From positions 52,697 to 116,696 of the IMG/VR virus record IMGVR_UViG_3300048091_000193: a DNA stretch of 64,000 nt; one strand, written 5' to 3'. The DNA comes from a virus (Duplodnaviria > Heunggongvirae > Uroviricota > Caudoviricetes). Shown piece by piece: positions 1 through 64,000 of the stretch. The notes below the pieces were generated by a model. It was given only the letters and a program-made list of their open reading frames with translations. It ran no database searches and had not been told where the DNA came from. Position 1 is the first letter of the stretch. The number at the start of each line of letters is the position of its first letter. Made by a program: the position numbers and the translations under genes.

Positions 1-138
1 AGGGCGCCAACGCTCTCTTTTGCTATTACGAGGTGAGGGAAGGGAAGACAGTTTGTGCTTCCGGAGCCTCAGTCGGGCAGTAAACAACTACTTTCTAAGA
101 GAGTATTGTTTAATAGACGAAGCGAGGACCCGGAAATG

Positions 139-188
139 TTGACTTTCCGGGATAGGTCGTAGCTATAATGTAAGTCAGAACTGACTTA
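139..188 (+). promoter_or_regulatory. Class I promoter-operator: TTGACT(139-144), 19 nt, TATAAT(164-169), palindrome AAGTCA-gaac-TGACTT(172-187). A hairpin cccggaaa/tttccggg overlaps the -35.
   Basis: Read from sequence; upstream of CDS starting at 202. Confidence 0.55.
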
Positions 189-201
189 TTCAGAGGAATT
201 G

Positions 202-2061
202 ATGACAACTTTGGTCGAGATGAAGGCTTTCCTGAAGGCCTACAACAACACGAAGAAGTTCCCCTCGCTCGGCGATGTCGCTGTTGAACTCGGTGTCAGT
301 TATCAGACCGTCCGGAACAAAGCCTCCGTCTATCGCGCCCGAACCCGCCTCGACGACAAGCTGCCACCCATCATCGACCGCTCACAGGTCAAGATCGTCG
401 CCAAGGGCGATGAGAAGTCCCCCGAAGAACACGCGCACGCCCGCGCCGCCGCCCTGGCAACCGACATCACGGATATGATTCAGGGCTCGAATTATCCGCT
501 GATCAATCCGGACTGCATCATCGTCGAGAGCGGCATGGTGTGGCGCTATGACCGGGACGCCGGCACCAAGGTGAAAGTCGAATCCACACCGCGCACCTGG
601 CTCACCGAGACGCCGAAGGTCGCGCCGATCAAGAACAGCCGCGGCCGCAAGTTCATCTTCACCGGCGCCCAGAACGACACCGAGGTTCACAAGGGTTTCT
701 GGACCAACCTCAAGGCCTATGCGCGCAGCATCGGCGCCGAGATCGCTGTCGGCCCCGGCACCTACGAGACCCAGTGGTGGAGCGAGAATAACCCGGCATC
801 GCGGGCCTATGACGAAGTCCTCAAGGATCACCTCTGCTTCGGGCAGCTCGAGATCGGCGACAACTTCATGTTCTGCGGGCAGATGAACATCATCCCCACA
901 GCGTCCAGTCCCATTACAGACCTGGTGACGCATTCGCGGGGCCGCTGGGCCGTCTTTCCCCACGCCAAGCGCCAGCTGCGCTCAGTGCCCTCGACAGACC
1001 CATCTGTGCAAGCGCATCAGGTGATGTCGTCGGGCCTGGTGACCAAGCCGAAGGTCATTCCCCGCAAGGCCGGCATCAAGAGCCTATTCCATCACGTGCT
1101 CGGCGCCGTGGTGGTCGAGTTCGATAAGGACGGCGATATCTTCCCGCGGCACATCTCGGCCGACAAGAGCGGCTCATTCTACGACCTGGACGCCTATGTC
1201 ACGAACGGCAAGGTCATCCGGGGTAAGCACCGCATCGACGCCCTGACCGGGCCGGACATTCACCGGGCCAAGATGGGTCCTGTCAACGCCAAGGCAATCT
1301 GGGGCTTCGACGTGCGGACCGGCAAGGTCGATCGCCGCGGAACCCTGGTGGAGCTCCTGAAGCCGCGCAAGAAAACCTACCACGACCTGTTCGACAACGA
1401 GACCCGCAACCACCATCACGCCAAGGATCCGCTGCACAATTACGAGCAGGCGATCCGGGGCAGGGACCGCGTCATTACGGAACTGCACGAGGCCGGCGAC
1501 TTCATGGTCGCCGTGAAGACGCGCGACAGCGAGGATATCGTCATCGAGGCCAATCACGACATAGCGCTCAACCGCTATATCGTCGAAGGTCGGTTCCGGA
1601 TGGACGGCGTCAATGCGCGCCTGGGCAACCAGCTCGAGGCGGATCTGCTCGACCGGACCGAGGTGATCGCCAGGTGCCGAGCCAATTACACCTCGCCGCC
1701 GAACTGGTCGCTTCTGGAGACCGCACTGCGCCGACTGAAGGGTAACGCGCTGTCTCATGTCCGATGGGCATATGACGGCAAATCCTTCCTCATCGGCGGC
1801 ATCGAGCACGGTCATCACGGCTTCCGCGGCCCCAATGGCTCGATCGGATCGGTCATCGGTTTCGCCCGTATGGGCCGCAAGATGTCGATCGGTGACAAGC
1901 ACTCGCCGTGCATTGAAGATGGTGTCTATGTCGCTGGCGCATTGGAGCTCTCGCACGGCTACAATAAAGGCCCAAGTGGTTGGGCTGTAACGGTTATTGT
2001 CCAGTATCCCGACGGCAAGCGAACCCTCGTGACCCTCCATAATGGAAAATTCAGGGGCTAG
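202..2061 (+). CDS. Hypothetical protein with N-terminal helix-turn-helix (LGDVAVELGVSYQTVRNK); function unknown
   Basis: 620-aa ORF; ORF track begins at TTG 199, ATG at 202 after GAGG. Follows the class I promoter. Protein-like composition. Confidence 0.6.
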   Translation: MTTLVEMKAFLKAYNNTKKFPSLGDVAVELGVSYQTVRNKASVYRARTRLDDKLPPIIDRSQVKIVAKGDEKSPEEHAHARAAALATDITDMIQGSNYPLINPDCIIVESGMVWRYDRDAGTKVKVESTPRTWLTETPKVAPIKNSRGRKFIFTGAQNDTEVHKGFWTNLKAYARSIGAEIAVGPGTYETQWWSENNPASRAYDEVLKDHLCFGQLEIGDNFMFCGQMNIIPTASSPITDLVTHSRGRWAVFPHAKRQLRSVPSTDPSVQAHQVMSSGLVTKPKVIPRKAGIKSLFHHVLGAVVVEFDKDGDIFPRHISADKSGSFYDLDAYVTNGKVIRGKHRIDALTGPDIHRAKMGPVNAKAIWGFDVRTGKVDRRGTLVELLKPRKKTYHDLFDNETRNHHHAKDPLHNYEQAIRGRDRVITELHEAGDFMVAVKTRDSEDIVIEANHDIALNRYIVEGRFRMDGVNARLGNQLEADLLDRTEVIARCRANYTSPPNWSLLETALRRLKGNALSHVRWAYDGKSFLIGGIEHGHHGFRGPNGSIGSVIGFARMGRKMSIGDKHSPCIEDGVYVAGALELSHGYNKGPSGWAVTVIVQYPDGKRTLVTLHNGKFRG

Positions 2062-2112
2062 ATTGTCAGTTAGTTCTGACTTACACTTTCCCCAACTGAT
2101 CGGAGTGTTGAG

Positions 2113-2295
2113 ATGGCTGGCGAGAATACCCTGGATGGCTACACCGTAACGGCGCCGGACCCGACTGATGGTCCGAACCTCGTGAGCAATCCGGCCCCGG
2201 ATCCGCTTTACGCACCCAACCTGCCCACGAGCGACCCCGAGAATGCGGGTCAGTTCTGGAATAACAACGGCGTCCTCTCGATCTCGGCGGGCTAA
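2113..2295 (+). CDS. Small hypothetical protein (60 aa, Pro/Asp-rich)
   Basis: ORF preceded by GGAG and a degenerate class I operator at 2064-2083. Confidence 0.3.
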   Translation: MAGENTLDGYTVTAPDPTDGPNLVSNPAPDPLYAPNLPTSDPENAGQFWNNNGVLSISAG

Positions 2296-2298
2296 ACC

Positions 2299-2805
2299 AT
2301 GACGACCATAGCGTATAAAGACGGTGTTATGGCTTCCGATAGCTGCATCTCTGGCGGCGGAACGTGGCGAGCGTCGGTCGCAAAGGTCGGCAAAACTTCG
2401 ACTGGCGCACTCTATGGCTGGGCAGGCGAAGCCGATATTCGCGAAGCGCTCAACCTTATCGATCGCATTCATACTCCTGACGATCTGCCGAGCAAGCGGG
2501 AGATCGCGCACACCCAGACCGACTTCTCTCTTTTGATCGCCTTTGGACCGAACGAGGTCTACTCCATTCACTGTAACGAATGCGAGGACGGTCGCTATCA
2601 GGGCTACGTCAATATAGCCAATCTCGGCTTCGCATCGATCGGCTCCGGTAGCGAGATCGCCACGGGTGCGCTCGCAGCCGGCGCATCAGCGGTCGACGCG
2701 GTCAAGATCGCCACGGAATTCGACTGTTACTCAAAAGCGCCCGTTTATTCGATCGCATTCGAGAAACCAGCCACGAAGAAGCCCCCGAAGCCCAAGCCAA
2801 AGTAA
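2299..2805 (+). CDS. HslV-like / proteasome beta-type Ntn-hydrolase peptidase
   Basis: N-terminus MTTIAYKDGVMASDS has Thr immediately after Met (Ntn nucleophile); GSGSEIATGALAAG glycine motif as in HslV; Lys/Pro-rich C-tail. No hslU-like ATPase nearby. Confidence 0.55.
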   Translation: MTTIAYKDGVMASDSCISGGGTWRASVAKVGKTSTGALYGWAGEADIREALNLIDRIHTPDDLPSKREIAHTQTDFSLLIAFGPNEVYSIHCNECEDGRYQGYVNIANLGFASIGSGSEIATGALAAGASAVDAVKIATEFDCYSKAPVYSIAFEKPATKKPPKPKPK

Positions 2806-2824
2806 AAGACCCAGGAGTCCCGTG

Positions 2825-3622
2825 ATGTCTCGCTCTATCGACCGTGCTACCGCCCGCAAGTCCCGTAGGTCCGAAAAGAAAGACAACCGCGCCGTTCTCC
2901 TCCAAGCCGTCGAAGAAACACGGCGAGTCCCTGTGCGGGCTTCCCGCGCGCCCCTGAAGCCTCTCACCGAGGCGCAGCGCGTCTATGGCTCCTGCATTCG
3001 CGCCAGTCGTGTGACCTTCGGCATCGGCCCCGCCGGCACCGGCAAGACCTGGTTCGCCGCTGCGCTCGCCGCGGAAGCTCTCCAGGCCGGCGACATCAAG
3101 ACTATTGTCATCGTCCGCCCGGCTGTCGAGGCCGGCGAGAACCTCGGCTTTCTGCCTGGCGACCTGAATGAGAAGGTCGATCCGTTCATGCGGCCGATCT
3201 ACGACGCCCTGTCCGAGCGGATGGGATCCAGCGCGATGGAATATGCGATCAAGGCTGGCGCGATCGAGGTTCGCCCATTGGCGTTCCTGCGCGGCTCGAC
3301 GCTCAAGGACTGCTGGGTGCTGGCCGACGAAATGCAGAACACCACGCCGGCCCAGATGAAGATGTTCCTCACCCGCATCGGCGAGAATAGCCGCTTCATC
3401 GTCAACGGCGATCTCAGCCAGACTGACATCGAGGGACCGTCGGGCCTCGCCGATGCGCTGCGCCGGCTGGACGGTCTGCGCTTTGTGTCCAAGGTCGAGT
3501 TCACGACAGCGGACATTGTCCGTGATCCGATTTGTCAAGCAATCGCTGCTTGCTATGAGAAACCCCGACCAGTAGAGAACGATGGTGCGCAGGTCCGGCA
3601 TCTATTCGATCAGGCATCTTGA
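2825..3622 (+). CDS. phoH: PhoH-like P-loop ATPase
   Basis: GIGPAGTGKTW Walker A; VLADEMQN Walker B; typical phage PhoH length. Start refined to ATG 2825 after AGGAG (ORF track has an upstream in-frame extension from 2666). Confidence 0.85.
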   Translation: MSRSIDRATARKSRRSEKKDNRAVLLQAVEETRRVPVRASRAPLKPLTEAQRVYGSCIRASRVTFGIGPAGTGKTWFAAALAAEALQAGDIKTIVIVRPAVEAGENLGFLPGDLNEKVDPFMRPIYDALSERMGSSAMEYAIKAGAIEVRPLAFLRGSTLKDCWVLADEMQNTTPAQMKMFLTRIGENSRFIVNGDLSQTDIEGPSGLADALRRLDGLRFVSKVEFTTADIVRDPICQAIAACYEKPRPVENDGAQVRHLFDQAS

Positions 3623-4358
3623 CTCTGATCGCCGATACATTGGTAGCGCGGTTTCCATCTATCATCGATGGGCCGCGCACCGAAGTTATTTGACCAAGGG
3701 TGGTCATCAGAACTCGTATCTTCAACGAGCCTGGGTGCGTTATGGCGCGGATCGTTTTATATTCGAGGTTATTGAGTATGTGGATGTCGATCTCCTGATT
3801 GAGCGCGAGCAGCATTGGCTCAATCAATTCGCTCGGCCACAGCTTTTCAACCTTCGTCGCGATGCGCGATCAAATAAAGGCATCCGTCTCAGCGACGAAA
3901 CGAGGCAAAAGCTTAGCGTGATAGCCAAGCGGCGGGGTGTCTCTCCAAAGTGCCGTGCGGCAGCGGTTAAAGCTCAGACGGGAAAGAAGGCGACCGAGGC
4001 TACGCGCGCCAAGATGGTCGCGGCCAAGATCGGGAAGATCCACTCTGACGCCGCTCGGCTCAAGATGAGCGAGCAGGCCCAGCGACGAGGCGAGGGTCAT
4101 ATAGGCAAGATTCGCAAGGCACTCCTGCGCACCTGGTTACTCACTGACCCAGCCGGCGCGGAACACATCGTCACCGACATCATTGCTTTCGCTAAACAAA
4201 ATGGGCTGTCGGCGAATGAACTCCGCAATGTAGCGGATCGACCGGGCCGAACGCATAAGCGCTGGGTCTCTCGTCGGCTGTCTATTACGCGCAATCCTGA
4301 CTCGCAGAGCTATATTGCATCTAACAGCGACAACGCGCTGAAAGATCAAGCAGCCTGA
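3582..4358 (+). CDS. GIY-YIG homing endonuclease (I-TevI-like) with C-terminal NUMOD-like repeats
   Basis: GIYSIRHLDSDRRYIGSAVSIYHRWAAHRSY GIY-YIG motif; repeated basic helix motifs in the C-terminal half; overlaps the phoH 3' end. Confidence 0.75.
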   Translation: MVRRSGIYSIRHLDSDRRYIGSAVSIYHRWAAHRSYLTKGGHQNSYLQRAWVRYGADRFIFEVIEYVDVDLLIEREQHWLNQFARPQLFNLRRDARSNKGIRLSDETRQKLSVIAKRRGVSPKCRAAAVKAQTGKKATEATRAKMVAAKIGKIHSDAARLKMSEQAQRRGEGHIGKIRKALLRTWLLTDPAGAEHIVTDIIAFAKQNGLSANELRNVADRPGRTHKRWVSRRLSITRNPDSQSYIASNSDNALKDQAA

Positions 4359-4365
4359 GAGTGGA

Positions 4366-5196
4366 ATGACCGACGCGATTTTTGGACTGGATACGAGCCG
4401 CGACGACGCGGCTCGCATTATGAACCGCTTCATCGAGAACAAGTGGGTCAAGATCGAGACCGCGCTGTTTCGCGGTAAGTGGTTCGACTATCGCTTCATG
4501 AACCCTGTCCAGGCGACCTATCTCTATGCTCACGAATATACCAAGGCCTACAAGCGCGCGTTTTCAAACAATATCGACTCTACTCGCGCCGATCATGTCA
4601 AGCCGCTGAACTGCGAAACCCTGTTCACGGTGCCGGAGATCACCGAAGCGGACAACACCCCCAAGCTCATCGAGAAGAAGAAGAAGGCGATCGCATATAA
4701 AAAGCGGACCATTGCTGCGATCTGGAAGGGTCGCATGGTCGCCGATGCGATGGGTATGCCCTACGACATCTTCCTCGATCGCGCCTTTCACTGGACGCTG
4801 CGCTTCTGGCAGCAGGCGCATCTGCCGCGCCCCTCGCATCTTTATTCCGATTTGGTCACTGATCGCGCAACAATCGATTGGGAGACGCGACAGAAGGACG
4901 AGTTTTTCTATTCGACCCTGCCTCAATACAAGAACGGCGCCTACCGCGAGACGACCGAGTTCCTGCAGAACAACGATCGGTTCAACGGCACGATGCTGCA
5001 CGCGCAGAATGCTCACCATGAATGGCTGCTCGATCAGTGCATGAACCGGCGCAATGGTCACGCGATCCTGGCGCAGATGGTGTTCCATGACCAGGTGCTG
5101 CCGATCGAGAAGGTCGAAGCCCGGCTCGACGCGCACGGTTTCGAACATTTCATGTCGTTCGCCGAGAGCGAACCTGTGATCGTTCGCTATAATTAA
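4366..5196 (+). CDS. Hypothetical protein
   Basis: 276-aa ORF, protein-like composition, no recognisable motif. Confidence 0.5.
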   Translation: MTDAIFGLDTSRDDAARIMNRFIENKWVKIETALFRGKWFDYRFMNPVQATYLYAHEYTKAYKRAFSNNIDSTRADHVKPLNCETLFTVPEITEADNTPKLIEKKKKAIAYKKRTIAAIWKGRMVADAMGMPYDIFLDRAFHWTLRFWQQAHLPRPSHLYSDLVTDRATIDWETRQKDEFFYSTLPQYKNGAYRETTEFLQNNDRFNGTMLHAQNAHHEWLLDQCMNRRNGHAILAQMVFHDQVLPIEKVEARLDAHGFEHFMSFAESEPVIVRYN

Positions 5197-5228
5197 CTCA
5201 ACACGTCATCAGTAACAGAGAGCGCAAC

Positions 5229-5549
5229 ATGAACAACCGTTTCGGCAACAATCATTCCCGCGGCACCATCGATCTGACAAAGCGCCCGATCGTTGTCGAG
5301 CGCGCCGGCGAGCGCAAGCCGTTCAAGCCGAAGCCGCCTAAGAAGTGGTCGCATCAGGATCAGCTGGAGAGCCTGAAGGGTAAGGAGATCATGGTTTGCA
5401 TCTTCGGCCCGGAGAATCCTATTCGCGGCGTGCTCCTCGAGGCTGATCAATTTACGATCCAGGTCGAGGTTGACAGTTTTTTTGTCTCTGATGTTAAGTC
5501 AGTGCTGACTTACTTTAAGTCGCAGGTCGTCTTTTTCACAGCGGTCTAA
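5229..5549 (+). CDS. hfq: Hfq-like Sm-fold RNA-binding protein with basic N-terminal extension
   Basis: QDQLESLKGKEIMVCIFGPENPIRGVLLEADQFTIQVE aligns by eye with the E. coli Hfq Sm1/Sm2 region [40 protein letters not shown]. The 3' end runs into the next promoter. Confidence 0.55.
   Translation: MNNRFGNNHSRGTIDLTKRPIVVERAGERKPFKPKPPKKWSHQDQLESLKGKEIMVCIFGPENPIRGVLLEADQFTIQVEVDSFFVSDVKSVLTYFKSQVVFFTAV
5470..5511 (+). promoter_or_regulatory. Class I promoter-operator: TTGACA(5470-5475), palindrome AAGTCA-gtgc-TGACTT(5496-5511)
   Basis: Read from sequence; upstream of the dnaB-like gene. Confidence 0.5.
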
Positions 5550-5553
5550 CCCA

Positions 5554-6903
5554 ATGTCGGATACTGCAGAAGCAGAGGTCGTCGAGGGCGGCTATGAGTT
5601 CGACGACACCTTCCAGCGCAAGATCGCTGCGTTGGCGTTGCGCGATACCGTGTTTGCCCAGCGCACCGAAGGCCTGATCGAGCCGTCGTTCTTCGAGAAC
5701 GACGTCGATCGCGCCATTATCAACGTGGCGCAGGATTATTACACCAAATACAAGACGACGCCGGACAAGGGCACGATCCCGACCCTGATGAAGGACGCCC
5801 TGGCGGCGAAGAAGATCCGCAAGGAGATGTGGCCTGATCTGCGCACGCGGCTCGGCGCGCTCCTGGCGCAACCCATGTCGGATCGCGACTACGTCATCAC
5901 CAAGGTCGCCGATTTCGCCAAAAACCGAGCGATGCAGAACGCTATCATGGCGTCGGTCAATTTGCTCGACAAGGGTGACTATGTCGGCATCGAGCAGCTG
6001 ATCCGGCAGGCCGTCAATGTCGGCATCTCCGACGACGCCAGTGCATACGACTATTTCGGCGAGCTCGCATCGCGCACGGCACATCGTAATGCGCTCGCGA
6101 CCGGTCTGATCAAGCCCGACGGCATCACGACCGGCTTTGCCGAGATGGACAAGCATCTGTTCCACAACGGCTGGGGCCGCAAGGAACTGACGGCCTTCCT
6201 TGCCCGCGCCAAATTCGGCAAGTCGATGGCGCTGGGTGACTTCGGCAAGAACGCATTTCTGGCCGGCTACAACGTCCTGATCTGCTCGTGCGAAGTGTCC
6301 GCGCGCATCTATGCCGACCGTCTCGACGCCAACTTCTCCGAAACGGCGATGATGGTGCTCAAGGATAAGGCGATCGATGTTGAGGCCAAGGTTTGGGCAG
6401 CGACACAGAACGCGATCAAGAGCGGCGCTCAATTCAAGATCCACGACTTCGCGGCCGGCACGCTCAAGCCCTCGATGCTGCGCCGGCTGCTGGAGAAATA
6501 TCGCGGCCAAGGCATCATCTTCGACCTGATCATCACCGACTATGCCGACATTATGTGCCCGGAGCGGATGACGAGTGATCCGATCGAGAACTCCAAGAGT
6601 GTCTGGATCGACCTGCGCGCGATCGCCTACGAACAGAATGCAGCCTGTCTGACGGCCACGCAGACCAATCGTGACGGCGCCAAGGCCGCAACAGCGAAGG
6701 CCACAGACGTTGCGGAAGACTTCAACAAGATCCGCATCGCTGACCTTGTGATCTCAGGCAACGCGACCGAGGCTGAAATCTCGGCCGGCGAGGCGCGCAT
6801 CCACTTCGCGGCCTCACGTAACCAGGCCGAGGTGATGCTGCGGATCGCCCAGAAGCGCGATCAGATGAAGTTTTTCACCAAGATCCTCGGGGTCACAAAA
6901 TGA
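5554..6903 (+). CDS. dnaB: DnaB-family replicative DNA helicase
   Basis: C-terminal RecA-like domain with Walker A-like GKSMALGDF and helicase motifs (IIFDLIITDYADIM Walker B-like); 449 aa. Confidence 0.75.
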   Translation: MSDTAEAEVVEGGYEFDDTFQRKIAALALRDTVFAQRTEGLIEPSFFENDVDRAIINVAQDYYTKYKTTPDKGTIPTLMKDALAAKKIRKEMWPDLRTRLGALLAQPMSDRDYVITKVADFAKNRAMQNAIMASVNLLDKGDYVGIEQLIRQAVNVGISDDASAYDYFGELASRTAHRNALATGLIKPDGITTGFAEMDKHLFHNGWGRKELTAFLARAKFGKSMALGDFGKNAFLAGYNVLICSCEVSARIYADRLDANFSETAMMVLKDKAIDVEAKVWAATQNAIKSGAQFKIHDFAAGTLKPSMLRRLLEKYRGQGIIFDLIITDYADIMCPERMTSDPIENSKSVWIDLRAIAYEQNAACLTATQTNRDGAKAATAKATDVAEDFNKIRIADLVISGNATEAEISAGEARIHFAASRNQAEVMLRIAQKRDQMKFFTKILGVTK

Positions 6904-8000
6904 CCGCTTCTCGCGCCTCGCGCGAGGAGCTCGAGGAACAGCTGGACCTGGAATACTGGTTTGGCCGCGAGTCGATCGCTCACAGGATCGGCCGCGGCTC
7001 GTCCGGCATGCAGATCAACTGCAAGGAATGCCCGAGCTGCGGCGATAGTCGCTGGCGCACCTATCTCAACCTGGATACGGGCCTGGGTAACTGCTTCGTC
7101 TGCAATGAGGGATATAGCAAGCTCAAATTCGTCCACCTGTCGCTGGGGCATGACCGAGACAACCGGCAACATTGGGGCCTGACCTTCAAGCACGTTCAGG
7201 AATGCCTGGTCGAGCAGGGCTGGCGCCCGAAGCGGACAATGGAGGTCGCGGTCGAATACGAAAAAGCCGTGTTCCCCGAATCCCTGGCGCTGCCGCTGAA
7301 AGACGGCTCGAACCTCAACTACCTGCTTAACCGCGGCATCACCAACGAGATCACCAAATACTTCCACCTGCGCTATTGCCAGACCGGCAAATGGTGGTTC
7401 ACGGCCGAAGACGGCGAGCGCCGATACCAGAAGTTCGATGAGCGGGTCATCATCCCGATCTACGATCTCGACGGCACGTTCAAGACGTTCCAGGGCCGCG
7501 ATCTGTCGGGAACTTCCGAAAAGAAATACCTATTCCCGAAAGGCCTGCCAGGAACGGGTCGCTATTTGTTGAATGGTCAATCGGTGCAACGCGCCAAGAG
7601 GGCCTGCCTCGGGGAAGGGGGCTTTGACGTCTTCGCCATGAAGATGGCCTTCGACGAGGAGGTGGCGCTACGCGACGTGGTGCCGATCGGATCATTCGGC
7701 AAGCACCTGAGCTACGGCTCCATCGATCGCGACGACCAGCTGTCCCGGTTCCGCACGCTCATGGAACAGGGCCTGGAAGAAGTGGTCATCATGTGGGACG
7801 GCGAGCATAAGGCGCTCCTGGCTGCCTGCGAGGCCGCAAAGCTGCTGCGCCAGCTCGGTCTGCGGGTGCGCATCGCTCTGCTGCCCAAAGATCGCGACCC
7901 CAACGAGGTCACGCGCGACGTGGTGCGCAAGGCCTTCTGGGAGGCGGTTCCATATACCCCGCAGCAGCACATCAAATGGATGCTGAAATCGCCTTTCTAG
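6900..8000 (+). CDS. dnaG: DnaG-like DNA primase (zinc-binding plus Toprim)
   Basis: CKECPSCGDSRW...CFVCNEGYS zinc ribbon; Toprim motifs (EGGFDVFAM, IMWDGEHKA); ATGA overlap with dnaB. Confidence 0.75.
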   Translation: MTASRASREELEEQLDLEYWFGRESIAHRIGRGSSGMQINCKECPSCGDSRWRTYLNLDTGLGNCFVCNEGYSKLKFVHLSLGHDRDNRQHWGLTFKHVQECLVEQGWRPKRTMEVAVEYEKAVFPESLALPLKDGSNLNYLLNRGITNEITKYFHLRYCQTGKWWFTAEDGERRYQKFDERVIIPIYDLDGTFKTFQGRDLSGTSEKKYLFPKGLPGTGRYLLNGQSVQRAKRACLGEGGFDVFAMKMAFDEEVALRDVVPIGSFGKHLSYGSIDRDDQLSRFRTLMEQGLEEVVIMWDGEHKALLAACEAAKLLRQLGLRVRIALLPKDRDPNEVTRDVVRKAFWEAVPYTPQQHIKWMLKSPF

Positions 8001-8014
8001 TCCTGCGTTTTACC

Positions 8015-8055
8015 AGTCAGTTTTGACTTACAAACCTCGACGAACTCGCTATATT
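8015..8055 (+). promoter_or_regulatory. Class I promoter-operator, type A: palindrome AGTCAG-tttt-GACT(8015-8028) overlapping -35 TTACAA(8028-8033), 16 nt, -10 TATATT(8050-8055)
   Basis: Read from sequence; the 5' UTR that follows (gagcagcgcacac...aaagggg) is conserved with those at 17862-17899 and 60985-61016. Confidence 0.55.
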
Positions 8056-8106
8056 GACACTTGAGCAGCGCACACGAGCGCAACACAACAAAGGGGTCGC
8101 GACGTC

Positions 8107-8631
8107 ATGTCGGTGACATATCTCAAACAATCAGGACGGGCGAAGTCGTCGTCGGGCGGCAAGGATTACCATCTGATCCTGCTGCAGAACGACGAACTCG
8201 ATCGCGCCATCCTTATTCAGCGCTGGGCTAAAAAGAGCCAGTGGGGCACCGGCTGGAAGCTGACCAAAGGCACCATCAGCGAGTGCATGGCGGATTACCG
8301 CAAGCTCTACAAGGCCAAGCTCCAAGGCGAATACACCGATCACTTCATCAATAAGAACGGCGAGACCAACGATGCCGCCGAGGTGCGTCGTGTGCTTGGG
8401 CCGCAGTATCTCGCCGCGATCGGCGGCAAGAACATGCACTTTCTGCTTCCGAGCTCTGATTGGCAAAACCTCAAGGAGGATGGCCAGGCGGAGATTGAGT
8501 GGGAGCAAGATGGTCAGGGTCAATGGCGTCCGAAAGAAAAGGAGCGCCGCCTGGTCGAGACGCCAGCACCGCCCGAACCCGCCATCGAGGAACGTGTCGC
8601 AGCCAACAGCAACTGGGGAACCTGGGGATGA
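8107..8631 (+). CDS. Hypothetical protein, possible WGR-like domain; C-terminus ends NSNWGTWG
   Basis: LILLQNDELDRAILIQRWAKKSQWGTGW...YRKLYKAKLQGEY resembles the WGR domain pattern (weak). C-terminal GTWG is shared with the 37714..38292 protein. Confidence 0.5.
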   Translation: MSVTYLKQSGRAKSSSGGKDYHLILLQNDELDRAILIQRWAKKSQWGTGWKLTKGTISECMADYRKLYKAKLQGEYTDHFINKNGETNDAAEVRRVLGPQYLAAIGGKNMHFLLPSSDWQNLKEDGQAEIEWEQDGQGQWRPKEKERRLVETPAPPEPAIEERVAANSNWGTWG

Positions 8632-9152
8632 TCAGCAAAACGCTGTCGCCGAATAACCAATTCATGATCAATTGCCCGACCTTCAAGGTCGACACCAAGC
8701 TCGCGGCGTGTTTCGCGCTGCGCGACGCTGTCTACCGCGGCGATAAGCCGACGGTGCGCATCGGCTGTCAGTGCGTCGTGATGTCCGGCAAATGCCCGGC
8801 TGTTGCGGTCGTCGATCGCATGATCCGCGAGAAGGACGATCCGTATTTCTCAGCCGAGCCAAAGGTCGGCCGCCTGGATCCGACGATCCTGGACAAGGTC
8901 GCCCCGGTCATCGTCACTGACTCCATGATGAAGCGCTACCCGCTGTCGCCCAGCGAGGAGAAGCTGATCGCCGAGGCAAACGAATATGCCCGGTCCGGCA
9001 AGCATCAGCGTCATGTCGCGCCGCGCCGCGCCGAGAAGGTCGTCATGGAAGATGTGCCGACCTCCACGCCGGCGACGACACCGGGTCCCGCAACCAATGC
9101 CGCTCAGACGGGCGACATGGCTGCGGCGATCAACGCGGAGCTCGCGGCGTGA
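8628..9152 (+). CDS. Hypothetical protein; C-terminal tail TGDMAAAINAELAA
   Basis: ATGA overlap with the previous gene; Pro/Thr/Ala-rich linker then a tail shared with the 33065..33439 protein. Confidence 0.5.
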   Translation: MISKTLSPNNQFMINCPTFKVDTKLAACFALRDAVYRGDKPTVRIGCQCVVMSGKCPAVAVVDRMIREKDDPYFSAEPKVGRLDPTILDKVAPVIVTDSMMKRYPLSPSEEKLIAEANEYARSGKHQRHVAPRRAEKVVMEDVPTSTPATTPGPATNAAQTGDMAAAINAELAA

Positions 9153-9346
9153 ACAAGCATCCCTGGTATTGGCCATTTCATAGCTGGCGATACAAGGCCA
9201 GCAAGCGAGAGCCTGGCTCTCTCGTGCGCTTCCAGACCCGCGCCTGTGCGATCTGCGGCGAGAAACACGACAGAATTCAGACGGCAGGGTTTGGCAACAC
9301 TCCCTGGCGCCCGGTCACTCGCTACGAACGCGAGGGGCAGCCATGA
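9149..9346 (+). CDS. Small hypothetical protein (65 aa, Trp-rich)
   Basis: Short ORF with overlapping stop/start in an operon of + strand genes. Confidence 0.3.
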   Translation: MNKHPWYWPFHSWRYKASKREPGSLVRFQTRACAICGEKHDRIQTAGFGNTPWRPVTRYEREGQP

Positions 9347-9687
9347 ACGAGATCATCGAGCGGATGGCTCGCGTCATTGATCCGTTGGCGTTCACCTCAT
9401 GGACCGTGCCGCCGCGCGGGCTGGAGACGACACCGCGACACATCGTCGATGGCGAACGTCTGCGACGACAGAAGAAGGCCGAGCGCACTGCGCGTGCTGC
9501 GCTTTTAGCTGCGCGAGAGCCGACCGAAGACATGATCGTTGCGGGCGGCGAAGCAGTTTTCGCATGCAAGCCAACGCGCGCTCTTGAGCCAAGCTACGCG
9601 CAGGCCGCTTGGCCCGCCATGATTGACGAGGTTCTGAAGGCTTCAGATGTCCCGGTCAATAAACAATCAACCACAGAGGAGAAGTAA
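9343..9687 (+). CDS. Hypothetical protein
   Basis: 114-aa ORF, ATGA-type coupling to neighbours. Confidence 0.45.
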   Translation: MNEIIERMARVIDPLAFTSWTVPPRGLETTPRHIVDGERLRRQKKAERTARAALLAAREPTEDMIVAGGEAVFACKPTRALEPSYAQAAWPAMIDEVLKASDVPVNKQSTTEEK

Positions 9688-9688
9688 C

Positions 9689-10825
9689 TTGAAATCAGAC
9701 GTCATCTATAAGCGCGACAGCATCGGCAAAATCCGCACCTGGCAATACGAGGTCGCCGGCGCGACCTATCGCACGATCGCCGGCATCCAGGGCGGCGCTC
9801 TCGTTGAGTCCGGCTGGACGAAGTGCGAAGGCAAGAACACCGGCCGGGCCAACGAGACGACGCCCGAAGCTCAGGCGTTCAATGAGGCGGAAGCTGAGAA
9901 GAGCAAGAAGCTCAAGCGTGAATACCGCTTCACGATCGCCGAGCTGGATTCAGTGCCGGTTGGCCCGATGCTCGCGCAAGATTACGCCAAGCTGAAAAAG
10001 CCGCTGGTGTTCGGCGCCCTGATCGGTGAGCGGATCTATTCGCAGCCCAAGCTCGATGGCATTCGGGCAACCATCAGCGCCCGCGGCGCATTTAGTCGCG
10101 AGCTCCAGCAGCATTTCAACTGCGACCATATCCTCGAAGCCCTGGCGCCGGTGTTCGCAAAATATCCCGACCTCACGTTCGATGGCGAGCTCTACAACCA
10201 CGACTACAAGGATGATTTTAACGGTCTTGGTTCGCTGATCCGGAAACAGAATATCACCGATGAGCGTCGGCAGAAGGTGCGCGAGGTGGTGCAATACCAC
10301 ATCTACGATCTACCGAGCGACCGCGTCTTCTCGCATCGAGCCAACATGCTGCGGGATATCTTCTCCGAATTCGGCATCGTGGATGATTCCAGTCCACTGC
10401 GCTTGGTGACCACGACCTACGCAGCGAGCCAGGCGGAGCTCGATCACTATAACGGCATCTATACGGAGGAGGGTTACGAAGGCCAAATGGTCCGCATGGA
10501 TTGGGCCTACGACTTCGACGTTCGCTCAAAGGCGCTGCTCAAGCGCAAGGAGTTCACGAGCGAGGAGTTCCCGGTGCTGCGCATCGAGGAAGGCCTGGGC
10601 AATTGGGCCGGCGTCGCAAAGCGCATCGTCATCAAGATGCCAGACGGTCAGGAATGTGGCGCCGGCATGCGCGGCACTCAGGACTTCGCCCGCACGCTGC
10701 TCGACAACGCCAAGGCCGGCATCGTCCCGAAGGAGGCGACCGTTCGCTTCTTCGGCAAGACCCCGGACGGTATGCTGCGGTTCCCGGTCGTCACCGACTT
10801 CCACCAGGAAGGCCGGGTCGACTAA
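9689..10825 (+). CDS. lig: ATP-dependent DNA ligase
   Basis: KLDG adenylation motif I (PKLDGIRA); FDGELY motif III-like; EGQMVR motif IV; LLKRKEF motif V. Start placed at in-frame TTG 9689 after GAGGAGAAG (ORF track starts upstream at 9647, overlapping the previous gene). Confidence 0.75.
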   Translation: MKSDVIYKRDSIGKIRTWQYEVAGATYRTIAGIQGGALVESGWTKCEGKNTGRANETTPEAQAFNEAEAEKSKKLKREYRFTIAELDSVPVGPMLAQDYAKLKKPLVFGALIGERIYSQPKLDGIRATISARGAFSRELQQHFNCDHILEALAPVFAKYPDLTFDGELYNHDYKDDFNGLGSLIRKQNITDERRQKVREVVQYHIYDLPSDRVFSHRANMLRDIFSEFGIVDDSSPLRLVTTTYAASQAELDHYNGIYTEEGYEGQMVRMDWAYDFDVRSKALLKRKEFTSEEFPVLRIEEGLGNWAGVAKRIVIKMPDGQECGAGMRGTQDFARTLLDNAKAGIVPKEATVRFFGKTPDGMLRFPVVTDFHQEGRVD

Positions 10826-10838
10826 TCACAAATTTTGT

Positions 10839-10858
10839 AAGTCAGGATTGACTTGCAA
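10839..10858 (+). promoter_or_regulatory. Class I operator AAGTCA-ggat-TGACTT followed by TTGCAA -35-like hexamer
   Basis: Read from sequence; the downstream -10 is not obvious. Confidence 0.4.
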
Positions 10859-10897
10859 AATATAGCCGGCTAAGTTTGTCGGCGACTGCTTCTTGCA

Positions 10898-11506
10898 GTG
10901 TTTTCTCCTCTGTTGTGCTCGGGGCAGGTCCAATGGATCTGCCCCTTTTTCTGGCTGGAAATGATGATCGAATCCGTATCCATCAACGATCGAACCCCGA
11001 TTTCGATCTGGACGAAGCTCAATCCCCTCTGGTGGCTGGTCGGCCCCGATGGCTGGACCGTCCCTGAAATCAACAACGGCTCGCCGTATCTGCCGGACGT
11101 CAAGAACATCTGGCTGCGCCGCTTCTACTGGTTCTTCTGCCGCAACCCGCTGATGAATTTCGTTGGCTATGTGCTGGGCGCGGAAGACAAGAATTACACC
11201 GTCTACGGCTCGGCGCCGGTCCTCAAGACCACGCTGCGCGACGCTGATCCCCCGATGACGGGCTGGAAGTGGTCTGTGATCGTGTCCGGCTTTAGCCTGG
11301 GCGCTGCCGTCGTAGCGTTGGCATTCGCGGCGCTGGCTTGGCTGGTCAGCTGGATCTTCGCGGTGCCGCTGGTGTTTGCGCTTCTCAAGGCGATCGGTCT
11401 GCTGCCGTTCGTGGCCTATTGGGGCGGCAAGGTCGAGTTCTATCTCGGCTGGCGCGCACATTCGGGCGGCTACGGCCTCAAATTCGTGGTGACGGGCAAT
11501 GACTGA
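10898..11506 (+). CDS. Hypothetical membrane protein
   Basis: Several hydrophobic helices (WSVIVSGFSLGAAVVALAFAALAWLVSWIF...). Competing minus-strand ORF 10826..11632 has low-complexity Arg/Ala-rich composition. Confidence 0.35.
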   Translation: MFSPLLCSGQVQWICPFFWLEMMIESVSINDRTPISIWTKLNPLWWLVGPDGWTVPEINNGSPYLPDVKNIWLRRFYWFFCRNPLMNFVGYVLGAEDKNYTVYGSAPVLKTTLRDADPPMTGWKWSVIVSGFSLGAAVVALAFAALAWLVSWIFAVPLVFALLKAIGLLPFVAYWGGKVEFYLGWRAHSGGYGLKFVVTGND

Positions 11507-11708
11507 CATTACCCCGTTCGCCCGCTTCAAGGGCAAGATGCTGAAGGACGTCGCTGACGCCATCAATGTCGAGGCTGATCGCCGGCACCTGTCGGTGAAC
11601 GTCCTCGATCCGGACCGCGGTATGGGCTTCAATATCGACGTCGATCCGCGCCGGCTGAACGTCTACGTGGACGAGGACTTCTATATCACGAAGTTCACGA
11701 TCAAATAG
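11499..11708 (+). CDS. Small protein, possibly peptidase-inhibitor I78-like
   Basis: DPRRLNVYVDEDFYI resembles the I78 family RLNV signature (weak). Confidence 0.35.
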   Translation: MTDITPFARFKGKMLKDVADAINVEADRRHLSVNVLDPDRGMGFNIDVDPRRLNVYVDEDFYITKFTIK

Positions 11709-11737
11709 GGACGGGACTAGGCAGCTTTTTGCCGCCC

Positions 11738-11760
11738 TGTTATAATCAGTTCTGACTTAA
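11738..11760 (+). promoter_or_regulatory. Extended -10 promoter TGTTATAAT with half operator cagttCTGACTTa
   Basis: Read from sequence; precedes a gene with strong RBS GGAGGA. Confidence 0.45.
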
Positions 11761-11783
11761 CTTTTATCCTGGAGGATACCCCT

Positions 11784-12146
11784 ATGAAGCGTCACGAACT
11801 GCACCATCCCGCCAACGTCGTCGCTGTCGCGGCCGGCAAGCGCCTGTCTCACGACATCACCCTCGGCGCCACCCAGGCCGACAACGAGAAGATCGCCGGC
11901 CAGGCCGAGACCTTCGCTATTACGACCGTCGCTGGTGCCCTGCGCCAGACCGATCTGGTCGCCGGCGAGGAAGCTCAGGAAGTCACCGTCTACCTGAAGA
12001 CCCTCGGCGCAGGTGCCGCGGCTCAGATCAACGGCGCTTTCGTGGGCGGCACCAAGATCACCCTCGACACGGCCGGCGAGTTCTTCCGCGCCAAGTCACT
12101 GAATGGCAGCTGGGTCATTCTGAACAACACGGGCGTTCTCGCCTAA
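11784..12146 (+). CDS. Hypothetical protein (120 aa), probably highly expressed
   Basis: Perfect GGAGGA SD 8 nt before ATG; Ala/Gly/Thr-rich composition; function unknown. Confidence 0.6.
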   Translation: MKRHELHHPANVVAVAAGKRLSHDITLGATQADNEKIAGQAETFAITTVAGALRQTDLVAGEEAQEVTVYLKTLGAGAAAQINGAFVGGTKITLDTAGEFFRAKSLNGSWVILNNTGVLA

Positions 12147-12225
12147 TCGGGTAGGGTCGTCGCCGCGAGGCGTCGAGGCTGTAACGCACGGATGGGATGA
12201 GCATGCCCGTGCCTCGTTTGGTTAT

Positions 12226-12301
12226 TTCCAGGTAGCTCAGTTGGTAGAGCTTCCCGCTGTTAACGGGACGGTCGCTGGTTCGAGTCCAGCCCTGGGAGCC
12301 A
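12226..12301 (+). tRNA. tRNA-Asn (anticodon GTT)
   Basis: Cloverleaf folded by hand: acceptor ttccagg/cctggga, D-arm gctc-agttggta-gagc, anticodon arm tcccg-ctGTTaa-cggga, 5-nt variable loop, T-arm gctgg-ttcgagt-ccagc, discriminator G, encoded CCA. Confidence 0.8.
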
Positions 12302-12303
12302 TT

Positions 12304-13473
12304 TCAGTCCGGAGCGCCTCGCTTTCGGATCAAGGTCATCATTTCATATCGCAGATTCATGCGGCCGTCGGCGACCATGCGCACCACGGACCGGAGATAG
12401 CCGCCCGGATTGCGGATCTTCGGCGTCGAGGAATTGGCGTCGTTCTCGTAGAGCTGCAAGACCAGGCAGACAGCGGCCGCGGCCTTTAGGGGCCCGATCT
12501 TCTCGCTCGCCTCAGACCAGACCGTCGGCGAAGCCCCGAGGGTCGATCGCAGCACCCGCGCCGCCGCGACCAGATCCACCTCGCTTCGCGGCGTCTCGAC
12601 GTATTCGAGGATCGCAGGGCAGGCTTCCACTGTCAGCTCCACGGGGACAATGTCGTATGGAAGGGAAGGACTTTCTCCAAGCTCAGCTTCCCCGGAAGCC
12701 TCTTGTTCCAAATCTCGGTTAAGCGATTCTGAGGGTTTTGTTTCAATGAGGCTGCACCTCTTGCCCCCAGAGGCGGCTGAATAGAAGGTTTCTTCAGCTA
12801 AGGATCTCAGGCGACGCCAGCGATCGGTAACGCGCTCCAGCGCCCGCTCATCGTGCGACAGATTGCGACGGGGCGTTTCAGCGACCAACGATTCAAATGC
12901 GTCAGCGACGCGCACAGCGTCGGCTTGCGGGTAGCGCTGGGCGAGGGTGGTCAGAACGTCTTGCGCGGCCCGCCGGCAGATTGTGATCTCGTCGAACAAG
13001 CGCGACCTGGCGTTACGTGCAATGTCCTGTTCCCGGATCTCCTCGACCCACTCGCCGCGGCGATCGTAGACCGGCGTCAGATCGAACCCGAAGACATCGA
13101 CGATCTCGCCGCCTCGATTCTTGACCGAATAGCGCTTGCCGTTGGCGCTGTCTTTGGGCGCGATCAGCTGGAGATCGATTAGGCTGCGGATCCCATAACG
13201 CACCGCGCGCACCGACAGACCTGTTCGCCGGCACAGATATTCGTTCGATGGCCAGACCAGGACCTTGCCGGCGATCATCTTCTCACCCCAGCAGCCGATC
13301 AGCTCGCCGAGCAACTGCCGGCAGGCCGGGCGCAGCAACAGCGCCTTCATGGCGTCTCTGCCGGCCGCGGCCAGTTCCTTACGTGATACGGCGCGTTCAT
13401 CGCTGACGCGATGTCGCCTTGCCTCCAAGGCAGCCGTCGTCGGCCGCCTGGAGCCACTTAGCTCCAACTGCAT
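12304..13473 (-). CDS. repC: RepC-type replication initiator (repABC plasmid family)
   Basis: VLVWPSNEYLCRRTGLSVRAVRYGIRSLIDLQLIAPKDSANGKRYSVK matches the RepC N-terminal winged-helix signature (vFPSN..L..R..G.s..TLRRhl..L...GLI.RrDSpNGKRY); C-terminal NPGGYLRSVVRMVADGRMNL matches the RepC C-terminal sPGGYLR motif. AT-richer central linker (~12660-12810) sits where repC origins usually lie. Confidence 0.8.
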   Translation of the reverse strand: MQLELSGSRRPTTAALEARRHRVSDERAVSRKELAAAGRDAMKALLLRPACRQLLGELIGCWGEKMIAGKVLVWPSNEYLCRRTGLSVRAVRYGIRSLIDLQLIAPKDSANGKRYSVKNRGGEIVDVFGFDLTPVYDRRGEWVEEIREQDIARNARSRLFDEITICRRAAQDVLTTLAQRYPQADAVRVADAFESLVAETPRRNLSHDERALERVTDRWRRLRSLAEETFYSAASGGKRCSLIETKPSESLNRDLEQEASGEAELGESPSLPYDIVPVELTVEACPAILEYVETPRSEVDLVAAARVLRSTLGASPTVWSEASEKIGPLKAAAAVCLVLQLYENDANSSTPKIRNPGGYLRSVVRMVADGRMNLRYEMMTLIRKRGAPD

Positions 13474-13523
13474 TGTCTTTCCCCAATTTGGGGCAAGCGA
13501 GAGCGTTCACCGAATCGGTGTTC

Positions 13524-13636
13524 TTGACACGATGCAAGCTGGAGGGCATATTGGGGTTGTGTTCGAGACCCCGTGCCTAACAGCCGGTTCAGCTCTAAAA
13601 AGCCCTGCTAAGTTTGCCGCTTAGTGGGGCTTTTGC
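13524..13636 (+). ncRNA. Putative small antisense RNA (ctRNA-like) opposite the repC leader: promoter TTGACA(13524-13529), 17 nt, CATATT(13547-13552), then intrinsic terminator
   Basis: Canonical -35/-10 with 17-nt spacer on + strand; about 40 nt downstream, AAAA then an 11-bp hairpin (gccctgctaag/cttagtggggc) then TTTT at 13598-13634. The region is antisense to the upstream region of minus-strand repC. Confidence 0.35.
13598..13634. terminator. Bidirectional intrinsic terminator hairpin flanked by A-tract and T-tract
   Basis: aaaagccctgctaag-tttgccg-cttagtggggctttt; terminates the + strand small RNA and sits between minus-strand RHH gene and repC. Confidence 0.5.
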
Positions 13637-13640
13637 TTGC

Positions 13641-13853
13641 CTAAGTTCCTGATTTAACTGAAAATTCCTTTTCCAAGGCAGACGCGATAGCACTCTGACG
13701 CGACGCATACTTTCCTTCGGCGACAGCCTGTGCGATCGCTTCGCGAATCACTACAGGGATCCACACGTTCGTCTCCGTCATGCCGCTACTGCGGCGTTTC
13801 TGGCGAAGGCGATCAACTCGAGCGGCGTTCTTCTGGTCTGTCGTCATCGGCAT
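13641..13853 (-). CDS. Ribbon-helix-helix (Arc/CopG/ParG-type) DNA-binding protein
   Basis: 70 aa; beta-strand VWIPVVI followed by two helices REAIAQAVAEGK and SRQSAIASALEKEF, a typical RHH layout; directly upstream (minus strand) of repC. Confidence 0.55.
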   Translation of the reverse strand: MPMTTDQKNAARVDRLRQKRRSSGMTETNVWIPVVIREAIAQAVAEGKYASRQSAIASALEKEFSVKSGT

Positions 13854-13859
13854 TCCTGA

Positions 13860-14300
13860 ACTCGTAACGTTCCGAGTAATGTCCGATTCTGGGTGATTTG
13901 CCTAGCGGTCTCAAGTCAAGATTGAAGACCAGGTAGAGGACCGCCGAGGGCTTCCCGAGATAGCTATCATACGAAGTGAAAAGTATCCGCTGACAACCCT
14001 AACGATTGATTCGCCTGCTTTGGAGGCTAAACTTGGATTCGCATAACATACATTATGGAATATCCACGCTCCATTTCTACCGTTAAGCCTATGGCGGGCA
14101 ACGATTTTCTAAGTTCTTTGGAACAAAACTCAAGTATAGCGGTTGACAACAGACGCGGAAACAGTTCATTTTTGCACTGTCAGAACTAACTTATACCGCT
14201 CAGATTTCCAGTCGGAAGCCTACGTCGTCCCTTTCTCGCTCTGCTATATACAACTTATCGAAGCAGACAGTCGCTCATAAACCGAGCGGAGAAAGGATTA
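13860..14300. other. AT-rich non-coding region between divergent RHH and XRE genes; candidate regulatory or origin region
   Basis: Lower GC than flanks. Contains TTGACA-like hexamer, degenerate class I half-site tgtcagaactaactta (14178-14193), gattcgc repeats and a ctatatac -10-like box at ~14246. Confidence 0.4.
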
Positions 14301-14310
14301 GGAGCGATTA

Positions 14311-14757
14311 ATGTTGCACACGGAGGGCGCTACAGTGTCCAAACTACAGAGCCGGTCGGGTTTCACCTCGACGGGTGATATCAAAATCCACGAGTTCATC
14401 TCGAAGCAAATCGACGTTGTGAAGTCGATGGGCCAGACCCAGCGCGATATCGCCGAGGCTGTGGGCTACGACAAGCCCGCCATGATCAATATGTTCAAGG
14501 CCGGCACGGTGAAGGTTCCTCTCGAAAAGGTCCCGGCACTAGCCAAGGCCCTACATGTCGATCCGGGCTTTCTGTTTCGTCTTGCTCTGATGCAATACTG
14601 GAAGAACGACGCCGATGCGATTGCGCAGGTGTTCGGGACGGTCCTGACCGCAAACGAGGTCAAGATCATCGATAAGATCCGTGCTGTGTCCAAGGAGAGC
14701 GATCCTCCGCTGACCCGCGATGCGGAAGCGAAGTTGAAGGCGGCGTTCGGCGTCTAA
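14311..14757 (+). CDS. XRE-family (Cro/CI-type) HTH transcriptional regulator
   Basis: TQRDIAEAVGYDKPAMINMFKAG helix-turn-helix; AAAGGA/AGGAG RBS before ATG 14311. Confidence 0.7.
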   Translation: MLHTEGATVSKLQSRSGFTSTGDIKIHEFISKQIDVVKSMGQTQRDIAEAVGYDKPAMINMFKAGTVKVPLEKVPALAKALHVDPGFLFRLALMQYWKNDADAIAQVFGTVLTANEVKIIDKIRAVSKESDPPLTRDAEAKLKAAFGV

Positions 14758-14829
14758 CAAGACGTCGATCGCTAGGGAATACGTTTTAGGCGGCCCTTGT
14801 TCGGCCGCTTAAAATATGCCAGACAAACA

Positions 14830-14845
14830 AAGTCAGTATTGACTT
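14830..14845 (+). promoter_or_regulatory. Class I operator AAGTCA-gtat-TGACTT
   Basis: Read from sequence; followed by CTATAT box at 14869-14874 immediately before ATG 14882 (possible leaderless start). Confidence 0.45.
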
Positions 14846-14881
14846 ATCCCTTAAACAGAGAGCGCAGGAACTATATCAACT

Positions 14882-15106
14882 ATGCAAACCCGTATTCGCG
14901 AAGTGAACCTCGAGCGTGCCATCGAACTATCGGAAGAACTGACTGATAAGACCGTCCACGAGGGCGATTCCTCTACCGTCTTTAGCGGCACGCATCCGGA
15001 GCTCGGCTCAATCCACATCGCGATCCCTCCACTCGGCAATTCCCTGCTTCTCCCCGCAGATCTTGCCGCAGTTCTCCCTGTTGTAATCCAGGGTTTGTCT
15101 TTGTAG
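14882..15106 (+). CDS. Small hypothetical protein (74 aa), possibly leaderless
   Basis: ORF sits between two class I operators; no SD; -10-like box ends ~7 nt before ATG. Confidence 0.3.
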   Translation: MQTRIREVNLERAIELSEELTDKTVHEGDSSTVFSGTHPELGSIHIAIPPLGNSLLLPADLAAVLPVVIQGLSL

Positions 15107-15117
15107 TCTGTTTTTAC

Positions 15118-15131
15118 AGTCAACACTGACT
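15118..15131 (+). promoter_or_regulatory. Class I operator cAGTCA-acac-TGACTt upstream of the cobT-like gene
   Basis: Read from sequence; AAAGGGGAA RBS follows. Confidence 0.45.
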
Positions 15132-15154
15132 TACACGCCAAAGGGGAATACGAA

Positions 15155-17680
15155 ATGAACAAGGTCCAGATCCTGCGCGAGGTGATCACTAAGCTGGTCC
15201 CCATGCTCACGAGTCGCGGTCTGCGCGTTACGCAGGTCGGGGCGAAAGCCTTTGTTCAGACCGATGCAAAAACCCTCAAGCCCGTCCGCGTCAATATTCC
15301 GCATCTGCCGGATGACGCGGACGAAGCTTTGATCTTCGCAGTTCAAGGCTTCATCGATCACGAGGTCGGGCACGTTCTCGACACTGACTGGGCCGCAGTT
15401 GCGAAATCGCTGGAGCTCGGCCGATCCCTCGCGGATTCCCGCAAGATGAAGCCCGCAGTCGCCGCAGAGATGATGCGACAATACCACAACATCGTCGAAG
15501 ACCCGTTCGTTGAGCGCAAGATGGTCGAGCGCTTCAAGGGCTCCGCCTACAACGTCGACAAGCTCTACGACATCTTCATCGCCAAGATCTCCAAGCCCGC
15601 GATCGATGCCGCGACAACGCCGATCGAGCGCTTCAACTGCATTCTGGTGCCCCTGATCCGCTCCTGGGCGGGCCAGCAGCGGTTCATCGATTTCATCACG
15701 GTCAATGGCTACGACAAGGATCCGCTGGTTGAGAAGTTCACGAGCCTGGTGCCCGCGAAGGTGCGCCAGGACATCGGCAAGGCCAAGACGTCCTGGGATA
15801 CGCTCGCAGCCGCGCAAGCGATCTTCGACGTCCTGCATCCGGAGCCTCCGCCGCCTCCGCCGGCACCCGAGCCGAAGGGCGACGACCAGGACGATAACGA
15901 TCCTGATCAGGGCGACGCCGACGATCAGAATGATGATCAGGATCAGGACGATTCCGACAGCGAGAAGTCGGACGATCCGGATGGTGAGGGTTCGAACGAG
16001 GACAAACCGGAAGACGAGGACGACAAGGGCTCGGGCGGCGAGGAGCAGGAGGATACCGACGATGAAGGTGACGCCGGGGATGGTGAAGCTTCTGCAGAGG
16101 ATGATGACGACGCCGCAGACAAGGACGGCGATCGGGATGGTTCTGATGCAAGCGACGACGATGGAGAAGCCGACGAGAAAGACGACGGCGAGTCCGAAAA
16201 GGACGATGCTGACGCCGCTGGCGAAGGCGACCCGGACGATAACGACGATGCCGAAAACGATGGCGCCGACGGTAGCGAGGAGAGCGACGACCAGAATTCC
16301 GGCGATGATCAGTCGGGTGACGATGGCGCCGACGGGTCAGATGACGCTGACGCCGATGAGGATTCCGGCGATGACGCTGACGGATCTGACGAGAACAAGC
16401 TATCTGACGAGGCCGCTGATGATGAAGATGGCTCGCCAAAGGACGGTGATAGCGAGGATGCAGGGTCGGATGACGCCGGCGACGGCGATCAGGACGAGGA
16501 CTCGGATAGCGAGGGCGCCGAAGGCAAAGACGAAGTAGAGGGCGACAGCAAGGACGATCAGAAAGACGCCGAGGAAGGCGATGGCGCCCCTGCGCCCGCG
16601 GCCGACGACGAAGAAGGTGACGGTGAGGAGACCGAAACCGAGGAGAAAGCCGAGCAGTCCGACAACGAGATTGAACATGCGCCCGAGCCTAATCCGTTCG
16701 AGACGCTGGACGTCAAGCCTGGCGATGACCTGGCGAAGGCGATCGAGTTCATCATCACCAATGAGGCCTCGCGCGAGATCCGCGACGCTGATTACCGCGT
16801 CTACACGACCGAGCACGACACCGTCAAAACGATGGTCGTGCCGGACGACATGCCGATTTCGTGGGTCGGGTATCTCGACGACCGCACCCGTCACATGGTT
16901 GCGCCGATGCAAAAGGACATCGAGCGCATGATGGCCGCGCGCAGTCAGATCGTGAAGGTTCCGGGCTATCGTTCCGGACGCCTACATAGCGGATCCCTTC
17001 ACCGGCTCCAGGTCAACGACGACCGCGTGTTTCGTCGGATCCAGGAGAACAGGACGAAGGAGACGGCTGTCTCGCTCCTGATCGACAACTCCGGTTCGAT
17101 GCACGGGAACAAGATGGAGACTGCGATGGCCGCGGGCTACGCGCTGTCGCAGACGCTGGAGCGCGTCGGCATCAAGCACGAGGTTCTGGGCTTCACGACT
17201 GGGTCATATCCGAAGGGTGTTTGGGAGGAGCAAGAAGCCGAGGAGAGGCGTCTGGGTAAGTGCTTCTCCCGCATCTGCACGGTCGACATCACCGTCTATA
17301 AGGACTTCAACGAGCGTGTGACCCCCGAGGTCAAGAAGCGGTTCGCTGCGGCGCCCCGCTACGCGCGCTCGGCCGCGAACGTCGACGGCGAGTCCGTGCG
17401 CGTTGCAGCTAACCGCCTCAACCAGCGCAATGAGCCCCGCAAGGTGCTGATGGTGCTGTCGGACGGTCAACCGTCCGGCGCATCGCACCACCCCGAAGAA
17501 ATCTATGCCGACCTGCATCGTGCGGTCGCGCAGGCAGAAGCCGCGAAGATCGAGACCATCGGCATCGGTATCATGGATGCGTCGGTCAAGACCTTCTATC
17601 CGAAACATGCCGTGCTGCAGAACCTGGGCGATCTTCCGAAAGCAGTGATGGGCGAGCTCAAGAGGATCCTGACACAATGA
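15155..17680 (+). CDS. cobT: CobT-like protein: N-terminal CobT domain, ~280-aa poly-acidic linker, C-terminal von Willebrand A domain
   Basis: C-terminal vWA MIDAS motif LLIDNSGSMHGNKM; gene adjacent to an AAA+ MoxR/CobS-like ATPase, as in phage cobS/cobT pairs. The D/E/G-rich tract spans about 15836-16690. Confidence 0.8.
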   Translation: MNKVQILREVITKLVPMLTSRGLRVTQVGAKAFVQTDAKTLKPVRVNIPHLPDDADEALIFAVQGFIDHEVGHVLDTDWAAVAKSLELGRSLADSRKMKPAVAAEMMRQYHNIVEDPFVERKMVERFKGSAYNVDKLYDIFIAKISKPAIDAATTPIERFNCILVPLIRSWAGQQRFIDFITVNGYDKDPLVEKFTSLVPAKVRQDIGKAKTSWDTLAAAQAIFDVLHPEPPPPPPAPEPKGDDQDDNDPDQGDADDQNDDQDQDDSDSEKSDDPDGEGSNEDKPEDEDDKGSGGEEQEDTDDEGDAGDGEASAEDDDDAADKDGDRDGSDASDDDGEADEKDDGESEKDDADAAGEGDPDDNDDAENDGADGSEESDDQNSGDDQSGDDGADGSDDADADEDSGDDADGSDENKLSDEAADDEDGSPKDGDSEDAGSDDAGDGDQDEDSDSEGAEGKDEVEGDSKDDQKDAEEGDGAPAPAADDEEGDGEETETEEKAEQSDNEIEHAPEPNPFETLDVKPGDDLAKAIEFIITNEASREIRDADYRVYTTEHDTVKTMVVPDDMPISWVGYLDDRTRHMVAPMQKDIERMMAARSQIVKVPGYRSGRLHSGSLHRLQVNDDRVFRRIQENRTKETAVSLLIDNSGSMHGNKMETAMAAGYALSQTLERVGIKHEVLGFTTGSYPKGVWEEQEAEERRLGKCFSRICTVDITVYKDFNERVTPEVKKRFAAAPRYARSAANVDGESVRVAANRLNQRNEPRKVLMVLSDGQPSGASHHPEEIYADLHRAVAQAEAAKIETIGIGIMDASVKTFYPKHAVLQNLGDLPKAVMGELKRILTQ

Positions 17681-17820
17681 AAATGCCAAAAGGGGTTCCG
17701 CCGACTCGGCCTATCCGCCAGCCGGCGATGCAGATCAAGCCGGCGCCCGAACCCATCATCGTCTACAGCGCGAGCTGGACAGGCCGCGGGTAGCAGTCCC
17801 ATTTGCTTCCCTAGAATTAT

Positions 17821-17861
17821 AAGTCAAAACTGACTTGCAAACCTAGCGACGCAACGATATT
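17821..17861 (+). promoter_or_regulatory. Class I promoter-operator, type A: AAGTCA-aaac-TGACTT(17821-17836) overlapping -35 TTGCAA(17835-17840), -10 GATATT(17856-17861)
   Basis: Read from sequence; near-identical in layout and 5' UTR to the promoter at 8015-8055. Confidence 0.55.
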
Positions 17862-17899
17862 AAAATTGAGTAGCAGCACACATTCGAAGGGGAAATTCG

Positions 17900-19132
17900 A
17901 TGAGCAATGATAAGGCAAAAATTCGGTGCGAGATCGACGGCGCACTCGTTCACTCCGTCCAGCATCACATTCGCGACAATCATCCTGACTGGGATATCGA
18001 CCGCTACCGCGCGACGTATAAGAATGCACCGCTTCTCAGCGACACCGCAAAGAACATGCTGACCCGCAGGAAAGCCGAGAAAGAAGCGGCGAAGGTCGAG
18101 GACTCTGTTTTGCGCCAGCCGATCGACAGCCTGTTCGGCTTCCCCGCGGCTGCCGTGACCAACAGCCAGGGCCAGGTCATGCAGGCGCGTGTCCTCGATC
18201 TCGCAACGATCAACGCCGACGATCAGGCGTTCATTCCGGACCAGGATCCGGACTTCATCTTCAATATCGATCTGGTTAAGATCGCGCTGATGACCCTCGA
18301 AATGCGGACGCCCGGTCTGCTCTGGGGTCTGCACGGCACCGGCAAGACGTCGATCTGGGAACAGGTCTGCGCCAAGACGAACCGGCCGTTCCAGCGGGTC
18401 CAGCACACGATCAACACCGAAGAAGCCCACGTTCTCGGTCAGTATGTCGTGCGCCAGAAGGTTCACACGACCGATGTAGCGCGGGAAGTCACCGGTCCGG
18501 ACGGTAAGAAAACGACCGTCATAGAGCAGGTCGAACACGTTCACGCTGTCACCGAGTTCAATCTCGGGCCGCTGCCGATCGCAATGATGAATGGGCACGT
18601 CTACTGCGCCGACGAATACGATTTCGGCCTGCCCTCGGTTCTCGCGGTCTACCAGCCGGTCATGGAGGGCAAGGCGCTCGTCATCAAGGACGCACCGCCC
18701 GAATACCGCGTGATCCGTCCGCACCCGAATTTCCGCTTCGTTGCGACGGGCAACACCAACGGCGGCGGTGACGAAACGGGTCTCTATCAGGGCACTCAGA
18801 TCCAGAACGCCGCGAACTACTCGCGCTTCGGCATCACCGCAGAAGTCGGATATCTCGATGGCAAGGTCGAAGCTGCGATCGTCGCCGGCAAGTCGGGCTG
18901 CCGCATGGAGGAAGCCAAGAATATCATCAAATACGCTGATGAAATCCGCAAACAGTTCCGTGCAGGCGCGATTAGCTCAACGATCTCGCCGCGTGAGCTG
19001 ATCAACGCCGCGAATTGGGGCTGCGCAATGGGCGGCAACTGGCGCAACGGGCTCAACCTCGCTTTCGCCAATCGTCTGTCGCGGACCGATCGCGAAGTCT
19101 GCGACCAGTTCGCACAGCGCCTGTTCGGTTAG
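17900..19132 (+). CDS. cobS: CobS-like AAA+ ATPase (MoxR family)
   Basis: LWGLHGTGKTS Walker A; VYCADEYDF Walker B; paired with the vWA CobT-like gene upstream. Confidence 0.8.
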   Translation: MSNDKAKIRCEIDGALVHSVQHHIRDNHPDWDIDRYRATYKNAPLLSDTAKNMLTRRKAEKEAAKVEDSVLRQPIDSLFGFPAAAVTNSQGQVMQARVLDLATINADDQAFIPDQDPDFIFNIDLVKIALMTLEMRTPGLLWGLHGTGKTSIWEQVCAKTNRPFQRVQHTINTEEAHVLGQYVVRQKVHTTDVAREVTGPDGKKTTVIEQVEHVHAVTEFNLGPLPIAMMNGHVYCADEYDFGLPSVLAVYQPVMEGKALVIKDAPPEYRVIRPHPNFRFVATGNTNGGGDETGLYQGTQIQNAANYSRFGITAEVGYLDGKVEAAIVAGKSGCRMEEAKNIIKYADEIRKQFRAGAISSTISPRELINAANWGCAMGGNWRNGLNLAFANRLSRTDREVCDQFAQRLFG

Positions 19133-19136
19133 TCCG

Positions 19137-19787
19137 ATGACAGAACTCCGCATCGAACAGCACTTGGGGCTGATGAAGAAGTTCTCCTTTCAGGTCATGC
19201 GCCGGCTTCAAGCCGCCGGCTCAAAGACGACCCTGATGGACGACATCATGCAAGAATGCGCCGAAGCCTGGTGTAAGGCGCGTGACAAATGGGATCCCGA
19301 AGCCGGCGTCCCGTTCGTCGCCTATTTCAAGAAGGGCATGGTTGATCACGTCAACCGCTTCGTCGGCAAGGAGATCTTCCACTACAACGGGTCCCATTTC
19401 GAGCTGGACGCGGAGCTCTCTGAAGACGGTGACTCCGCAGGTCACGAGCTGGTGGCGGACCACGCAGCCGGCACGCCCGAAGACGCCATCGTGGAGTCCG
19501 ATCGTCGCGCTAAGGCCCTTGCTCGGCTCTCCCCGCGCGCGCGCCAGTTCATCGAACTGTGCGAAAGCCCGCCGAAGTGCCTGGTCGACACCGTCAATGC
19601 GCTGCGCGAGCGCCGCGAATATGCCCTCGCCCGCAAGCTGCCGGCGATCCCGGTGCCCAAGCGCGTGCTGCCGAGCCTGATCTTCCGGTTCATGGGCGCC
19701 ACGCGGACTGAGCAGACCGGCATCACGCGGGAGCTCGAACAGAAATTCAACATCAAAGCCAACCTCGCGGAAATGGATCGAGTTTAA
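19137..19787 (+). CDS. Putative sigma-70 family (ECF-like) sigma factor
   Basis: Region-2-like MDDIMQECAEAWCKARDKWDPEAGVPFVAYFKKGMVDHVNRF (cf. AEDLVQETFLKAW...FDP...FSTWLYRIARN...R); region-4-like LSPRARQFIELCESPP. Similarity judged by eye only. Confidence 0.45.
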   Translation: MTELRIEQHLGLMKKFSFQVMRRLQAAGSKTTLMDDIMQECAEAWCKARDKWDPEAGVPFVAYFKKGMVDHVNRFVGKEIFHYNGSHFELDAELSEDGDSAGHELVADHAAGTPEDAIVESDRRAKALARLSPRARQFIELCESPPKCLVDTVNALRERREYALARKLPAIPVPKRVLPSLIFRFMGATRTEQTGITRELEQKFNIKANLAEMDRV

Positions 19788-20320
19788 TGGACGGATTGGA
19801 CACCTCGCTCGCCCCAGGCTGCTACGGCATGAGCATGTGCTTCAAGGACGGGTCGACCGAATGCGGCACCTGCCCCTTTGCAGCGACATGCAAGCCGCTC
19901 GGTGAGCAGCAGCTGGCAGCGATGCGCCTGGAGCTCGGCATCAAACCGCCGGTCGTTAGAGCTCGTGAGGTGCGCCCTGCCCGCGTTCCGCCGGGCATGC
20001 AGATGTCCGTCGGTCTGCCGAAGAAGGTCGCCGCCTGGGTCGAATACATCGAGCAAGCCCAGATCGGCGTCACCGAGGCGCTGCGCAACCGGATCAATCC
20101 GTTCATCGGCCGGCGCCCGCAGTTTCTGACGGTCGCGTGTCATCTCCTGCTCAACTGCGAGGCCGGCGTTTCGCGGGCGACGCTGAAATACGCCTTCATG
20201 AAGAAGCTCAATTGGAGCGAGGACACGACCGAGGCGCATATCACACAGACGCGCCAGATCCTGACGGCGATCGGCGCGATCGATAGCGTGGATGGCGTCA
20301 TGCGCTTGAGGGCGCAGTGA
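19787..20320 (+). CDS. Hypothetical protein with Cys-rich N-terminus (CYGMSMC...CGTCPFAATC); candidate regulator or anti-sigma
   Basis: ATGA-coupled directly to the sigma-like gene; N-terminal Cys cluster. Confidence 0.45.
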   Translation: MDGLDTSLAPGCYGMSMCFKDGSTECGTCPFAATCKPLGEQQLAAMRLELGIKPPVVRAREVRPARVPPGMQMSVGLPKKVAAWVEYIEQAQIGVTEALRNRINPFIGRRPQFLTVACHLLLNCEAGVSRATLKYAFMKKLNWSEDTTEAHITQTRQILTAIGAIDSVDGVMRLRAQ

Positions 20321-20508
20321 TGCGCCCGTTGTTCATCGCTTACTGCGCCGTGGTGGAAAACAAGACGCATCACGGCTGGCTTGTTGCCGACGCCTCGGAC
20401 GTCAAGACCGGCGCCGACGTGAAGGCGCTGGCAGACGCCGTCGAAGATCACATGAAGTTTCCGCGGGGTGTCGTGATCATCACCAATTTTCGACGCCTGG
20501 AGGATTGA
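20317..20508 (+). CDS. Small hypothetical protein (63 aa)
   Basis: Overlapping start/stop coupling in operon. Confidence 0.35.
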   Translation: MMRPLFIAYCAVVENKTHHGWLVADASDVKTGADVKALADAVEDHMKFPRGVVIITNFRRLED

Positions 20509-20739
20509 ATGGGCTGCTTCGACACGGTTCGCGTTCCCTGCCCGCAATGCGGCGCTCGACAAGAGGCTCAGTCGAAGGGCGGCGAATGCTCATTGAGCAC
20601 CTTTGAACTCGAGAACGCGCCGGCGGACGTGCTGTCCGATGTCAATCGGCACGCACCATTCACCTGCGACGGGTGCGGCACCTTATTCAAGGTGCTGGTG
20701 ATTTCTCGCGGTGTTTCGGTTCGGCAAGAGGAAGACTGA
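20509..20739 (+). CDS. Small zinc-ribbon protein (CPQCG...CDGCG)
   Basis: Two CxxC pairs; 76 aa. Confidence 0.4.
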   Translation: MGCFDTVRVPCPQCGARQEAQSKGGECSLSTFELENAPADVLSDVNRHAPFTCDGCGTLFKVLVISRGVSVRQEED

Positions 20740-21047
20740 TGTTCGGCATCATCGTTACGGGAAAAGAGGCTCGATCTGGCAATCCAGAGCGCAGCATCGT
20801 CGCGCAAGCTGGCGAGAAGTTCTGGGTCTGCACTGAACGAGATGGATGGGTCGACGCAACGAGTTTGCGATGCACGGATCCGAAGGCCGTTCCGGGAGAC
20901 ATCAAAATCTTCAAGACGACCGAGTGCGCTGAGAAATTCGCCAAGAAATGGAAGGGTCACCCGTGGTGGTGCCAGCCCGATACCTATGAGGTCGTTGAGC
21001 TTCACGCCAAGACCAAAGTCGTCGTCACTGGATATGAGGTAGCCTAA
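20739..21047 (+). CDS. Hypothetical protein (102 aa)
   Basis: ATGA overlap with the previous gene; ORF track shows a longer in-frame upstream extension from 20673. Confidence 0.4.
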   Translation: MFGIIVTGKEARSGNPERSIVAQAGEKFWVCTERDGWVDATSLRCTDPKAVPGDIKIFKTTECAEKFAKKWKGHPWWCQPDTYEVVELHAKTKVVVTGYEVA

Positions 21048-24000
21048 TGCACACGGTTTTGGCAGCGCGATCATCGTTCTCGATCGGCGAAGGTATTCTA
21101 ACGGTCGAGGAGCTCGTTGAGCAGTCGAAGGCGGCCGGCGCAACCGCGATCGCGCTCACCGACACGATGACGATCACCGGAATGATCGACTTCACCAATC
21201 GCGCCAAGAAGGCCGATATCAAGCCGATCCTGGGCTGCCGGCTACGCATCTCCACCAACGTCGCCTGGCGCAAGACCAAAGACGACAAGAAGGCGCCGCC
21301 TGAATACTACCTGACCGTCTATGTCGTGTCCGAGCTGGGTCTGAAAGCGCTGTTCCGGCTGCTGACCCTCGCCAATTCTGCGGACCGCTTCTACAACACT
21401 CCGAAGCTTGAGATCGAGGACGTCTACGAGGAACTCGACAACCTGACCGCGGGCGACATCATCATCACCTCCGGTGACGTCAACGCGCTGACGGCGCATC
21501 CCATAGCCGAGGGTGTGTTGGCCGCGATCGCATCGCGGCTGGGCGAAGCCGGCGTCTATCTGACGGTCTCGCCGATCAACACGCCCTATTACGACACGCT
21601 GAACATCAAGGCGGTGAAGCTGGCCGAGAAGCTTGATCTGCAGCTGCTGGTCACGCGGCCCGTGCTTTACGCCGAGACTGCGCCGGATGCAGCGAATGAG
21701 GCAGATGCGGCCGACGTCATGAATGCGGTCACCCGCGGCGTCAAAATGAGCGAAAACTGGGTTCAGTCGCCGGCGTTCCGCGATCTGCACCCGCAATCGA
21801 TGCAGCAGTGGATCACCCAGGTCAAAGCGATGCAGGCGCGGCTTGCCGCGCGCGGCACGGTCGTCGGCCCTGCCCTCGCGCAGGGGCTGCGCAACACCAT
21901 CGGTCTGGCCAATCGCATCGGCTATATTTGGTCGAAAGCGCCGGTGTCGCTGCCGAAGATGGCAGACGACGAGTTCGCAACACTGGTCGCGGCGGCGCGG
22001 GCCGGATGGAGTCAGCGACTGAGCAAACCCGCCTTCGGTCATCAGCCGACCCGTGACGAGCTGGTCACCATCTACAAGCCCCGCCTTGAATACGAGCTCT
22101 CCGTTCTCAAGAAGCTGGGTTTCGCCGGCTACTTTCTCCTCGTGATGGACATCGTCAACTATGCAAAATCAAATGGTATTCTGGTCGGTCCTGGTCGCGG
22201 CTCTGTCGGCGGCTCGCTTGTTGCTTATCTTGTCGGCATTACTGATTGTGACCCTATCCGTTTCGATCTCCTTTTTGAGCGTTTCATCAATCCTGATCGT
22301 ATCGATCTTCCTGACGCCGACCTTGATTTCATGTCTGCGCGACGTGGCGAGATTATTGATTATCTGGTCACCAAATACGGGCAAGCGCGCGTAGCCGGCA
22401 TCAGCAACTTCGGCAAGCTTGCGGCTGCATCTGCGATCCGCAACGTCGGCAAGGCCTTCGGACTTAATGAGTTCGACTACGCCTGTTCGAAATTCGCACC
22501 GAAGGAACATGGCGCCAACGTAAAACTGCCCAAGGCGGCCGAGATCGCGCCTGAGATCGGCGCTTTCCGCGACAAATACACGCCGATCTGGGACGTCATG
22601 GTGCGGCTCGAGGGCGTGATGAACATCATGGGTCGCCACGCTGCCGGCGTCGTCGTCGGCGGATGCGATCTCGTGGAGCGCGGCGTCATCGAGCGGCGCA
22701 AAGACGGCGCCACGATGAATTGGGACAAGCGCATCGTCGAGGATCAAGGCCTGGTCAAGGTCGATATTCTGGGCCTCGAAACGCTGGATCTGATCGACCT
22801 GTCGGTCAAATTCATTCGCGAGCGCACCGGTCGCCACGTCGACCTGATGCAAATTCCGCTGGACGATAAGCTCGTGCTGGACGCATTCGCGGCCGGCAAG
22901 ACAACGGGCATCTTTCAGTTTGAGTCCGGCGGCATGCGACGCCTTCTCAAGGAGCTCGGCAAGGACGGCGTCATCACCTTTGACGACATCACGGCCGCGA
23001 CCGCACTGTATCGACCGGGTCCGATGGAGTCGGGCATGATGGATAGCTACTGGAAGCGCAAACAGGGTCAGGAGAGCGTCGATTATGACCATCCGCTGCT
23101 CGAGGAACCCCTGAAGCCGACCTACGGCGTGTTCGTCTACCAGGAACAGGTCATGCGCGCGTCAGTCGTGATGGCTGGCTATTCCGGCGCCGACGCCGAC
23201 AAGCTGCGCAAGATCATGGGCAAGAAGCTGCCCGAGGAGATGGCCAAAGAGCGCGGCAAGTTCGTCAATGGCTGCGTCGCGACCGTCGGCATCACCCCGG
23301 ACGAAGCGGGCGACCTGTTCGACAAGATCGAAGGATTCGCCGGCTACGGCTTCAATAAGAGCCATTCGGTCGAATACACCCTGATTTCCTATCAGGCGAT
23401 GTGGCTCAAGGTGAATTACCCCGTCGAGTTCTACGCCGCAGCGCTGTCGCTGATGAAGGAGGAAAAGCTAGCCTCGATCCTCAAGGATGCGAACGCATTC
23501 GGGGTGAAGGTCGTCATGCCCGACATCAACAACTCGTCGGCGCGCTTCGAGATCCTCAACGACACCTGCCTGGCGATCCCGTTCAACCGGATCAAGGGCA
23601 TCTCCGACAAGGCCTCGGTCGCGATCATGAAGGCCCGCGAGGGCGGCAAGTTCAAGGACAAGGCCGATTTCGTCTCAAGGGTCGAGCGACGCACCTGCAA
23701 CAAGCGCGTGGTGGACGCTCTGGAGGCCGTGGGTGCGTTCGCGCGCATCGAGCCCGGTCAAGTGCCGGCGCACGACCCTAGCCGCATCATGGCCCAGCGG
23801 GAGCTCATCCCAGGCCTGATCGTGGATACCGTGCCGATTAACCGCGACATGGCCAACGACAAGTTCACCAAAGCGAAGCTGGGACAGATCGTCGGCGGGT
23901 ATCGCCAGGCCCTCGGCAACGATGGTCAGGGCGTCGCGCCGGTGATGGGTAAGAATGCTCGCTTCATGGTGATCTTCGACGGCCCCTCCTCTGGCGAGGA

Positions 24001-24406
24001 GCGTCAGGGCGCATTTACCTGGGGCGACAATTTCCGCTGGGTGGCAGATGCCATGTCGGAACACGGCCTGGAGCGATCCGACGGCTATTGGACTGGTCTG
24101 ATCAAGCGCCCGAAGGAAGGCAAACAGGTGTCTCCGAAGGAGATCGAGCTCTATGGGCCGTATCTGGACAAGGAAATCGACCTGCTCAAGCCGCCTTTGA
24201 TCGTGCTTCTTGGATCGATGACCGTCCGCAACTTCTTCCCCGACTTCAAGGGCAAGGCGTCCGACAGTGCGGGCAAGATCATCTATTCCAAGCGCTATGA
24301 CGCCAATTTCGTCATCGGCTTCAATCCCGGCGAGATCTACCACGATCCGGACAAGCAGCTTGCCTTGAACGACGTCTTCGCGGTCGTCGCCGGGTTCCTC
24401 GAATAA
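21047..24406 (+). CDS. dnaE: DNA polymerase III alpha subunit (DnaE) with N-terminal PHP domain and a C-terminal family-4 UDG-like domain replacing the usual OB/tau-binding region
   Basis: GFAGYFLLVMDIVNYAKSNGILVGPGRGSVGGSLVAYLVGITDCDPIRFDLLFERFINPDR DnaE palm signature; HhH region KISDKASVAIMKAREGG. The last ~170 aa (VIFDGPSSGEERQGAFTWGDNFRW...VIGFNPGEIYHDP) resemble UDG family 4 motifs (GEAPG..ED..G.PFvG.aG / HPS). Confidence 0.9.
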   Translation: MHTVLAARSSFSIGEGILTVEELVEQSKAAGATAIALTDTMTITGMIDFTNRAKKADIKPILGCRLRISTNVAWRKTKDDKKAPPEYYLTVYVVSELGLKALFRLLTLANSADRFYNTPKLEIEDVYEELDNLTAGDIIITSGDVNALTAHPIAEGVLAAIASRLGEAGVYLTVSPINTPYYDTLNIKAVKLAEKLDLQLLVTRPVLYAETAPDAANEADAADVMNAVTRGVKMSENWVQSPAFRDLHPQSMQQWITQVKAMQARLAARGTVVGPALAQGLRNTIGLANRIGYIWSKAPVSLPKMADDEFATLVAAARAGWSQRLSKPAFGHQPTRDELVTIYKPRLEYELSVLKKLGFAGYFLLVMDIVNYAKSNGILVGPGRGSVGGSLVAYLVGITDCDPIRFDLLFERFINPDRIDLPDADLDFMSARRGEIIDYLVTKYGQARVAGISNFGKLAAASAIRNVGKAFGLNEFDYACSKFAPKEHGANVKLPKAAEIAPEIGAFRDKYTPIWDVMVRLEGVMNIMGRHAAGVVVGGCDLVERGVIERRKDGATMNWDKRIVEDQGLVKVDILGLETLDLIDLSVKFIRERTGRHVDLMQIPLDDKLVLDAFAAGKTTGIFQFESGGMRRLLKELGKDGVITFDDITAATALYRPGPMESGMMDSYWKRKQGQESVDYDHPLLEEPLKPTYGVFVYQEQVMRASVVMAGYSGADADKLRKIMGKKLPEEMAKERGKFVNGCVATVGITPDEAGDLFDKIEGFAGYGFNKSHSVEYTLISYQAMWLKVNYPVEFYAAALSLMKEEKLASILKDANAFGVKVVMPDINNSSARFEILNDTCLAIPFNRIKGISDKASVAIMKAREGGKFKDKADFVSRVERRTCNKRVVDALEAVGAFARIEPGQVPAHDPSRIMAQRELIPGLIVDTVPINRDMANDKFTKAKLGQIVGGYRQALGNDGQGVAPVMGKNARFMVIFDGPSSGEERQGAFTWGDNFRWVADAMSEHGLERSDGYWTGLIKRPKEGKQVSPKEIELYGPYLDKEIDLLKPPLIVLLGSMTVRNFFPDFKGKASDSAGKIIYSKRYDANFVIGFNPGEIYHDPDKQLALNDVFAVVAGFLE

Positions 24407-24421
24407 ATTTCGATTTGCCAC

Positions 24422-24467
24422 GCGCAATCCTGTTCGTTTGCGCTATATTATAAGTCAACACTGACTT
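24422..24467 (+). promoter_or_regulatory. Class I promoter-operator, type B: -35 GCGCAA(24422-24427), 16 nt, -10 TATATT(24444-24449), palindrome AAGTCA-acac-TGACTT(24452-24467)
   Basis: Read from sequence. Confidence 0.6.
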
Positions 24468-24484
24468 AACGAGAGAGCGAGAGC

Positions 24485-25027
24485 ATGAGCGATCCGACTG
24501 CGACACCTGCCCCAGTCACCACGATCAGGGTGAAGAATTTCGTCGATGGGGTCCAAGCGCGTGCGGATATTCAGTATTCGCTGGCCGACCTGAGTTCGGC
24601 GTTCCAGGCGCAAGCGTCGCTCAATCTTCACTATCACGAGCTCCGCGCCCAGGCGACGCGCCAGGTTGCCGATCTCAAGATCACCCTCGAAGCCGCTGAA
24701 GCCAAGGTCTATCGCGATCTCCGCGATAAATACGTCGCTGCATCGCAGAAGTTCACCGAGGCGCAGCTCGAGAAGGAAGTGTCGGCGCATCCCACGATCC
24801 GCAAGATCAAACTGGCGATCAATGAAGCCCGCCAGATCGAGGACAACGCCAAGGGCGTCGTCGAGTCCTTCGGTCATCGCAAGGACATGCTTGTCCAGGC
24901 CGGCGCCAAGGACCGCGTCGAATTGAGCGGCGAACTGCGTATGCAGGAGATCGCCGAGCGCAATAACGCCGTCGGCACCGGTATCGTCGAGAAGCGCCGG
25001 CAGATGATCGCGGAGCAATCGTCGTGA
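24485..25027 (+). CDS. Hypothetical protein, weak UvsY-like recombination mediator resemblance
   Basis: 180 aa, helical; KDMLVQAG/DRVELSGEL segments loosely recall the T4 UvsY C-terminus. Low-confidence call. Confidence 0.45.
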   Translation: MSDPTATPAPVTTIRVKNFVDGVQARADIQYSLADLSSAFQAQASLNLHYHELRAQATRQVADLKITLEAAEAKVYRDLRDKYVAASQKFTEAQLEKEVSAHPTIRKIKLAINEARQIEDNAKGVVESFGHRKDMLVQAGAKDRVELSGELRMQEIAERNNAVGTGIVEKRRQMIAEQSS

Positions 25028-25290
25028 GACTCGCTACCGCTATTTCCTTGGGTGTTTACGTCGGCATCGGCGCATTCACCCACGCGCTGCTGGTCGGCAC
25101 CACGTTCAGCGCTGCCAATGTGCTCGGCTGGGCCTGCCTCGTAGCCTGGCCGGCGATCTGGTTCGTCGTTCTTCTGTTGTTTGCGTTCGCCGCTGCCCTG
25201 CTCGTGATGGCAGGCCTGGCGCTCGACAACCTCTGGGGCCGGTTGCCCTTCATCGCGCGCCGTCGCCGGCGTTTCTTCTCGGTCTCCTGA
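25024..25290 (+). CDS. Small membrane protein (2-3 TM helices)
   Basis: Hydrophobic stretches LLVGTTFSAANVLGWACLVAWPAIWFVVLLLFAFAAALLVMAGLAL. Confidence 0.4.
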   Translation: MRLATAISLGVYVGIGAFTHALLVGTTFSAANVLGWACLVAWPAIWFVVLLLFAFAAALLVMAGLALDNLWGRLPFIARRRRRFFSVS

Positions 25291-25319
25291 CCGACTTCTA
25301 AACTGACTGGAGTTCTATA

Positions 25320-25880
25320 ATGCGGATCTTTGCCGCAGGGATGATCTGTGCCCTGCTTTCAACGTCAGCGCTGATATCGAGCGCGGAAGCTAAGCCTCGG
25401 CATCATCGCCACCACGTCGCCAAGCATCATCATGTGAAGCACGTCCGGCACAAGGCGAAGCATCGTTATGTCGTGCGGCCGCAGGTCGAGCCGTCGAATT
25501 TCGGAGCGCCCAGTTTCCCCTCGTTCCTCTCGCACACGGACGACATTGTTCAGAAGGCCCGCAGCTACATCGGCGCCGGCGCAGTGTTTGGTCGTTCGAG
25601 CCTCTGGTGCGCTCGCTTCATGAACGTGGTGCTGGAGAAGACCGGACACCGCGGCACCGGCTCGGACATGGCCAAGAGCTTCCTGACAATGCCCGCAACA
25701 GCCCCGCGGGTCGGAGCGATCGCTGTCATGAGCCGTGGCAAGCGCGGCGGACACGTCGGCGTGGTCTCGGGTTTCGACGCCAGGGGTAACCCGATCATCG
25801 TTTCCGGCAATCACGGTAACCGCGTCGCCGAGTCCGTCTACTCGCGCAGCCGCATCATCAAGTTCGTGAGCCCCTCATGA
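25320..25880 (+). CDS. Secreted CHAP-domain peptidase (cell-wall hydrolase-like) with His-rich region
   Basis: N-terminal signal peptide MRIFAAGMICALLSTSALISSAEA; Cys (SLWCARF) and His (GGHVGVVSG) in CHAP-like spacing; HHRHHVAKHHHVKHVRHKAKH His-rich tract. Confidence 0.55.
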   Translation: MRIFAAGMICALLSTSALISSAEAKPRHHRHHVAKHHHVKHVRHKAKHRYVVRPQVEPSNFGAPSFPSFLSHTDDIVQKARSYIGAGAVFGRSSLWCARFMNVVLEKTGHRGTGSDMAKSFLTMPATAPRVGAIAVMSRGKRGGHVGVVSGFDARGNPIIVSGNHGNRVAESVYSRSRIIKFVSPS

Positions 25881-25998
25881 GCTCGTTTGCCAACACCCTG
25901 TTCGGCATCTCGCTCGGTCTGATCGCCGGCATCCTCCTGGGCAACGTCCGGGCCGAGATGCCTGTCTCCAAAACCCACGTGGTTGGGCAAATTATGGA

Positions 25999-26077
25999 GG
26001 CGCGTCAGTAACTTAGAAAGTTACGTCAATCCTCGATCGTCTCGCTATATTAGATTAGCGAAATCGCTAAATAGCGA
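25999..26077 (+). promoter_or_regulatory. Promoter with class II operator: palindrome GTAACTT-aga-AAGTTAC, -35 CGTCAA, -10 TATATT(26046-26051), then AGCGAAATCGCTAAATAGCGAAAT (26057-26077)
   Basis: Read from sequence; same -35/-10 frame as class I promoters but with the TCGCTAAATAGCGA-type palindrome in the operator position; upstream of the SSB gene. Confidence 0.5.
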
Positions 26078-26132
26078 AATTAGCAGTCAAAAGCGAACCT
26101 GTGAACCAAAGTCCAAAGGAACTAAAACCCAA

Positions 26133-27221
26133 ATGGCCCTCTCTCCCGAACTGTTGAAGCTCGTCAAGAGCTCCAAAAATAAGCACACTCGCACCGGCAA
26201 CTCGGTCTCCCTGAAGGAAGGCAAGACCACCATCCGCATCCTCGCAAAGGGCGCCGATCAGTTCTGGTTCGATTTCGCCGTCCACTGGATCAAGACCGAG
26301 AAGAACGGCAAGCCCGTCGCTGTCGTCGGCTGTAAGGACGAAGTTTTCGGCGAACCCTGCGCAATCTGCACTGCCATCGCCCAGGCGACCGCTCAGGCAA
26401 CCGACCAGGACGAGATCGATCTGATCAAGGAATGGAAGGCGAAGAAGGGCGTTCTCGTGAATGCGCTCGTTCGTTCCGGCCCCGACAAGTCGGAGTCCCC
26501 GCAGATCGTCGAACTGAAGCCGACCGTGTGGGCTGAGATCGCCGGCATGATTGCCGAATACCAGGAGTCCGATGTCGACCTGCTCGATGCCCTGAAGGGT
26601 CAGGACTTCATCATCGAACGTCGCGGCAAGAACCTCGACACCAAATACAGCGTCATGCTGGCTCCGAAGTCTGCTCCGGTTCCTGCCGAAGCTTTCGACG
26701 CCATGCACGACCTGAAGGCCTATGTCGAAGCGCAGTATTTCCGCGGCGACGAGACCAAGGCTCTGACTGCGATCGCCAACGTCACCGGCGTTTCGGTCAG
26801 CGTGGGTAACCAGATCGCCGCTCCGCGTCGCTCTGCCATGCTGAGTGCTCCGGCTGCGACTGTGGTCGATGCCGAAGTCGCAGCCGCTGTCGAGGCTGAA
26901 CTCGCCGCCGAAGACGAGGTGATCGAGGCCGTCGTCGAGGAAGTGGTCGAAGTCGTGGCCGAAGCGGTCGAGACCGACGAGGAGCGTGACCGCCGCGAGT
27001 TCCGCGAGTTCAAGGCGATGCAGGCGGCGAAGGCCGCAGCTGTGAAGCCTGCTCCTGCAGCTGCTGCCCCGGTCGCTCGCGCCAAGCCGGTTGCTGCTCC
27101 GGTCAAGCCGAAGCCCACTGCTGTCGCCGCTCCTGCGACGGTGCCGGCTGATGACTTCGACGGCGCTCTGCCCGCTGATGAAATCGACGCGCTGCTCGGT
27201 GAGCTGGACGTCGTGAAGTAA
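26133..27221 (+). CDS. T4 gp32-like single-stranded DNA-binding protein
   Basis: H-x16-C-x8-C-x2-C (HWIKTEKNGKPVAVVGCKDEVFGEPCAIC) matches the gp32 zinc-binding arrangement; acidic/Ala-rich C-terminal tail. Start at internal ATG 26133 (ORF track begins at 25983 inside the promoter). Confidence 0.65.
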   Translation: MALSPELLKLVKSSKNKHTRTGNSVSLKEGKTTIRILAKGADQFWFDFAVHWIKTEKNGKPVAVVGCKDEVFGEPCAICTAIAQATAQATDQDEIDLIKEWKAKKGVLVNALVRSGPDKSESPQIVELKPTVWAEIAGMIAEYQESDVDLLDALKGQDFIIERRGKNLDTKYSVMLAPKSAPVPAEAFDAMHDLKAYVEAQYFRGDETKALTAIANVTGVSVSVGNQIAAPRRSAMLSAPAATVVDAEVAAAVEAELAAEDEVIEAVVEEVVEVVAEAVETDEERDRREFREFKAMQAAKAAAVKPAPAAAAPVARAKPVAAPVKPKPTAVAAPATVPADDFDGALPADEIDALLGELDVVK

Positions 27222-27229
27222 GCGAATAA

Positions 27230-27310
27230 CTGCCGGTTCTACCCTTTCCCGGCAGTCAACGCGCCCGGTGCGGATCCTCCCCTGTCCTAAGCACCGGGCG
27301 CTTTTTCTTT
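27230..27310 (+). terminator. Tandem hairpins; second is a strong intrinsic terminator gcgcccggtg...caccgggcgc + TTTTTCTTT
   Basis: ctgccgg/ccggcag hairpin (27230-27255) then 10-bp GC stem (27261-27301) followed by T-run. Confidence 0.7.
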
Positions 27311-27335
27311 CCCACTACCAAAGGTTCGCTTCCGC

Positions 27336-27602
27336 ATGAAGACGATCGCCGTCATAGCCCCGACCGAAGCAGCCTTCGATGCGTGGGTCGATAAGACTTT
27401 CGATAGTGCTTTGATCCGACGCCACACTCGCCATGTTGTGCTGACACCCGACAACACGATGTATGTCCGCATGGTGCAGCCTTGGCAATTTCGCGGCTAC
27501 AGCGTCAGTGAGATAATTCTGGTGCGCGGCTACTGGTCTCTGCCTAATCTTCACGAATTGCTCCAGAACCTGCGCTACAGCATGTTGGCGGAACAAGTAT
27601 GA
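27336..27602 (+). CDS. Hypothetical protein (88 aa)
   Basis: ORF downstream of terminator with AAAGG RBS. Confidence 0.45.
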   Translation: MKTIAVIAPTEAAFDAWVDKTFDSALIRRHTRHVVLTPDNTMYVRMVQPWQFRGYSVSEIILVRGYWSLPNLHELLQNLRYSMLAEQV

Positions 27603-28612
27603 GCCGTGGCCTTCTGATGATCGACGGCAGCAATGTGCTGCACGCCAACAACAATATCGGTCAGCTCAAGGTCGGCGATCAGCCAACCCAGGCCGTCTAC
27701 GGTTTTCTACGCGCGCTGCGTCCGATGCTCTCCATCTATTCGATGCTCACACCGATAGTGCTCTGGGACGGCGCCTCGTGGCGACGCATGACCTATCCGG
27801 AATACAAGGGCAATCGCGACAAAGAAGCCAAGACCAAAGAAGAATTAAAGGTCAAGGAGCTCAAGCGACAGTTCAAGCTGCAGCTGCCCCTGATGAAAGA
27901 GGCGCTATCGCTGCTCGGCGTGCGTCAGATGATCGCCATCAACTACGAAGCCGACGATCTCGCTGGTCTGATCTGTGAGCGGCTCAAGGCGACCGGCAAA
28001 CGCGGCGTCATGATCTCCGGCGACAAGGACTGGGTCCAGCTGGTGTCGAAGAACACGGCATGGGTCGATCCGGTGCGCGACTATCGATTGTCGCTGAACA
28101 CCATGCCCAACAAGCTGGGTTGGATCCCGGATAAGAAGGATATCCGCGTCACTGACGACGGATCGAAGATCGAGGGATTTGTTGGCGTTCCCTCGCCGCG
28201 CGCCTGGTTGGAGATGAAGGCACTGATGGGCGACATGGGTGATAATATCCCCGGTGTCGGCGGCATTGGTCCTCGCGGTGCGATCGACTTTGTCCATGCG
28301 TATGGCTCGGTCGCGTCGTTCTTCAACCAGTGCGCGGATAAATCCATCGATATCGACAAGCTTCCCAAGAAGCTGCGCGATTTCGCCATCTCCGATGAAA
28401 AGCAGGAGCTCTATCGTCGCAACATGCGGCTGATGGATCTCAACACGACCGAACGTCCGGCGCCGATCGCGCTGGAGACGACACGCGGTCAGCTGGACCC
28501 GGACGCGTTTGAACAGTTCTGCGAACGATGGATGTTCCGCACGATCACAAGTGATCTCGACCACTACCTGGCGCCATTCGGCGGCGCGCAGCAACTCAAG
28601 GCAGCAGCATGA
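27599..28612 (+). CDS. 5'-3' exonuclease / flap endonuclease (T4 RNase H / Pol I 5'-nuclease family)
   Basis: ISGDKDWVQLV and MGDMGDNIPGVGGIGPRGA motifs of FEN/53EXO family. Confidence 0.8.
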   Translation: MSRGLLMIDGSNVLHANNNIGQLKVGDQPTQAVYGFLRALRPMLSIYSMLTPIVLWDGASWRRMTYPEYKGNRDKEAKTKEELKVKELKRQFKLQLPLMKEALSLLGVRQMIAINYEADDLAGLICERLKATGKRGVMISGDKDWVQLVSKNTAWVDPVRDYRLSLNTMPNKLGWIPDKKDIRVTDDGSKIEGFVGVPSPRAWLEMKALMGDMGDNIPGVGGIGPRGAIDFVHAYGSVASFFNQCADKSIDIDKLPKKLRDFAISDEKQELYRRNMRLMDLNTTERPAPIALETTRGQLDPDAFEQFCERWMFRTITSDLDHYLAPFGGAQQLKAAA

Positions 28613-29208
28613 TTACCCGCGAAGCAGCAACCTCTGTTCTGGAGGATCGCGTCACCAAGATTTCCAAGGCGATGAGCCAGCTGGTGAAGGATGCCCCGCG
28701 CATTGCCGACGTCCTCGACGACGAGGCGATGAAGCGCACCGAAGCGTTCATTCTGCGCAGGCTGGGCGACATGATGCGAGAGCTTGCCGCAGCACGTGCC
28801 TCGCGCCCGGCAAGCGTCAGCTTCTCGCTCGATGCGCCTGTAGATCCGACGCCGTATGTGCCGGCAGCACCCCCGCCCTACACCGGCCCCAAGCCCGCAT
28901 ATGCAATGGCAATGCAGGATAGGCAGCCAGTCCCACGGGTATCAGCCCCGAGCAGTGACGAGCCTGATCTGAGCGACGACGATCTGTCCGTTCTCGAGGT
29001 TCTGGACGTCGCAACAGACGGCGAAGGTCGACCGGATCCGAAGCCCGAGGCACCCAAGCGCTGGCGTCGCCCGATCGGTCGTCTCGCGGGCACAGGTGAG
29101 CCAATCTACGGCGACCCCGACGAATTCAAGATCCCGAAGCCCGAAGCGGGCGAGCAACCAGACCGCACCGGCCAGATCGCCGATGCCGGCTTTATCGACG
29201 CAGATTAA
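28609..29208 (+). CDS. Hypothetical protein (Pro-rich, acidic C-terminal half)
   Basis: 199-aa ORF ATGA-coupled to FEN gene. Confidence 0.45.
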   Translation: MITREAATSVLEDRVTKISKAMSQLVKDAPRIADVLDDEAMKRTEAFILRRLGDMMRELAAARASRPASVSFSLDAPVDPTPYVPAAPPPYTGPKPAYAMAMQDRQPVPRVSAPSSDEPDLSDDDLSVLEVLDVATDGEGRPDPKPEAPKRWRRPIGRLAGTGEPIYGDPDEFKIPKPEAGEQPDRTGQIADAGFIDAD

Positions 29209-29223
29209 CCCCAGGAGACCAAA

Positions 29224-30351
29224 GTGGCCAAGTCCAACTCTAACGACCTTGCATCCAGTTTGACCGCGCTGATCGGCGCCAACGACGAGTCCGCGACCGT
29301 AAAACAGTGGCTCGACACCGGCTACCCGCCGTTCAACCACGCTCTGTCCTCCAAATGGGATGGCGGATTTCCCGTGGGGCGCATCATCGAGTTGTCGGGT
29401 CCGGCATCGTCGGGCAAGACCGCGATCGCTACTAAGGCGATGATCGCAGCCCAGAAGATGGGCGGCATCGCGGCATTTATGGATCACGAGCATTCGTATG
29501 ATCAGAGCCTCGCTGAAAAGCTGGGTCTCGATGCGTCGCCTGGTCGATTTGTTTACAAGAAGCCGCGCACTTATGAGGACTCGCTGACGCTGGCTGTCAC
29601 GATCGGCAAACATGTCCGTGACAAGAAGCTGATCAAGCCCGATGCGCCGATCTGTATCGTGTTCGACTCCCTCGCCTCGATGGTGCCGCAGTCGGCCCTC
29701 TACGAGATGAAGAACGGCAAGCGCACGGGCGCCGAAAAGGGTCTCGACGACCGCAACATGCACGACAACACCGCGCTTGCGCGCGCCACGTCGGGCTCGA
29801 TGCCGGCATTCTCGCTGTATTGCGAAGAACTCGGCATCTGCGCGATCTTCCTCAACCAGATCCGCATGAAGCTTGGTGTCATGTATGGCGATCCCCGCAC
29901 CACGCCAGGCGGCGAGGCTCCGAAATTCTACGCATCGCAGCGCATCATGCTCGGCGGCGCAAAGAAGGTTCAGAAGGGCAAAGGTGAAGACGCTGAAGTT
30001 CTCGGTGTGTCGATCTCGGCCGGCGTTATCAAGAACAAGTGCTCTCGCCCGTTTACCAAAGCCGACTGGCGTTTCATGTATCAGCCGGACGGATCAGGTC
30101 GCTTTGACGTCGAGCGTTCGATGGTCGAGTTCCTGGAAGGCGAAGGCGCGATCGCTACTGGCTCCAAAGCAGGCTACGTGGTCTGGGATGGCAAACAGGT
30201 CTACAAGGAGCATCTTGCGCGCGACATTCAGGATCGCAACGCATTATCCGAGTTGATCGCTCTGTTGCCGGCGGAATACGCCGCGCCGATCATGACGGAG
30301 ATCCCGATCGAGGGCGCCGAAGAAGCTGACCCTGTGGAGGACGCTGCATAA
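29224..30351 (+). CDS. RecA/UvsX-family recombinase
   Basis: GRIIELSGPASSGKTAIA Walker A; IVFDSLASM Walker B-like; RecA fold length. Confidence 0.8.
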   Translation: MAKSNSNDLASSLTALIGANDESATVKQWLDTGYPPFNHALSSKWDGGFPVGRIIELSGPASSGKTAIATKAMIAAQKMGGIAAFMDHEHSYDQSLAEKLGLDASPGRFVYKKPRTYEDSLTLAVTIGKHVRDKKLIKPDAPICIVFDSLASMVPQSALYEMKNGKRTGAEKGLDDRNMHDNTALARATSGSMPAFSLYCEELGICAIFLNQIRMKLGVMYGDPRTTPGGEAPKFYASQRIMLGGAKKVQKGKGEDAEVLGVSISAGVIKNKCSRPFTKADWRFMYQPDGSGRFDVERSMVEFLEGEGAIATGSKAGYVVWDGKQVYKEHLARDIQDRNALSELIALLPAEYAAPIMTEIPIEGAEEADPVEDAA

Positions 30352-30417
30352 GTCCTCACTGTTGCAAATCACTGCGAAGCGCTATTACAGCGCTTCGCAC
30401 TTACAACGGAGAGAACA

Positions 30418-30873
30418 ATGCGCGTCATCAGCCTTTGGCAGCCCTATGCCTCGCTATTTGTGCGGGGCTTTAAACTCAATGAGACGCGGCCGTTCACCTG
30501 CCCGCCCCATATTGTGGGCACGCGCATCGGCATCGCCTCGACCAAAATCATCCGGCCCGATCAGCGCGAGCTAGTCAAGGATCCGATCTTCTCCATCTAT
30601 TACGAAGCCACGGGCCTGCCAGCGTTAGATGATCTGCCGCATGGCTACTTGCTCGGCTCGGTTTTCATTCAATCGTCGGACCTGATCACCGAAGACGATC
30701 TCGAGGACGTTACCGAAGAAGAACAGATTTTCGGCGACTGGAGGCCTGGACGCTACGCCTGGCGAGGCCGTGATCCGGAATTTCTCACTGAGCCTGTCCC
30801 GGTGAGCGGGCAGCAAGGCATTTGGACACTGACCGATGGCGCGAAAATCCTCGATTTTAGTCGAGCCCTTTAA
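30418..30873 (+). CDS. ASCH-domain protein
   Basis: N-terminus VISLWQPYASLFVRGFKLNETR typical of ASCH/PUA-like domains. Confidence 0.55.
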   Translation: MRVISLWQPYASLFVRGFKLNETRPFTCPPHIVGTRIGIASTKIIRPDQRELVKDPIFSIYYEATGLPALDDLPHGYLLGSVFIQSSDLITEDDLEDVTEEEQIFGDWRPGRYAWRGRDPEFLTEPVPVSGQQGIWTLTDGAKILDFSRAL

Positions 30874-31234
30874 GAAGGGCCGGCGCACCTATGGGGCGAT
30901 CTATACGTTCCCCAGCGGCTTGGTCTGTTATCTGGCCTGGCGCCGCACCAAGGAGATCTTCCGCTACGGCGAAAAGGACATCAGCGCAGCAATCCGGGCC
31001 GGCAAAGCCGCCTGGGCGCTCGATGACGAAACCCTGATCAATCTGCGCGCCAAGGGCATCAAGTATGTCGGCGTGCTCGATCGGGACACTGGCGACAAAT
31101 ACATGACCACGCTGGATAAATTCTACGATCCCAAGAATGTGGCGATCCTTAATTTCGAGAGCCGCGGCGGCGCGCTGCAGCGCTATCTCCCCATCAATCA
31201 GTTCCGCCGCCAAGTGGGAACAACGAAAATCTAG
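30836..31234 (+). CDS. Hypothetical protein
   Basis: 132-aa ORF; exact start uncertain. Confidence 0.4.
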   Translation: MARKSSILVEPFKKGRRTYGAIYTFPSGLVCYLAWRRTKEIFRYGEKDISAAIRAGKAAWALDDETLINLRAKGIKYVGVLDRDTGDKYMTTLDKFYDPKNVAILNFESRGGALQRYLPINQFRRQVGTTKI

Positions 31235-31245
31235 CGTTTTACCGA

Positions 31246-31292
31246 CTGCAAACCGCGACAATCTCGCTATATTCGCATAGTCAGCACTGACT
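31246..31292 (+). promoter_or_regulatory. Class I promoter-operator, type B: -35 CTGCAA(31246-31251), 16 nt, -10 TATATT(31268-31273), palindrome AGTCA-gcac-TGACT(31279-31292)
   Basis: Read from sequence. Confidence 0.6.
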
Positions 31293-31309
31293 TACATCCG
31301 GGGAACAAT

Positions 31310-31684
31310 ATGCGCCAGCTCGATCTACAAGCCCATTCCGTCGAAGCGTGCCGTGAGGTCTTCGGCGAGAAGAACATGCTCAGCCGCGCCGAGCGGATCC
31401 TGCGCTTCGCCGAAGAAAGCGCCGAGCTGCTGCATGCGGTCGGCCTGACCTTCGAGCAATATTGCTCGATCATCGCCTATGAGTATTTCAAGCGCGAAAA
31501 GGGCGAGGTCTCGCAGGAAATCGCGGGCGTTCAGACCACACTCTATGGCCTGGCCAACGTCTACAACGTCGACGTTCGCTTGGTCTCGATCAAGGAGATC
31601 GACCGCATTATTGCCAACAAAGAGAAGATCCGCGCAAAGCATAACGCCAAGCCGGCTCAGTTCGTCGCCCAACGGGTCGCATGA
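31310..31684 (+). CDS. mazG: MazG-like nucleoside triphosphate pyrophosphohydrolase
   Basis: RFAEESAELLHAVG EExxE-type motif region; all-alpha ~120 aa. Confidence 0.6.
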   Translation: MRQLDLQAHSVEACREVFGEKNMLSRAERILRFAEESAELLHAVGLTFEQYCSIIAYEYFKREKGEVSQEIAGVQTTLYGLANVYNVDVRLVSIKEIDRIIANKEKIRAKHNAKPAQFVAQRVA

Positions 31685-31908
31685 TGAAGTGGCTCGGACG
31701 GCAATTCGACGCGCTGGCGCTCGGTTTCTTCGGCATCATCGCTGTGGGCCTAGTGTTGAAGTTCTTCAGCTGGCTCGTCAACACACCATTTGATGGCTGG
31801 AAGATTGCCGTCGCTATCGCCTTTTTCTGCTGGCTCTTTGGCTGGGCGCTGATCGGCTCATGGAAGCTGATCCAGTGGGTTCGTAGCAAATCATGGGAAA
31901 TCGCCTAA
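31681..31908 (+). CDS. Small membrane protein
   Basis: Two hydrophobic helices (FGIIAVGLVLKFFSWLV; IAVAIAFFCWLFGWALIGSW). Confidence 0.4.
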   Translation: MMKWLGRQFDALALGFFGIIAVGLVLKFFSWLVNTPFDGWKIAVAIAFFCWLFGWALIGSWKLIQWVRSKSWEIA

Positions 31909-32996
31909 TGAAGCCTTACGCCATCGTCTCCGATATTCATTGTCACAACTGGTCGGCCTTCGCGACGACCCTGCCGGATGGCATGAACTCGCGGCTCAAG
32001 ATCACCCTCGACGATCTACGTCGCGCAGCCATCGAGCTCCGCGACGCCGGGGGCGACACGCTTTATGTCGCGGGTGATATCTTTCATTCGCGCGGCTCCA
32101 TCGATCCGGAGGTCTTCAACCCGACCCACGACGCGTTCAAGGAGATCGCCGAGGATAGCATCACCGTCCGTATGATCCCCGGCAATCACGATCTCAAGGG
32201 GCGCGACACGACGGAGTTGGGTAACGCAATCCAGACCCTTGGCGCGATCGAGGGTATCGAGATCGTCACCGAAAAGGTCGGGCGTCGGTTCGATGATGGC
32301 GACAGCAAGATACTGATGTTGCCGTGGCACGCAACGAAAGCCGATCTGCGGGCCACGATTGCAGATATCGTCAGCGCCTACCCGCCGGAATTACTGGCAG
32401 AGGTAGACCTGATCATCCATGTCGGCATCGATGGCGTTTTGGCGGGGGTGCCGGATTCGGGCCTGTCCACATCTGAAGTCGCCTCATGGGGCTTCAAGCG
32501 CGTCTTTGCCGGCGATTATCACGCCCACAAGGTCATGGAGGACGGCAAGGTCATCTCGATCGGTGCGTCCACCCAGCAGCAGTGGGGTGATATCGGCACA
32601 AAGGCAGGCTTTCTGCTCGTCTACCCCGACCGGATCGACTTCCGTGCATCCCACGCGCCGAGCTTCATCGAACTGACCGGCGACACCGATCCGGATGACT
32701 ACGAGCTCCTGGTCGACGGCAATTATGTTCGCATCCGCGGCATGAAGCTGACCGATCCAGAGATCAAGAAGTTTCGCACCGAACTCGAAAAGATGGGTGC
32801 GCGTGGCGTGAACTTTCAGATCACGCGCGAGGTCGTGGCAGCCAGGGGATCCTCGACCGTGGCTAAAGCCTCAACCCTAGACGAGTCCGTCGACAAGTTC
32901 GTCGAGACCCTGACCGTCACCGATCCGGCGCACGTCGCGCTGATCAAGGCGGGCGCGGCCGATGTGCTTTCGACCGTGCGCAGCGTCGCTGCCTGA
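31908..32996 (+). CDS. sbcD: SbcD/Mre11-family nuclease (calcineurin-like phosphoesterase)
   Basis: IVSDIHCH, GDIFH, GNHD phosphoesterase motifs; start at ATG 31908 overlapping upstream stop. Confidence 0.8.
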   Translation: MKPYAIVSDIHCHNWSAFATTLPDGMNSRLKITLDDLRRAAIELRDAGGDTLYVAGDIFHSRGSIDPEVFNPTHDAFKEIAEDSITVRMIPGNHDLKGRDTTELGNAIQTLGAIEGIEIVTEKVGRRFDDGDSKILMLPWHATKADLRATIADIVSAYPPELLAEVDLIIHVGIDGVLAGVPDSGLSTSEVASWGFKRVFAGDYHAHKVMEDGKVISIGASTQQQWGDIGTKAGFLLVYPDRIDFRASHAPSFIELTGDTDPDDYELLVDGNYVRIRGMKLTDPEIKKFRTELEKMGARGVNFQITREVVAARGSSTVAKASTLDESVDKFVETLTVTDPAHVALIKAGAADVLSTVRSVAA

Positions 32997-33040
32997 TCTT
33001 GCCACCCGCTATCCGCTTTCAGACTTCGTAGTCTGAAAGC
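32993..33040 (+). promoter_or_regulatory. Class III element cTGATCTTGCCACCCGCTATCCG overlapping the sbcD stop codon, followed by a perfect 11-bp hairpin gctttcagact-tcgt-agtctgaaagc
   Basis: Read from sequence; same element at 45158-45179 and 55520-55540. Confidence 0.45.
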
Positions 33041-33064
33041 AGAGCAACAGACACAGGACGCGCA

Positions 33065-33439
33065 ATGTCGCAACTTTTCACCGTTCGTATGGTCTCGCAG
33101 AAGATCATCGTGACCTACGACAAACACGGCAAAGCCGCGAGCGAGCGCACGGAGCTGATCCCGCAGGTCTATAGCGATCTGCCGTATAAGACGGCCCTCG
33201 CCTACAAGACCAAATTTCCCGACGCGCAGGTGGATATCGCCATGCAGTCAGCGGAGACCAGCAATGCGCGCGTGTCACACGGCAAAATGATAGGCACCGG
33301 CCGAATGGGTTCGCCGCGCGCGACTCGGAATTATTACGAGAAGCCCGATGCAGCGAGTGCGCCGGTCGCTTCGGAGGATTTCACCGCCGCGATGACCGGC
33401 GACATGGCAGCAGCAATCAACGCGGAGATGGATTCGTGA
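33065..33439 (+). CDS. Hypothetical protein; C-terminal tail MTGDMAAAINAEMDS
   Basis: 124 aa; tail shared with the 8628..9152 protein. Confidence 0.5.
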   Translation: MSQLFTVRMVSQKIIVTYDKHGKAASERTELIPQVYSDLPYKTALAYKTKFPDAQVDIAMQSAETSNARVSHGKMIGTGRMGSPRATRNYYEKPDAASAPVASEDFTAAMTGDMAAAINAEMDS

Positions 33440-34059
33440 AATTTAACGTAAAACTTGAACACAAGACCCACGGCGTCGTCGATACGGTCGTCGATCTCCC
33501 CGAGGTCGGCGAGAACGATAGCCCGCACGAGTCCTGGGAGGAGATAGTCACGGCTGCGCAGAAGAACGCGGCATCTCGCTATGTCGATTTCGAGAGCTTC
33601 GGCAACGACAGCAAGTATCTCGATCGCCTCGAGGAAGTCGGGGCTGAGTTCGAGATGGTCGATGCGCTGGTGGAGAGCGATCAGCCGAACAAGCGCTGGG
33701 CCGTCTATGGTCATTATTCAAACAACGACGGCGGCACCTGGAACGACCACGTCGAGGCGCCAACCTACGAGATTGCGGCGTTCTATGCACGCAAGACGAT
33801 GGCCTACAACGAATACGAAGGGCGGACCGGCGTCGATCAGACCGACTTCCAGATCACGATGGACGAGATCCAGATTTTCGACTGCTACGAGGAGCCGGTG
33901 ACGAAGGACGAGGCTATCGGGGAGCTGAAAGCTGCATATGCCGCGATGCAGAATTTCGTCGACAAGTGCGATCGCGGCGAAGCCAAGAGCGTCCGCACCT
34001 ACGCCGCGTTCAAGGCGCTGCTCGGCGGATCCAGGCTGCCGGCGGAGATGCGTTCGTGA
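33436..34059 (+). CDS. Hypothetical acidic protein
   Basis: 207-aa ORF ATGA-coupled. Confidence 0.45.
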   Translation: MKFNVKLEHKTHGVVDTVVDLPEVGENDSPHESWEEIVTAAQKNAASRYVDFESFGNDSKYLDRLEEVGAEFEMVDALVESDQPNKRWAVYGHYSNNDGGTWNDHVEAPTYEIAAFYARKTMAYNEYEGRTGVDQTDFQITMDEIQIFDCYEEPVTKDEAIGELKAAYAAMQNFVDKCDRGEAKSVRTYAAFKALLGGSRLPAEMRS

Positions 34060-34205
34060 AGGTCGTCAAGATAGCGTTAGCGGTCATCGCTCTGATCCTG
34101 GGAACCCTGATCTTCATCTGGCTTTCGCTCGATCTCATGGACGCGCCGGCGAAGCGATGCACGCCGGGTGCGGTTCCCTCTGTTCTTCAACCCTGCAGGA
34201 AATAG
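34056..34205 (+). CDS. Small membrane protein (49 aa)
   Basis: GTGA overlap; one TM helix IALAVIALILGTLIFIWLSL. Confidence 0.3.
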   Translation: MKVVKIALAVIALILGTLIFIWLSLDLMDAPAKRCTPGAVPSVLQPCRK

Positions 34206-34208
34206 GCC

Positions 34209-36146
34209 GTGAAATTCAAGAAACTGACCATCGAGAACTTCATGGCGATCGGCAATGCCGAGATCGAGTTGTCCGACCGTGGTCTGGTGCTGATCGAGGG
34301 TGTGAACAATTTCGAGAGCTCCGCCGACTCCAACGGCGCCGGCAAGTCGACGATCGCCGATGCTCTGTCCTGGGTCCTGTTCGGCGAGACCGCGCGCGGC
34401 GAGGATGGCGACAATGTCGTCAACGAGAGCGAGGGTAAGAACTGCCGCGTTATGGTTGTTGTCGAAGATGACGGCATGACCTACGAGATCACCCGCCATC
34501 GCAAGCATAAGGCCGGCAAGAACGCTCTGTGGGTCGATCAGGACAGCGGCACTTCTAAGACCGCCCTGACCAAGGGCACCGACAAGCTGACCCAGGCCGA
34601 GGTCAACAAGATCATCGGCTGCTCGGTCGAGGTCTTCAATGGCGCCGTCTATGCGGGCCAAGAGAAGATGCCCGATCTACCCGGCATGACCGACAAGAAC
34701 CTCAAGGTGCTGATCGAGGAGGCTTCCGGCGCCACGTTGCTCGAGACCGCATTTGTCGAGGCCAACAAGAGGTTTCAGACGGCGAAGAACGACGCCAATA
34801 CCGCGAGCGCCAATCTGTCGTCCGCAGCGACGCGGCTCGCCGATGCCAAACAGCGCGTGACCGACGCCGAGACCAACCGGAACGAATACGAAGCCCAGCG
34901 CGCCATCAAGATCAACGGGTTGGCTACGAACGGTCGCGCCCTCAAGAAGGAGATCGAGGACTACACAGTCACGATCCAAGGGCTGGGCGACGCGGTCGCG
35001 ATCCGCAAGGAGATCGCCGACGTCGAAATGGAGATCGACGGCGTAAATAAGGAGATCGCCGAGGAGCGCCGACTGTTTAATGAAGCAGCGGCACTTGGCA
35101 AAGTTTCTGAGCGCCACGATATCTCGCTGATTAGGCTCAACCGGCAGCTTCTCGCCCAGAAGAAGACATTGATCGAGCTTGACCATCAGGTTGGCTGTCC
35201 ATGTAGCACGTGTGATCGTCCGTTCTCGGCCGAAGATATCGACCCGGCCAAGAAGCTTGCTGCCGATGGCATCGCCACGACTGAAGCTGAGATCGAGACG
35301 CTACAAAAGACGCTGGATGATGCGAACAAAGCACATACGAGCGCGATTGACGTCGTGGAAGCATTTCAAGCGACAATGACAGATGTCAGCGCAGCGAGCG
35401 CTAAGCGCGCTTCCCTGCAGTCACAACTCGACGCGATCCGCACGGCCGAGGCTGACCTAACGAACAAGAAGACCCGTTTCGCCAGCATCGTTCAGCAGAT
35501 CAAGGACGCCCGCGATGCCGAGAACCCCTTTGTGAAGGAGATCGCCAAGCAGGAGGTCGTCGTCAAGACGTCAGAAGCGACACTCGCCGACTGCGAGAGT
35601 GCGGCAAAGGACGCTACACTGGCTCAGGCGATCGCCGAGAGCGTCGCCAAGGTGTTCAGTCCCACAGGTGTTCGCGCCTTCCTCCTCGACGAGGTGACGC
35701 CCTTCCTCAACGATCAGACCGCGAAGTATTTGGGCACGCTGTCCGATGGACACGTGTCGGCGACCTGGACCACCCTGATCAAGAATGCCAAAGGCGAATT
35801 GCGTGAGAAGTTCTCCATCGAGGTCGAAAACGCCAATGGCGGAAAGACCTTCAAGTCCATCTCGGGCGGCGAAAAACGTAAGGTTAGGGTTGCTTGTGCG
35901 CTGGCGTTGCAGGATCTGGTTGCTCGCCGCGCGACGAAGCCGATCGAGCTATTCATCGGCGACGAGATTGACGATGCGCTCGACCGTGCCGGCCAAGAGC
36001 GACTGATGAATATCCTGGAGGAGAAGGCGCGCGAGCGTGGCTCCGTGTTCATCATTAGCCACGCGGATCTCAAGGACTGGATCCGGACCACGATCACGGT
36101 TAAGCGCGACGGCCCCTGTTCGACGATCGAGGAGAAGGTGTCGTAA
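34209..36146 (+). CDS. sbcC: SbcC/Rad50-family ATPase
   Basis: N-terminal Walker A NGAGKST; central coiled coil with zinc-hook CPCSTC; C-terminal signature SGGEKRK and Walker B FIGDEIDD. Confidence 0.8.
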   Translation: MKFKKLTIENFMAIGNAEIELSDRGLVLIEGVNNFESSADSNGAGKSTIADALSWVLFGETARGEDGDNVVNESEGKNCRVMVVVEDDGMTYEITRHRKHKAGKNALWVDQDSGTSKTALTKGTDKLTQAEVNKIIGCSVEVFNGAVYAGQEKMPDLPGMTDKNLKVLIEEASGATLLETAFVEANKRFQTAKNDANTASANLSSAATRLADAKQRVTDAETNRNEYEAQRAIKINGLATNGRALKKEIEDYTVTIQGLGDAVAIRKEIADVEMEIDGVNKEIAEERRLFNEAAALGKVSERHDISLIRLNRQLLAQKKTLIELDHQVGCPCSTCDRPFSAEDIDPAKKLAADGIATTEAEIETLQKTLDDANKAHTSAIDVVEAFQATMTDVSAASAKRASLQSQLDAIRTAEADLTNKKTRFASIVQQIKDARDAENPFVKEIAKQEVVVKTSEATLADCESAAKDATLAQAIAESVAKVFSPTGVRAFLLDEVTPFLNDQTAKYLGTLSDGHVSATWTTLIKNAKGELREKFSIEVENANGGKTFKSISGGEKRKVRVACALALQDLVARRATKPIELFIGDEIDDALDRAGQERLMNILEEKARERGSVFIISHADLKDWIRTTITVKRDGPCSTIEEKVS

Positions 36147-36610
36147 TGCCGCTGACGCAGGAATACGTCGCCGATCTAACCACACTGACCCTTCGCCGCG
36201 CGACGGGCAAGGAACGATACGACGCCCTCACCTTTCAGGCGACGATCGAGCCATCATCGAGCATTCCATATTTCCTGCTCGTTGTGTCCTACACGGCCGG
36301 CGACTCGATGAACCCGGAAGGCGAAACGCGCCATGAGGTCGTCGATCTCTATGGGGACTACGATATCGTCTGCATGGTCGCGCAGCGGATCCGGGATGAC
36401 ATCAAGGCAGACACGTATCTGGCCCGGATGCGCAAGGAATACGACGAGAAGAACCTGGAAATCATGTTCGCAAACGGCTTGTCCGAGCGACGCGGCTACT
36501 GGCCCTGGAAGGGCCATTTCGAGAAGGTGGTCGAAATCGCCGTCTACGAGGTTATGTTGAACGGAGCGCCGAAGAAAACGGTGATCTACGATCGCTGGAG
36601 CTCGCAATAA
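36146..36610 (+). CDS. Hypothetical protein
   Basis: 154-aa ORF ATGA-coupled to sbcC. Confidence 0.45.
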   Translation: MPLTQEYVADLTTLTLRRATGKERYDALTFQATIEPSSSIPYFLLVVSYTAGDSMNPEGETRHEVVDLYGDYDIVCMVAQRIRDDIKADTYLARMRKEYDEKNLEIMFANGLSERRGYWPWKGHFEKVVEIAVYEVMLNGAPKKTVIYDRWSSQ

Positions 36611-36625
36611 GCGTCGTTTAGCCAG

Positions 36626-36673
36626 CTGCAAACCTTGTTTCGCTCGCTATATTACACAAGTCAGCACTGACTT
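36626..36673 (+). promoter_or_regulatory. Class I promoter-operator, type B: CTGCAA(36626-36631), 16 nt, TATATT(36648-36653), AAGTCA-gcac-TGACTT(36658-36673)
   Basis: Read from sequence. Confidence 0.6.
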
Positions 36674-36690
36674 ACAGAAGGGAATTTCGA

Positions 36691-36786
36691 ATGATTATCT
36701 TTCTCGGTGTGCTCGGTGCTGGTCTTTTGACCTACGTCCTCTACCGCGGCCTCAAGGCCATCATCGACAGCAAGGAGTCCAAGTGA
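36691..36786 (+). CDS. Small membrane peptide (31 aa, MIIFLGVLGAGLLTYVLYRGLKAIIDSKESK)
   Basis: GAAGGG RBS 7 nt upstream; single TM helix; GTGA-coupled to the SPFH gene; below the ORF-track cut-off. Confidence 0.35.
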   Translation: MIIFLGVLGAGLLTYVLYRGLKAIIDSKESK

Positions 36787-37640
36787 TCCGCATCACCCCA
36801 GTCACCGTTATTGCCGGCATCGTCGGTCTCGCCCTCGCCTCGACGGCGCTCGGCAGTTTCTACACCATCGACCAGAAGGAACGCGGCGTCCTCACGCGCA
36901 ACGGCAAGGTCATCGGTATCGCGCAGCCTGGTCTGGGCTGGAAGATGCCCTTCATCGACGGCGTCACCGACGTTGCGGTCACCACCAAAACCGTCAACTA
37001 TGACAAGCTGAACGCCTATTCGGCCGACCAGCAGCCGGCCGACATGAAGGTGTCCGTCACGGTCCACGCCAACCCGGAGAAGGTCGACCAGCTCTATTCC
37101 CGCTTCGGCACCGTCGATGCCTATATGGCACAGCGGATCTCGCCGGTCGTGCATCAGCAGGTCAAGATCGTGTTCGGCGGCTATACCGCTGTGAAGGCAA
37201 TTCAAAACCGGGGCGTGCTTAATACGGCGATCGCGGAGGCCATCGAAAAGACGGCTGACGACGGCCTGGTCGTGATCGAGTCGATCCAGCTCGAAAACAT
37301 CGACTTCTCGCCGATCTACATTCGATCCATCGAGGAGCGCATGCTCGCCGAGGTCGAAGTGCAGAAGGTCCAGCAGAACGCCCAGAAGGAGATCGTGACC
37401 GCAAAGATCACGGTGACGAAGGCCCAGGCAAAGGCGGACAGTGCGCTTGCCGAGGCCGAAGCTGAAGCCAAGGCTACCCGCCTCAAGGGTGACGCCGAAG
37501 CCGACGCCATCAAAGCCCGCGCCGCAGCGCTCGGCCAGAACCCGCTCCTGATCGAGCTGACCAAGGCCGAAAAGTGGAAGGGCGATCTGCCGACCACGAT
37601 GATCCCCGGCTCGGCTGTGCCGTTCATCAACATCAAGTAA
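36783..37640 (+). CDS. SPFH/band-7 (prohibitin/HflC-like) membrane protein
   Basis: N-terminal TM helix, SPFH domain, C-terminal coiled coil and prohibitin-like NPLLIELTKAEKWKGDLP motif. Confidence 0.65.
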   Translation: MIRITPVTVIAGIVGLALASTALGSFYTIDQKERGVLTRNGKVIGIAQPGLGWKMPFIDGVTDVAVTTKTVNYDKLNAYSADQQPADMKVSVTVHANPEKVDQLYSRFGTVDAYMAQRISPVVHQQVKIVFGGYTAVKAIQNRGVLNTAIAEAIEKTADDGLVVIESIQLENIDFSPIYIRSIEERMLAEVEVQKVQQNAQKEIVTAKITVTKAQAKADSALAEAEAEAKATRLKGDAEADAIKARAAALGQNPLLIELTKAEKWKGDLPTTMIPGSAVPFINIK

Positions 37641-37651
37641 TCGACAAAATA

Positions 37652-37700
37652 GCGCGCAGACCTACATCTGCGCGCTATAATATAAGCTAACACTGACATT
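37652..37700 (+). promoter_or_regulatory. Degenerate class I promoter: hairpin gcgcgcag/ctgcgcgc, -10 TATAAT(37676-37681), degenerate operator aagctaacactgacatt
   Basis: Read from sequence. Confidence 0.4.
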
Positions 37701-37713
37701 GCGAGATTAGACG

Positions 37714-38292
37714 ATGGGAATTCGTAAACCAGCAGGCGGCAGAGCGCGGGTCAAGGTCGAGGATATCACCGCCGACAACATCATGATCGACAAGATCGCG
37801 GAAGCGGTTCAGTCGGGCGTGCTCAAGGATCTGGTTCTCGAAGTCGAGAACATGAGCCAGATGCAGGTTCAGCGGAAGTCGGACGGCGCCTATCGCACCT
37901 CGAACGTTAGTCGGGGTGAGGAGTTCATGCCGGTCGGTGTTCGCCTTGGCAAGAAGCCCGGCACCGTGATCTTCGAGTTCAAGCCTGTCGATCCGGATAC
38001 GGATTATAGGCAATACGAGGCGGACGACGCCAAGGTTTTTCATATCTTCCCGGAGCTCGAGCCGCTGATCCTGCGCGTGCTCGATCTGACGGTCAGAAAC
38101 ACCGATGGCGAGGTCATTCGCTTTGCCAATGTGAAGCACCTCTATCTCAAGGAAGCCGAGGCTGAAGCCGAGAAGGCTCGTCAGGAGGCTCTGGCCGAGA
38201 TCGAGCGCAAGAAGCAGGAAGCGATCGAGAAGGAAGCGAAGCGCCAGGCCGACCACTACGCCGAGCATCCGACCTATGGAACCTGGGGATGA
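37714..38292 (+). CDS. Hypothetical protein; C-terminus ends HPTYGTWG
   Basis: 192 aa; C-terminal coiled-coil-like EAEAEAEKARQEALAEIERKKQEAIEKEAKRQ then the GTWG tail. Confidence 0.5.
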   Translation: MGIRKPAGGRARVKVEDITADNIMIDKIAEAVQSGVLKDLVLEVENMSQMQVQRKSDGAYRTSNVSRGEEFMPVGVRLGKKPGTVIFEFKPVDPDTDYRQYEADDAKVFHIFPELEPLILRVLDLTVRNTDGEVIRFANVKHLYLKEAEAEAEKARQEALAEIERKKQEAIEKEAKRQADHYAEHPTYGTWG

Positions 38293-38906
38293 AAGCACTC
38301 CGCGTCGCCGCCATCGATCCGTCCCTCACGCATTTCGGGATCGCTAAACTCATCCTGAAACTCGAAACAATGCAGTTCGGCATTCTCAGCCTGCACACGA
38401 TCGTCACCGAGTCCAACACCAAGGGTAACAAGACCCTGCGCAAGAACAGTGACGATTTGCGCCGCTGTAAGCTGATCATGGACACCTATCCGAAGCTGGT
38501 GGCTGATTGCAGCGTGGTTTTTGCCGAGATCCCGGTCGGCGCCCAGAGCGCACGCGCCATGTTCGCATTCGGCGCCGCGACGATGGCTGTTGCCGCCTGC
38601 CCAGTGCCGGTGATTGAGATCCAGCCGTCAGAGACCAAGATGGCGACCGTCGGCACCAAGACCGCTTCGAAGGAGGAGATGATTGAGTGGGCTAGTGCCG
38701 CCTACCCGAATGGCCCCTTTGAGCGCTATCCCAAGGACAAATTCGTCAAGGGTAAACTGATCCGTCGGGCCGGCGCGATTGTCGACAGCGAGGAGCACGT
38801 ATGCGACGCCGTCGCGGTTGCGCATGCGGGAGTCCGAAACGTGCAATTTCAACAACTTCTAGCGTTGATGCGCGCCACCCAACCACAAAATCTAGCTGCT
38901 GCCTAG
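38289..38906 (+). CDS. ruvC: RuvC-family Holliday junction resolvase
   Basis: AAIDPSLTHFGIA (first catalytic Asp region) and DAVAVAHAG (last catalytic Asp region), RuvC-like by eye. Confidence 0.6.
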   Translation: MKALRVAAIDPSLTHFGIAKLILKLETMQFGILSLHTIVTESNTKGNKTLRKNSDDLRRCKLIMDTYPKLVADCSVVFAEIPVGAQSARAMFAFGAATMAVAACPVPVIEIQPSETKMATVGTKTASKEEMIEWASAAYPNGPFERYPKDKFVKGKLIRRAGAIVDSEEHVCDAVAVAHAGVRNVQFQQLLALMRATQPQNLAAA

Positions 38907-38912
38907 ACTGGT

Positions 38913-38928
38913 AAGTCAGTTCTGACTT
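38913..38928 (+). promoter_or_regulatory. Class I operator AAGTCA-gttc-TGACTT upstream of the RNR gene
   Basis: Read from sequence. Confidence 0.45.
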
Positions 38929-38976
38929 ATCTAAAATAGCCTCTCACACCTCGAATACCAAAAGGATAACCCATCA

Positions 38977-41493
38977 ATGGGCAATACCATCACGCGCGAC
39001 TACTTCCCCGGAATGGGTCAGGCAGTCGCCGATCGCACCATCAACCGCAAGATCGAACGACACTTCGCCGCGCCGGAGCGCGTCCAGTTCATGATCGCCC
39101 GCGACGACAAGTCCTCGCTGGAAAAGCAGATCGCGCTGCACGCCGAGTCCCACGGGTATCTGTTCGACAACGATTTCTTTGTGGAACATGGCGACGATAA
39201 GATCGTTTCGGGCTATTTCTGGGCGACGGGCCGGAAAGAAGTCGAAAAGTGGGCGGACGTCGCGATGCGCGTTGCTGCCGGCAATGCGCTGCTCGATCCG
39301 CGCGCCAATATGAAGAAGCGCCAGACCAATGCTGAGTTTGCGAAGGACCCCGGCACGTTCGCTGTCGAGTTCGACCGCATGCACCACCACCTGTCGCAGG
39401 CCTCGCTCCTGATGTCCGGCCGGCACCTGCAGCACGGAGACGAGACGCAGCCCTCGCGCAACATGGAAGTCTTTACCAACTGCTCGACGGCAGCGAACAC
39501 CTTCCTCCTGTTCTATCTGCTGCTCAATGGCTCCGGCGTCGGCCGCGCCTATGACGACGCGATGATCCAGGCCGATCTGAACAATATGCCGATCGTCGTC
39601 TGCGCCATCGATTACAACCATCAGGACGTGCAGAGCGGCCTGATCAAGGGCTACCCGACCCGCCGCGACGCCGAGCACCTTTATGCCGGCCGCAAGGTAA
39701 CTGTGTTCGATGTGCCGGACAGCCGCGAAGGTTGGGCTAAGGCCATCGAGATCGTCGAGCGCATGGCGTTTGAGAACCGGCGCGAGGAAGTGCTGATCCT
39801 GGAATTCACCGGCGTCCGTCCGCGCAATGCGCCGATCATGGGTATGCAGGGTCGCCCGGCGTCGGGTCCAGGCCCCCTGATGTCGGCCGTCGTCAATATC
39901 GCCAAGCTGCGCGACGCCGGCATGGATCCCTGGCGCGCGGCCATGTATGCCGACCACTATGCGGCAGAATGCGTTCTCGTCGGCGGTGCCCGGCGCGCGG
40001 CGCGTATGGCGACCAAATACTGGCGCGATCGCACGGTCCTCGACTTCATCCAGGTGAAGCGCGGCGGGTTCCTGTGGTCGTCGAACAATTCGGTGACGGT
40101 CGACCAGGACTTCCGCGATGCCGTGAAGAAGGTGCATGCGGCTGTAAGCAAGCTCGGGCACACTCATATCGATGCTTCGGGTAAGATGACCCGAACCGCG
40201 GAAAACGTCGAAAAGCTGAACTCGCTTCTGGCTTTCAAGGTCATCACCGAGGATGAGGCGCACGCCTATCGTGTCCTGCATGCGCTGGCGACAGCGGCTT
40301 ACCAGGACGGCACCGGCGAGCCCGGCATCATTAATCAGGACCGGCTGACACAAAACAACGCCGGCATCGACGCCTATACGGACGGGCTGTTCGCCGAAAG
40401 TGCCAAGTTTAAGCTGGATCCAGAGAGCATCCCGCTGATGCGGGCGCTGGCCAAGGCCGCGATCGCTCTGAATTACAACGTGATCACCAACCCCTGTGGC
40501 GAGATCGTGCTGCTGCTCCTGGGCGGCTACTGCGTCATCGCCGACGTCGTGCCATTCCACGCACAGAACGACGACGATGCAGAGGATGCGTTCCGGACGG
40601 CGACGCGGGCGCTGATCCGCACGAACCTGATGGACTCGCTCTACAAGCGCGAGGTCAAGCGCACGAACCGGATCGGCGTCGGCATCACGGGTTTCCACGA
40701 ATGGGCCTATGCCCGGTTCAAGTTCACCTGGCACGACCTGGTGAATGAGGAGAAGTCCAAAGCCCTGTGGCTGACCATGTCGCGGTTCAAGCGCGCGATT
40801 GTGGCTGAAGCCGCCGCCTACTCGGCAGAGCTCGGCGTCGTGGCGCCGCAGACCGATACGACGTTCAAGCCCGCCGGCACCACGTCGAAGCTGTTCGGTT
40901 TGACGGAAGGCGCCCACCTGCCCTCGATGCGCGAGTTTGTGCGCTGGGTGCAGTTCCGCAATGACGATCCGCTGGTCAAGGAATACGAAGACAAGGGCTT
41001 CCCCGTGAAGCACCTGAAAACGTATGAGGGCACCACGGTCGTCGGCTTCCCGACCAAACCGGCGATCTGCGCGCTCGATGGCGGGGAATGGGTGGTCACC
41101 GCGGCCGAAGCGACGCCGGAGGAGCAATACGCCTTCCTGCGGTTGCTGGAGAAATACTGGCTGACGGGTGTTGCGGAAGACGGTGTCACGCCGCTGCGCG
41201 AGACCGGCAACCAGATCTCCTACACGCTCAAATACGATCCGAAGACCGTGACGTTTGACCGGTTCCTGGAGACGCTGATCGAGGGCCAGTTCTCGATCCG
41301 CTGCTGCTCTGTGATGCCGCAGACCGACACCACGGCCTACGAATACCAGCCGGAACAGCCGGTTTCCAAGGCGGAGTTCGAAATGATCGCCCGTGCGATC
41401 CAGGAGGACAACGTCAAGGAAGATATCGGCTTCGAACACGTCGATTGCGGAGGCGGTGCCTGCCCGATCGATTTTAATTCGAAGGCTGCATAG
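38977..41493 (+). CDS. nrdJ: Class II (adenosylcobalamin-dependent) ribonucleotide reductase
   Basis: NPCGEI active-site motif; CCSVMPQ; C-terminal Cys cluster CGGGACP; 838 aa monomeric-type length. Confidence 0.85.
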   Translation: MGNTITRDYFPGMGQAVADRTINRKIERHFAAPERVQFMIARDDKSSLEKQIALHAESHGYLFDNDFFVEHGDDKIVSGYFWATGRKEVEKWADVAMRVAAGNALLDPRANMKKRQTNAEFAKDPGTFAVEFDRMHHHLSQASLLMSGRHLQHGDETQPSRNMEVFTNCSTAANTFLLFYLLLNGSGVGRAYDDAMIQADLNNMPIVVCAIDYNHQDVQSGLIKGYPTRRDAEHLYAGRKVTVFDVPDSREGWAKAIEIVERMAFENRREEVLILEFTGVRPRNAPIMGMQGRPASGPGPLMSAVVNIAKLRDAGMDPWRAAMYADHYAAECVLVGGARRAARMATKYWRDRTVLDFIQVKRGGFLWSSNNSVTVDQDFRDAVKKVHAAVSKLGHTHIDASGKMTRTAENVEKLNSLLAFKVITEDEAHAYRVLHALATAAYQDGTGEPGIINQDRLTQNNAGIDAYTDGLFAESAKFKLDPESIPLMRALAKAAIALNYNVITNPCGEIVLLLLGGYCVIADVVPFHAQNDDDAEDAFRTATRALIRTNLMDSLYKREVKRTNRIGVGITGFHEWAYARFKFTWHDLVNEEKSKALWLTMSRFKRAIVAEAAAYSAELGVVAPQTDTTFKPAGTTSKLFGLTEGAHLPSMREFVRWVQFRNDDPLVKEYEDKGFPVKHLKTYEGTTVVGFPTKPAICALDGGEWVVTAAEATPEEQYAFLRLLEKYWLTGVAEDGVTPLRETGNQISYTLKYDPKTVTFDRFLETLIEGQFSIRCCSVMPQTDTTAYEYQPEQPVSKAEFEMIARAIQEDNVKEDIGFEHVDCGGGACPIDFNSKAA

Positions 41494-41499
41494 TTCCAC

Positions 41500-41551
41500 G
41501 CGCAAACCTCGTCGATCTCGCTATATTCATCTTACACAGTCAGTGTTGACT
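41500..41551 (+). promoter_or_regulatory. Class I promoter-operator: GCGCAA(41500-41505), 16 nt, TATATT(41522-41527), AGTCA-gtgt-TGACT(41538-41551)
   Basis: Read from sequence. Confidence 0.55.
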
Positions 41552-41634
41552 TACATCACTGACGGTCTTAGAGGAAGAAGGAGAGATCGATGACCCGCGG
41601 TTAAGCCACCCTACCCTGATGTTTCCTCCCAACT

Positions 41635-41666
41635 GCGACCCGTCATGCCCGGCGGGTCGCATTTTC
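41635..41666 (+). terminator. Leader hairpin gcgacccg-tcatgcccgg-cgggtcgc followed by ATTTT, inside a ~140-nt 5' UTR
   Basis: Sits between the promoter at 41500-41551 and the first ORF at 41689; possible attenuator or small RNA 3' end. Confidence 0.35.
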
Positions 41667-41688
41667 TCCAGCACAGCACAAAGAGACC

Positions 41689-41946
41689 ATGATGTCTGAA
41701 CGCCGCATCACGTCCGAACGCGACAATCCCCTTAAGACCATTGCCGGCCTGATCCAGAAGCTCTCGTATCGAGACATGCAGAAGCTATCGGAAGCGCTGG
41801 TGCAGGCCTTCGCGGGTGAGAACAAGGGCTCGATGGAAATGGCGTCCGCGCTGCTCAAGGTCGCCGACCAGACCCTTGCGCCGACGGTCAACGAAAACGT
41901 CATCGGTTATCACAAGGACAAGGCTATCGGCGGGCCGTTTCGCTGA
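41689..41946 (+). CDS. Hypothetical protein (85 aa)
   Basis: ORF after AAAGAGA RBS. Confidence 0.4.
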   Translation: MMSERRITSERDNPLKTIAGLIQKLSYRDMQKLSEALVQAFAGENKGSMEMASALLKVADQTLAPTVNENVIGYHKDKAIGGPFR

Positions 41947-42203
41947 TGGGGAAGAACTCGCCGTCACGCTATCGCAGCGAGGGCCGTAATGCCTTCTATC
42001 GCGGCGGCCGACCCATTGATCACCTTCCTTACAGGTCGAGCACTGATGGCCGCGCGCGTGACTGGCTCGAGGGCTGGATGCTCGAAAAGCGCGACGACGA
42101 CATCAAGATCAAGGAAGAAGCCGCGGCCGCGATCGAAGACCAGGAAAAGGTCGAGGAGTTCGCCCGCCTCTACAATCTCGCCAAAGAACAGGGACTTATC
42201 TGA
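41946..42203 (+). CDS. Hypothetical protein (85 aa)
   Basis: ATGA-coupled. Confidence 0.4.
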   Translation: MGKNSPSRYRSEGRNAFYRGGRPIDHLPYRSSTDGRARDWLEGWMLEKRDDDIKIKEEAAAAIEDQEKVEEFARLYNLAKEQGLI

Positions 42204-43178
42204 ATGACCATTTCTGCCAAGATCATCGCCGACTCGATCAGCCCACAGCGCATCCGCCTGACCACCATGCAGCTGCGCTACCCGCGCTTCATCCATGCCG
42301 AGTTCATGACGCATCGGGTGTTCTCGCGAAACGCCTCGTCATCGCGCGCCATCCCGGTCAAGCGTCTGATCCAGGACGTCATCGATGATCCAGCGATGCC
42401 ATTGCATTGGGGCAAGAACCAGCCCGGCATGCAGGCCAAGGAAGAACACGACGGCGAGGTGCAGCTACCCGTCCAAGTCGTGCGTCATTCAGGCACCAGC
42501 TTCGAGGCGAAGCCTCATTCTGCGCAAGATGCGTGGTTTTGGGCGCGTCATCGCGCAATCCAGGCTGCCGATGCTTTCGATAGAGCCGGCTACCACAAGC
42601 AGATCGTCAACCGTCTCCTCGAGCCCTTCAGCCATATCAACGTGCTGGTGACGGCGACGGAATACGACAACTTCTTCGCGCTCCGTGATCATCCGGATGC
42701 ACAACCCGAAATTCGCATGCTTGCTCAGGCTATGCAGGGAGCAATGGATGCGTCAAAGCCTGAGCCCCTTTGGTCTGGAATGTGGCATCTTCCATATGTT
42801 TCTGCGGAAGAACGAAGCAGCTTGAGCGCGGCTATTGGTCTTGCAACGATGTCGGTCGACGAAATCCAGAAAACTCATTGGGCGGTTTCAGTAGCTCGTT
42901 GCGCCCGCGTTTCTTATCTGACGCAAGAAGGCAAGACCCCTACTCTCGAGGAAGACCTGGCGCTCTACGATCGCCTGCTCGCATCTGTGCCACTGCATGC
43001 CTCGCCAGCTGAGCACCAGGCGACGCCGGATCAAGGAACGGTTCGGATCGATGGCGGGGCCGGCCCGCAGTTTCGCAAGCCATATCTCGCTTGGCACAAT
43101 TTCGAGAAGCACGGCAATCTGAGGGGCTGGATCCAGTTCCGCAAAACGCTTTCGGGCGAAAATCAAGCGCAAACCTAA
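42204..43178 (+). CDS. thyX: Flavin-dependent thymidylate synthase ThyX
   Basis: ThyX motif RHRxxSxxxxSxR present as THRVFSRNASSSRAIP; appropriate length. Confidence 0.85.
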   Translation: MTISAKIIADSISPQRIRLTTMQLRYPRFIHAEFMTHRVFSRNASSSRAIPVKRLIQDVIDDPAMPLHWGKNQPGMQAKEEHDGEVQLPVQVVRHSGTSFEAKPHSAQDAWFWARHRAIQAADAFDRAGYHKQIVNRLLEPFSHINVLVTATEYDNFFALRDHPDAQPEIRMLAQAMQGAMDASKPEPLWSGMWHLPYVSAEERSSLSAAIGLATMSVDEIQKTHWAVSVARCARVSYLTQEGKTPTLEEDLALYDRLLASVPLHASPAEHQATPDQGTVRIDGGAGPQFRKPYLAWHNFEKHGNLRGWIQFRKTLSGENQAQT

Positions 43179-43212
43179 ACGCTTACGCTATATTGTAAGT
43201 CAACGCTGACTT
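43167..43212 (+). promoter_or_regulatory. Class I promoter-operator: GCGCAA(43167-43172), 16 nt, TATATT(43189-43194), AAGTCA-acgc-TGACTT(43197-43212)
   Basis: Read from sequence. Confidence 0.6.
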
Positions 43213-43225
43213 ATACGAGATCAAT

Positions 43226-43468
43226 ATGACCCCTTCGCTCGCTGCTGTTCGTGAAGTCCCGTTCCAGATCTTCGATTTCACGGCAACGCCGCCGGAGGGT
43301 TTCGAGCCAGGCTTCTACTTCGACGTGCCGCTGGCGCCGACCGACAAGATCCACGCCGCCGAGCTGTTCCTCGACGGTCCCCATGAAACCCACGCCAAGG
43401 CGCTCGATGCGGCGCGGGACTTCATCATCGACGCCCTGACCAACCACAACACAGGAACTACCGAATGA
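43226..43468 (+). CDS. Small hypothetical protein (80 aa)
   Basis: First ORF after promoter. Confidence 0.4.
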   Translation: MTPSLAAVREVPFQIFDFTATPPEGFEPGFYFDVPLAPTDKIHAAELFLDGPHETHAKALDAARDFIIDALTNHNTGTTE

Positions 43469-43674
43469 CCAAGATGACCTTCATGCCCCTGCCGGCGCGC
43501 ACGGTGCCAAGCCTGCTCGCTGGACGCTCACACGATCGCCGCGTCACCTACGGGACATTGGTGCCCAAGCCGACCAAGGCCTACCCGGTCGTCGGCAAGC
43601 GCCAGCGCGAACGTGCGGCTCGCAAGATCGCTCGCATCTCTGGCCTGCAGCGTCTCGACGGCATCGCCATCTGA
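43465..43674 (+). CDS. Small hypothetical protein (69 aa)
   Basis: ATGA-coupled. Confidence 0.35.
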   Translation: MTKMTFMPLPARTVPSLLAGRSHDRRVTYGTLVPKPTKAYPVVGKRQRERAARKIARISGLQRLDGIAI

Positions 43675-43703
43675 TTTCAACCGGGCAACAGCCCACAACC
43701 GGA

Positions 43704-43955
43704 GTGACTGGAATGAACTTCTTCAAGACCATCGCTCGCCTGCTCGGCTTCGCGCAGCGCGAATATCACCACATCGTCGACGGCTTCAACAAGGCTGTGG
43801 TCGATCTCGAAGCCCTCGCCGAGCGCGAGAAGCAGAAGGCCGCGGACGCCATCCGCGCGATGAAGGAACACGAGCAGAAGCTTGGCGACGCCACCCAGGC
43901 CTCGCACCAGGCGCTGACCACGGCCGGCAACATCAAGAGCCTGCTCGGCAACTGA
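43704..43955 (+). CDS. Small hypothetical protein (83 aa, helical)
   Basis: ORF with GGAG RBS. Confidence 0.4.
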
Positions 43956-44010
43956 TCCAATCGCCGGGCAGCACCCCTGCCCGGCCCCTTCCTCCTTCGA
44001 AAGCACACAG

Positions 44011-44556
44011 ATGATCCGCGCATTCTTCGATCTTTTCTCCCGCCGCCCTCGCTCGTATCCCGCGCCGTATCCGGCCGAGTGGATGAGTGCGCCGGTCTTC
44101 CCGGCGACAGAAGCGGTGACCGAGACCGTCGAGTTCATCCGTATGTCCTCGACCGCGATCATGCCGCGCTATGCAACGCCTGGCGCCGCCGGCATGGATC
44201 TTCACGCGGATATCGACGCTTCGATCGCCATCGGCGACCACAAGCTGATCCCCACCAATATCGCCATCAAGCTGCCGTCCGATCTCGAGGCGCAGGTTCG
44301 CCCTCGCTCCGGTCTGGCGCTCAAGAAGGGCATCACGGTGCTGAACAGCCCCGGCACCATCGATCCGGACTATCGCGGCGGCATTGGCGTCATTCTCTAC
44401 AACGCCGGCTCCGAACGCTTCGAGATCAAACAGGGCGACCGCATCGCCCAGCTGGTAATCGCACCCTTCATCCGCGCTGAACTGGTGCAGGTCGACGCCT
44501 TCGACAAGACCGCCCGCGGTGAAGGCGGGTTCGGCTCGACCGGAATTGCGGCATGA
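44011..44556 (+). CDS. dut: dUTPase (trimeric dUTP diphosphatase) with N-terminal extension
   Basis: [14 protein letters not shown] motif 1, [10 protein letters not shown] motif 2, [10 protein letters not shown] motif 3, GDRIAQLV motif 4; true start may be a downstream Met. Confidence 0.8.
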
Positions 44557-45161
44557 GCTTCGGATTCGCGGGCGCGCATCGCACGGGCAAGACGACCCTC
44601 GCCAAGAAGGTCGCCGAGGAGCTGAACTACCACTACCACGACGCCTCGGTCTCCAAGATCATGAAGGAAGCCGGCATCAATGCCGTCGGCGACGTTCCGA
44701 TCGAGCAGCGCATGGACGCGCAGGAATTCTTGCTTAGCCGCTACCTGCAGCAGTTGACCTGGGCGCCGCGGCCGATGGTCACCGATCGCACCCCGCTCGA
44801 CATGATCGGCTACATGCTGGGCGAAGTGACGATGCACAACACCACGGCCGAGGTGGGCGAGCGCGTTCACGCCTATTGGGAGCGCTGCATCGAGGCCACG
44901 GTCCAGCATTTCGACACCATCATTCTGGTGCGGCCGCTCGACGCCTATATGGCGGATCCCAAGAGTCCGCCGCTGAACCTCGGCTATCAGACCATGGTGC
45001 AGATGATCATCGAGGGCGCGGCCTGGGCCGTGAATGGCGCGCTCTATGTGGAGACGCTCTACACGACCGATCTCGCCGCCCGCGTCGACATCTCCAAGCA
45101 ATTCATTCTCGACCGTATGGACGAGATCAGCCGTCAGTCGGCAGCTGTGCGGAAGCACTGA
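44553..45161 (+). CDS. P-loop nucleotide kinase (dNMP-kinase-like)
   Basis: [18 protein letters not shown] Walker A at N-terminus; ~200-aa kinase-sized; exact family not resolved. Confidence 0.5.
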
Positions 45162-45179
45162 TCTGCCAGCCGCTATCCG
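45158..45179 (+). promoter_or_regulatory. Class III element cTGATCTGCCAGCCGCTATCCG overlapping the kinase stop codon
   Basis: Read from sequence; followed by short hairpin gctcg-ctagtgt-cgagc. Confidence 0.45.
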
Positions 45180-45231
45180 GGTTTTCGCTCGCTAGTGTCG
45201 AGCATAGACAACGCACAACGAAAGGTCTGCA

Positions 45232-46368
45232 ATGAGCCACTTCACAGTCATGGTTATAAGCGACAAAGCGCTCGATGAGACGGCGCTCGAGCCGTTGCTG
45301 CAGCCGTATCACGAATACGAATGCACCGGCTGCGACGACCAGTATGTGGTCGAGGTCGATATCACGGACGAGATCGCCGAGACTTTCAATCGCGCGGTGT
45401 CGGTCGTCGTTCTTGCCGATGGCAAGGTGGTCGATCGCTATGATGACGCTCTTTATGTCGTCGAGGAATGCGGTCGCAAGAAGATCTTCGCGTTGCCCGA
45501 AGGCGCGGTCGCGCAAGACATGCCGGCTGATGAGGCTCGCACATATGGTCTCGGCTATGCGTCGATGGACCAGTGCGCCGAAGATTACTATGGCATTCGG
45601 CCAGAGCAGTGCCGCGACGGTCGCTACTTCAACAAGACCAATCCGAACCGGAAATGGGATTGGTGGCAACTGGGCGGGCGCTGGAGTGGCATGCTTCGCC
45701 TCAAGGGCGAGGTCAGCGAAGCCATGCGTCACATCGAGGCGCTTCAGGCACGCGGACTGCCAATTCCTGACAGCGCCATGAAGCTAGTCGAGGGTGTCAA
45801 TCGCGGCCAGCGCTCTTGGACCAATGCGGCGGAGGTCAACGAGGTTGGCTATGTCGATGCGGCCCTCAAGGGTCAAATCGATTTCGAGGCGCTGCGTGGC
45901 GAGGCCGAGAAGTCGGCGACGGAAAAGCACACCAAGGCGAACGAGATCATCGCCGGACGTGACTTCGAGACTTGGGAACAAGTTCGCACCCGGATCGAGG
46001 CGCTCACTGACGGCGATGCGATGCTTGTCGCCGAAAAGTCCCGCATCGACGTTGCCCGCGACGTGTTCCATGCGCAGCAGGTGATCGTGGATCTCAAGAA
46101 GGCGGACATGCTGCCCTGGTTCAATGTCGATGAGGCGCTTGACACCTATCGCAAGCCGCTCGCCGACGTCATCAAGGCGGCCCGCGCGAGCATTTTGCAG
46201 ACGTTCGCCGTGCTCAAGGACGGCGAGTGGATCCAGAAGGGCGAAATGGGCTGGTTCGGCTGCTCGACCGACGAGATGACCGAAGCAGAATGGTCCGAGA
46301 AATTCGCCCAGCTCCTCGACGATCTGCCCGACACGGCGGGCATCGCGATCGTGGACTGCCACATCTAA
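45232..46368 (+). CDS. Hypothetical protein (378 aa)
   Basis: ORF after AAAGG RBS; no motif recognised. Confidence 0.5.
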   Translation: MSHFTVMVISDKALDETALEPLLQPYHEYECTGCDDQYVVEVDITDEIAETFNRAVSVVVLADGKVVDRYDDALYVVEECGRKKIFALPEGAVAQDMPADEARTYGLGYASMDQCAEDYYGIRPEQCRDGRYFNKTNPNRKWDWWQLGGRWSGMLRLKGEVSEAMRHIEALQARGLPIPDSAMKLVEGVNRGQRSWTNAAEVNEVGYVDAALKGQIDFEALRGEAEKSATEKHTKANEIIAGRDFETWEQVRTRIEALTDGDAMLVAEKSRIDVARDVFHAQQVIVDLKKADMLPWFNVDEALDTYRKPLADVIKAARASILQTFAVLKDGEWIQKGEMGWFGCSTDEMTEAEWSEKFAQLLDDLPDTAGIAIVDCHI

Positions 46369-46396
46369 CTCCCGGTCTTTACCAGCCGATAACCGC

Positions 46397-46429
46397 GTCG
46401 TCGCTCGCTATTGTTTTGTGAGCGACGAC
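46397..46429 (+). promoter_or_regulatory. 10-bp perfect hairpin gtcgtcgctc-(gctattgttttgt)-gagcgacgac occupying the usual operator position upstream of rIIA; contains CGCTATTG -10-like box
   Basis: Read from sequence; AAGGGGAA RBS follows. Confidence 0.4.
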
Positions 46430-46454
46430 ACAACACGACAAGGGGAATTTTGAA

Positions 46455-48842
46455 ATGCAAGTCAGCGGCGCGCTTGAAAGCGACAAGTTTGCGATGATGG
46501 GCGGCGGTAAAACGCACTCGTTCACCATCAAGAGTTCGGCCCATACGTTCCGGGTTCTCTCGAACAGCCTCTATGGTGACAAATATACGGCTGTCGCCCG
46601 CGAGCTGATCTGCAACGTGATCGATATTCATAACCGTCACGGCATCAATGCTCCCGTCGTCATCGAGCTGACCGACAATGAGGTCAAGTTCATCGATCAG
46701 GGGCCGGGTATCTCCGACGAGGACATTCCGGAGCGCTACCTCACCTATTTCGGATCCGACAAGACGGATGATGCGACGCAGATCGGCGGTTTTGGCCTGG
46801 GCTGCAAGGCGCCATTCGCGCTGTCTGAGCATTTTCGGGTCGAGAGCAATCACAACGGCTTCAAGCGCATCTATGCGCTGACAATCGGAAGCACCGAGAC
46901 GAACGGCGAGCCGGCCGCGACCGAGATGGTGTGCGTGCCCACGACCGATGTTGGTCTGGTCGTCGCTGTGCCGCTTGATGGGCACCAGGCGCGCAATCTG
47001 ATGGAGCGCTGCATCTACCGCGTCGCCCGAGACGGCGGCATCCCGGTGATGCTCAACGGCGAGATGATCACCAATATCCGCGACTACACCGGCTTCGAGC
47101 AGGCTGGCTATGGCTATTACCGATACATCGACAACGCGGGCAGGCACCTCATCGCCGTGCGTTATGGCCACGTCCTGTATCCCGTTGAGGGCAATGATGC
47201 GATCCAGGAACTGTTCCTGGAGCTCTCCAAATACGCGATCATGAACTACCAGCTCGTTCTGCATGCGCCGCCCAACTCGATCGCGGTGCAGCCCTCGCGC
47301 GAGCGACTGAGCTACGAGGATCTGACGATCTCGACCTTGAAGCGCCTAATGGAGCGCTTCCTCCGCGACGTCCGGCCGCGCATCGAGCGGCAGCGCAAAG
47401 TCGCCTTTATCGAGGGCCTGAACGGTTATCGCCGGCACGAATACATCCAGGCAGTGACTGGCGGAATTTACGCCAACATCGCCGCTGACAGAGACGTGCC
47501 TAGCGTCGGGCCGGAAGGAGCCGCGAGCATGATCGCGCGGTCACGCCTTCTGAATAACCGTGAAATCACGATGGATCTGCATCGCTTGGCGATGAGCTAT
47601 TACCGTGATCGCGGCATCGCGGTCGGCAAAGGGTTCACGCCCCAAGGGGACCAGTTCCGCTACGTTCTGAGCCGTGTGCTGCGCGCCATCATGCCGACGG
47701 TTCCGAAGCCCGACCTGCTCTATCGGAACAGCGCCTATAGCAGCTTCGAGCCTGTCAAAAAGCTGAAGTTCAACCGCACCAGCTCCATCGACGGTCTCCG
47801 CCTGACAGTCGTCAACAGCCGCACGACAGCGATCAGTCACAAGGCCACGGGCCTGGTGCTGGTCGGCCGCTTCAACGAGGCGGAAATCGCCGGCATCAAG
47901 GCCGGTCTGGAACGCTACCACTTCAAATTCAAGCGCCTGATGCCGTTTGCACAGCCGAAGAAGCCAAAGCCGGTCAAGGCTGATACCGATCTGTTCGTCC
48001 AATTCGATAAGACCACCTTTGCCTATCGAAGCTTCGCCACCTACTCGCGTTACGCGCCGGGGGCACCGACACTTGCCCAGCCCGCGAGCTTCCTGCCGTT
48101 GCAGGTCACCCGCATGAAAGACAAGAACGATACGTTCGTGCCCGCGCTCGATGGTGCAGTGGTCGCTCATCTGACCCACGAGGACGTCGGATCTCTCTAC
48201 GATGGCTGTGCGGTGCCGCTGACCGTCAAGGAGCGGGATCGCCTGGTCGAGATGGGTGTGCCGCGCGTCGGCGATATGATCCTCGCCAAACTGCGGGCGC
48301 GCATCAAGAAGAACAGGGACGACTTGTTCACGGTCATCGCGGGCGCAATGCACCGCAACGACAAGAAAGGTTATCCCCTTAGCAGTCGCGAGGTCCGCAA
48401 ATTCGCGACCAATGCCGCTTATATGAGCCGGCGCCTGGCCTGCGCCGTGTTTGGCGAGACCTATCGCCACCTGACCAAGCTCGATGACTGCTGGCAGGTC
48501 TGGCGGGAGGCAAGAGCCTTCTTTACGGACGCATCCTATCGCGGCGTGTGGCTCGACGATGCCGAAAAACAGGCTTTCGACCTGCAGCACATCGCATTCC
48601 AACAAATCATCGCCGATCTGCTGGCGAAAGTGCCGGCCGATCGCAAGGTTCTCCAGCGTCTCGGCGACGTCGTGCTGACCCAGGCCGACGTGCTGCACAT
48701 GAATTTCCTCGCGAGCATCGTCGACCTGTCGGGTCTCGAGGATGAAGAACGTCTGGCTCGCCTGATCGAGGCGGACGCCAAACTCTACAACCCCAAAACG
48801 ATCTCAACCAGCAAAGATGAGGACCTGGAATGCGCAGCGTAA
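46455..48842 (+). CDS. rIIA: rIIA-like protein with N-terminal GHKL (histidine-kinase-like) ATPase domain
   Basis: KTHSFTIKSSAHTFRVLSNSLYGDKYTAVARELICNVIDIH aligns with T4 rIIA [48 protein letters not shown] and GGFGLGCKAPF Bergerat-fold motifs. Confidence 0.85.
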   Translation: MQVSGALESDKFAMMGGGKTHSFTIKSSAHTFRVLSNSLYGDKYTAVARELICNVIDIHNRHGINAPVVIELTDNEVKFIDQGPGISDEDIPERYLTYFGSDKTDDATQIGGFGLGCKAPFALSEHFRVESNHNGFKRIYALTIGSTETNGEPAATEMVCVPTTDVGLVVAVPLDGHQARNLMERCIYRVARDGGIPVMLNGEMITNIRDYTGFEQAGYGYYRYIDNAGRHLIAVRYGHVLYPVEGNDAIQELFLELSKYAIMNYQLVLHAPPNSIAVQPSRERLSYEDLTISTLKRLMERFLRDVRPRIERQRKVAFIEGLNGYRRHEYIQAVTGGIYANIAADRDVPSVGPEGAASMIARSRLLNNREITMDLHRLAMSYYRDRGIAVGKGFTPQGDQFRYVLSRVLRAIMPTVPKPDLLYRNSAYSSFEPVKKLKFNRTSSIDGLRLTVVNSRTTAISHKATGLVLVGRFNEAEIAGIKAGLERYHFKFKRLMPFAQPKKPKPVKADTDLFVQFDKTTFAYRSFATYSRYAPGAPTLAQPASFLPLQVTRMKDKNDTFVPALDGAVVAHLTHEDVGSLYDGCAVPLTVKERDRLVEMGVPRVGDMILAKLRARIKKNRDDLFTVIAGAMHRNDKKGYPLSSREVRKFATNAAYMSRRLACAVFGETYRHLTKLDDCWQVWREARAFFTDASYRGVWLDDAEKQAFDLQHIAFQQIIADLLAKVPADRKVLQRLGDVVLTQADVLHMNFLASIVDLSGLEDEERLARLIEADAKLYNPKTISTSKDEDLECAA

Positions 48843-50041
48843 ATGTGGCCGGCGCAGTCGTCGGCAATGCCAATATCACTCTGTTTTTCACCGACGGCAA
48901 AACCGAGGTGCTCCCGCAGTCCGGCTTTCGAACCGCCGAGATTATGGAGCAGATCATGCCCACGCTCGCCAAGATGCAGACGGCGACGATCAACCTCGAG
49001 GAGTTCGCGATCGTCAAGGTGATCGAGGATCTGACCAAGGGCGTCGTCAAGGCCGAAGCTTCGATCAGCGGCGAAGTGACAATGAAGGTGAATGGTCAGG
49101 AGATCGATCACGAGGCTCTCTCGGACCATATCGAGCGCGCGACACTCGACGGATCGCCCGGTTTCGGCCGCTTCATGCAGAAGTTCTCCGAGATCAGGCG
49201 CCAGCACACCTCGAACGAGCTCCTGGTCTTCATGAAGGGCGCCGACCTGCCCCTGTGTGACGACGGTTCTATCCTGGGCTTCAAGATCCTGGTCGAGAAG
49301 GCAAAGGACGACGACGCGCCCGATATCATGCGCGACAAGCATTCGAAGCGGGTTCCCCAGCGGCTCGGCTCGCTGGTGTTCATGCCCGACTCCAAGGTCA
49401 ACGACAATCGGCGCGAGGCATGCGGCACCGGCCTGCACATTGCGGCGCGGAGCTACCTGTCCGGGTTCTGGGATCGCAATGCTCGGCTCTGTCTGGTCAA
49501 GATCCAGCCGAAGGACGTGATCGCGGTTCCGCTGCGCGAGACCACGAAGATGCGCGTGTCCGCCTATCACATCGTCAAGGTGTTCTCGAAGGAGGATGGC
49601 GACGCAATCAAGGACGGCAAGAGCATTCACGACATTCCGAGTGCCTTGAAATTGCTGGAAGAAGCCGTCGGCGGCGACATCGGCTCGATCATCGAGAAGG
49701 TCGAGGTCAAGATGGACAACACTGTCACCGTGACCCCGGTTGCCCCGAAGACCGAGCGCGTCGTTCAGCGCAAGGCGAAGAAGGCGGTCAAGGTCTCACA
49801 GGTCGTCAAGAAAGCGTCCGCTGACAAAAAGGGCGGCGTCGGCATGAAGATCGACCCGAAGGACGTCAAACTCCTGAAAAAGCTGATCAAGGCCTCGCCG
49901 CACCTGGCTGACCTGGACAATGCCTACCTCAAGAAGCTGGTCCGCGCGCAGAAGATGCTGGATGACGGCAAGTCCCTGCGCACGATCGGCGAGAAGCTGG
50001 GCGTCGACCGCGACGCGCTGGGACGTAATCTGATCCGCTAA
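48830..50041 (+). CDS. rIIB: rIIB-like protein
   Basis: MPDSKVNDNRREACGTGLHIAARSYLSGFWDRNARLCLVKIQPKDVIAVP aligns with T4 rIIB MPRTRVNDDDTQTCSRGLHVCSKSYIRHFGSGDRVVKCKVHPRDVVSIP; follows rIIA. Confidence 0.8.
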   Translation: MRSVNVAGAVVGNANITLFFTDGKTEVLPQSGFRTAEIMEQIMPTLAKMQTATINLEEFAIVKVIEDLTKGVVKAEASISGEVTMKVNGQEIDHEALSDHIERATLDGSPGFGRFMQKFSEIRRQHTSNELLVFMKGADLPLCDDGSILGFKILVEKAKDDDAPDIMRDKHSKRVPQRLGSLVFMPDSKVNDNRREACGTGLHIAARSYLSGFWDRNARLCLVKIQPKDVIAVPLRETTKMRVSAYHIVKVFSKEDGDAIKDGKSIHDIPSALKLLEEAVGGDIGSIIEKVEVKMDNTVTVTPVAPKTERVVQRKAKKAVKVSQVVKKASADKKGGVGMKIDPKDVKLLKKLIKASPHLADLDNAYLKKLVRAQKMLDDGKSLRTIGEKLGVDRDALGRNLIR

Positions 50042-50049
50042 TTTGCCAT

Positions 50050-50108
50050 CTGCAAACCTAACGCTGCGCGCTATATTGTAAGTCAGTATTGACTTTGTAG
50101 CGCGCAGC
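50050..50108 (+). promoter_or_regulatory. Class I promoter-operator: CTGCAA(50050-50055), 16 nt, TATATT(50072-50077), AAGTCA-gtat-TGACTT(50080-50095), bracketed by 9-bp inverted repeat gctgcgcgc(50063-50071)/gcgcgcagc(50100-50108)
   Basis: Read from sequence. Confidence 0.6.
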
Positions 50109-50123
50109 AAGCAAGGAGACGAC

Positions 50124-50807
50124 ATGAACGCCCCGCTCCGTCCCGTCCTTCCGATCGACCATGTTCGCGTCCTGATCAGCCAGATGTCGATCGCGGATCT
50201 GATGCGCGGAACCCATTCCGATGGCTATCCGGATCGGATCGGCTATTTCCAATATACGCACACCGGGCGCCTGTTTTGGTCGTGCGACCCCCGCCCCGAA
50301 GAAGTCTTCATCGAGGATATCGCTACCCAGCTGGCCCGAGTGCCGCGCTTCGGCGGCGGATGTGTCCGCAATGTCTCGGTCGCCGAGCATTCCTGGATCG
50401 CCTCGTTCGTTGGCTCGGAAGAAGAAGCTCTGGAGCGCCTGCTTCATGACGCACCCGAGGCCTACATCGGCGATCTGATCCGCCCGCTCAAGGCATTGCC
50501 GGTCTACAGCGACGTCTACCTCCGCATCGAGGACGGCATCATGAAGGCGATCGCAGAGCGTTATCGCCTGCAATACCCCTTCCCGCGCAGCGTCAAATAT
50601 GCCGACGAATACGTGGTCGGCGGCGAGATCGCCCAGAACATCGACGCGACCGAACAATCGTCGCAGCACATCAAAGACCGCGCCGCTCGCATCGATGGCG
50701 CCGGCGTGCGGCTCTACTACTGGTCGGCCGACGTAGCGAAACACCATTTCCTGCAGCGCTTCTATGAGCTGGCTGAAAAGCGCGGTCTGCGCGGCATGGC
50801 TGTTTGA
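50124..50807 (+). CDS. HD-domain phosphohydrolase (YfbR-like 5'-deoxynucleotidase family)
   Basis: HSWIASFVG...LLHDAPEAYIGDLIRPLK matches the HD-domain H...HD...D pattern of YfbR-type nucleotidases. Confidence 0.55.
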   Translation: MNAPLRPVLPIDHVRVLISQMSIADLMRGTHSDGYPDRIGYFQYTHTGRLFWSCDPRPEEVFIEDIATQLARVPRFGGGCVRNVSVAEHSWIASFVGSEEEALERLLHDAPEAYIGDLIRPLKALPVYSDVYLRIEDGIMKAIAERYRLQYPFPRSVKYADEYVVGGEIAQNIDATEQSSQHIKDRAARIDGAGVRLYYWSADVAKHHFLQRFYELAEKRGLRGMAV

Positions 50808-50820
50808 GTTGGAGCCCGAG

Positions 50821-50988
50821 ATGGAAAAGCTGATCTATTACATCGCGGCCTGCGCCGTCGTCGCTTCGCTCGCCATCGGATTTATCGGCGGCGCCATCGG
50901 TAACCTGTTTGGCTTCGGCTTTTGGACACCCGCTTGTATCTGCGGCGGACTGTTCGCTGCATTCACTCTGGGAAGGATCATCGGCTGA
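50821..50988 (+). CDS. Small membrane protein (55 aa)
   Basis: Two hydrophobic helices with GxxxG-like motifs; start at internal ATG 50821. Confidence 0.3.
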   Translation: MEKLIYYIAACAVVASLAIGFIGGAIGNLFGFGFWTPACICGGLFAAFTLGRIIG

Positions 50989-51260
50989 TGTCGGAGAAAT
51001 TCCCTCACCGCGAATACGGCTCGTGCTTCGAGCGCGTCTACTGGAACAACAACGTCGCCGGCAACAGCAGCAATGCCGACCGCGTCTGGGTCCAGGTGAA
51101 CGCCGGCATCCACCACAATCGCATGATCTTCAATTGGCCGGCTGATCGCGACGCTATCGAAAACCTCGAGGCAATGCTGGACCGGGCTCACAAGATTGGC
51201 CAAGGCGCCGCAAAGAGCGAGATCCGCAAGTTTCTCGGCATCGAGGATCCGCGCCGATGA
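50988..51260 (+). CDS. Hypothetical protein (90 aa)
   Basis: ATGA-coupled. Confidence 0.4.
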   Translation: MSEKFPHREYGSCFERVYWNNNVAGNSSNADRVWVQVNAGIHHNRMIFNWPADRDAIENLEAMLDRAHKIGQGAAKSEIRKFLGIEDPRR

Positions 51261-51505
51261 CCGAGTCCTGGCCCGATATGTCGACTGAGTTGACGCGCAA
51301 GGCGATGGAATGCGCTTTGAAGCACGTCGACCACGCGGAGAACGGCGGGTCCCTCGGGGGCCTGGCGCTGGTGCTCGACGTGCTGACCGACATTACTCAG
51401 GGCCTGATCGAGAATGATCAGTGGCAGATTCTCTACGACCTGCGCCAGAACACCATCAAAGAGATCCGTCTGATGGTCGCCAAGAAGAAGGCGGCCAAGC
51501 CATGA
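51257..51505 (+). CDS. Hypothetical protein (82 aa)
   Basis: ATGA-coupled. Confidence 0.4.
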   Translation: MTESWPDMSTELTRKAMECALKHVDHAENGGSLGGLALVLDVLTDITQGLIENDQWQILYDLRQNTIKEIRLMVAKKKAAKP

Positions 51506-52035
51506 CCGAGCCCTTCGACAAAGACGCCTGGGTCCTGCGCGCGATCGACAGCGGAAAGCTGCGGGTGAGCCGAGACGGTCGCGCGTTCCGTGTTGGCCAA
51601 AACGGTCTCGTTGAGATCCCGCTGCAGACCCACAAGAAGACCGGCCGCGTCTACTTCAACTTCACCTTCGAGGAGAAGACGAAGTCGATCCTGATCAATC
51701 GCGCAGTGGGGCTCAAATATCTGCCCAATCCGCTGAACCTGCCCCAGGTGAACCACATCGACGGCATCAAGGCGCACAACTGGGTGGAATGCGAGAAGCA
51801 CCCGGTCAGCAATCTCGAATGGTCGTCGAAGTCCCATAACGAGAAGCATGCCTTCGGCACTGGCCTGAAATCGAACCGCGGCACCTCGAACGGCAATTCG
51901 AAGTTGACGCCGGCCGACGTCGTCAAAATCCGAGAAGCCCCAGCCGACAACCTCGTTGCACTCGCGCAATCTCTCAAAGTGTCGCGCAAGACGATTAGCG
52001 ACGTTCGCGCCAAAAAGACCTGGAGCCACGTATGA
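51502..52035 (+). CDS. HNH homing endonuclease (HNH_3-type)
   Basis: VNHIDGIKAHNWVECEKHPVSNLEWSSKSHNEKHAF HNH_3 signature (NHIDG...NN..NLEW...N); ATGA-coupled. Confidence 0.65.
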   Translation: MTEPFDKDAWVLRAIDSGKLRVSRDGRAFRVGQNGLVEIPLQTHKKTGRVYFNFTFEEKTKSILINRAVGLKYLPNPLNLPQVNHIDGIKAHNWVECEKHPVSNLEWSSKSHNEKHAFGTGLKSNRGTSNGNSKLTPADVVKIREAPADNLVALAQSLKVSRKTISDVRAKKTWSHV

Positions 52036-52256
52036 CGCCGCAGATCATTCACGCCCTACAGAACGGCGAAGCTTATTACGCCCCGACAAATCTCGGCTTC
52101 GCGCTGATCTTCCCGGTCGAGAAGCCGACGCCGGGCGATCTTGCGACCGCGCCGCGTGATCCGCCGCTGACGCTGACCCCGAAGGGTCCGCTTGAACGCG
52201 CCGTCCAGGCTCAGACCCGGCGCCGGGGCTTCACTGTCGTTGGCGACGCATCGTGA
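52032..52256 (+). CDS. Small hypothetical protein (74 aa)
   Basis: ATGA-coupled ORF. Confidence 0.35.
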   Translation: MTPQIIHALQNGEAYYAPTNLGFALIFPVEKPTPGDLATAPRDPPLTLTPKGPLERAVQAQTRRRGFTVVGDAS

Positions 52257-52326
52257 GCTTCCTCGCTGAATACTGGCCGCTCGCGATCATCGCGGGCGTT
52301 CTGGTCCTTGCCTACTGGAGAACCTG

Positions 52327-52503
52327 ATGCCCACACCACAAGAGAAAGACGACGTGCAGCCGACGATCGATCCAGCTGCTGTCGGCTGGTTTGTCGTCGC
52401 CATGCTTTTCATCGCCATCGTTGGTTTGCTTTTGGCGAGCGCCTTGCCGCCGGAGAGCGAGTGCTGGCAAGGCATGTATATCGGGGGCACGCGCCGATGC
52501 TGA
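52327..52503 (+). CDS. Small membrane protein (58 aa)
   Basis: MPTPQEKDDVQPTIDPAAVGWFVVAMLFIAIVGLLLASALPP... single TM helix; below the ORF-track cut-off, read directly from sequence. Confidence 0.3.
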   Translation: MPTPQEKDDVQPTIDPAAVGWFVVAMLFIAIVGLLLASALPPESECWQGMYIGGTRRC

Positions 52504-52727
52504 CCAAGACAATGATCGCTGGTCTGAGGGAGTGCGCTGATTGGGGCGCAAGTGGATCTGATTACGGCATGCACACGGCTTGGAAGCCCAAAACGATGGA
52601 GAAGCTGCACCAGCTCGGTCTCGTGATGAAGGTTGAAAAGTGCCGATCCGCTGCCGGCTTTCGCTTCACTGGTTGGCGTCTCACCGAAAAGGGCGAAACC
52701 ACTCTCAAGGGAGAAATCCAATGCTGA
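52497..52727 (+). CDS. Small hypothetical protein (76 aa)
   Basis: Internal ATG of ORF-track entry 52308..52727; the upstream part of that entry is out-of-character sequence. Confidence 0.35.
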   Translation: MLTKTMIAGLRECADWGASGSDYGMHTAWKPKTMEKLHQLGLVMKVEKCRSAAGFRFTGWRLTEKGETTLKGEIQC

Positions 52728-53278
52728 TCGCGGGAAGCGACATAGAGACAACAGGCCTCGAGCCCGGCGATCACCGCATCATCGAAGCGTATGTCGGCGT
52801 CTATGACCTGACCACTCGCAAGCTGGTCGGCAAGTATTTCTCGCGCATCGACCCGCAGCGCACGATCCAGCCGGCAGCCCAGGTGGTCCACAAGATCGCG
52901 TTGTCCGATCTGCAGGGCGAACCGCTCTGGAAGGACGTCGCGGCTGATTTCCGCACGGCGCTCGAAAGCGCTGATCTCGTCGTCGGGCACAACTGGATCG
53001 GCTTCGACGGTCCCTTCGTCGATTATGAGATGCAGCGCGTCGGCCTGCCCAAGCTGACCAAGCCCACTTTCGACACCATGCTCGAAGGGCGCTGGGCGAC
53101 GCCGACCGGCCTGGTGCCGAACCTCGGCGCGCTCTGCTGGGCCGCTGGCATCGAATACGACGCATCACAAGCGCACGCCGCCGAATACGACGTGGACGTG
53201 ATGATGCAAGCGTTTTTCCGCGGCCTCGACTGGGGCTTCTTCAAGATCAACCAGCCGGCCACGGCACTCGCAGCTTAG
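52721..53278 (+). CDS. DnaQ-like DEDDh 3'-5' exonuclease
   Basis: Exo I DIETTGL, Exo II GHNWIGFDGPFV, Exo III HAAEYDVDVM. Confidence 0.75.
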   Translation: MLIAGSDIETTGLEPGDHRIIEAYVGVYDLTTRKLVGKYFSRIDPQRTIQPAAQVVHKIALSDLQGEPLWKDVAADFRTALESADLVVGHNWIGFDGPFVDYEMQRVGLPKLTKPTFDTMLEGRWATPTGLVPNLGALCWAAGIEYDASQAHAAEYDVDVMMQAFFRGLDWGFFKINQPATALAA

Positions 53279-53286
53279 GAGTCATA

Positions 53287-53712
53287 GTGCAGTTCTACGT
53301 TTCACCCGAGGTTCTGGCGAAGATCGAAGCGAAGCTTGACCAGCAGATGGTCGCTCGGCTCGCCCACCAGGAGCATGTCTGCGGCGAGCAGGAAAAGATC
53401 ATTCTCAATCTGGAGGGTCAGAACGCCACTCTCCGTAAACTCGCCGCGCTCAAGAAGCGGGAGAAGCCGAAAGCCAGTCTGCGCGTGAAGCTCGGCAAGA
53501 ACCCCAGCCGGTTGCGCTCGGCCTGGCTCGGCATTCGCGAGAGCATCTGGTTTGCGCCTCTGGCCTTCGTTGAGACGACCGCAATTCCGGTGATCGCAAC
53601 GATCGGCTCGGCCGTGATGGTGCTGTTCGCAATGGGTGTGTGGGTCTTTTCGCGTCCCCTGATCCTGATCAGCGGCCTCTGCGGCTATATCCAGGAGACC
53701 GACGCCAAATGA
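53287..53712 (+). CDS. Hypothetical protein with coiled coil and C-terminal TM helices
   Basis: 141 aa; hydrophobic C-terminus AIPVIATIGSAVMVLFAMGVWVF. Confidence 0.45.
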   Translation: MQFYVSPEVLAKIEAKLDQQMVARLAHQEHVCGEQEKIILNLEGQNATLRKLAALKKREKPKASLRVKLGKNPSRLRSAWLGIRESIWFAPLAFVETTAIPVIATIGSAVMVLFAMGVWVFSRPLILISGLCGYIQETDAK

Positions 53713-55013
53713 ATATGCACGTCCCTACCCTGCAGCGCAGCCTGTCCGACATGGTTGCGGAATACGAGGAGAAGAAAGCCGCGCTGCCGGCTGCGATCGC
53801 GGCGTTCAAGCGAGCCGGCTCGGCTCTTGTTGATGCTTCGATCGTGGCAAGCACTTACGGCTGCATGTCGCCGGACATCGGGCACATCTACGAGCGGGAC
53901 CTGGAGCGCAACCTACTCACCTCGGCCTGGAACCATGTCTATACAGGCCTGAACATCGCCCTGCTCGCGACGCCGTCCGAGAAGTGCCTTTACGAACAGT
54001 CCATGAAGGATTTGCCGGAGTTCAACCTCGACAATATCCGCGGCACCTTTGGCAAATACATTCTGGATCCGCGCGGCAGCATGTTGCGCAGCCTGGCCGA
54101 GGTCTTCTGCGAGCTGGATCAGGCCTACAAGAGCCACGACAAGGTCAAGATCGGCGTTGCCGGTCTGCCGAAGCGCATCATCATGAGCGGGTTCAACGGC
54201 TATTCGTATTACGGCCGAGATCGGCTCAAGGTCGTGCTGAACGCGCTGGCTGTCTACCAAGGCAAGCCGCTAATCGAGCACGACGAGCTTCTTTGTCTCA
54301 TCGCCGACAAGCACCTGGCTGTAAAGGACGCCGAGTCGCGCGACATAGCGGCCGAGCGCGGTGTCACGGTCAAGACATTTCAGAACGGCAACGGCCATGT
54401 GATCTTTGCACCGGCCACGCTGCGCGACGTCAACAAGGCGCTCGCTGACTTCTATGGCAACGTGCTGCCCGACACCACTGAAGAACGTCCGGACAAGCCG
54501 TCGGCCTCGACCGCGGTGTCCAAGGATCTGCAGTTCTACCGCACGCCCGACGACGTGGTGGAGCGTGTCCTCGCCAACATCTACCAGCTCAAGGACAAGA
54601 AGGTTCTGGAGCCGTCATGCGGCGATGGTGCGTTTCTTCGTGGGCTGCGCAAGGCCGGCGCCCGCACATTCGGTGTCGAGTTCGACTCCATGCGCGCCGC
54701 AGCATGCCGCTCCCAGGGCTTCAAGGTTCTGACCGCGAATTTTCTGCAGACCGTTCCCGACGCTATCTTCGATTTGGTGGTGATGAACCCGCCCTTCTAC
54801 GGACAGCATTACGCCAAGCACGTCGAACACGCCCTCGAGTTCCTGGTCCCAGGCGGCACGCTCTACGCGATCCTTCCAGTGACGGCCCGCTACGACCACC
54901 ACCTGCTCGATCACCATAAGCCGCATTGGGATGACCTGCCGGTTGGCTCGTTCAGCGAGTCCGGCACCAACATCAACACGACCGTATGTCGCATTCGAAA
55001 GGCAGAAGCATGA
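53709..55013 (+). CDS. N6-adenine DNA methyltransferase (orphan, no cognate REase seen)
   Basis: SAM-binding motif I VLEPSCGDGAF and catalytic motif IV VVMNPPFY; start at ATG 53709 overlapping upstream stop. Confidence 0.75.
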   Translation: MNMHVPTLQRSLSDMVAEYEEKKAALPAAIAAFKRAGSALVDASIVASTYGCMSPDIGHIYERDLERNLLTSAWNHVYTGLNIALLATPSEKCLYEQSMKDLPEFNLDNIRGTFGKYILDPRGSMLRSLAEVFCELDQAYKSHDKVKIGVAGLPKRIIMSGFNGYSYYGRDRLKVVLNALAVYQGKPLIEHDELLCLIADKHLAVKDAESRDIAAERGVTVKTFQNGNGHVIFAPATLRDVNKALADFYGNVLPDTTEERPDKPSASTAVSKDLQFYRTPDDVVERVLANIYQLKDKKVLEPSCGDGAFLRGLRKAGARTFGVEFDSMRAAACRSQGFKVLTANFLQTVPDAIFDLVVMNPPFYGQHYAKHVEHALEFLVPGGTLYAILPVTARYDHHLLDHHKPHWDDLPVGSFSESGTNINTTVCRIRKAEA

Positions 55014-55522
55014 ACCCGATCAAGTTTGAAGGCGCAACGATCGTCGGTGCTCCGAAGAACTGGGACCCTGAGAAGGATGGCGAGTGCATCGGCCTGCCGG
55101 CGCAGATTTCAATCGGCCCTAACGGGATGCGTTTGATCACTTCCGTCTGGAAATTCACGGATGAGGAACGGCGCGCTATCGCATCAGGTCACAACCTGGC
55201 CCTTTCCTGCGTGGGTGCGCAGGTGCCGGTCATTCTGTCCACGGCAGATATAGACGGACCGATCGTGCCCTTCAGCCGCGACGTGAAAGAGCAGACGCAG
55301 GTGGACCTGATCAAGCAGGCAATCACCGACGTCATGACCGACAACCCCAGCAAGGTAGCCCAGGCTCGCGCAAGTCGCGCGCTGCGGGGTTGGTTCGTCG
55401 GCACGACGATCAACACCCTCCTCATCCGTGGTGAGACTGTTTCGCATCCACGGCTGGTTGCGACGTTGGTCGATAAAGCCTTCGACGAACTACGCCAGCC
55501 TGTTGCCACGAGCGAGACGTGA
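55010..55522 (+). CDS. Hypothetical protein (170 aa)
   Basis: ATGA-coupled to the MTase gene. Confidence 0.45.
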   Translation: MNPIKFEGATIVGAPKNWDPEKDGECIGLPAQISIGPNGMRLITSVWKFTDEERRAIASGHNLALSCVGAQVPVILSTADIDGPIVPFSRDVKEQTQVDLIKQAITDVMTDNPSKVAQARASRALRGWFVGTTINTLLIRGETVSHPRLVATLVDKAFDELRQPVATSET

Positions 55523-55540
55523 GATCCCACCCGCTATCCG
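55520..55540 (+). promoter_or_regulatory. Class III element gTGAGATCCCACCCGCTATCCG overlapping the stop codon at 55520-55522
   Basis: Read from sequence. Confidence 0.4.
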
Positions 55541-55605
55541 CAGGTCATGTCGCTATGTTTGCATCTGTCGATGACGACACAGCAACAGGACAGGAGAACG
55601 AAGCA

Positions 55606-56307
55606 ATGGATACGAATATCGAAGTGATTGAGGGTGAAATCATGAGCGCAACCGACACCCTTCTCGATGATCTCGACCTCGAAATCATCGTCGGCGAGGA
55701 AGCCAGCGATGCCGAAGTGATCGCAGCGATGACGTCGGAAGACGAAGCCGCGATCGACATTCTGGTCGAGACCGATGCCGCCCACACCGCAGCTGCCGCC
55801 GACAGCGTCATTGACGTTGCGACGACTGCGCCGGTGACCGCGAAGCCCAAGAAGGAGCGCAAGGCCGCTGCTGCGAAGGCTCCGAAAGCCGAGCGCGACC
55901 CCGCCAACCTGCCCGCCGAGATGTTTGTTCTCGACACCAGCGCGGTGCCGGCCGATCTCGACGCGAACAAGGCCCACGTTCTGACCCTTTGCCCGCAGCA
56001 GAAGAAGATCGCCGAGAAGTTCGACAACCTGTTCACGGCGATCGCAGCGGGCAAAAAGCCGAGCGTCTACACGATGGTATGTTTCGACGTGCTGTCGGCG
56101 AAGGGCAGCGCCACCTCTATCGAGCTGATCGCGGCGCTCAAGGCGACGGCATCGCGTAGCGGCGGCGCTTACAACGATGGCACCGCTCGCTCGCAGGTCG
56201 GTCAGATGATGGCGCTGTTCCACGCCGTCGGCATCGCGACGCGCTCGGGCAACACGCTGACGTTCAACGCTACCTCGAAGATCGCGGAGCGTCTCAAGGC
56301 TCTGTGA
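55606..56307 (+). CDS. Hypothetical acidic protein
   Basis: Start at first ATG after the class III element (ORF-track entry begins earlier at 55519). Confidence 0.45.
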   Translation: MDTNIEVIEGEIMSATDTLLDDLDLEIIVGEEASDAEVIAAMTSEDEAAIDILVETDAAHTAAAADSVIDVATTAPVTAKPKKERKAAAAKAPKAERDPANLPAEMFVLDTSAVPADLDANKAHVLTLCPQQKKIAEKFDNLFTAIAAGKKPSVYTMVCFDVLSAKGSATSIELIAALKATASRSGGAYNDGTARSQVGQMMALFHAVGIATRSGNTLTFNATSKIAERLKAL

Positions 56308-56607
56308 TTGATGCTGATCGGAGGGCGGCGGATCCCGTGCGCCCTCCTGCTCAGTGTTTCGTTGGGAGGCGACATGATGGGTGCCCGTCATGCTCGGCAC
56401 CGAGATACGGCCGATTGGTTTTCCAGATGGCCCTATCGCCTCCTTACCAAACACTGATCCACGTGAGCTGCGGCTGGGGAACTAGTCGTTGATGTTGCCG
56501 CGGCCCGACAGACAACGGGAAGTGACCTGCTCGTTCCCCGCTGCCGCAAGGCAGTCACTAAGGGTTCAAGGTCACACGGCCGCTGGAATTCTTTTGAAAC
56601 GGAGACG

Positions 56608-56811
56608 TTGAAGATGCCTGGTGCGGAGATTTTCGAACAACTGACAAAGGCGCGGGGCTACCTGCTCTATTTGTCCGCGCTCCTTGCGGCCGCTCGGAAG
56701 CGGCGCAGCAAATGGGCGCGCTTTTACGAGGAAGAAGTCTGCAAGCAGCTGGACGTGGTCTGGGAGCTCCAGCTCGACCACAAGGCCGCAATTCGCGCGT
56801 TCCGGTGCTGA
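56608..56811 (+). CDS. Small hypothetical protein (67 aa)
   Basis: GGAGA RBS; helical. Confidence 0.35.
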   Translation: MKMPGAEIFEQLTKARGYLLYLSALLAAARKRRSKWARFYEEEVCKQLDVVWELQLDHKAAIRAFRC

Positions 56812-56813
56812 TC

Positions 56814-57035
56814 ATGGCCGAAACCCGTCAGACCGACACCCGCGACATTGGTCTCGCGATCCGCGACTTCATGCAGGGTTTCGCCATCTCTCAGTTTCAC
56901 GAGATCGACGGCGAGCTCCAGGAGGTCGATTCCGCTGACAAGATCGACTTTGTCGATGTCAGCGATCCGCATAACCCCGTGCTGCACATGGAAAGCGGCA
57001 TTCAATTCACCGTTCGTGTTGTGAGGACTGGCTAA
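56814..57035 (+). CDS. Small hypothetical protein (73 aa)
   Basis: ATGA-coupled. Confidence 0.35.
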   Translation: MAETRQTDTRDIGLAIRDFMQGFAISQFHEIDGELQEVDSADKIDFVDVSDPHNPVLHMESGIQFTVRVVRTG

Positions 57036-57232
57036 TGGTTGATGTGAAGAAGGGCGACCGCGTTCGCCTGCTCGAAATGGGCAAAGACCCCTGCCCCGTC
57101 GCTCGCGGCACCAAGGGGACCGTCTCGTGTGACCCCCTCACCTTCCAGGGTCGCGACCAGATCCCGGTGAAATGGGATGACGGCCGCACGCTGGCGATGG
57201 TCTGCCCGCCGGATCGCTGGGAGCGCGTCTGA
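57035..57232 (+). CDS. Small hypothetical protein (65 aa)
   Basis: ATGA-coupled; beta-rich composition. Confidence 0.35.
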   Translation: MVDVKKGDRVRLLEMGKDPCPVARGTKGTVSCDPLTFQGRDQIPVKWDDGRTLAMVCPPDRWERV

Positions 57233-57486
57233 TGGGCGAGATTTCAGACTATCGCCGCGGTTTTGAGGCTGGGCAACGCAAGGCTTGGGCTCAGCAACGC
57301 AAGGAGAACGGCCGCATCATGATCGAGGAGCACTTTACCCTGGTAAAGAGTGACAATCGATCCGCCGGCGGCTCGCAGAACCATTACATCGCCGATGACT
57401 TTGATTTTTCCATCAACATGATCTCGATGAACAAGATCGAGGGTAAAAAGCCGCCGAAGCGGATCACAGTGCAGGTGTTCCGATGA
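57232..57486 (+). CDS. Small hypothetical protein (84 aa)
   Basis: ATGA-coupled. Confidence 0.35.
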   Translation: MGEISDYRRGFEAGQRKAWAQQRKENGRIMIEEHFTLVKSDNRSAGGSQNHYIADDFDFSINMISMNKIEGKKPPKRITVQVFR

Positions 57487-57734
57487 GCCGCACCTTCCTT
57501 TCACCGACCGGCGCCAGGATCAAAGGCACCGTTGAAAGCCTGCCGGCCTGCGCACCGATCTCCGATATCGACGAACACGGTATCCCGATCCATTCCGGCG
57601 CCGACGCCGAGCTGTTCTGGGACGCCATGCAGACCCAAGTCGACTCCTCGACCGACAAAGTTCTCTACATGGACGAGAACGGCGAGGAATGGACGTTCGA
57701 CAAGCTGACGGTGGCGCCGGAGGATGACCAATGA
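57483..57734 (+). CDS. Small hypothetical protein (83 aa)
   Basis: ATGA-coupled. Confidence 0.35.
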   Translation: MSRTFLSPTGARIKGTVESLPACAPISDIDEHGIPIHSGADAELFWDAMQTQVDSSTDKVLYMDENGEEWTFDKLTVAPEDDQ

Positions 57735-57886
57735 CGTCGATCGAGGAAATCAAGAAGTGGCTCGATGCTCTCCTGCCCGGTAGCCAGGTCGCCATCCACG
57801 ACGACGGCTTGCAGCTGATCGAGGTTCATGACGGTCACCCCACGGGCGCCTGGCTCGAGATCGGCGGAGTGCCCGATGAAGATTGA
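57731..57886 (+). CDS. Small hypothetical protein (51 aa)
   Basis: ATGA-coupled; below ORF-track cut-off. Confidence 0.3.
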   Translation: MTSIEEIKKWLDALLPGSQVAIHDDGLQLIEVHDGHPTGAWLEIGGVPDED

Positions 57887-58127
57887 TCGGGACCCCCTCA
57901 TTACGGTGACTGCCGCCCTCGCCGCGGCCATTTCGCTCCTTGAGCGCACGCCGAAGACCAAGAAGGCCGCTGCCTCGGACAAGATGTTCGACCAGATGCT
58001 TCAGGATTACCGCAAGGCGCTCGAAATCGGTCGCGAGGCGCTGAAAGCGCCCAAGGCTCGAGACCCGCGGAACCTGTGCTCGCCGGCCTGCGCTGACGGC
58101 GGCATCGGCTGTCAGTGTGAACCATGA
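57876..58127 (+). CDS. Small hypothetical protein (83 aa)
   Basis: Internal ATG of ORF-track entry 57828..58127. Confidence 0.35.
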   Translation: MKIDRDPLITVTAALAAAISLLERTPKTKKAAASDKMFDQMLQDYRKALEIGREALKAPKARDPRNLCSPACADGGIGCQCEP

Positions 58128-58248
58128 AAATGGCCATCCATCACCTCGACGGCGTGAAGCGCCGGCCGGACCCGTTGATCACCTGCCCGAAGTGCGGCCC
58201 CGTTTCACGTGAAACGATTTCGCCTATTAGCGAAGACGCTAAATAGCG

Positions 58249-58476
58249 ATGCCGCTACGGCGCGAAAGGACGATCATGCGAAATAGCGAAATGACGTTCG
58301 AGGAGAAGCTGACGCTTTACCTCCTGGCCGACCGTGACCAGCAAGACGATGACACCAAGGCCGACCGGGTCCTAATCAACACGGGTCTGGCGGAGCGCTA
58401 CGACCCAGGCATGATGCGGATCACGCCCGCCGGCACTGCGGCGCTCATGGCCTTTCGCCACGAAATCGCTAAATAA
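58249..58476 (+). CDS. Small putative winged-helix DNA-binding protein (paralogue 1)
   Basis: LTLYLLADRD...VLINTGLAERYDPGMMRITPAGTAALMAF is similar by eye to LHALALLTIDLG...LIFLGMIEKSSNGFALTQRGREIVQSL of the next gene; start codon abuts a class II site. Confidence 0.4.
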   Translation: MPLRRERTIMRNSEMTFEEKLTLYLLADRDQQDDDTKADRVLINTGLAERYDPGMMRITPAGTAALMAFRHEIAK

Positions 58477-58490
58477 CGAAAGGGCGAAAT

Positions 58491-58706
58491 ATGGTCACCA
58501 TCACCGATGCGGTGCGCGGCACCCACGTAATGACCCATCTCCATGCACTGGCCCTCCTGACGATCGATCTCGGCTATCCCTACATTCGGGAAAAAGACGC
58601 TTTAGCCCTGATTTTCCTCGGAATGATCGAAAAATCGAGCAACGGGTTCGCTCTGACACAGCGCGGGCGCGAAATCGTGCAATCGCTAAAGAGCGATGAC
58701 GCTTAA
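58491..58706 (+). CDS. Small putative winged-helix DNA-binding protein (paralogue 2)
   Basis: Tandem paralogue of 58249..58476; a class II site (58682-58697) lies in its 3' coding end. Confidence 0.4.
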   Translation: MVTITDAVRGTHVMTHLHALALLTIDLGYPYIREKDALALIFLGMIEKSSNGFALTQRGREIVQSLKSDDA

Positions 58707-58980
58707 AAACGATCTGGGGCGCGCAGCGCGCGTCACTCGTGCATTCGCTCTTTAACGATAGAGCGATGCAGCTATTTAGCGAAAGCGCGTCAGTGACGTT
58801 CTAAAGCGATCCCGTTAAATCGCTAATTCGTCTTTTCGCTTGTCGACCGCCCGGACGCAGGTCTAGTTTTAGCGAATGACAGGGAATGCGATATCGCTTG
58901 AAATGTATTTCGCTAAATCGCGGCGACTGCGGCTCGAATTGTCAAATCGGCCATTCGTTGACGGCCTGCCGATCAGCACC

Positions 58981-59634
58981 TCAACCCGCAAAGTCTGCAT
59001 CTATCAGCGATCGCGGCGCGGCCAGTCCGGCGTGATCGACATTGAATTTGCTCACATTTTGGCCATCTGGGAGCTCAATCGCGGAATCTGCATTTGGCGA
59101 AAGGGCGATATCGTTAAATAGCGATTGAGCGACAAGAGCCTTGGCGAGTTGAACCAAGATGTCGTGACCCCAATCCCCCTTGGCCATATTGTAGCACCAT
59201 ACCACCACCTGACAGTTCGCTTTCGTATAGCCTATCCCAGGCTCGCGTTGGTCCAGGGATGGCACGAAGGGGCTATTTGGCTCGAAAACAAACGACATAT
59301 TGGTCACCGAGCACGTTCCGCGGGCCAATTTCTGCTCGATCCAACCCTGGTCAAGATCAAATGGAACGTTGATGATAGCGGCTCTCTTGCGCGCGCTGTT
59401 CCACAGCCTCGACGCCCAAGCGCTCCGATCGACCCGAAGACGCTCCAAGGATCGCTCAACCGCCCTCTCGTAATATCGGCGCTTCCGGTCTGCCGGCGAG
59501 AGATCCAAGAAACTGCGCTTCGACCGAGTATCCCGACATTGCCGACACCTGTCGAAAAGCCGGCCAGTCGGCGCAAGATCGTATTGATCGCTAGGCTTAG
59601 ATTTGGCGCAGGACCGACAGACTTTAATTCGCAT
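58981..59634 (-). CDS. HNH homing endonuclease
   Basis: Cys-rich N-terminus (CRSCAKSK...CRQC) and HNH motif YTKANCQVVVWCYNMAKGDW. Confidence 0.6.
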   Translation of the reverse strand: MRIKVCRSCAKSKPSDQYDLAPTGRLFDRCRQCRDTRSKRSFLDLSPADRKRRYYERAVERSLERLRVDRSAWASRLWNSARKRAAIINVPFDLDQGWIEQKLARGTCSVTNMSFVFEPNSPFVPSLDQREPGIGYTKANCQVVVWCYNMAKGDWGHDILVQLAKALVAQSLFNDIALSPNADSAIELPDGQNVSKFNVDHAGLAAPRSLIDADFAG

Positions 59635-59754
59635 AATCGTTATATAGCTAAATCGCTAAAGAACGACGACGAAAAGATTTCGCCTAATAACGAAAAAGCG
59701 AGATCGCTATAGAACGATCCCGCTCTTTAGTGACATCGCTAAATCGCGAAGTCG

Positions 59755-60450
59755 TTATGCGGCAAGGCTAACTGGACCCGTTGGGTTCGGCACGGTCAAC
59801 GATCGGGCGCCGGTCGGCGGGGCAGGGGGCTTTGGCTCGCTCAGGTATCGACGCAGCCGCAGGGAGTTCCGGATCGCCCAAGGCATCACCAGCGCCGTGG
59901 TCAGATAGAACGCGGCACAGATCGCCTCGATCTTGTCGGGAAGCGTTAAGCTCCAAGTTGGGAAGACATCGAGCAGGTTGTGAAAGATGGGCGACAGAAC
60001 CGCCAGCAACAGGGCAGGGCGGGTGCCGAAGACCATCGCCGCGCCCATGACGCCGAAGGCATAGAACAGAGCTCCGCCGTGAGGCACGAAGACGGATAAA
60101 ATAGTGGAGAGGGGAACGGTAACCAGAAGCGTCGCCAGAGTATAGAACAGGGCGGCGTTATTGGTCGGCACCGGCGGATCAGTCTCCGACGGGTAGGTTT
60201 CCAGGTCCTGACCGGCAATCGGGTAAACGTTGCTGGAGTAGCCATCCTGGGCCGATTCAGGCCAGGCGTCGGCGCCAAACATCAGGACTTCGCCGGCGAC
60301 ATCGTCGAGTGCCGCGCTCATCTGGCACAGGGCCAGGTGGTCGAAGGATTCGAGACCAATGTTCTTTGCGAATTGGGCTGCCGTTGAGACGAAAAGCTCC
60401 GAGAGGTCATGCTTCATGCCCTCGAAATCAGACGCCGAGTGGAACGACAT
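59755..60450 (-). CDS. Hypothetical membrane protein (acidic N-terminal domain, 4-5 TM helices)
   Basis: Protein-like composition unlike shadow ORFs; hydrophobic helices LATLLVTVPLSTILSVFV, ALFYAFGVMGAAMVF, ICAAFYLTTALVMPWAI; no competing + strand gene. Confidence 0.45.
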   Translation of the reverse strand: MSFHSASDFEGMKHDLSELFVSTAAQFAKNIGLESFDHLALCQMSAALDDVAGEVLMFGADAWPESAQDGYSSNVYPIAGQDLETYPSETDPPVPTNNAALFYTLATLLVTVPLSTILSVFVPHGGALFYAFGVMGAAMVFGTRPALLLAVLSPIFHNLLDVFPTWSLTLPDKIEAICAAFYLTTALVMPWAIRNSLRLRRYLSEPKPPAPPTGARSLTVPNPTGPVSLAA

Positions 60451-60771
60451 AATAGTGGTTTCCTTTGCTGCTGACCGTCAACCACGACGGAGACTACCTA
60501 CGTTGAGGTGGTCACAGGTTCTCTTTCTGTTCTCTTGTCGTCAAGTAGGAAACATATCCGAATTGGGATTTATTTTCCGGCGGTCGGTGACGATTTAGCG
60601 AAATCGTGCTATCGTTCTTTCAGGCCGACCCTATTGCCTTACAACCCGCCCAAATGTTGCGCAACGTGGAACTGTGTCAGAATTGACTTATTTCCAAGGC
60701 ATCCGGCATTCGGGCAACAGTTTGTTCATCCTTTTCTGTTCATCGGCGATTGATACTTGAAGGAATACCCA

Positions 60772-60981
60772 ATGAAATCAAAGAACGTGGACTTTACTAA
60801 CCTTAACGAGCGACAACCGACGCGATGGCGCCCCGATCCGCACCGACGCGGTCGCATCATCGCCAGCAAGAAGCTCTACAAACGAAAGCCTCGCACAAAA
60901 CGTGACGAGGCTTTCGACTTTAGTGGGGTGGCGTTATCATCTTTGCCTACTGCGAACCTGCGTCTGATCGCTATATTCTAG
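60772..60981 (+). CDS. Small basic hypothetical protein
   Basis: AAGGAA RBS 6 nt before ATG 60772. Confidence 0.3.
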   Translation: MKSKNVDFTNLNERQPTRWRPDPHRRGRIIASKKLYKRKPRTKRDEAFDFSGVALSSLPTANLRLIAIF

Positions 60982-60984
60982 TCA
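60972..60984 (+). promoter_or_regulatory. -10 TATATT (60972-60977) with half operator TAGTCA; conserved 5' UTR gcgcacagcacaaagga
   Basis: Read from sequence; UTR resembles those at 8056-8106 and 17862-17899. Confidence 0.35.
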
Positions 60985-61016
60985 CTCAACAACGCGCACA
61001 GCACAAAGGATACCGA

Positions 61017-61301
61017 GTGATTACACTGCCAAGCCTTCTGACCCTGGAGAACGTCACTGCCGCACCAATCGAAGCGGGTGACGCCGGCATCATCCTGAAA
61101 GCCGACGGGTCTTTTCGTGTCTTCAACTGCCACGAGGGGCTTAATCCTGACAACGTGACCGAGGCCCAGAAAGACCAGGCCCGTAAAATGATGGCGTTTG
61201 CTGTCGCACTGCAGGTGCCGGCCGTCATGGAGATCCTTTACGATTTCGCCCGCAACCCGGACATCGTCGGTTCGCTGTTTGATCGAGGTCAGTTCAATTG
61301 A
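61017..61301 (+). CDS. Hypothetical protein (94 aa), GTG start
   Basis: AAAGGA RBS 6 nt before GTG. Confidence 0.4.
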   Translation: MITLPSLLTLENVTAAPIEAGDAGIILKADGSFRVFNCHEGLNPDNVTEAQKDQARKMMAFAVALQVPAVMEILYDFARNPDIVGSLFDRGQFN

Positions 61302-61669
61302 CCGGGCACCGCAGCCGATATCGCGAGCTGGAGGCTGTGGTCGAAGCTCTGATGGAGCTGGACCACACCGATGCCGGCCTCGCCGAGAAGGTGATGCGGA
61401 TCAAACGTAAGGGTCGCAAGGCGCTCGACTTCAAGGAGGCGCCGCGCAGCCCGACTATCGATCTGGCGCGCAAGCTTGGCACGGAAGCGAACGTTGCCCG
61501 TGCGAATATCTTCCGTGCCAAGCTTGCGCCGGTCGTCGCTGAGATCCAGGCGGCCGGCATAAAGGGTTACGGCGAGATTGCCGCGGAGCTCAATAAACGC
61601 GGCTTCACTGCGCCCCGCGGCAATCCCTGGTCCAAGGGAACCGTTGGTCGGTTTATCAATGGGAACTGA
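61298..61669 (+). CDS. Small protein with resolvase/recombinase-type HTH motif
   Basis: IAAELNKRGFTAPRGNPWSKGTVGRFI resembles the recombinase-domain HTH (IA..LN..G..tprGg.W....V..iL). Confidence 0.4.
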   Translation: MTGHRSRYRELEAVVEALMELDHTDAGLAEKVMRIKRKGRKALDFKEAPRSPTIDLARKLGTEANVARANIFRAKLAPVVAEIQAAGIKGYGEIAAELNKRGFTAPRGNPWSKGTVGRFINGN

Positions 61670-61738
61670 CTCTTTCCGCTCGACAACCGTTTTTTGCTTT
61701 GCTAGTGCAATTCAGCACTGACTTACATAGAGGACAAG

Positions 61739-62056
61739 ATGACCGCATTCAGCTTTTTCAAGATGTTCGCCCGCAAGCCGGCTCTGGCGATCCCGGAGAA
61801 TGATTTGGTTCATATCGACCTCGCGGAACAGCTGGAACTCGCCGAGATTGCCAATTCCGGCCTCGAGGCGGCCCTCCGGGTCGAAAGTTCCGAGAGCGAC
61901 AAGCTGGCGGCGAAGCTGCGCGCGGCCGAGGATGCGGTGCTCTACCTGAATGACCATGTGCCGGCCGACGCCAAGCTCGACCCGTCGCTGTCGATCACCG
62001 AATCGATCTCGGAGATCATCAAGCGCCGCACGCAGAAGGGCAAAGGTTTCGCATGA
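61739..62056 (+). CDS. Hypothetical protein (105 aa)
   Basis: Preceded by half operator TCAGCACTGACT (61712-61723) and AGAGGA RBS. Confidence 0.4.
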   Translation: MTAFSFFKMFARKPALAIPENDLVHIDLAEQLELAEIANSGLEAALRVESSESDKLAAKLRAAEDAVLYLNDHVPADAKLDPSLSITESISEIIKRRTQKGKGFA

Positions 62057-62295
62057 AGGAGGACGATGCGGCGCTTGTGGCGACAATGACCCTGTTCCGC
62101 GCCTTGCGGCGGGAATGGGTCGGTCGCAACCCGACCAGGAACGGCGACGAATGTCCCATTCCCGAGGTCGCCGCGATGCGCCCCATCGACCGACAGATAT
62201 TCGTCCGAGCCATGAAGTCCGCGATCGCCTCGGCCAAGCCCGAGAATGTCGCACGGGTCATGGAGGGCCTGTCACGGCCCGCGGATATTTACTAA
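62053..62295 (+). CDS. Hypothetical protein (80 aa)
   Basis: ATGA-coupled. Confidence 0.35.
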   Translation: MKEDDAALVATMTLFRALRREWVGRNPTRNGDECPIPEVAAMRPIDRQIFVRAMKSAIASAKPENVARVMEGLSRPADIY

Positions 62296-62308
62296 CGCCT
62301 TGAATGGT

Positions 62309-62324
62309 AAGTCAGTTTTGACTT
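62309..62324 (+). promoter_or_regulatory. Class I operator AAGTCA-gttt-TGACTT
   Basis: Read from sequence; 70 nt upstream of ATG 62395. Confidence 0.45.
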
Positions 62325-62394
62325 GCCTTACTATTCCAGCCGCAATCCGTAACGCGTCGTGAGACTGTGAGAAATCGCAACACGAGAGGCGCAT

Positions 62395-62706
62395 ATGACG
62401 AACGAAGTCGAAAAGAAGATCGTGGATATGCTGGTGATCCGTGCGATCGCCGAGGGCTACACGATCGAGGTCAATGACGGCGCAGAGACCGCGCTGCTGC
62501 CGTCGCAGAATTGCGATGACGTTCTCAACGCCATGTTCTCGACGGGCATCGACATGCTCGTTCTTCGCCGCGCTGGCGCCGTCGGCATCGTGGGCTCTGT
62601 GGTGCTGATCCACGGCAACGACGAGGACATTATCTCCGATCACTCCGACCGCGCCGAGATCACCAAGCTGGTCGCGGAAGCAATGGGGCTCGCCGGTCAT
62701 GCCTAA
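62395..62706 (+). CDS. Hypothetical protein (103 aa)
   Basis: GAGAGG RBS. Confidence 0.4.
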   Translation: MTNEVEKKIVDMLVIRAIAEGYTIEVNDGAETALLPSQNCDDVLNAMFSTGIDMLVLRRAGAVGIVGSVVLIHGNDEDIISDHSDRAEITKLVAEAMGLAGHA

Positions 62707-62932
62707 TCAGGTCTGGGTTCTCCGCATCGACCATCGGCACGGCACCAATGTTGAGGTTTTCGGCAACAAGCCGCGCGCCGAGCGCGGCCTGATCGAATAC
62801 GTCGACCACTGGTGGGACCATGAAATGAGCAGCATCGAGCGGCCCGCCGACGACCAGGCGGCCGTCGATTTGTATTTCACCGAGGTTAGGGACGAGACCT
62901 ACGATCTCGAGGCGCATGAGGTGGTCAAGTGA
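62699..62932 (+). CDS. Hypothetical protein (77 aa)
   Basis: Overlap-coupled. Confidence 0.35.
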   Translation: MPNQVWVLRIDHRHGTNVEVFGNKPRAERGLIEYVDHWWDHEMSSIERPADDQAAVDLYFTEVRDETYDLEAHEVVK

Positions 62933-63108
62933 GCCGCAAACTCAAGATGGTCTGCGCGGTCTGCGATAGCGACGCGGTCGTTTGCGACGCCTTCGCCACC
63001 TGGGACGTCGAGACCCAGACCCATGTGATCCAAAACACCTTCGAGAAGGGTGGATACTGCGAAACCTGCGACCGTGAAACCAAGGTCAAATACGAGGCCC
63101 TGTCGTGA
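62929..63108 (+). CDS. Small zinc-ribbon protein (CAVC...CETC)
   Basis: GTGA-coupled; 59 aa; below ORF-track cut-off. Confidence 0.3.
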   Translation: MSRKLKMVCAVCDSDAVVCDAFATWDVETQTHVIQNTFEKGGYCETCDRETKVKYEALS

Positions 63109-63278
63109 AATCGTATCGTGAATACCAGTTTCCGAACGCCAAGATCCGCATCTACGCCGATCGCAGCTGCCGCGAATTCCCGATGTGGTGTCTCCAAATC
63201 AACGTCGAGCGCTCGCGCGCCTACGTCGCCGAAGCCCTACGCGCCCTTCGCGCGTTCAACCGAGGAGAAACGCCGTGA
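63105..63278 (+). CDS. Small hypothetical protein (57 aa)
   Basis: GTGA-coupled. Confidence 0.3.
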   Translation: MKSYREYQFPNAKIRIYADRSCREFPMWCLQINVERSRAYVAEALRALRAFNRGETP

Positions 63279-63514
63279 ATCAGCCAAGTGAAAAAGCCCT
63301 GCGGCTCGCCGCGGCCGAGAACGACGTCGATAAGGCGGTGAAGTCCATTCAGGACATCGCCGACATCACCACGGGTGACATCGCCGGCCAGTTCTTCGAT
63401 CCCGTCAGTTGGGCTCAGCTCGGCTACGCCGCACGCTATTGGCTGCTCTCGGAATGGCTCAAGGCCGAGGCCGCCTACAATTTCGCATCAGCCCTTGAAG
63501 GAAAAGCAGCGTGA
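63275..63514 (+). CDS. Hypothetical protein (79 aa)
   Basis: GAGGAG RBS before GTG 63275. Confidence 0.4.
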   Translation: MNQPSEKALRLAAAENDVDKAVKSIQDIADITTGDIAGQFFDPVSWAQLGYAARYWLLSEWLKAEAAYNFASALEGKAA

Positions 63515-63819
63515 ACAACAATACCCGCGCCATGATTGAGGCAGTGGCGATCCTCAATTGCACCGATCAGCCAGCCATCGTCGAAGGGATCTGGCTGCGC
63601 CAGGCCAACGGCGAGTCCACCTTCGTCAAGACGGTCATCGTGGACACCACCATGGTCTATGCGCGCGTCGACCGCACCGACGGCTGGCTGATGATGCCGC
63701 TCGATCAGTGGGTCGGCGTGGAGTTCGAACTCAAGAAGGGATCTCTGGCGAACGGCAAGACGCTGCCTGAGCTCCTCGAGGCCGTGAAGGAGCAGAACAG
63801 GAAGAAGAAAGCTGCCTGA
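63511..63819 (+). CDS. Hypothetical protein (102 aa)
   Basis: GTGA-coupled. Confidence 0.4.
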   Translation: MNNNTRAMIEAVAILNCTDQPAIVEGIWLRQANGESTFVKTVIVDTTMVYARVDRTDGWLMMPLDQWVGVEFELKKGSLANGKTLPELLEAVKEQNRKKKAA

Positions 63820-64000
63820 TCGTCCCGCCCGCAACCCGCGCTGCAGTGTGCGACAACGTAATCACTGCAGAGCAATTGAAAACGACAGCAACGCGAGACT
63901 GATGAGAACGTGATGTGTATCGCGCCGGGGTGAGCCCGGCTGGTGGATGGGCGCGAGATGCGCTCCCTCAACCTGGCTACGCCGTGAAGTCGGCGAGGCG

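Follow-up and report, generated by a model that had tools for sequence, protein, structure and literature searches.

The palindrome-rich region studied here lies at 58.1–60.7 kb of the window, the whole 64-kb stretch of DNA that was analysed. Small ORFs on its plus strand include p75 (58249–58476, with an alternative start at 58276) and p71 (58491–58706). The initial annotation had described these two as paralogous genes of about 70 codons, both specifying winged-helix proteins. Neither description was sustained: p75 gave no BLASTP alignment to p71 at E≤100 and matched no family, and p71 has only a sub-threshold match to HTH_45 (E=0.002; 18.4 bits against a cutoff of 25.5) together with a faint match to a MotA-like PHROG. 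The AF2 model of p71 is all-helical, with a pLDDT (54) too low for a winged helix to be judged, and two homologues were found among 5.8 billion proteins. A further small plus-strand gene, p81 (58876–59121), had been overlooked; it is homologous to a 73-aa gene of the related contig L002 (36% identity, E=6e-14).

The minus strand carries the HNH endonuclease and the multi-pass membrane protein that had been proposed for it. The former, a 217-aa ORF (58981–59634), matches phrog_3322 (7e-24) and phrog_1035 (8e-19) and, by tblastn, annotated phage HNH/endonuclease genes; Pfam gave no match. With homology extending over approximately residues 1–170, it is predicted to be a free-standing nuclease of the endonuclease VII/HNH type. 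The tail of this ORF is antisense to p81 and overlaps it, and since the gene is missing in L002 it represents an insertion. The latter, a 231-aa ORF (59755–60450), possesses a DUF4118 membrane domain (Pfam 1.3e-7, above cutoff). The supported minus-strand genes nearest to the island are those for RepC (12304–13473) and a small protein (13641–13853) just upstream of RepC, which is consistent with the initial statement that the two are the sole opposite-strand genes in a stretch of >40 kb.

No close relatives of p71, p75 or the DUF4118 protein were found in IMG/VR, and the island had no DNA match in PLSDB. Contig L013, which holds a DUF4118 homologue, was set aside because of its unrelated bacterial context. 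Phage RHph_I4, the sole phage match at the DNA level, was likewise discarded, having but one small gene in common and that in a non-syntenic position.

Phased boxes and their arrays

A window-wide search with the 14-mer TCGCTAAATAGCGA bore out the concentration of palindromes. At ≤2 mismatches there were 11 matches against 0.35 expected, a number reached in 0 of 100 shuffles; ten fall at 58236–59749 and one at 26064, in the promoter of the SSB gene. At ≤3 mismatches the window holds 33 matches against 5.1 expected, with 18 distinct positions in the island, in agreement with the "at least 13 copies" counted initially. The palindrome is nevertheless not the unit of repetition. What recurs, at a strict 8-bp period, is a box reading TCGYT(A) or the complementary sequence: a TCGYT core, written TCGCTA or TAGCGA in either direction, comes with 2–3 AT-rich spacer bases, and the position frequencies of the boxes read T-C-G-Y-T plus W spacers. 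Box-to-box distances in the island are 8 bp (16 times), 16 bp (13 times), 24, 32 and 40 bp, with almost no others. The arrays contain 3–10 boxes; direct-only arrays are present, and box orientation is not fixed. Six arrays in the island have at least three good boxes, and 19 of 20 dinucleotide shuffles were without any. Type Ib arrays of the ParG/omega kind consist of short boxes at a fixed 7–8-bp period, direct and inverted, with AT-rich spacers, and the arrays of the window show these features.

When the island was scanned for promoter and terminator consensus sequences, matches did not rise above background. The boxes were also considered as variant -10 elements (GCTAAAT vs GCTATAT), an idea that was rejected; the nine CGCTATAT promoters of the window have an upstream element, GCAAACC, that accompanies none of the boxes. 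Each box includes TAA or TAG, so that ORFs running into an array terminate there, and as a consequence several unrelated small proteins end in -AK immediately before the stop codon.

At the left edge of the island the reported perfect 16-bp palindrome was recovered as CGTTTCACGTGAAACG (58201–58216), which occurs once in the window, is also conserved in L002 and adjoins the first array. Array 1 (58212–58289; 10 phased units, six of them good) covers the stop codon of a 40-aa ORF and the start of p75, and all 30 of its 30 box positions are identical in L002. There p75 itself is replaced by an unrelated Cys-rich ORF, with the same flanking box copies persisting. Array 2 (58466–58487, 3 units) lies over the p75 stop codon and the ribosome-binding region of p71, and array 3 (58683–58712, 4 units) is at the p71 stop codon, where L002 has a 122-nt insertion between two direct copies of CAATCGCTAAAGAGCGA. 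Arrays 4 and 5 (58745–58782 and 58804–58841, 5 units each) occupy the non-coding gap upstream of p81; box positions here are identical between window and L002 in 64 of 71 cases, other positions in 84 of 105. Array 6 (59095–59132, 5 units), at the p81 stop codon, marks the left edge of the endonuclease insertion. The largest block (59629–59757), made up of 5 units at 59629–59666 and 10 units at 59680–59757, fills the entire 120-bp gap from the endonuclease start to the DUF4118 stop; its counterpart in L002 is a 13-unit array. A last array of 4 units (60588–60617) lies in a divergent intergenic region, and one of its boxes is flipped, TAGCGA in the window and TCGCTA in L002, through a double substitution. 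Boxes are modestly better conserved than neighbouring non-coding bases, with window/L002 identities of 88% and 80%.

The SSB promoter and the element family

The distant copy of the motif was confirmed in the promoter of the SSB gene (26043–26077, plus strand; ATG at 26133). This promoter consists of a -10 element, CGCTATAT (26043–26050), followed after 5 nt by the three-box array TAGCGAaaTCGCTAaaTAGCGA (26056–26077). It had been proposed that a second operator class takes the place of the usual palindrome at one distant promoter, and this agrees with what was found: of the promoters of the CGCTATAT class, that of SSB alone has the boxes in place of the AGTCA-N-TGACT palindrome. The three-box site is invariant in 10 viral contigs despite diverging flanks, and boxes are present at the SSB promoter of every family member examined. 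In RHEph10 one box of the site is flipped (<<>, as against <>< in the window). The prediction that the boxes are a second operator class, recognized by a protein, is supported.

The window is part of an element in the RHEph10/pLM21S1 family, whose members are RepC plasmid-prophages (phage-plasmids) of Rhizobiaceae, about 116 kb in size. Its first 57.7 kb (0–57.7 kb) are colinear with 23.9–84.9 kb of RHEph10, the RepC homologue included, and complete family plasmids of 115–119 kb occur in Shinella, Methylobacterium, Pararhizobium, Sinorhizobium and Rhizobium isolates. A published description assigns pLM21S1 and RHEph10 to the plasmid-like prophages and credits them with RepC and a partition module (PMC4447125). 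Elements of this family replicate by means of RepC and bear a type Ib module made up of ParA and a small predicted centromere-binding protein of the ParG-type ribbon-helix-helix (RHH) class. The array-rich zone of RHEph10 is at 98–106 kb, around parA, and the island of the window corresponds in position to approximately 85–88 kb of that genome; the island is thus an expansion peculiar to this lineage, and the comparison does not assign it a role.

A ParG-like protein beside parA

Neither tblastn nor a six-frame profile search revealed a ParA or ParG-like ORF in the 64-kb window or in L002. The parA-parG locus of the phage itself presumably lies outside the window, and the putative binding protein is taken here from family synteny. 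A Walker ParA of the ~210-aa type followed by a small RHH protein is encoded in RHEph10, L019–L026, L106–L126, Shinella, pRlX6, pLM21S1 and both Methylobacterium plasmids. The product of the gene after parA matches Pfam RHH_10 (5e-5; 23.9 bits, cutoff 27) and ParG (3e-4; 21.2 bits, cutoff 21.4), and its best PDB profile match is 1p94 (E=0.0099). Its AF2 model contains a disordered N-terminal tail and two helices, with ParG (1p94) as the top Foldseek match at a probability of 0.99 but an E-value of 0.12; Omega_Repress was matched (E=0.015) by 2 of 12 members. From these profiles and the model the gene is predicted to specify a ParG-like RHH protein.

In the family relatives phased boxes are found at three places: just ahead of parA, on the 3' side of the small gene that follows it, and at the SSB promoter. 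Every relative examined has an array immediately upstream of the operon for ParA and the binding protein, a locus that the window itself does not include; in each member of the RHEph10 group this is a 5-box array ending at the parA ATG, and more arrays are found at syntenic positions around parA-parG. The association was also evident in a control set of 69 unrelated ParA loci, mostly generic ParA, taken from the matches listed in a metagenome scan with a ParA alignment. Phased boxes were present upstream of parA in 15 of the 23 listed loci with an [LMI]NFKV strand and in 0 of the 46 without (Fisher p=9e-10). At 37 independent loci in bacterial genomes the frequency of arrays was 0.39 per kb beside parG vs 0.006 per kb elsewhere, a difference of approximately 65-fold. 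ParG-like proteins with the NFKV strand are encoded in Alphaproteobacteria, Gammaproteobacteria, Acidobacteria, Cyanobacteria and other groups.

The type of box changes with the protein. The NFKV strand pairs with TCGCTA/TAACGA boxes, and the NFKV elements (the RHEph10 group and pAMS5a) have TAGCGA boxes. In pRlX6 and pLM21S1 the strand is MTFNM, and TAGCTA boxes are found at three unlinked sites, the parA leader, the 3' end of parG and the SSB promoter. Box type co-varies with the predicted recognition strand of the ParG-like protein encoded beside parA. Since the elements of Shinella (MSFKV) and M. oryzae (LSFKL) show mixed or weak boxes, the recognition code is not clean. An RHH-like 70-aa protein linked to RepC (13641–13853) was also considered as the binder and rejected because no boxes lie near its own gene.

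Interpretation and related systems

We consider it likely that the island is a set of dense, 8-bp-phased arrays of predicted binding boxes for the ParG-like partition protein of a Rhizobium phage-plasmid, the same boxes being placed on the SSB promoter. That this protein binds the boxes, represses the genes adjoining the arrays and makes centromeres of some of them is suggested by analogy with TP228 ParG and pSM19035 omega. As in those systems, each box would be bound by one dimer, and neighbouring dimers would coat the array cooperatively. Short arrays (3–5 boxes) over a transcription start or a ribosome-binding region would be operators, as at the SSB promoter, the gene junctions of the island and, in the relatives, the parA leader. 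The block at 59629–59757, with approximately 15 boxes, would be long enough for a centromere recruiting ParA and is the best centromere candidate. In addition, the near-identical repeated boxes form the breakpoints at which close relatives have had cassettes replaced, inserted or deleted.

Several other explanations were weighed against this one. The two small proteins had been put forward as the likely binders; p71 and/or p75 would then be dimeric winged-helix regulators on 14-bp palindromes, with a private regulon of the island and SSB. The sub-threshold HTH_45 match and faint MotA-like match of p71 speak for this, as does the fact that both genes are surrounded by boxes, which is usual for autoregulated regulators. 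But p75 is unrelated to p71, belongs to no recognized family and is swapped in L002 while the boxes remain, and p71 has its two homologues only; the boxes and the SSB operator are family-wide, and the family is without both genes, RHEph10 having the same boxes and no homologue of either. The 8-bp phasing, direct-repeat arrays and box flips fit one RHH dimer per box rather than one winged-helix dimer per palindrome, and box type follows the strand of the ParG-like protein. p71 and p75 are probably not the binders, and the regulon built upon them is very unlikely. An action in RNA, with UCGCU-loop-AGCGA hairpins as signals for processing, stability or translational control, we hold to be extremely improbable: inverted box pairs could form 5-bp stems and sites are indeed found where the SSB transcript begins and where genes adjoin, but many arrays are direct repeats unable to pair (e.g., <<<, <<<<> and >>>>), the SSB site reads <<> in RHEph10 and <>< in the window, unrelated plasmid-like loci have the same boxes in front of their parA promoters, and Rfam gave no match.

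Among the alternatives raised at the outset was a centromere-like or iteron array. Its centromere part comes closest to the evidence; its iteron part, by which the island would be a replication origin with repeats for an initiator protein, is hardly tenable. The island is indeed repeat-dense and of lower GC content (54–57% vs ~60%). Iteron-type origins, however, have iterons of 17–22 bp at about helical-repeat spacing beside the initiator gene, unlike 5–6-bp units with a period of 8 bp; RepC and its upstream region are 45 kb away and have no such boxes, and it is parAG, not rep genes, that such boxes flank at over 35 unrelated loci. The proposal of a mobile HNH cassette is upheld as regards the endonuclease gene and its absence from L002, but such a cassette does not explain the motif. 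It is also conceivable, though unlikely, that the ParG-like protein binds at parA and SSB only and that the island boxes are mainly passive repeats, spread by recombination, which mark the limits of cassettes in a hyperplastic region and have neither a regulatory nor a centromere function. Box copies do border every difference seen here between L002 and the window, namely the replacement of p75, the 122-nt stretch inserted between direct repeats, the insertion of the endonuclease gene and an indel of a 99-aa ORF. Against passivity, both relatives keep the phasing over arrays of 10–13 boxes, conservation is somewhat higher at box positions than around them, and the box at 60588–60617 was flipped by double substitution, not lost.

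On the preferred reading, predicted sites for a partition protein stand on the promoter of a core replication gene, where they are retained in different genera and have evolved together with the protein. Little is understood of the way in which phage-plasmids reconcile plasmid maintenance with the phage programme, and the SSB sites offer a testable link from segregation to the control of phage DNA metabolism. A cognate predicted box (TCGYT, 8-bp period) is defined for a widespread, uncharacterised NFKV-strand subfamily of ParG-like proteins, and the MTFNM/TAGCTA change would be a natural specificity switch, useful for RHH recognition rules and design. For annotation, the lesson is that a palindrome-rich island in a genome of this sort should not be attributed to whichever small ORFs lie closest. 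A more far-reaching proposal, which we put forward tentatively and regard as rather doubtful, makes the ParG-like protein a genome-wide regulator: the 2.5-kb island of ~50 boxes would be at once a centromere, a silencer of accessory cassettes in the plasmid state and a recombination substrate for cassette swapping, and the paired changes of strand (N/K to T/N) and box (TAGCGA to TAGCTA) would be a readable RHH code. The accessory cassettes concerned are the membrane protein, the nuclease and the small ORFs.

Two phage systems bear a partial likeness to the island. In the plasmid-prophage N15, centromere sites for SopB/ParB are dispersed over the genome, close to promoters of phage genes; they are single inverted repeats bound by a large helix-turn-helix ParB (type Ia), not box arrays for an RHH protein. 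In T4-type phages, PeSLs (promoter-early stem-loops) are short repeated regulatory elements that flank small ORFs in a hyperplastic region, at gene-shuffling boundaries, but those units comprise a promoter and a hairpin, whereas the box arrays are without promoter consensus.

The closer parallels are plasmid partition systems. ParG of TP228 binds ACTC boxes separated by 4-bp AT spacers, direct and inverted, with one dimer per box; the array is both operator and centromere, and arrays with 8 or more boxes function as a centromere (PMC3130281). The ParF-ParG system (parH/OF) shares with the present one the 8-bp period, the AT-rich spacers and both orientations. It also shares, with the family relatives, an array placed just ahead of the ATPase gene and, as the product of the gene that comes next, a small binding protein whose N-terminal tail is disordered and whose folded part is, in the relatives, a predicted RHH domain. 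It differs in its box (ACTC rather than TCGYT/ARCGA), in its strand (VNVNF rather than LNFKV) and in having one parH-OF block, in place of arrays spread across numerous gene junctions and the distant promoter of a replication gene in a 116-kb phage-plasmid; the sequence similarity of the family protein to ParG is marginal (21.2 vs 21.4 bits). Omega of pSM19035 (delta-omega) is again an RHH centromere-binding protein with one dimer per short repeat, the repeats being contiguous and in either direction. Its similarity in sequence is faint, its host plasmid is Gram-positive, and its heptads (WATCACW) are unspaced 7-bp units as against the 8-bp units here. The omega heptad arrays overlap three promoters, and these dispersed arrays serve as parS and as operators outside the par operon, copy-number control included (PMC3074150), an arrangement like that predicted for the boxes of the island and the SSB promoter.

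Phased boxes in the island

The repeated palindrome family placed by the initial annotation in the segment at about 58.2–60.7 kb (the island) is real, and the feature is strongly non-random. At up to two mismatches TCGCTAAATAGCGA has 11 matches in the whole window against 0.35 expected, 10 within 58236–59749 and one at 26064; at up to three mismatches there are 33 in the window against 5.1 expected, with 18 distinct island positions. The core of the k-mer enrichment, TCGCTAAA and its complement, occurs 8 times in the island versus 3 times in the remaining 61 kb. The palindrome is a by-product of phased boxes, not the repeat unit. All pairwise distances within the island were counted for the hexamer TCGCTA/TAGCGA at up to one mismatch, and 16, 13, 6, 6 and 5 pairs lay at 8, 16, 24, 32 and 40 bp, other distances being essentially empty. 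A motif search, proposed earlier as a check for the full genome, finds the motif concentrated in the island when run over the window, and the same distance count over the rest of the window revealed no such 8-bp periodicity.

Chaining boxes by 8-bp steps, with at least three good boxes required, gave six arrays in the window (26056, 58212, 58745, 59095, 59629 and 59680, the last of 10 units); 19 of 20 dinucleotide shuffles contained none. A looser scan added arrays at 58466, 58683, 58804 and 60588 and brought the island to about 50 units. Position frequencies, taken over 45 phased units (42 from the island), define a conserved core T-C-G-(C/T)-T followed by A/T-rich spacer bases, and single arrays mix boxes of both orientations. 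The block at 59629–59757 (about 15 boxes) occupies the whole non-coding gap between both minus-strand genes. Several small unrelated ORFs terminate in GCT AAA TAG or TAA because, as read from the sequence, the boxes carry TAA and TAG in two frames.

The two minus-strand genes were correctly assigned: a 217-aa ORF matches phage endonuclease VII/HNH families (phrog_3322, 7e-24), and a 231-aa ORF (59755–60450), next to the largest box block, is a membrane protein with a DUF4118 domain match. The latter stands alone, has a soluble N-terminal domain of about 100 aa, and has only three relatives among 5.8 billion proteins. At its tail the endonuclease ORF overlaps, antisense, a small plus-strand gene (58876–59121) overlooked initially, with 36% identity to the gene found at the equivalent place in the closely related contig L002. 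The description of two paralogous winged-helix proteins did not hold: p75 (58249–58476, plus) had no match in family searches, p71 (58491–58706, plus) has a winged-helix match below threshold and an uninformative AF2 model (pLDDT 54), and the two show no detectable similarity to each other. The perfect 16-bp palindrome CGTTTCACGTGAAACG (core CACGTG) was indeed found, in a single copy in the window (58201–58216) abutting the first box array, and is retained in L002 (5955–5970). A small CxxC ORF contains it in its 3' end, and this ORF differs between window and L002 by a 42-nt indel.

The p71 of L002, a JGI contig of 11 kb, is 88% identical to that of the window, and the conserved flanking blocks (57479–57892 and the p71 gene) are at 91–93% identity. 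Presence and absence in relatives had been suggested as a further comparison, and here the differences within the region are events bounded by box copies. In L002 an unrelated Cys-rich ORF stands in place of p75, the p71 homologue carries a 122-nt insertion between direct copies of CAATCGCTAAAGAGCGA, and the endonuclease gene is absent. Also missing from this otherwise 93%-identical relative is the 99-aa ORF at 57828–58127 (phrog_29865), whose DNA is 79% identical to that of a gene in Rhizobium phage RHph_I4, which is not syntenic; the ORF therefore looks like a recently exchanged cassette. The boxes are kept, in arrays of 6, 6, 5, 5 and 13 units, with 88% identity at box positions versus 80% at neighbouring non-coding positions, and one box was inverted at 60593, where two substitutions turn TAGCGA into TCGCTA. 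The comparison shows the island to be a hyperplastic region.

The SSB promoter

The window contains nine CGCTATAT promoters, all on the plus strand (8047, 24441, 26043, 31265, 36645, 41519, 43186, 50069 and 60969), with the layout (G)CAAACC, about 10 nt, CGCTATAT; GCAAACC is present in most. An AAGTCA(N5)TGACTTA palindrome, which could be another regulator's operator or a 5' RNA hairpin, accompanies seven of the eight outside the gp32-like SSB gene, just downstream of the -10 element, the exception being 8047, where it lies upstream; promoter 60969 has a partial AGTCAC only. At the SSB promoter (26043), alone among the nine, the box array (26056–26077) takes the place of this palindrome, in agreement with the replacement noticed earlier. 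A phage sigma-factor homologue is encoded at 19137–19787.

Scanning IMG/VR with TAGCGANNTCGCTANNTAGCGA returned 10 contigs, and in all 10 the match was the SSB promoter of a relative, arranged as CGCTATA(T/G), 5 nt, a 3-box array and about 55–75 nt to the SSB start. The SSB N-terminus reads M-LSPELLKLVK in 9 of the 10, and the 3-box array is invariant across them despite diverging flanks. At the equivalent place the RHEph10 promoter has TAGCGAttTAGCGAttTCGCTA. Of all features of the arrays, this conserved association with the SSB promoter is the one of greatest interest.

The element and its expected par locus

PHROG matches in the window include DNA transfer protein, PhoH, DnaB, primase, ligase, CobT/CobS-like proteins, DnaE, gp32-like SSB, exonuclease, UvsX, SbcCD, RNR, ThyX and rIIA/B. 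DnaE is 57–58% identical to those of Rhizobium phages RHEph10, B1VFA and RHph_N1_10, and window positions 0–57.7 kb are colinear with RHEph10 23.9–84.9 kb. A RepC-type replication initiator (12304–13473, minus; 34% identical to RHEph10 gp039) lies downstream of a 70-aa ORF (13641–13853, minus) with CopG-type ribbon-helix-helix likeness by eye only (cf. RHEph10 gp040) and an intergenic region of 51% GC (13854–14310); no TCGCTA-type boxes occur around this locus (12304–14310). The RepC locus marks the element as a plasmid-prophage, of which pLM21S1 and RHEph10, described as replicating by RepC and carrying a partition module, are the archetypes (PMC4447125; PMC7969092). Complete family plasmids of 115–119 kb are found in Shinella, Methylobacterium, Pararhizobium, Sinorhizobium (pLM21S1) and Rhizobium (pRlX6), and among the matches listed ParG homologues of the family type lie on contigs of about 116 kb in several rhizobial genome assemblies.

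In RHEph10 all arrays besides that of SSB fall within 98–106.4 kb around a ParA-like gene, one of them running up to the start codon of parA. In seven relatives' ParA loci, and likewise in L106, L116 and L126, a 5-box leader array and others at about -1210, -3230, +950, +2016, +3315, +4740 and +5110 recur in syntenic places. Directly 3' of parA is encoded an 82–102-aa protein with the C-terminal part ...LNFKVDPEFHTRFKMTATAAGLSMKELLEQCFDAW, which matches Pfam RHH_10 (5e-5) and, slightly below cutoff, ParG (3e-4); its profile matches ParG of PDB 1p94 (E=0.0099). The AF2 model combines two confidently predicted helices with a disordered tail at the N-terminus. Its top Foldseek match is again 1p94 (probability 0.99); CopG, Arc and PutA-type ribbon-helix-helix domains come next. 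This ParG-like protein is the likely binder of the boxes. In L106–L126 and RHEph10 (102–112 kb) the par module lies inside a conserved block with a DEAD-box helicase, two ParB_N-domain proteins, an ABC-ATPase-like protein, Tad2-like and Acb2/Tad1-like anti-defence genes and then terminase; arrays also lie within or adjoining several of these genes. Neither the 64-kb window nor L002 has a ParA or ParG-like ORF. In the Shinella plasmid a homologue of the window's 94-aa gene (61017–61301) lies about 20 kb upstream of parAG, and the par locus of this phage would therefore be expected beyond the window's end.

Association with ParG-like proteins and known systems

Two sets of loci were compared. 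Among the matches listed by a metagenome scan with a ParA alignment were 80 type Ib loci, most of them unrelated, and 69 of these have a small ORF downstream. Three or more T[CA]G[CT][TG]A boxes in phase lie in the 200 bp before parA in 15 of the 23 loci whose protein has [LMI]NFKV, versus 0 of 46 others (Fisher p = 9e-10). In 37 bacterial genome loci collected by the NFKV pattern, arrays occur at 0.39 per kb between -1300 and +400 of parG versus 0.006 per kb elsewhere; 20 of the 37 have one near parG, typically just upstream of parA and just 3' of parG. The (L/M/I)NFKV subfamily is widespread (L026–L105, L127–L163), on elements of 36–63% GC in Alphaproteobacteria, Chromatium, Desulfovibrionaceae, Acidobacteria, Cyanobacteria and others, and its loci keep TCGCTA/TAACGA boxes, repeated every 8 bp, both upstream of parA and 3' of parG. 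No description of this box was found in the literature searched.

Box and protein also vary together. The strand reads MTFNM in pRlX6 and pLM21S1, and there TAGCTA is the box in the parA leader, at the 3' end of parG and in the SSB promoter; Methylobacterium pAMS5a (LNFKV) retains AGCGA boxes at SSB and parA, and a Shinella element (MSFKV) has mixed boxes. That unlinked sites changed in concert with the recognition strand argues most strongly for binding of the ParG-like protein both to its own operator and to that of SSB.

Other readings would make p71 or p75 the binder of the boxes, or take the boxes for RNA hairpins, the island for an iteron origin, or the boxes for purely passive recombination repeats. 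None of the four accounts at once for the phasing, the freedom of orientation, the co-variation and the association with parAG across unrelated loci. The cassette turnover in the island would be a side effect of the repeated boxes.

The arrays are probably a type Ib ParG/omega-type system in a phage-plasmid, differing from known ones. TP228 ParG recognizes ACTC boxes with 4-bp AT-rich spacers, direct and inverted, one dimer per box; its 8-box OF array is the parFG operator and also a centromere, while the 12-box parH is the main centromere, efficient activity needing at least 8 boxes (PMC3130281). Omega binds runs of 7–10 heptads, contiguous and of either orientation, and its six sites overlap the copS, delta and omega promoters (PMC3074150). 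Since this architecture is held in common, the short arrays are read as putative operators and the block at 59629–59757 as a candidate centromere. The box sequence is different, however, and unlike those of TP228 ParG and omega the present arrays are dispersed over many gene junctions and extend to the promoter of a phage replication gene.
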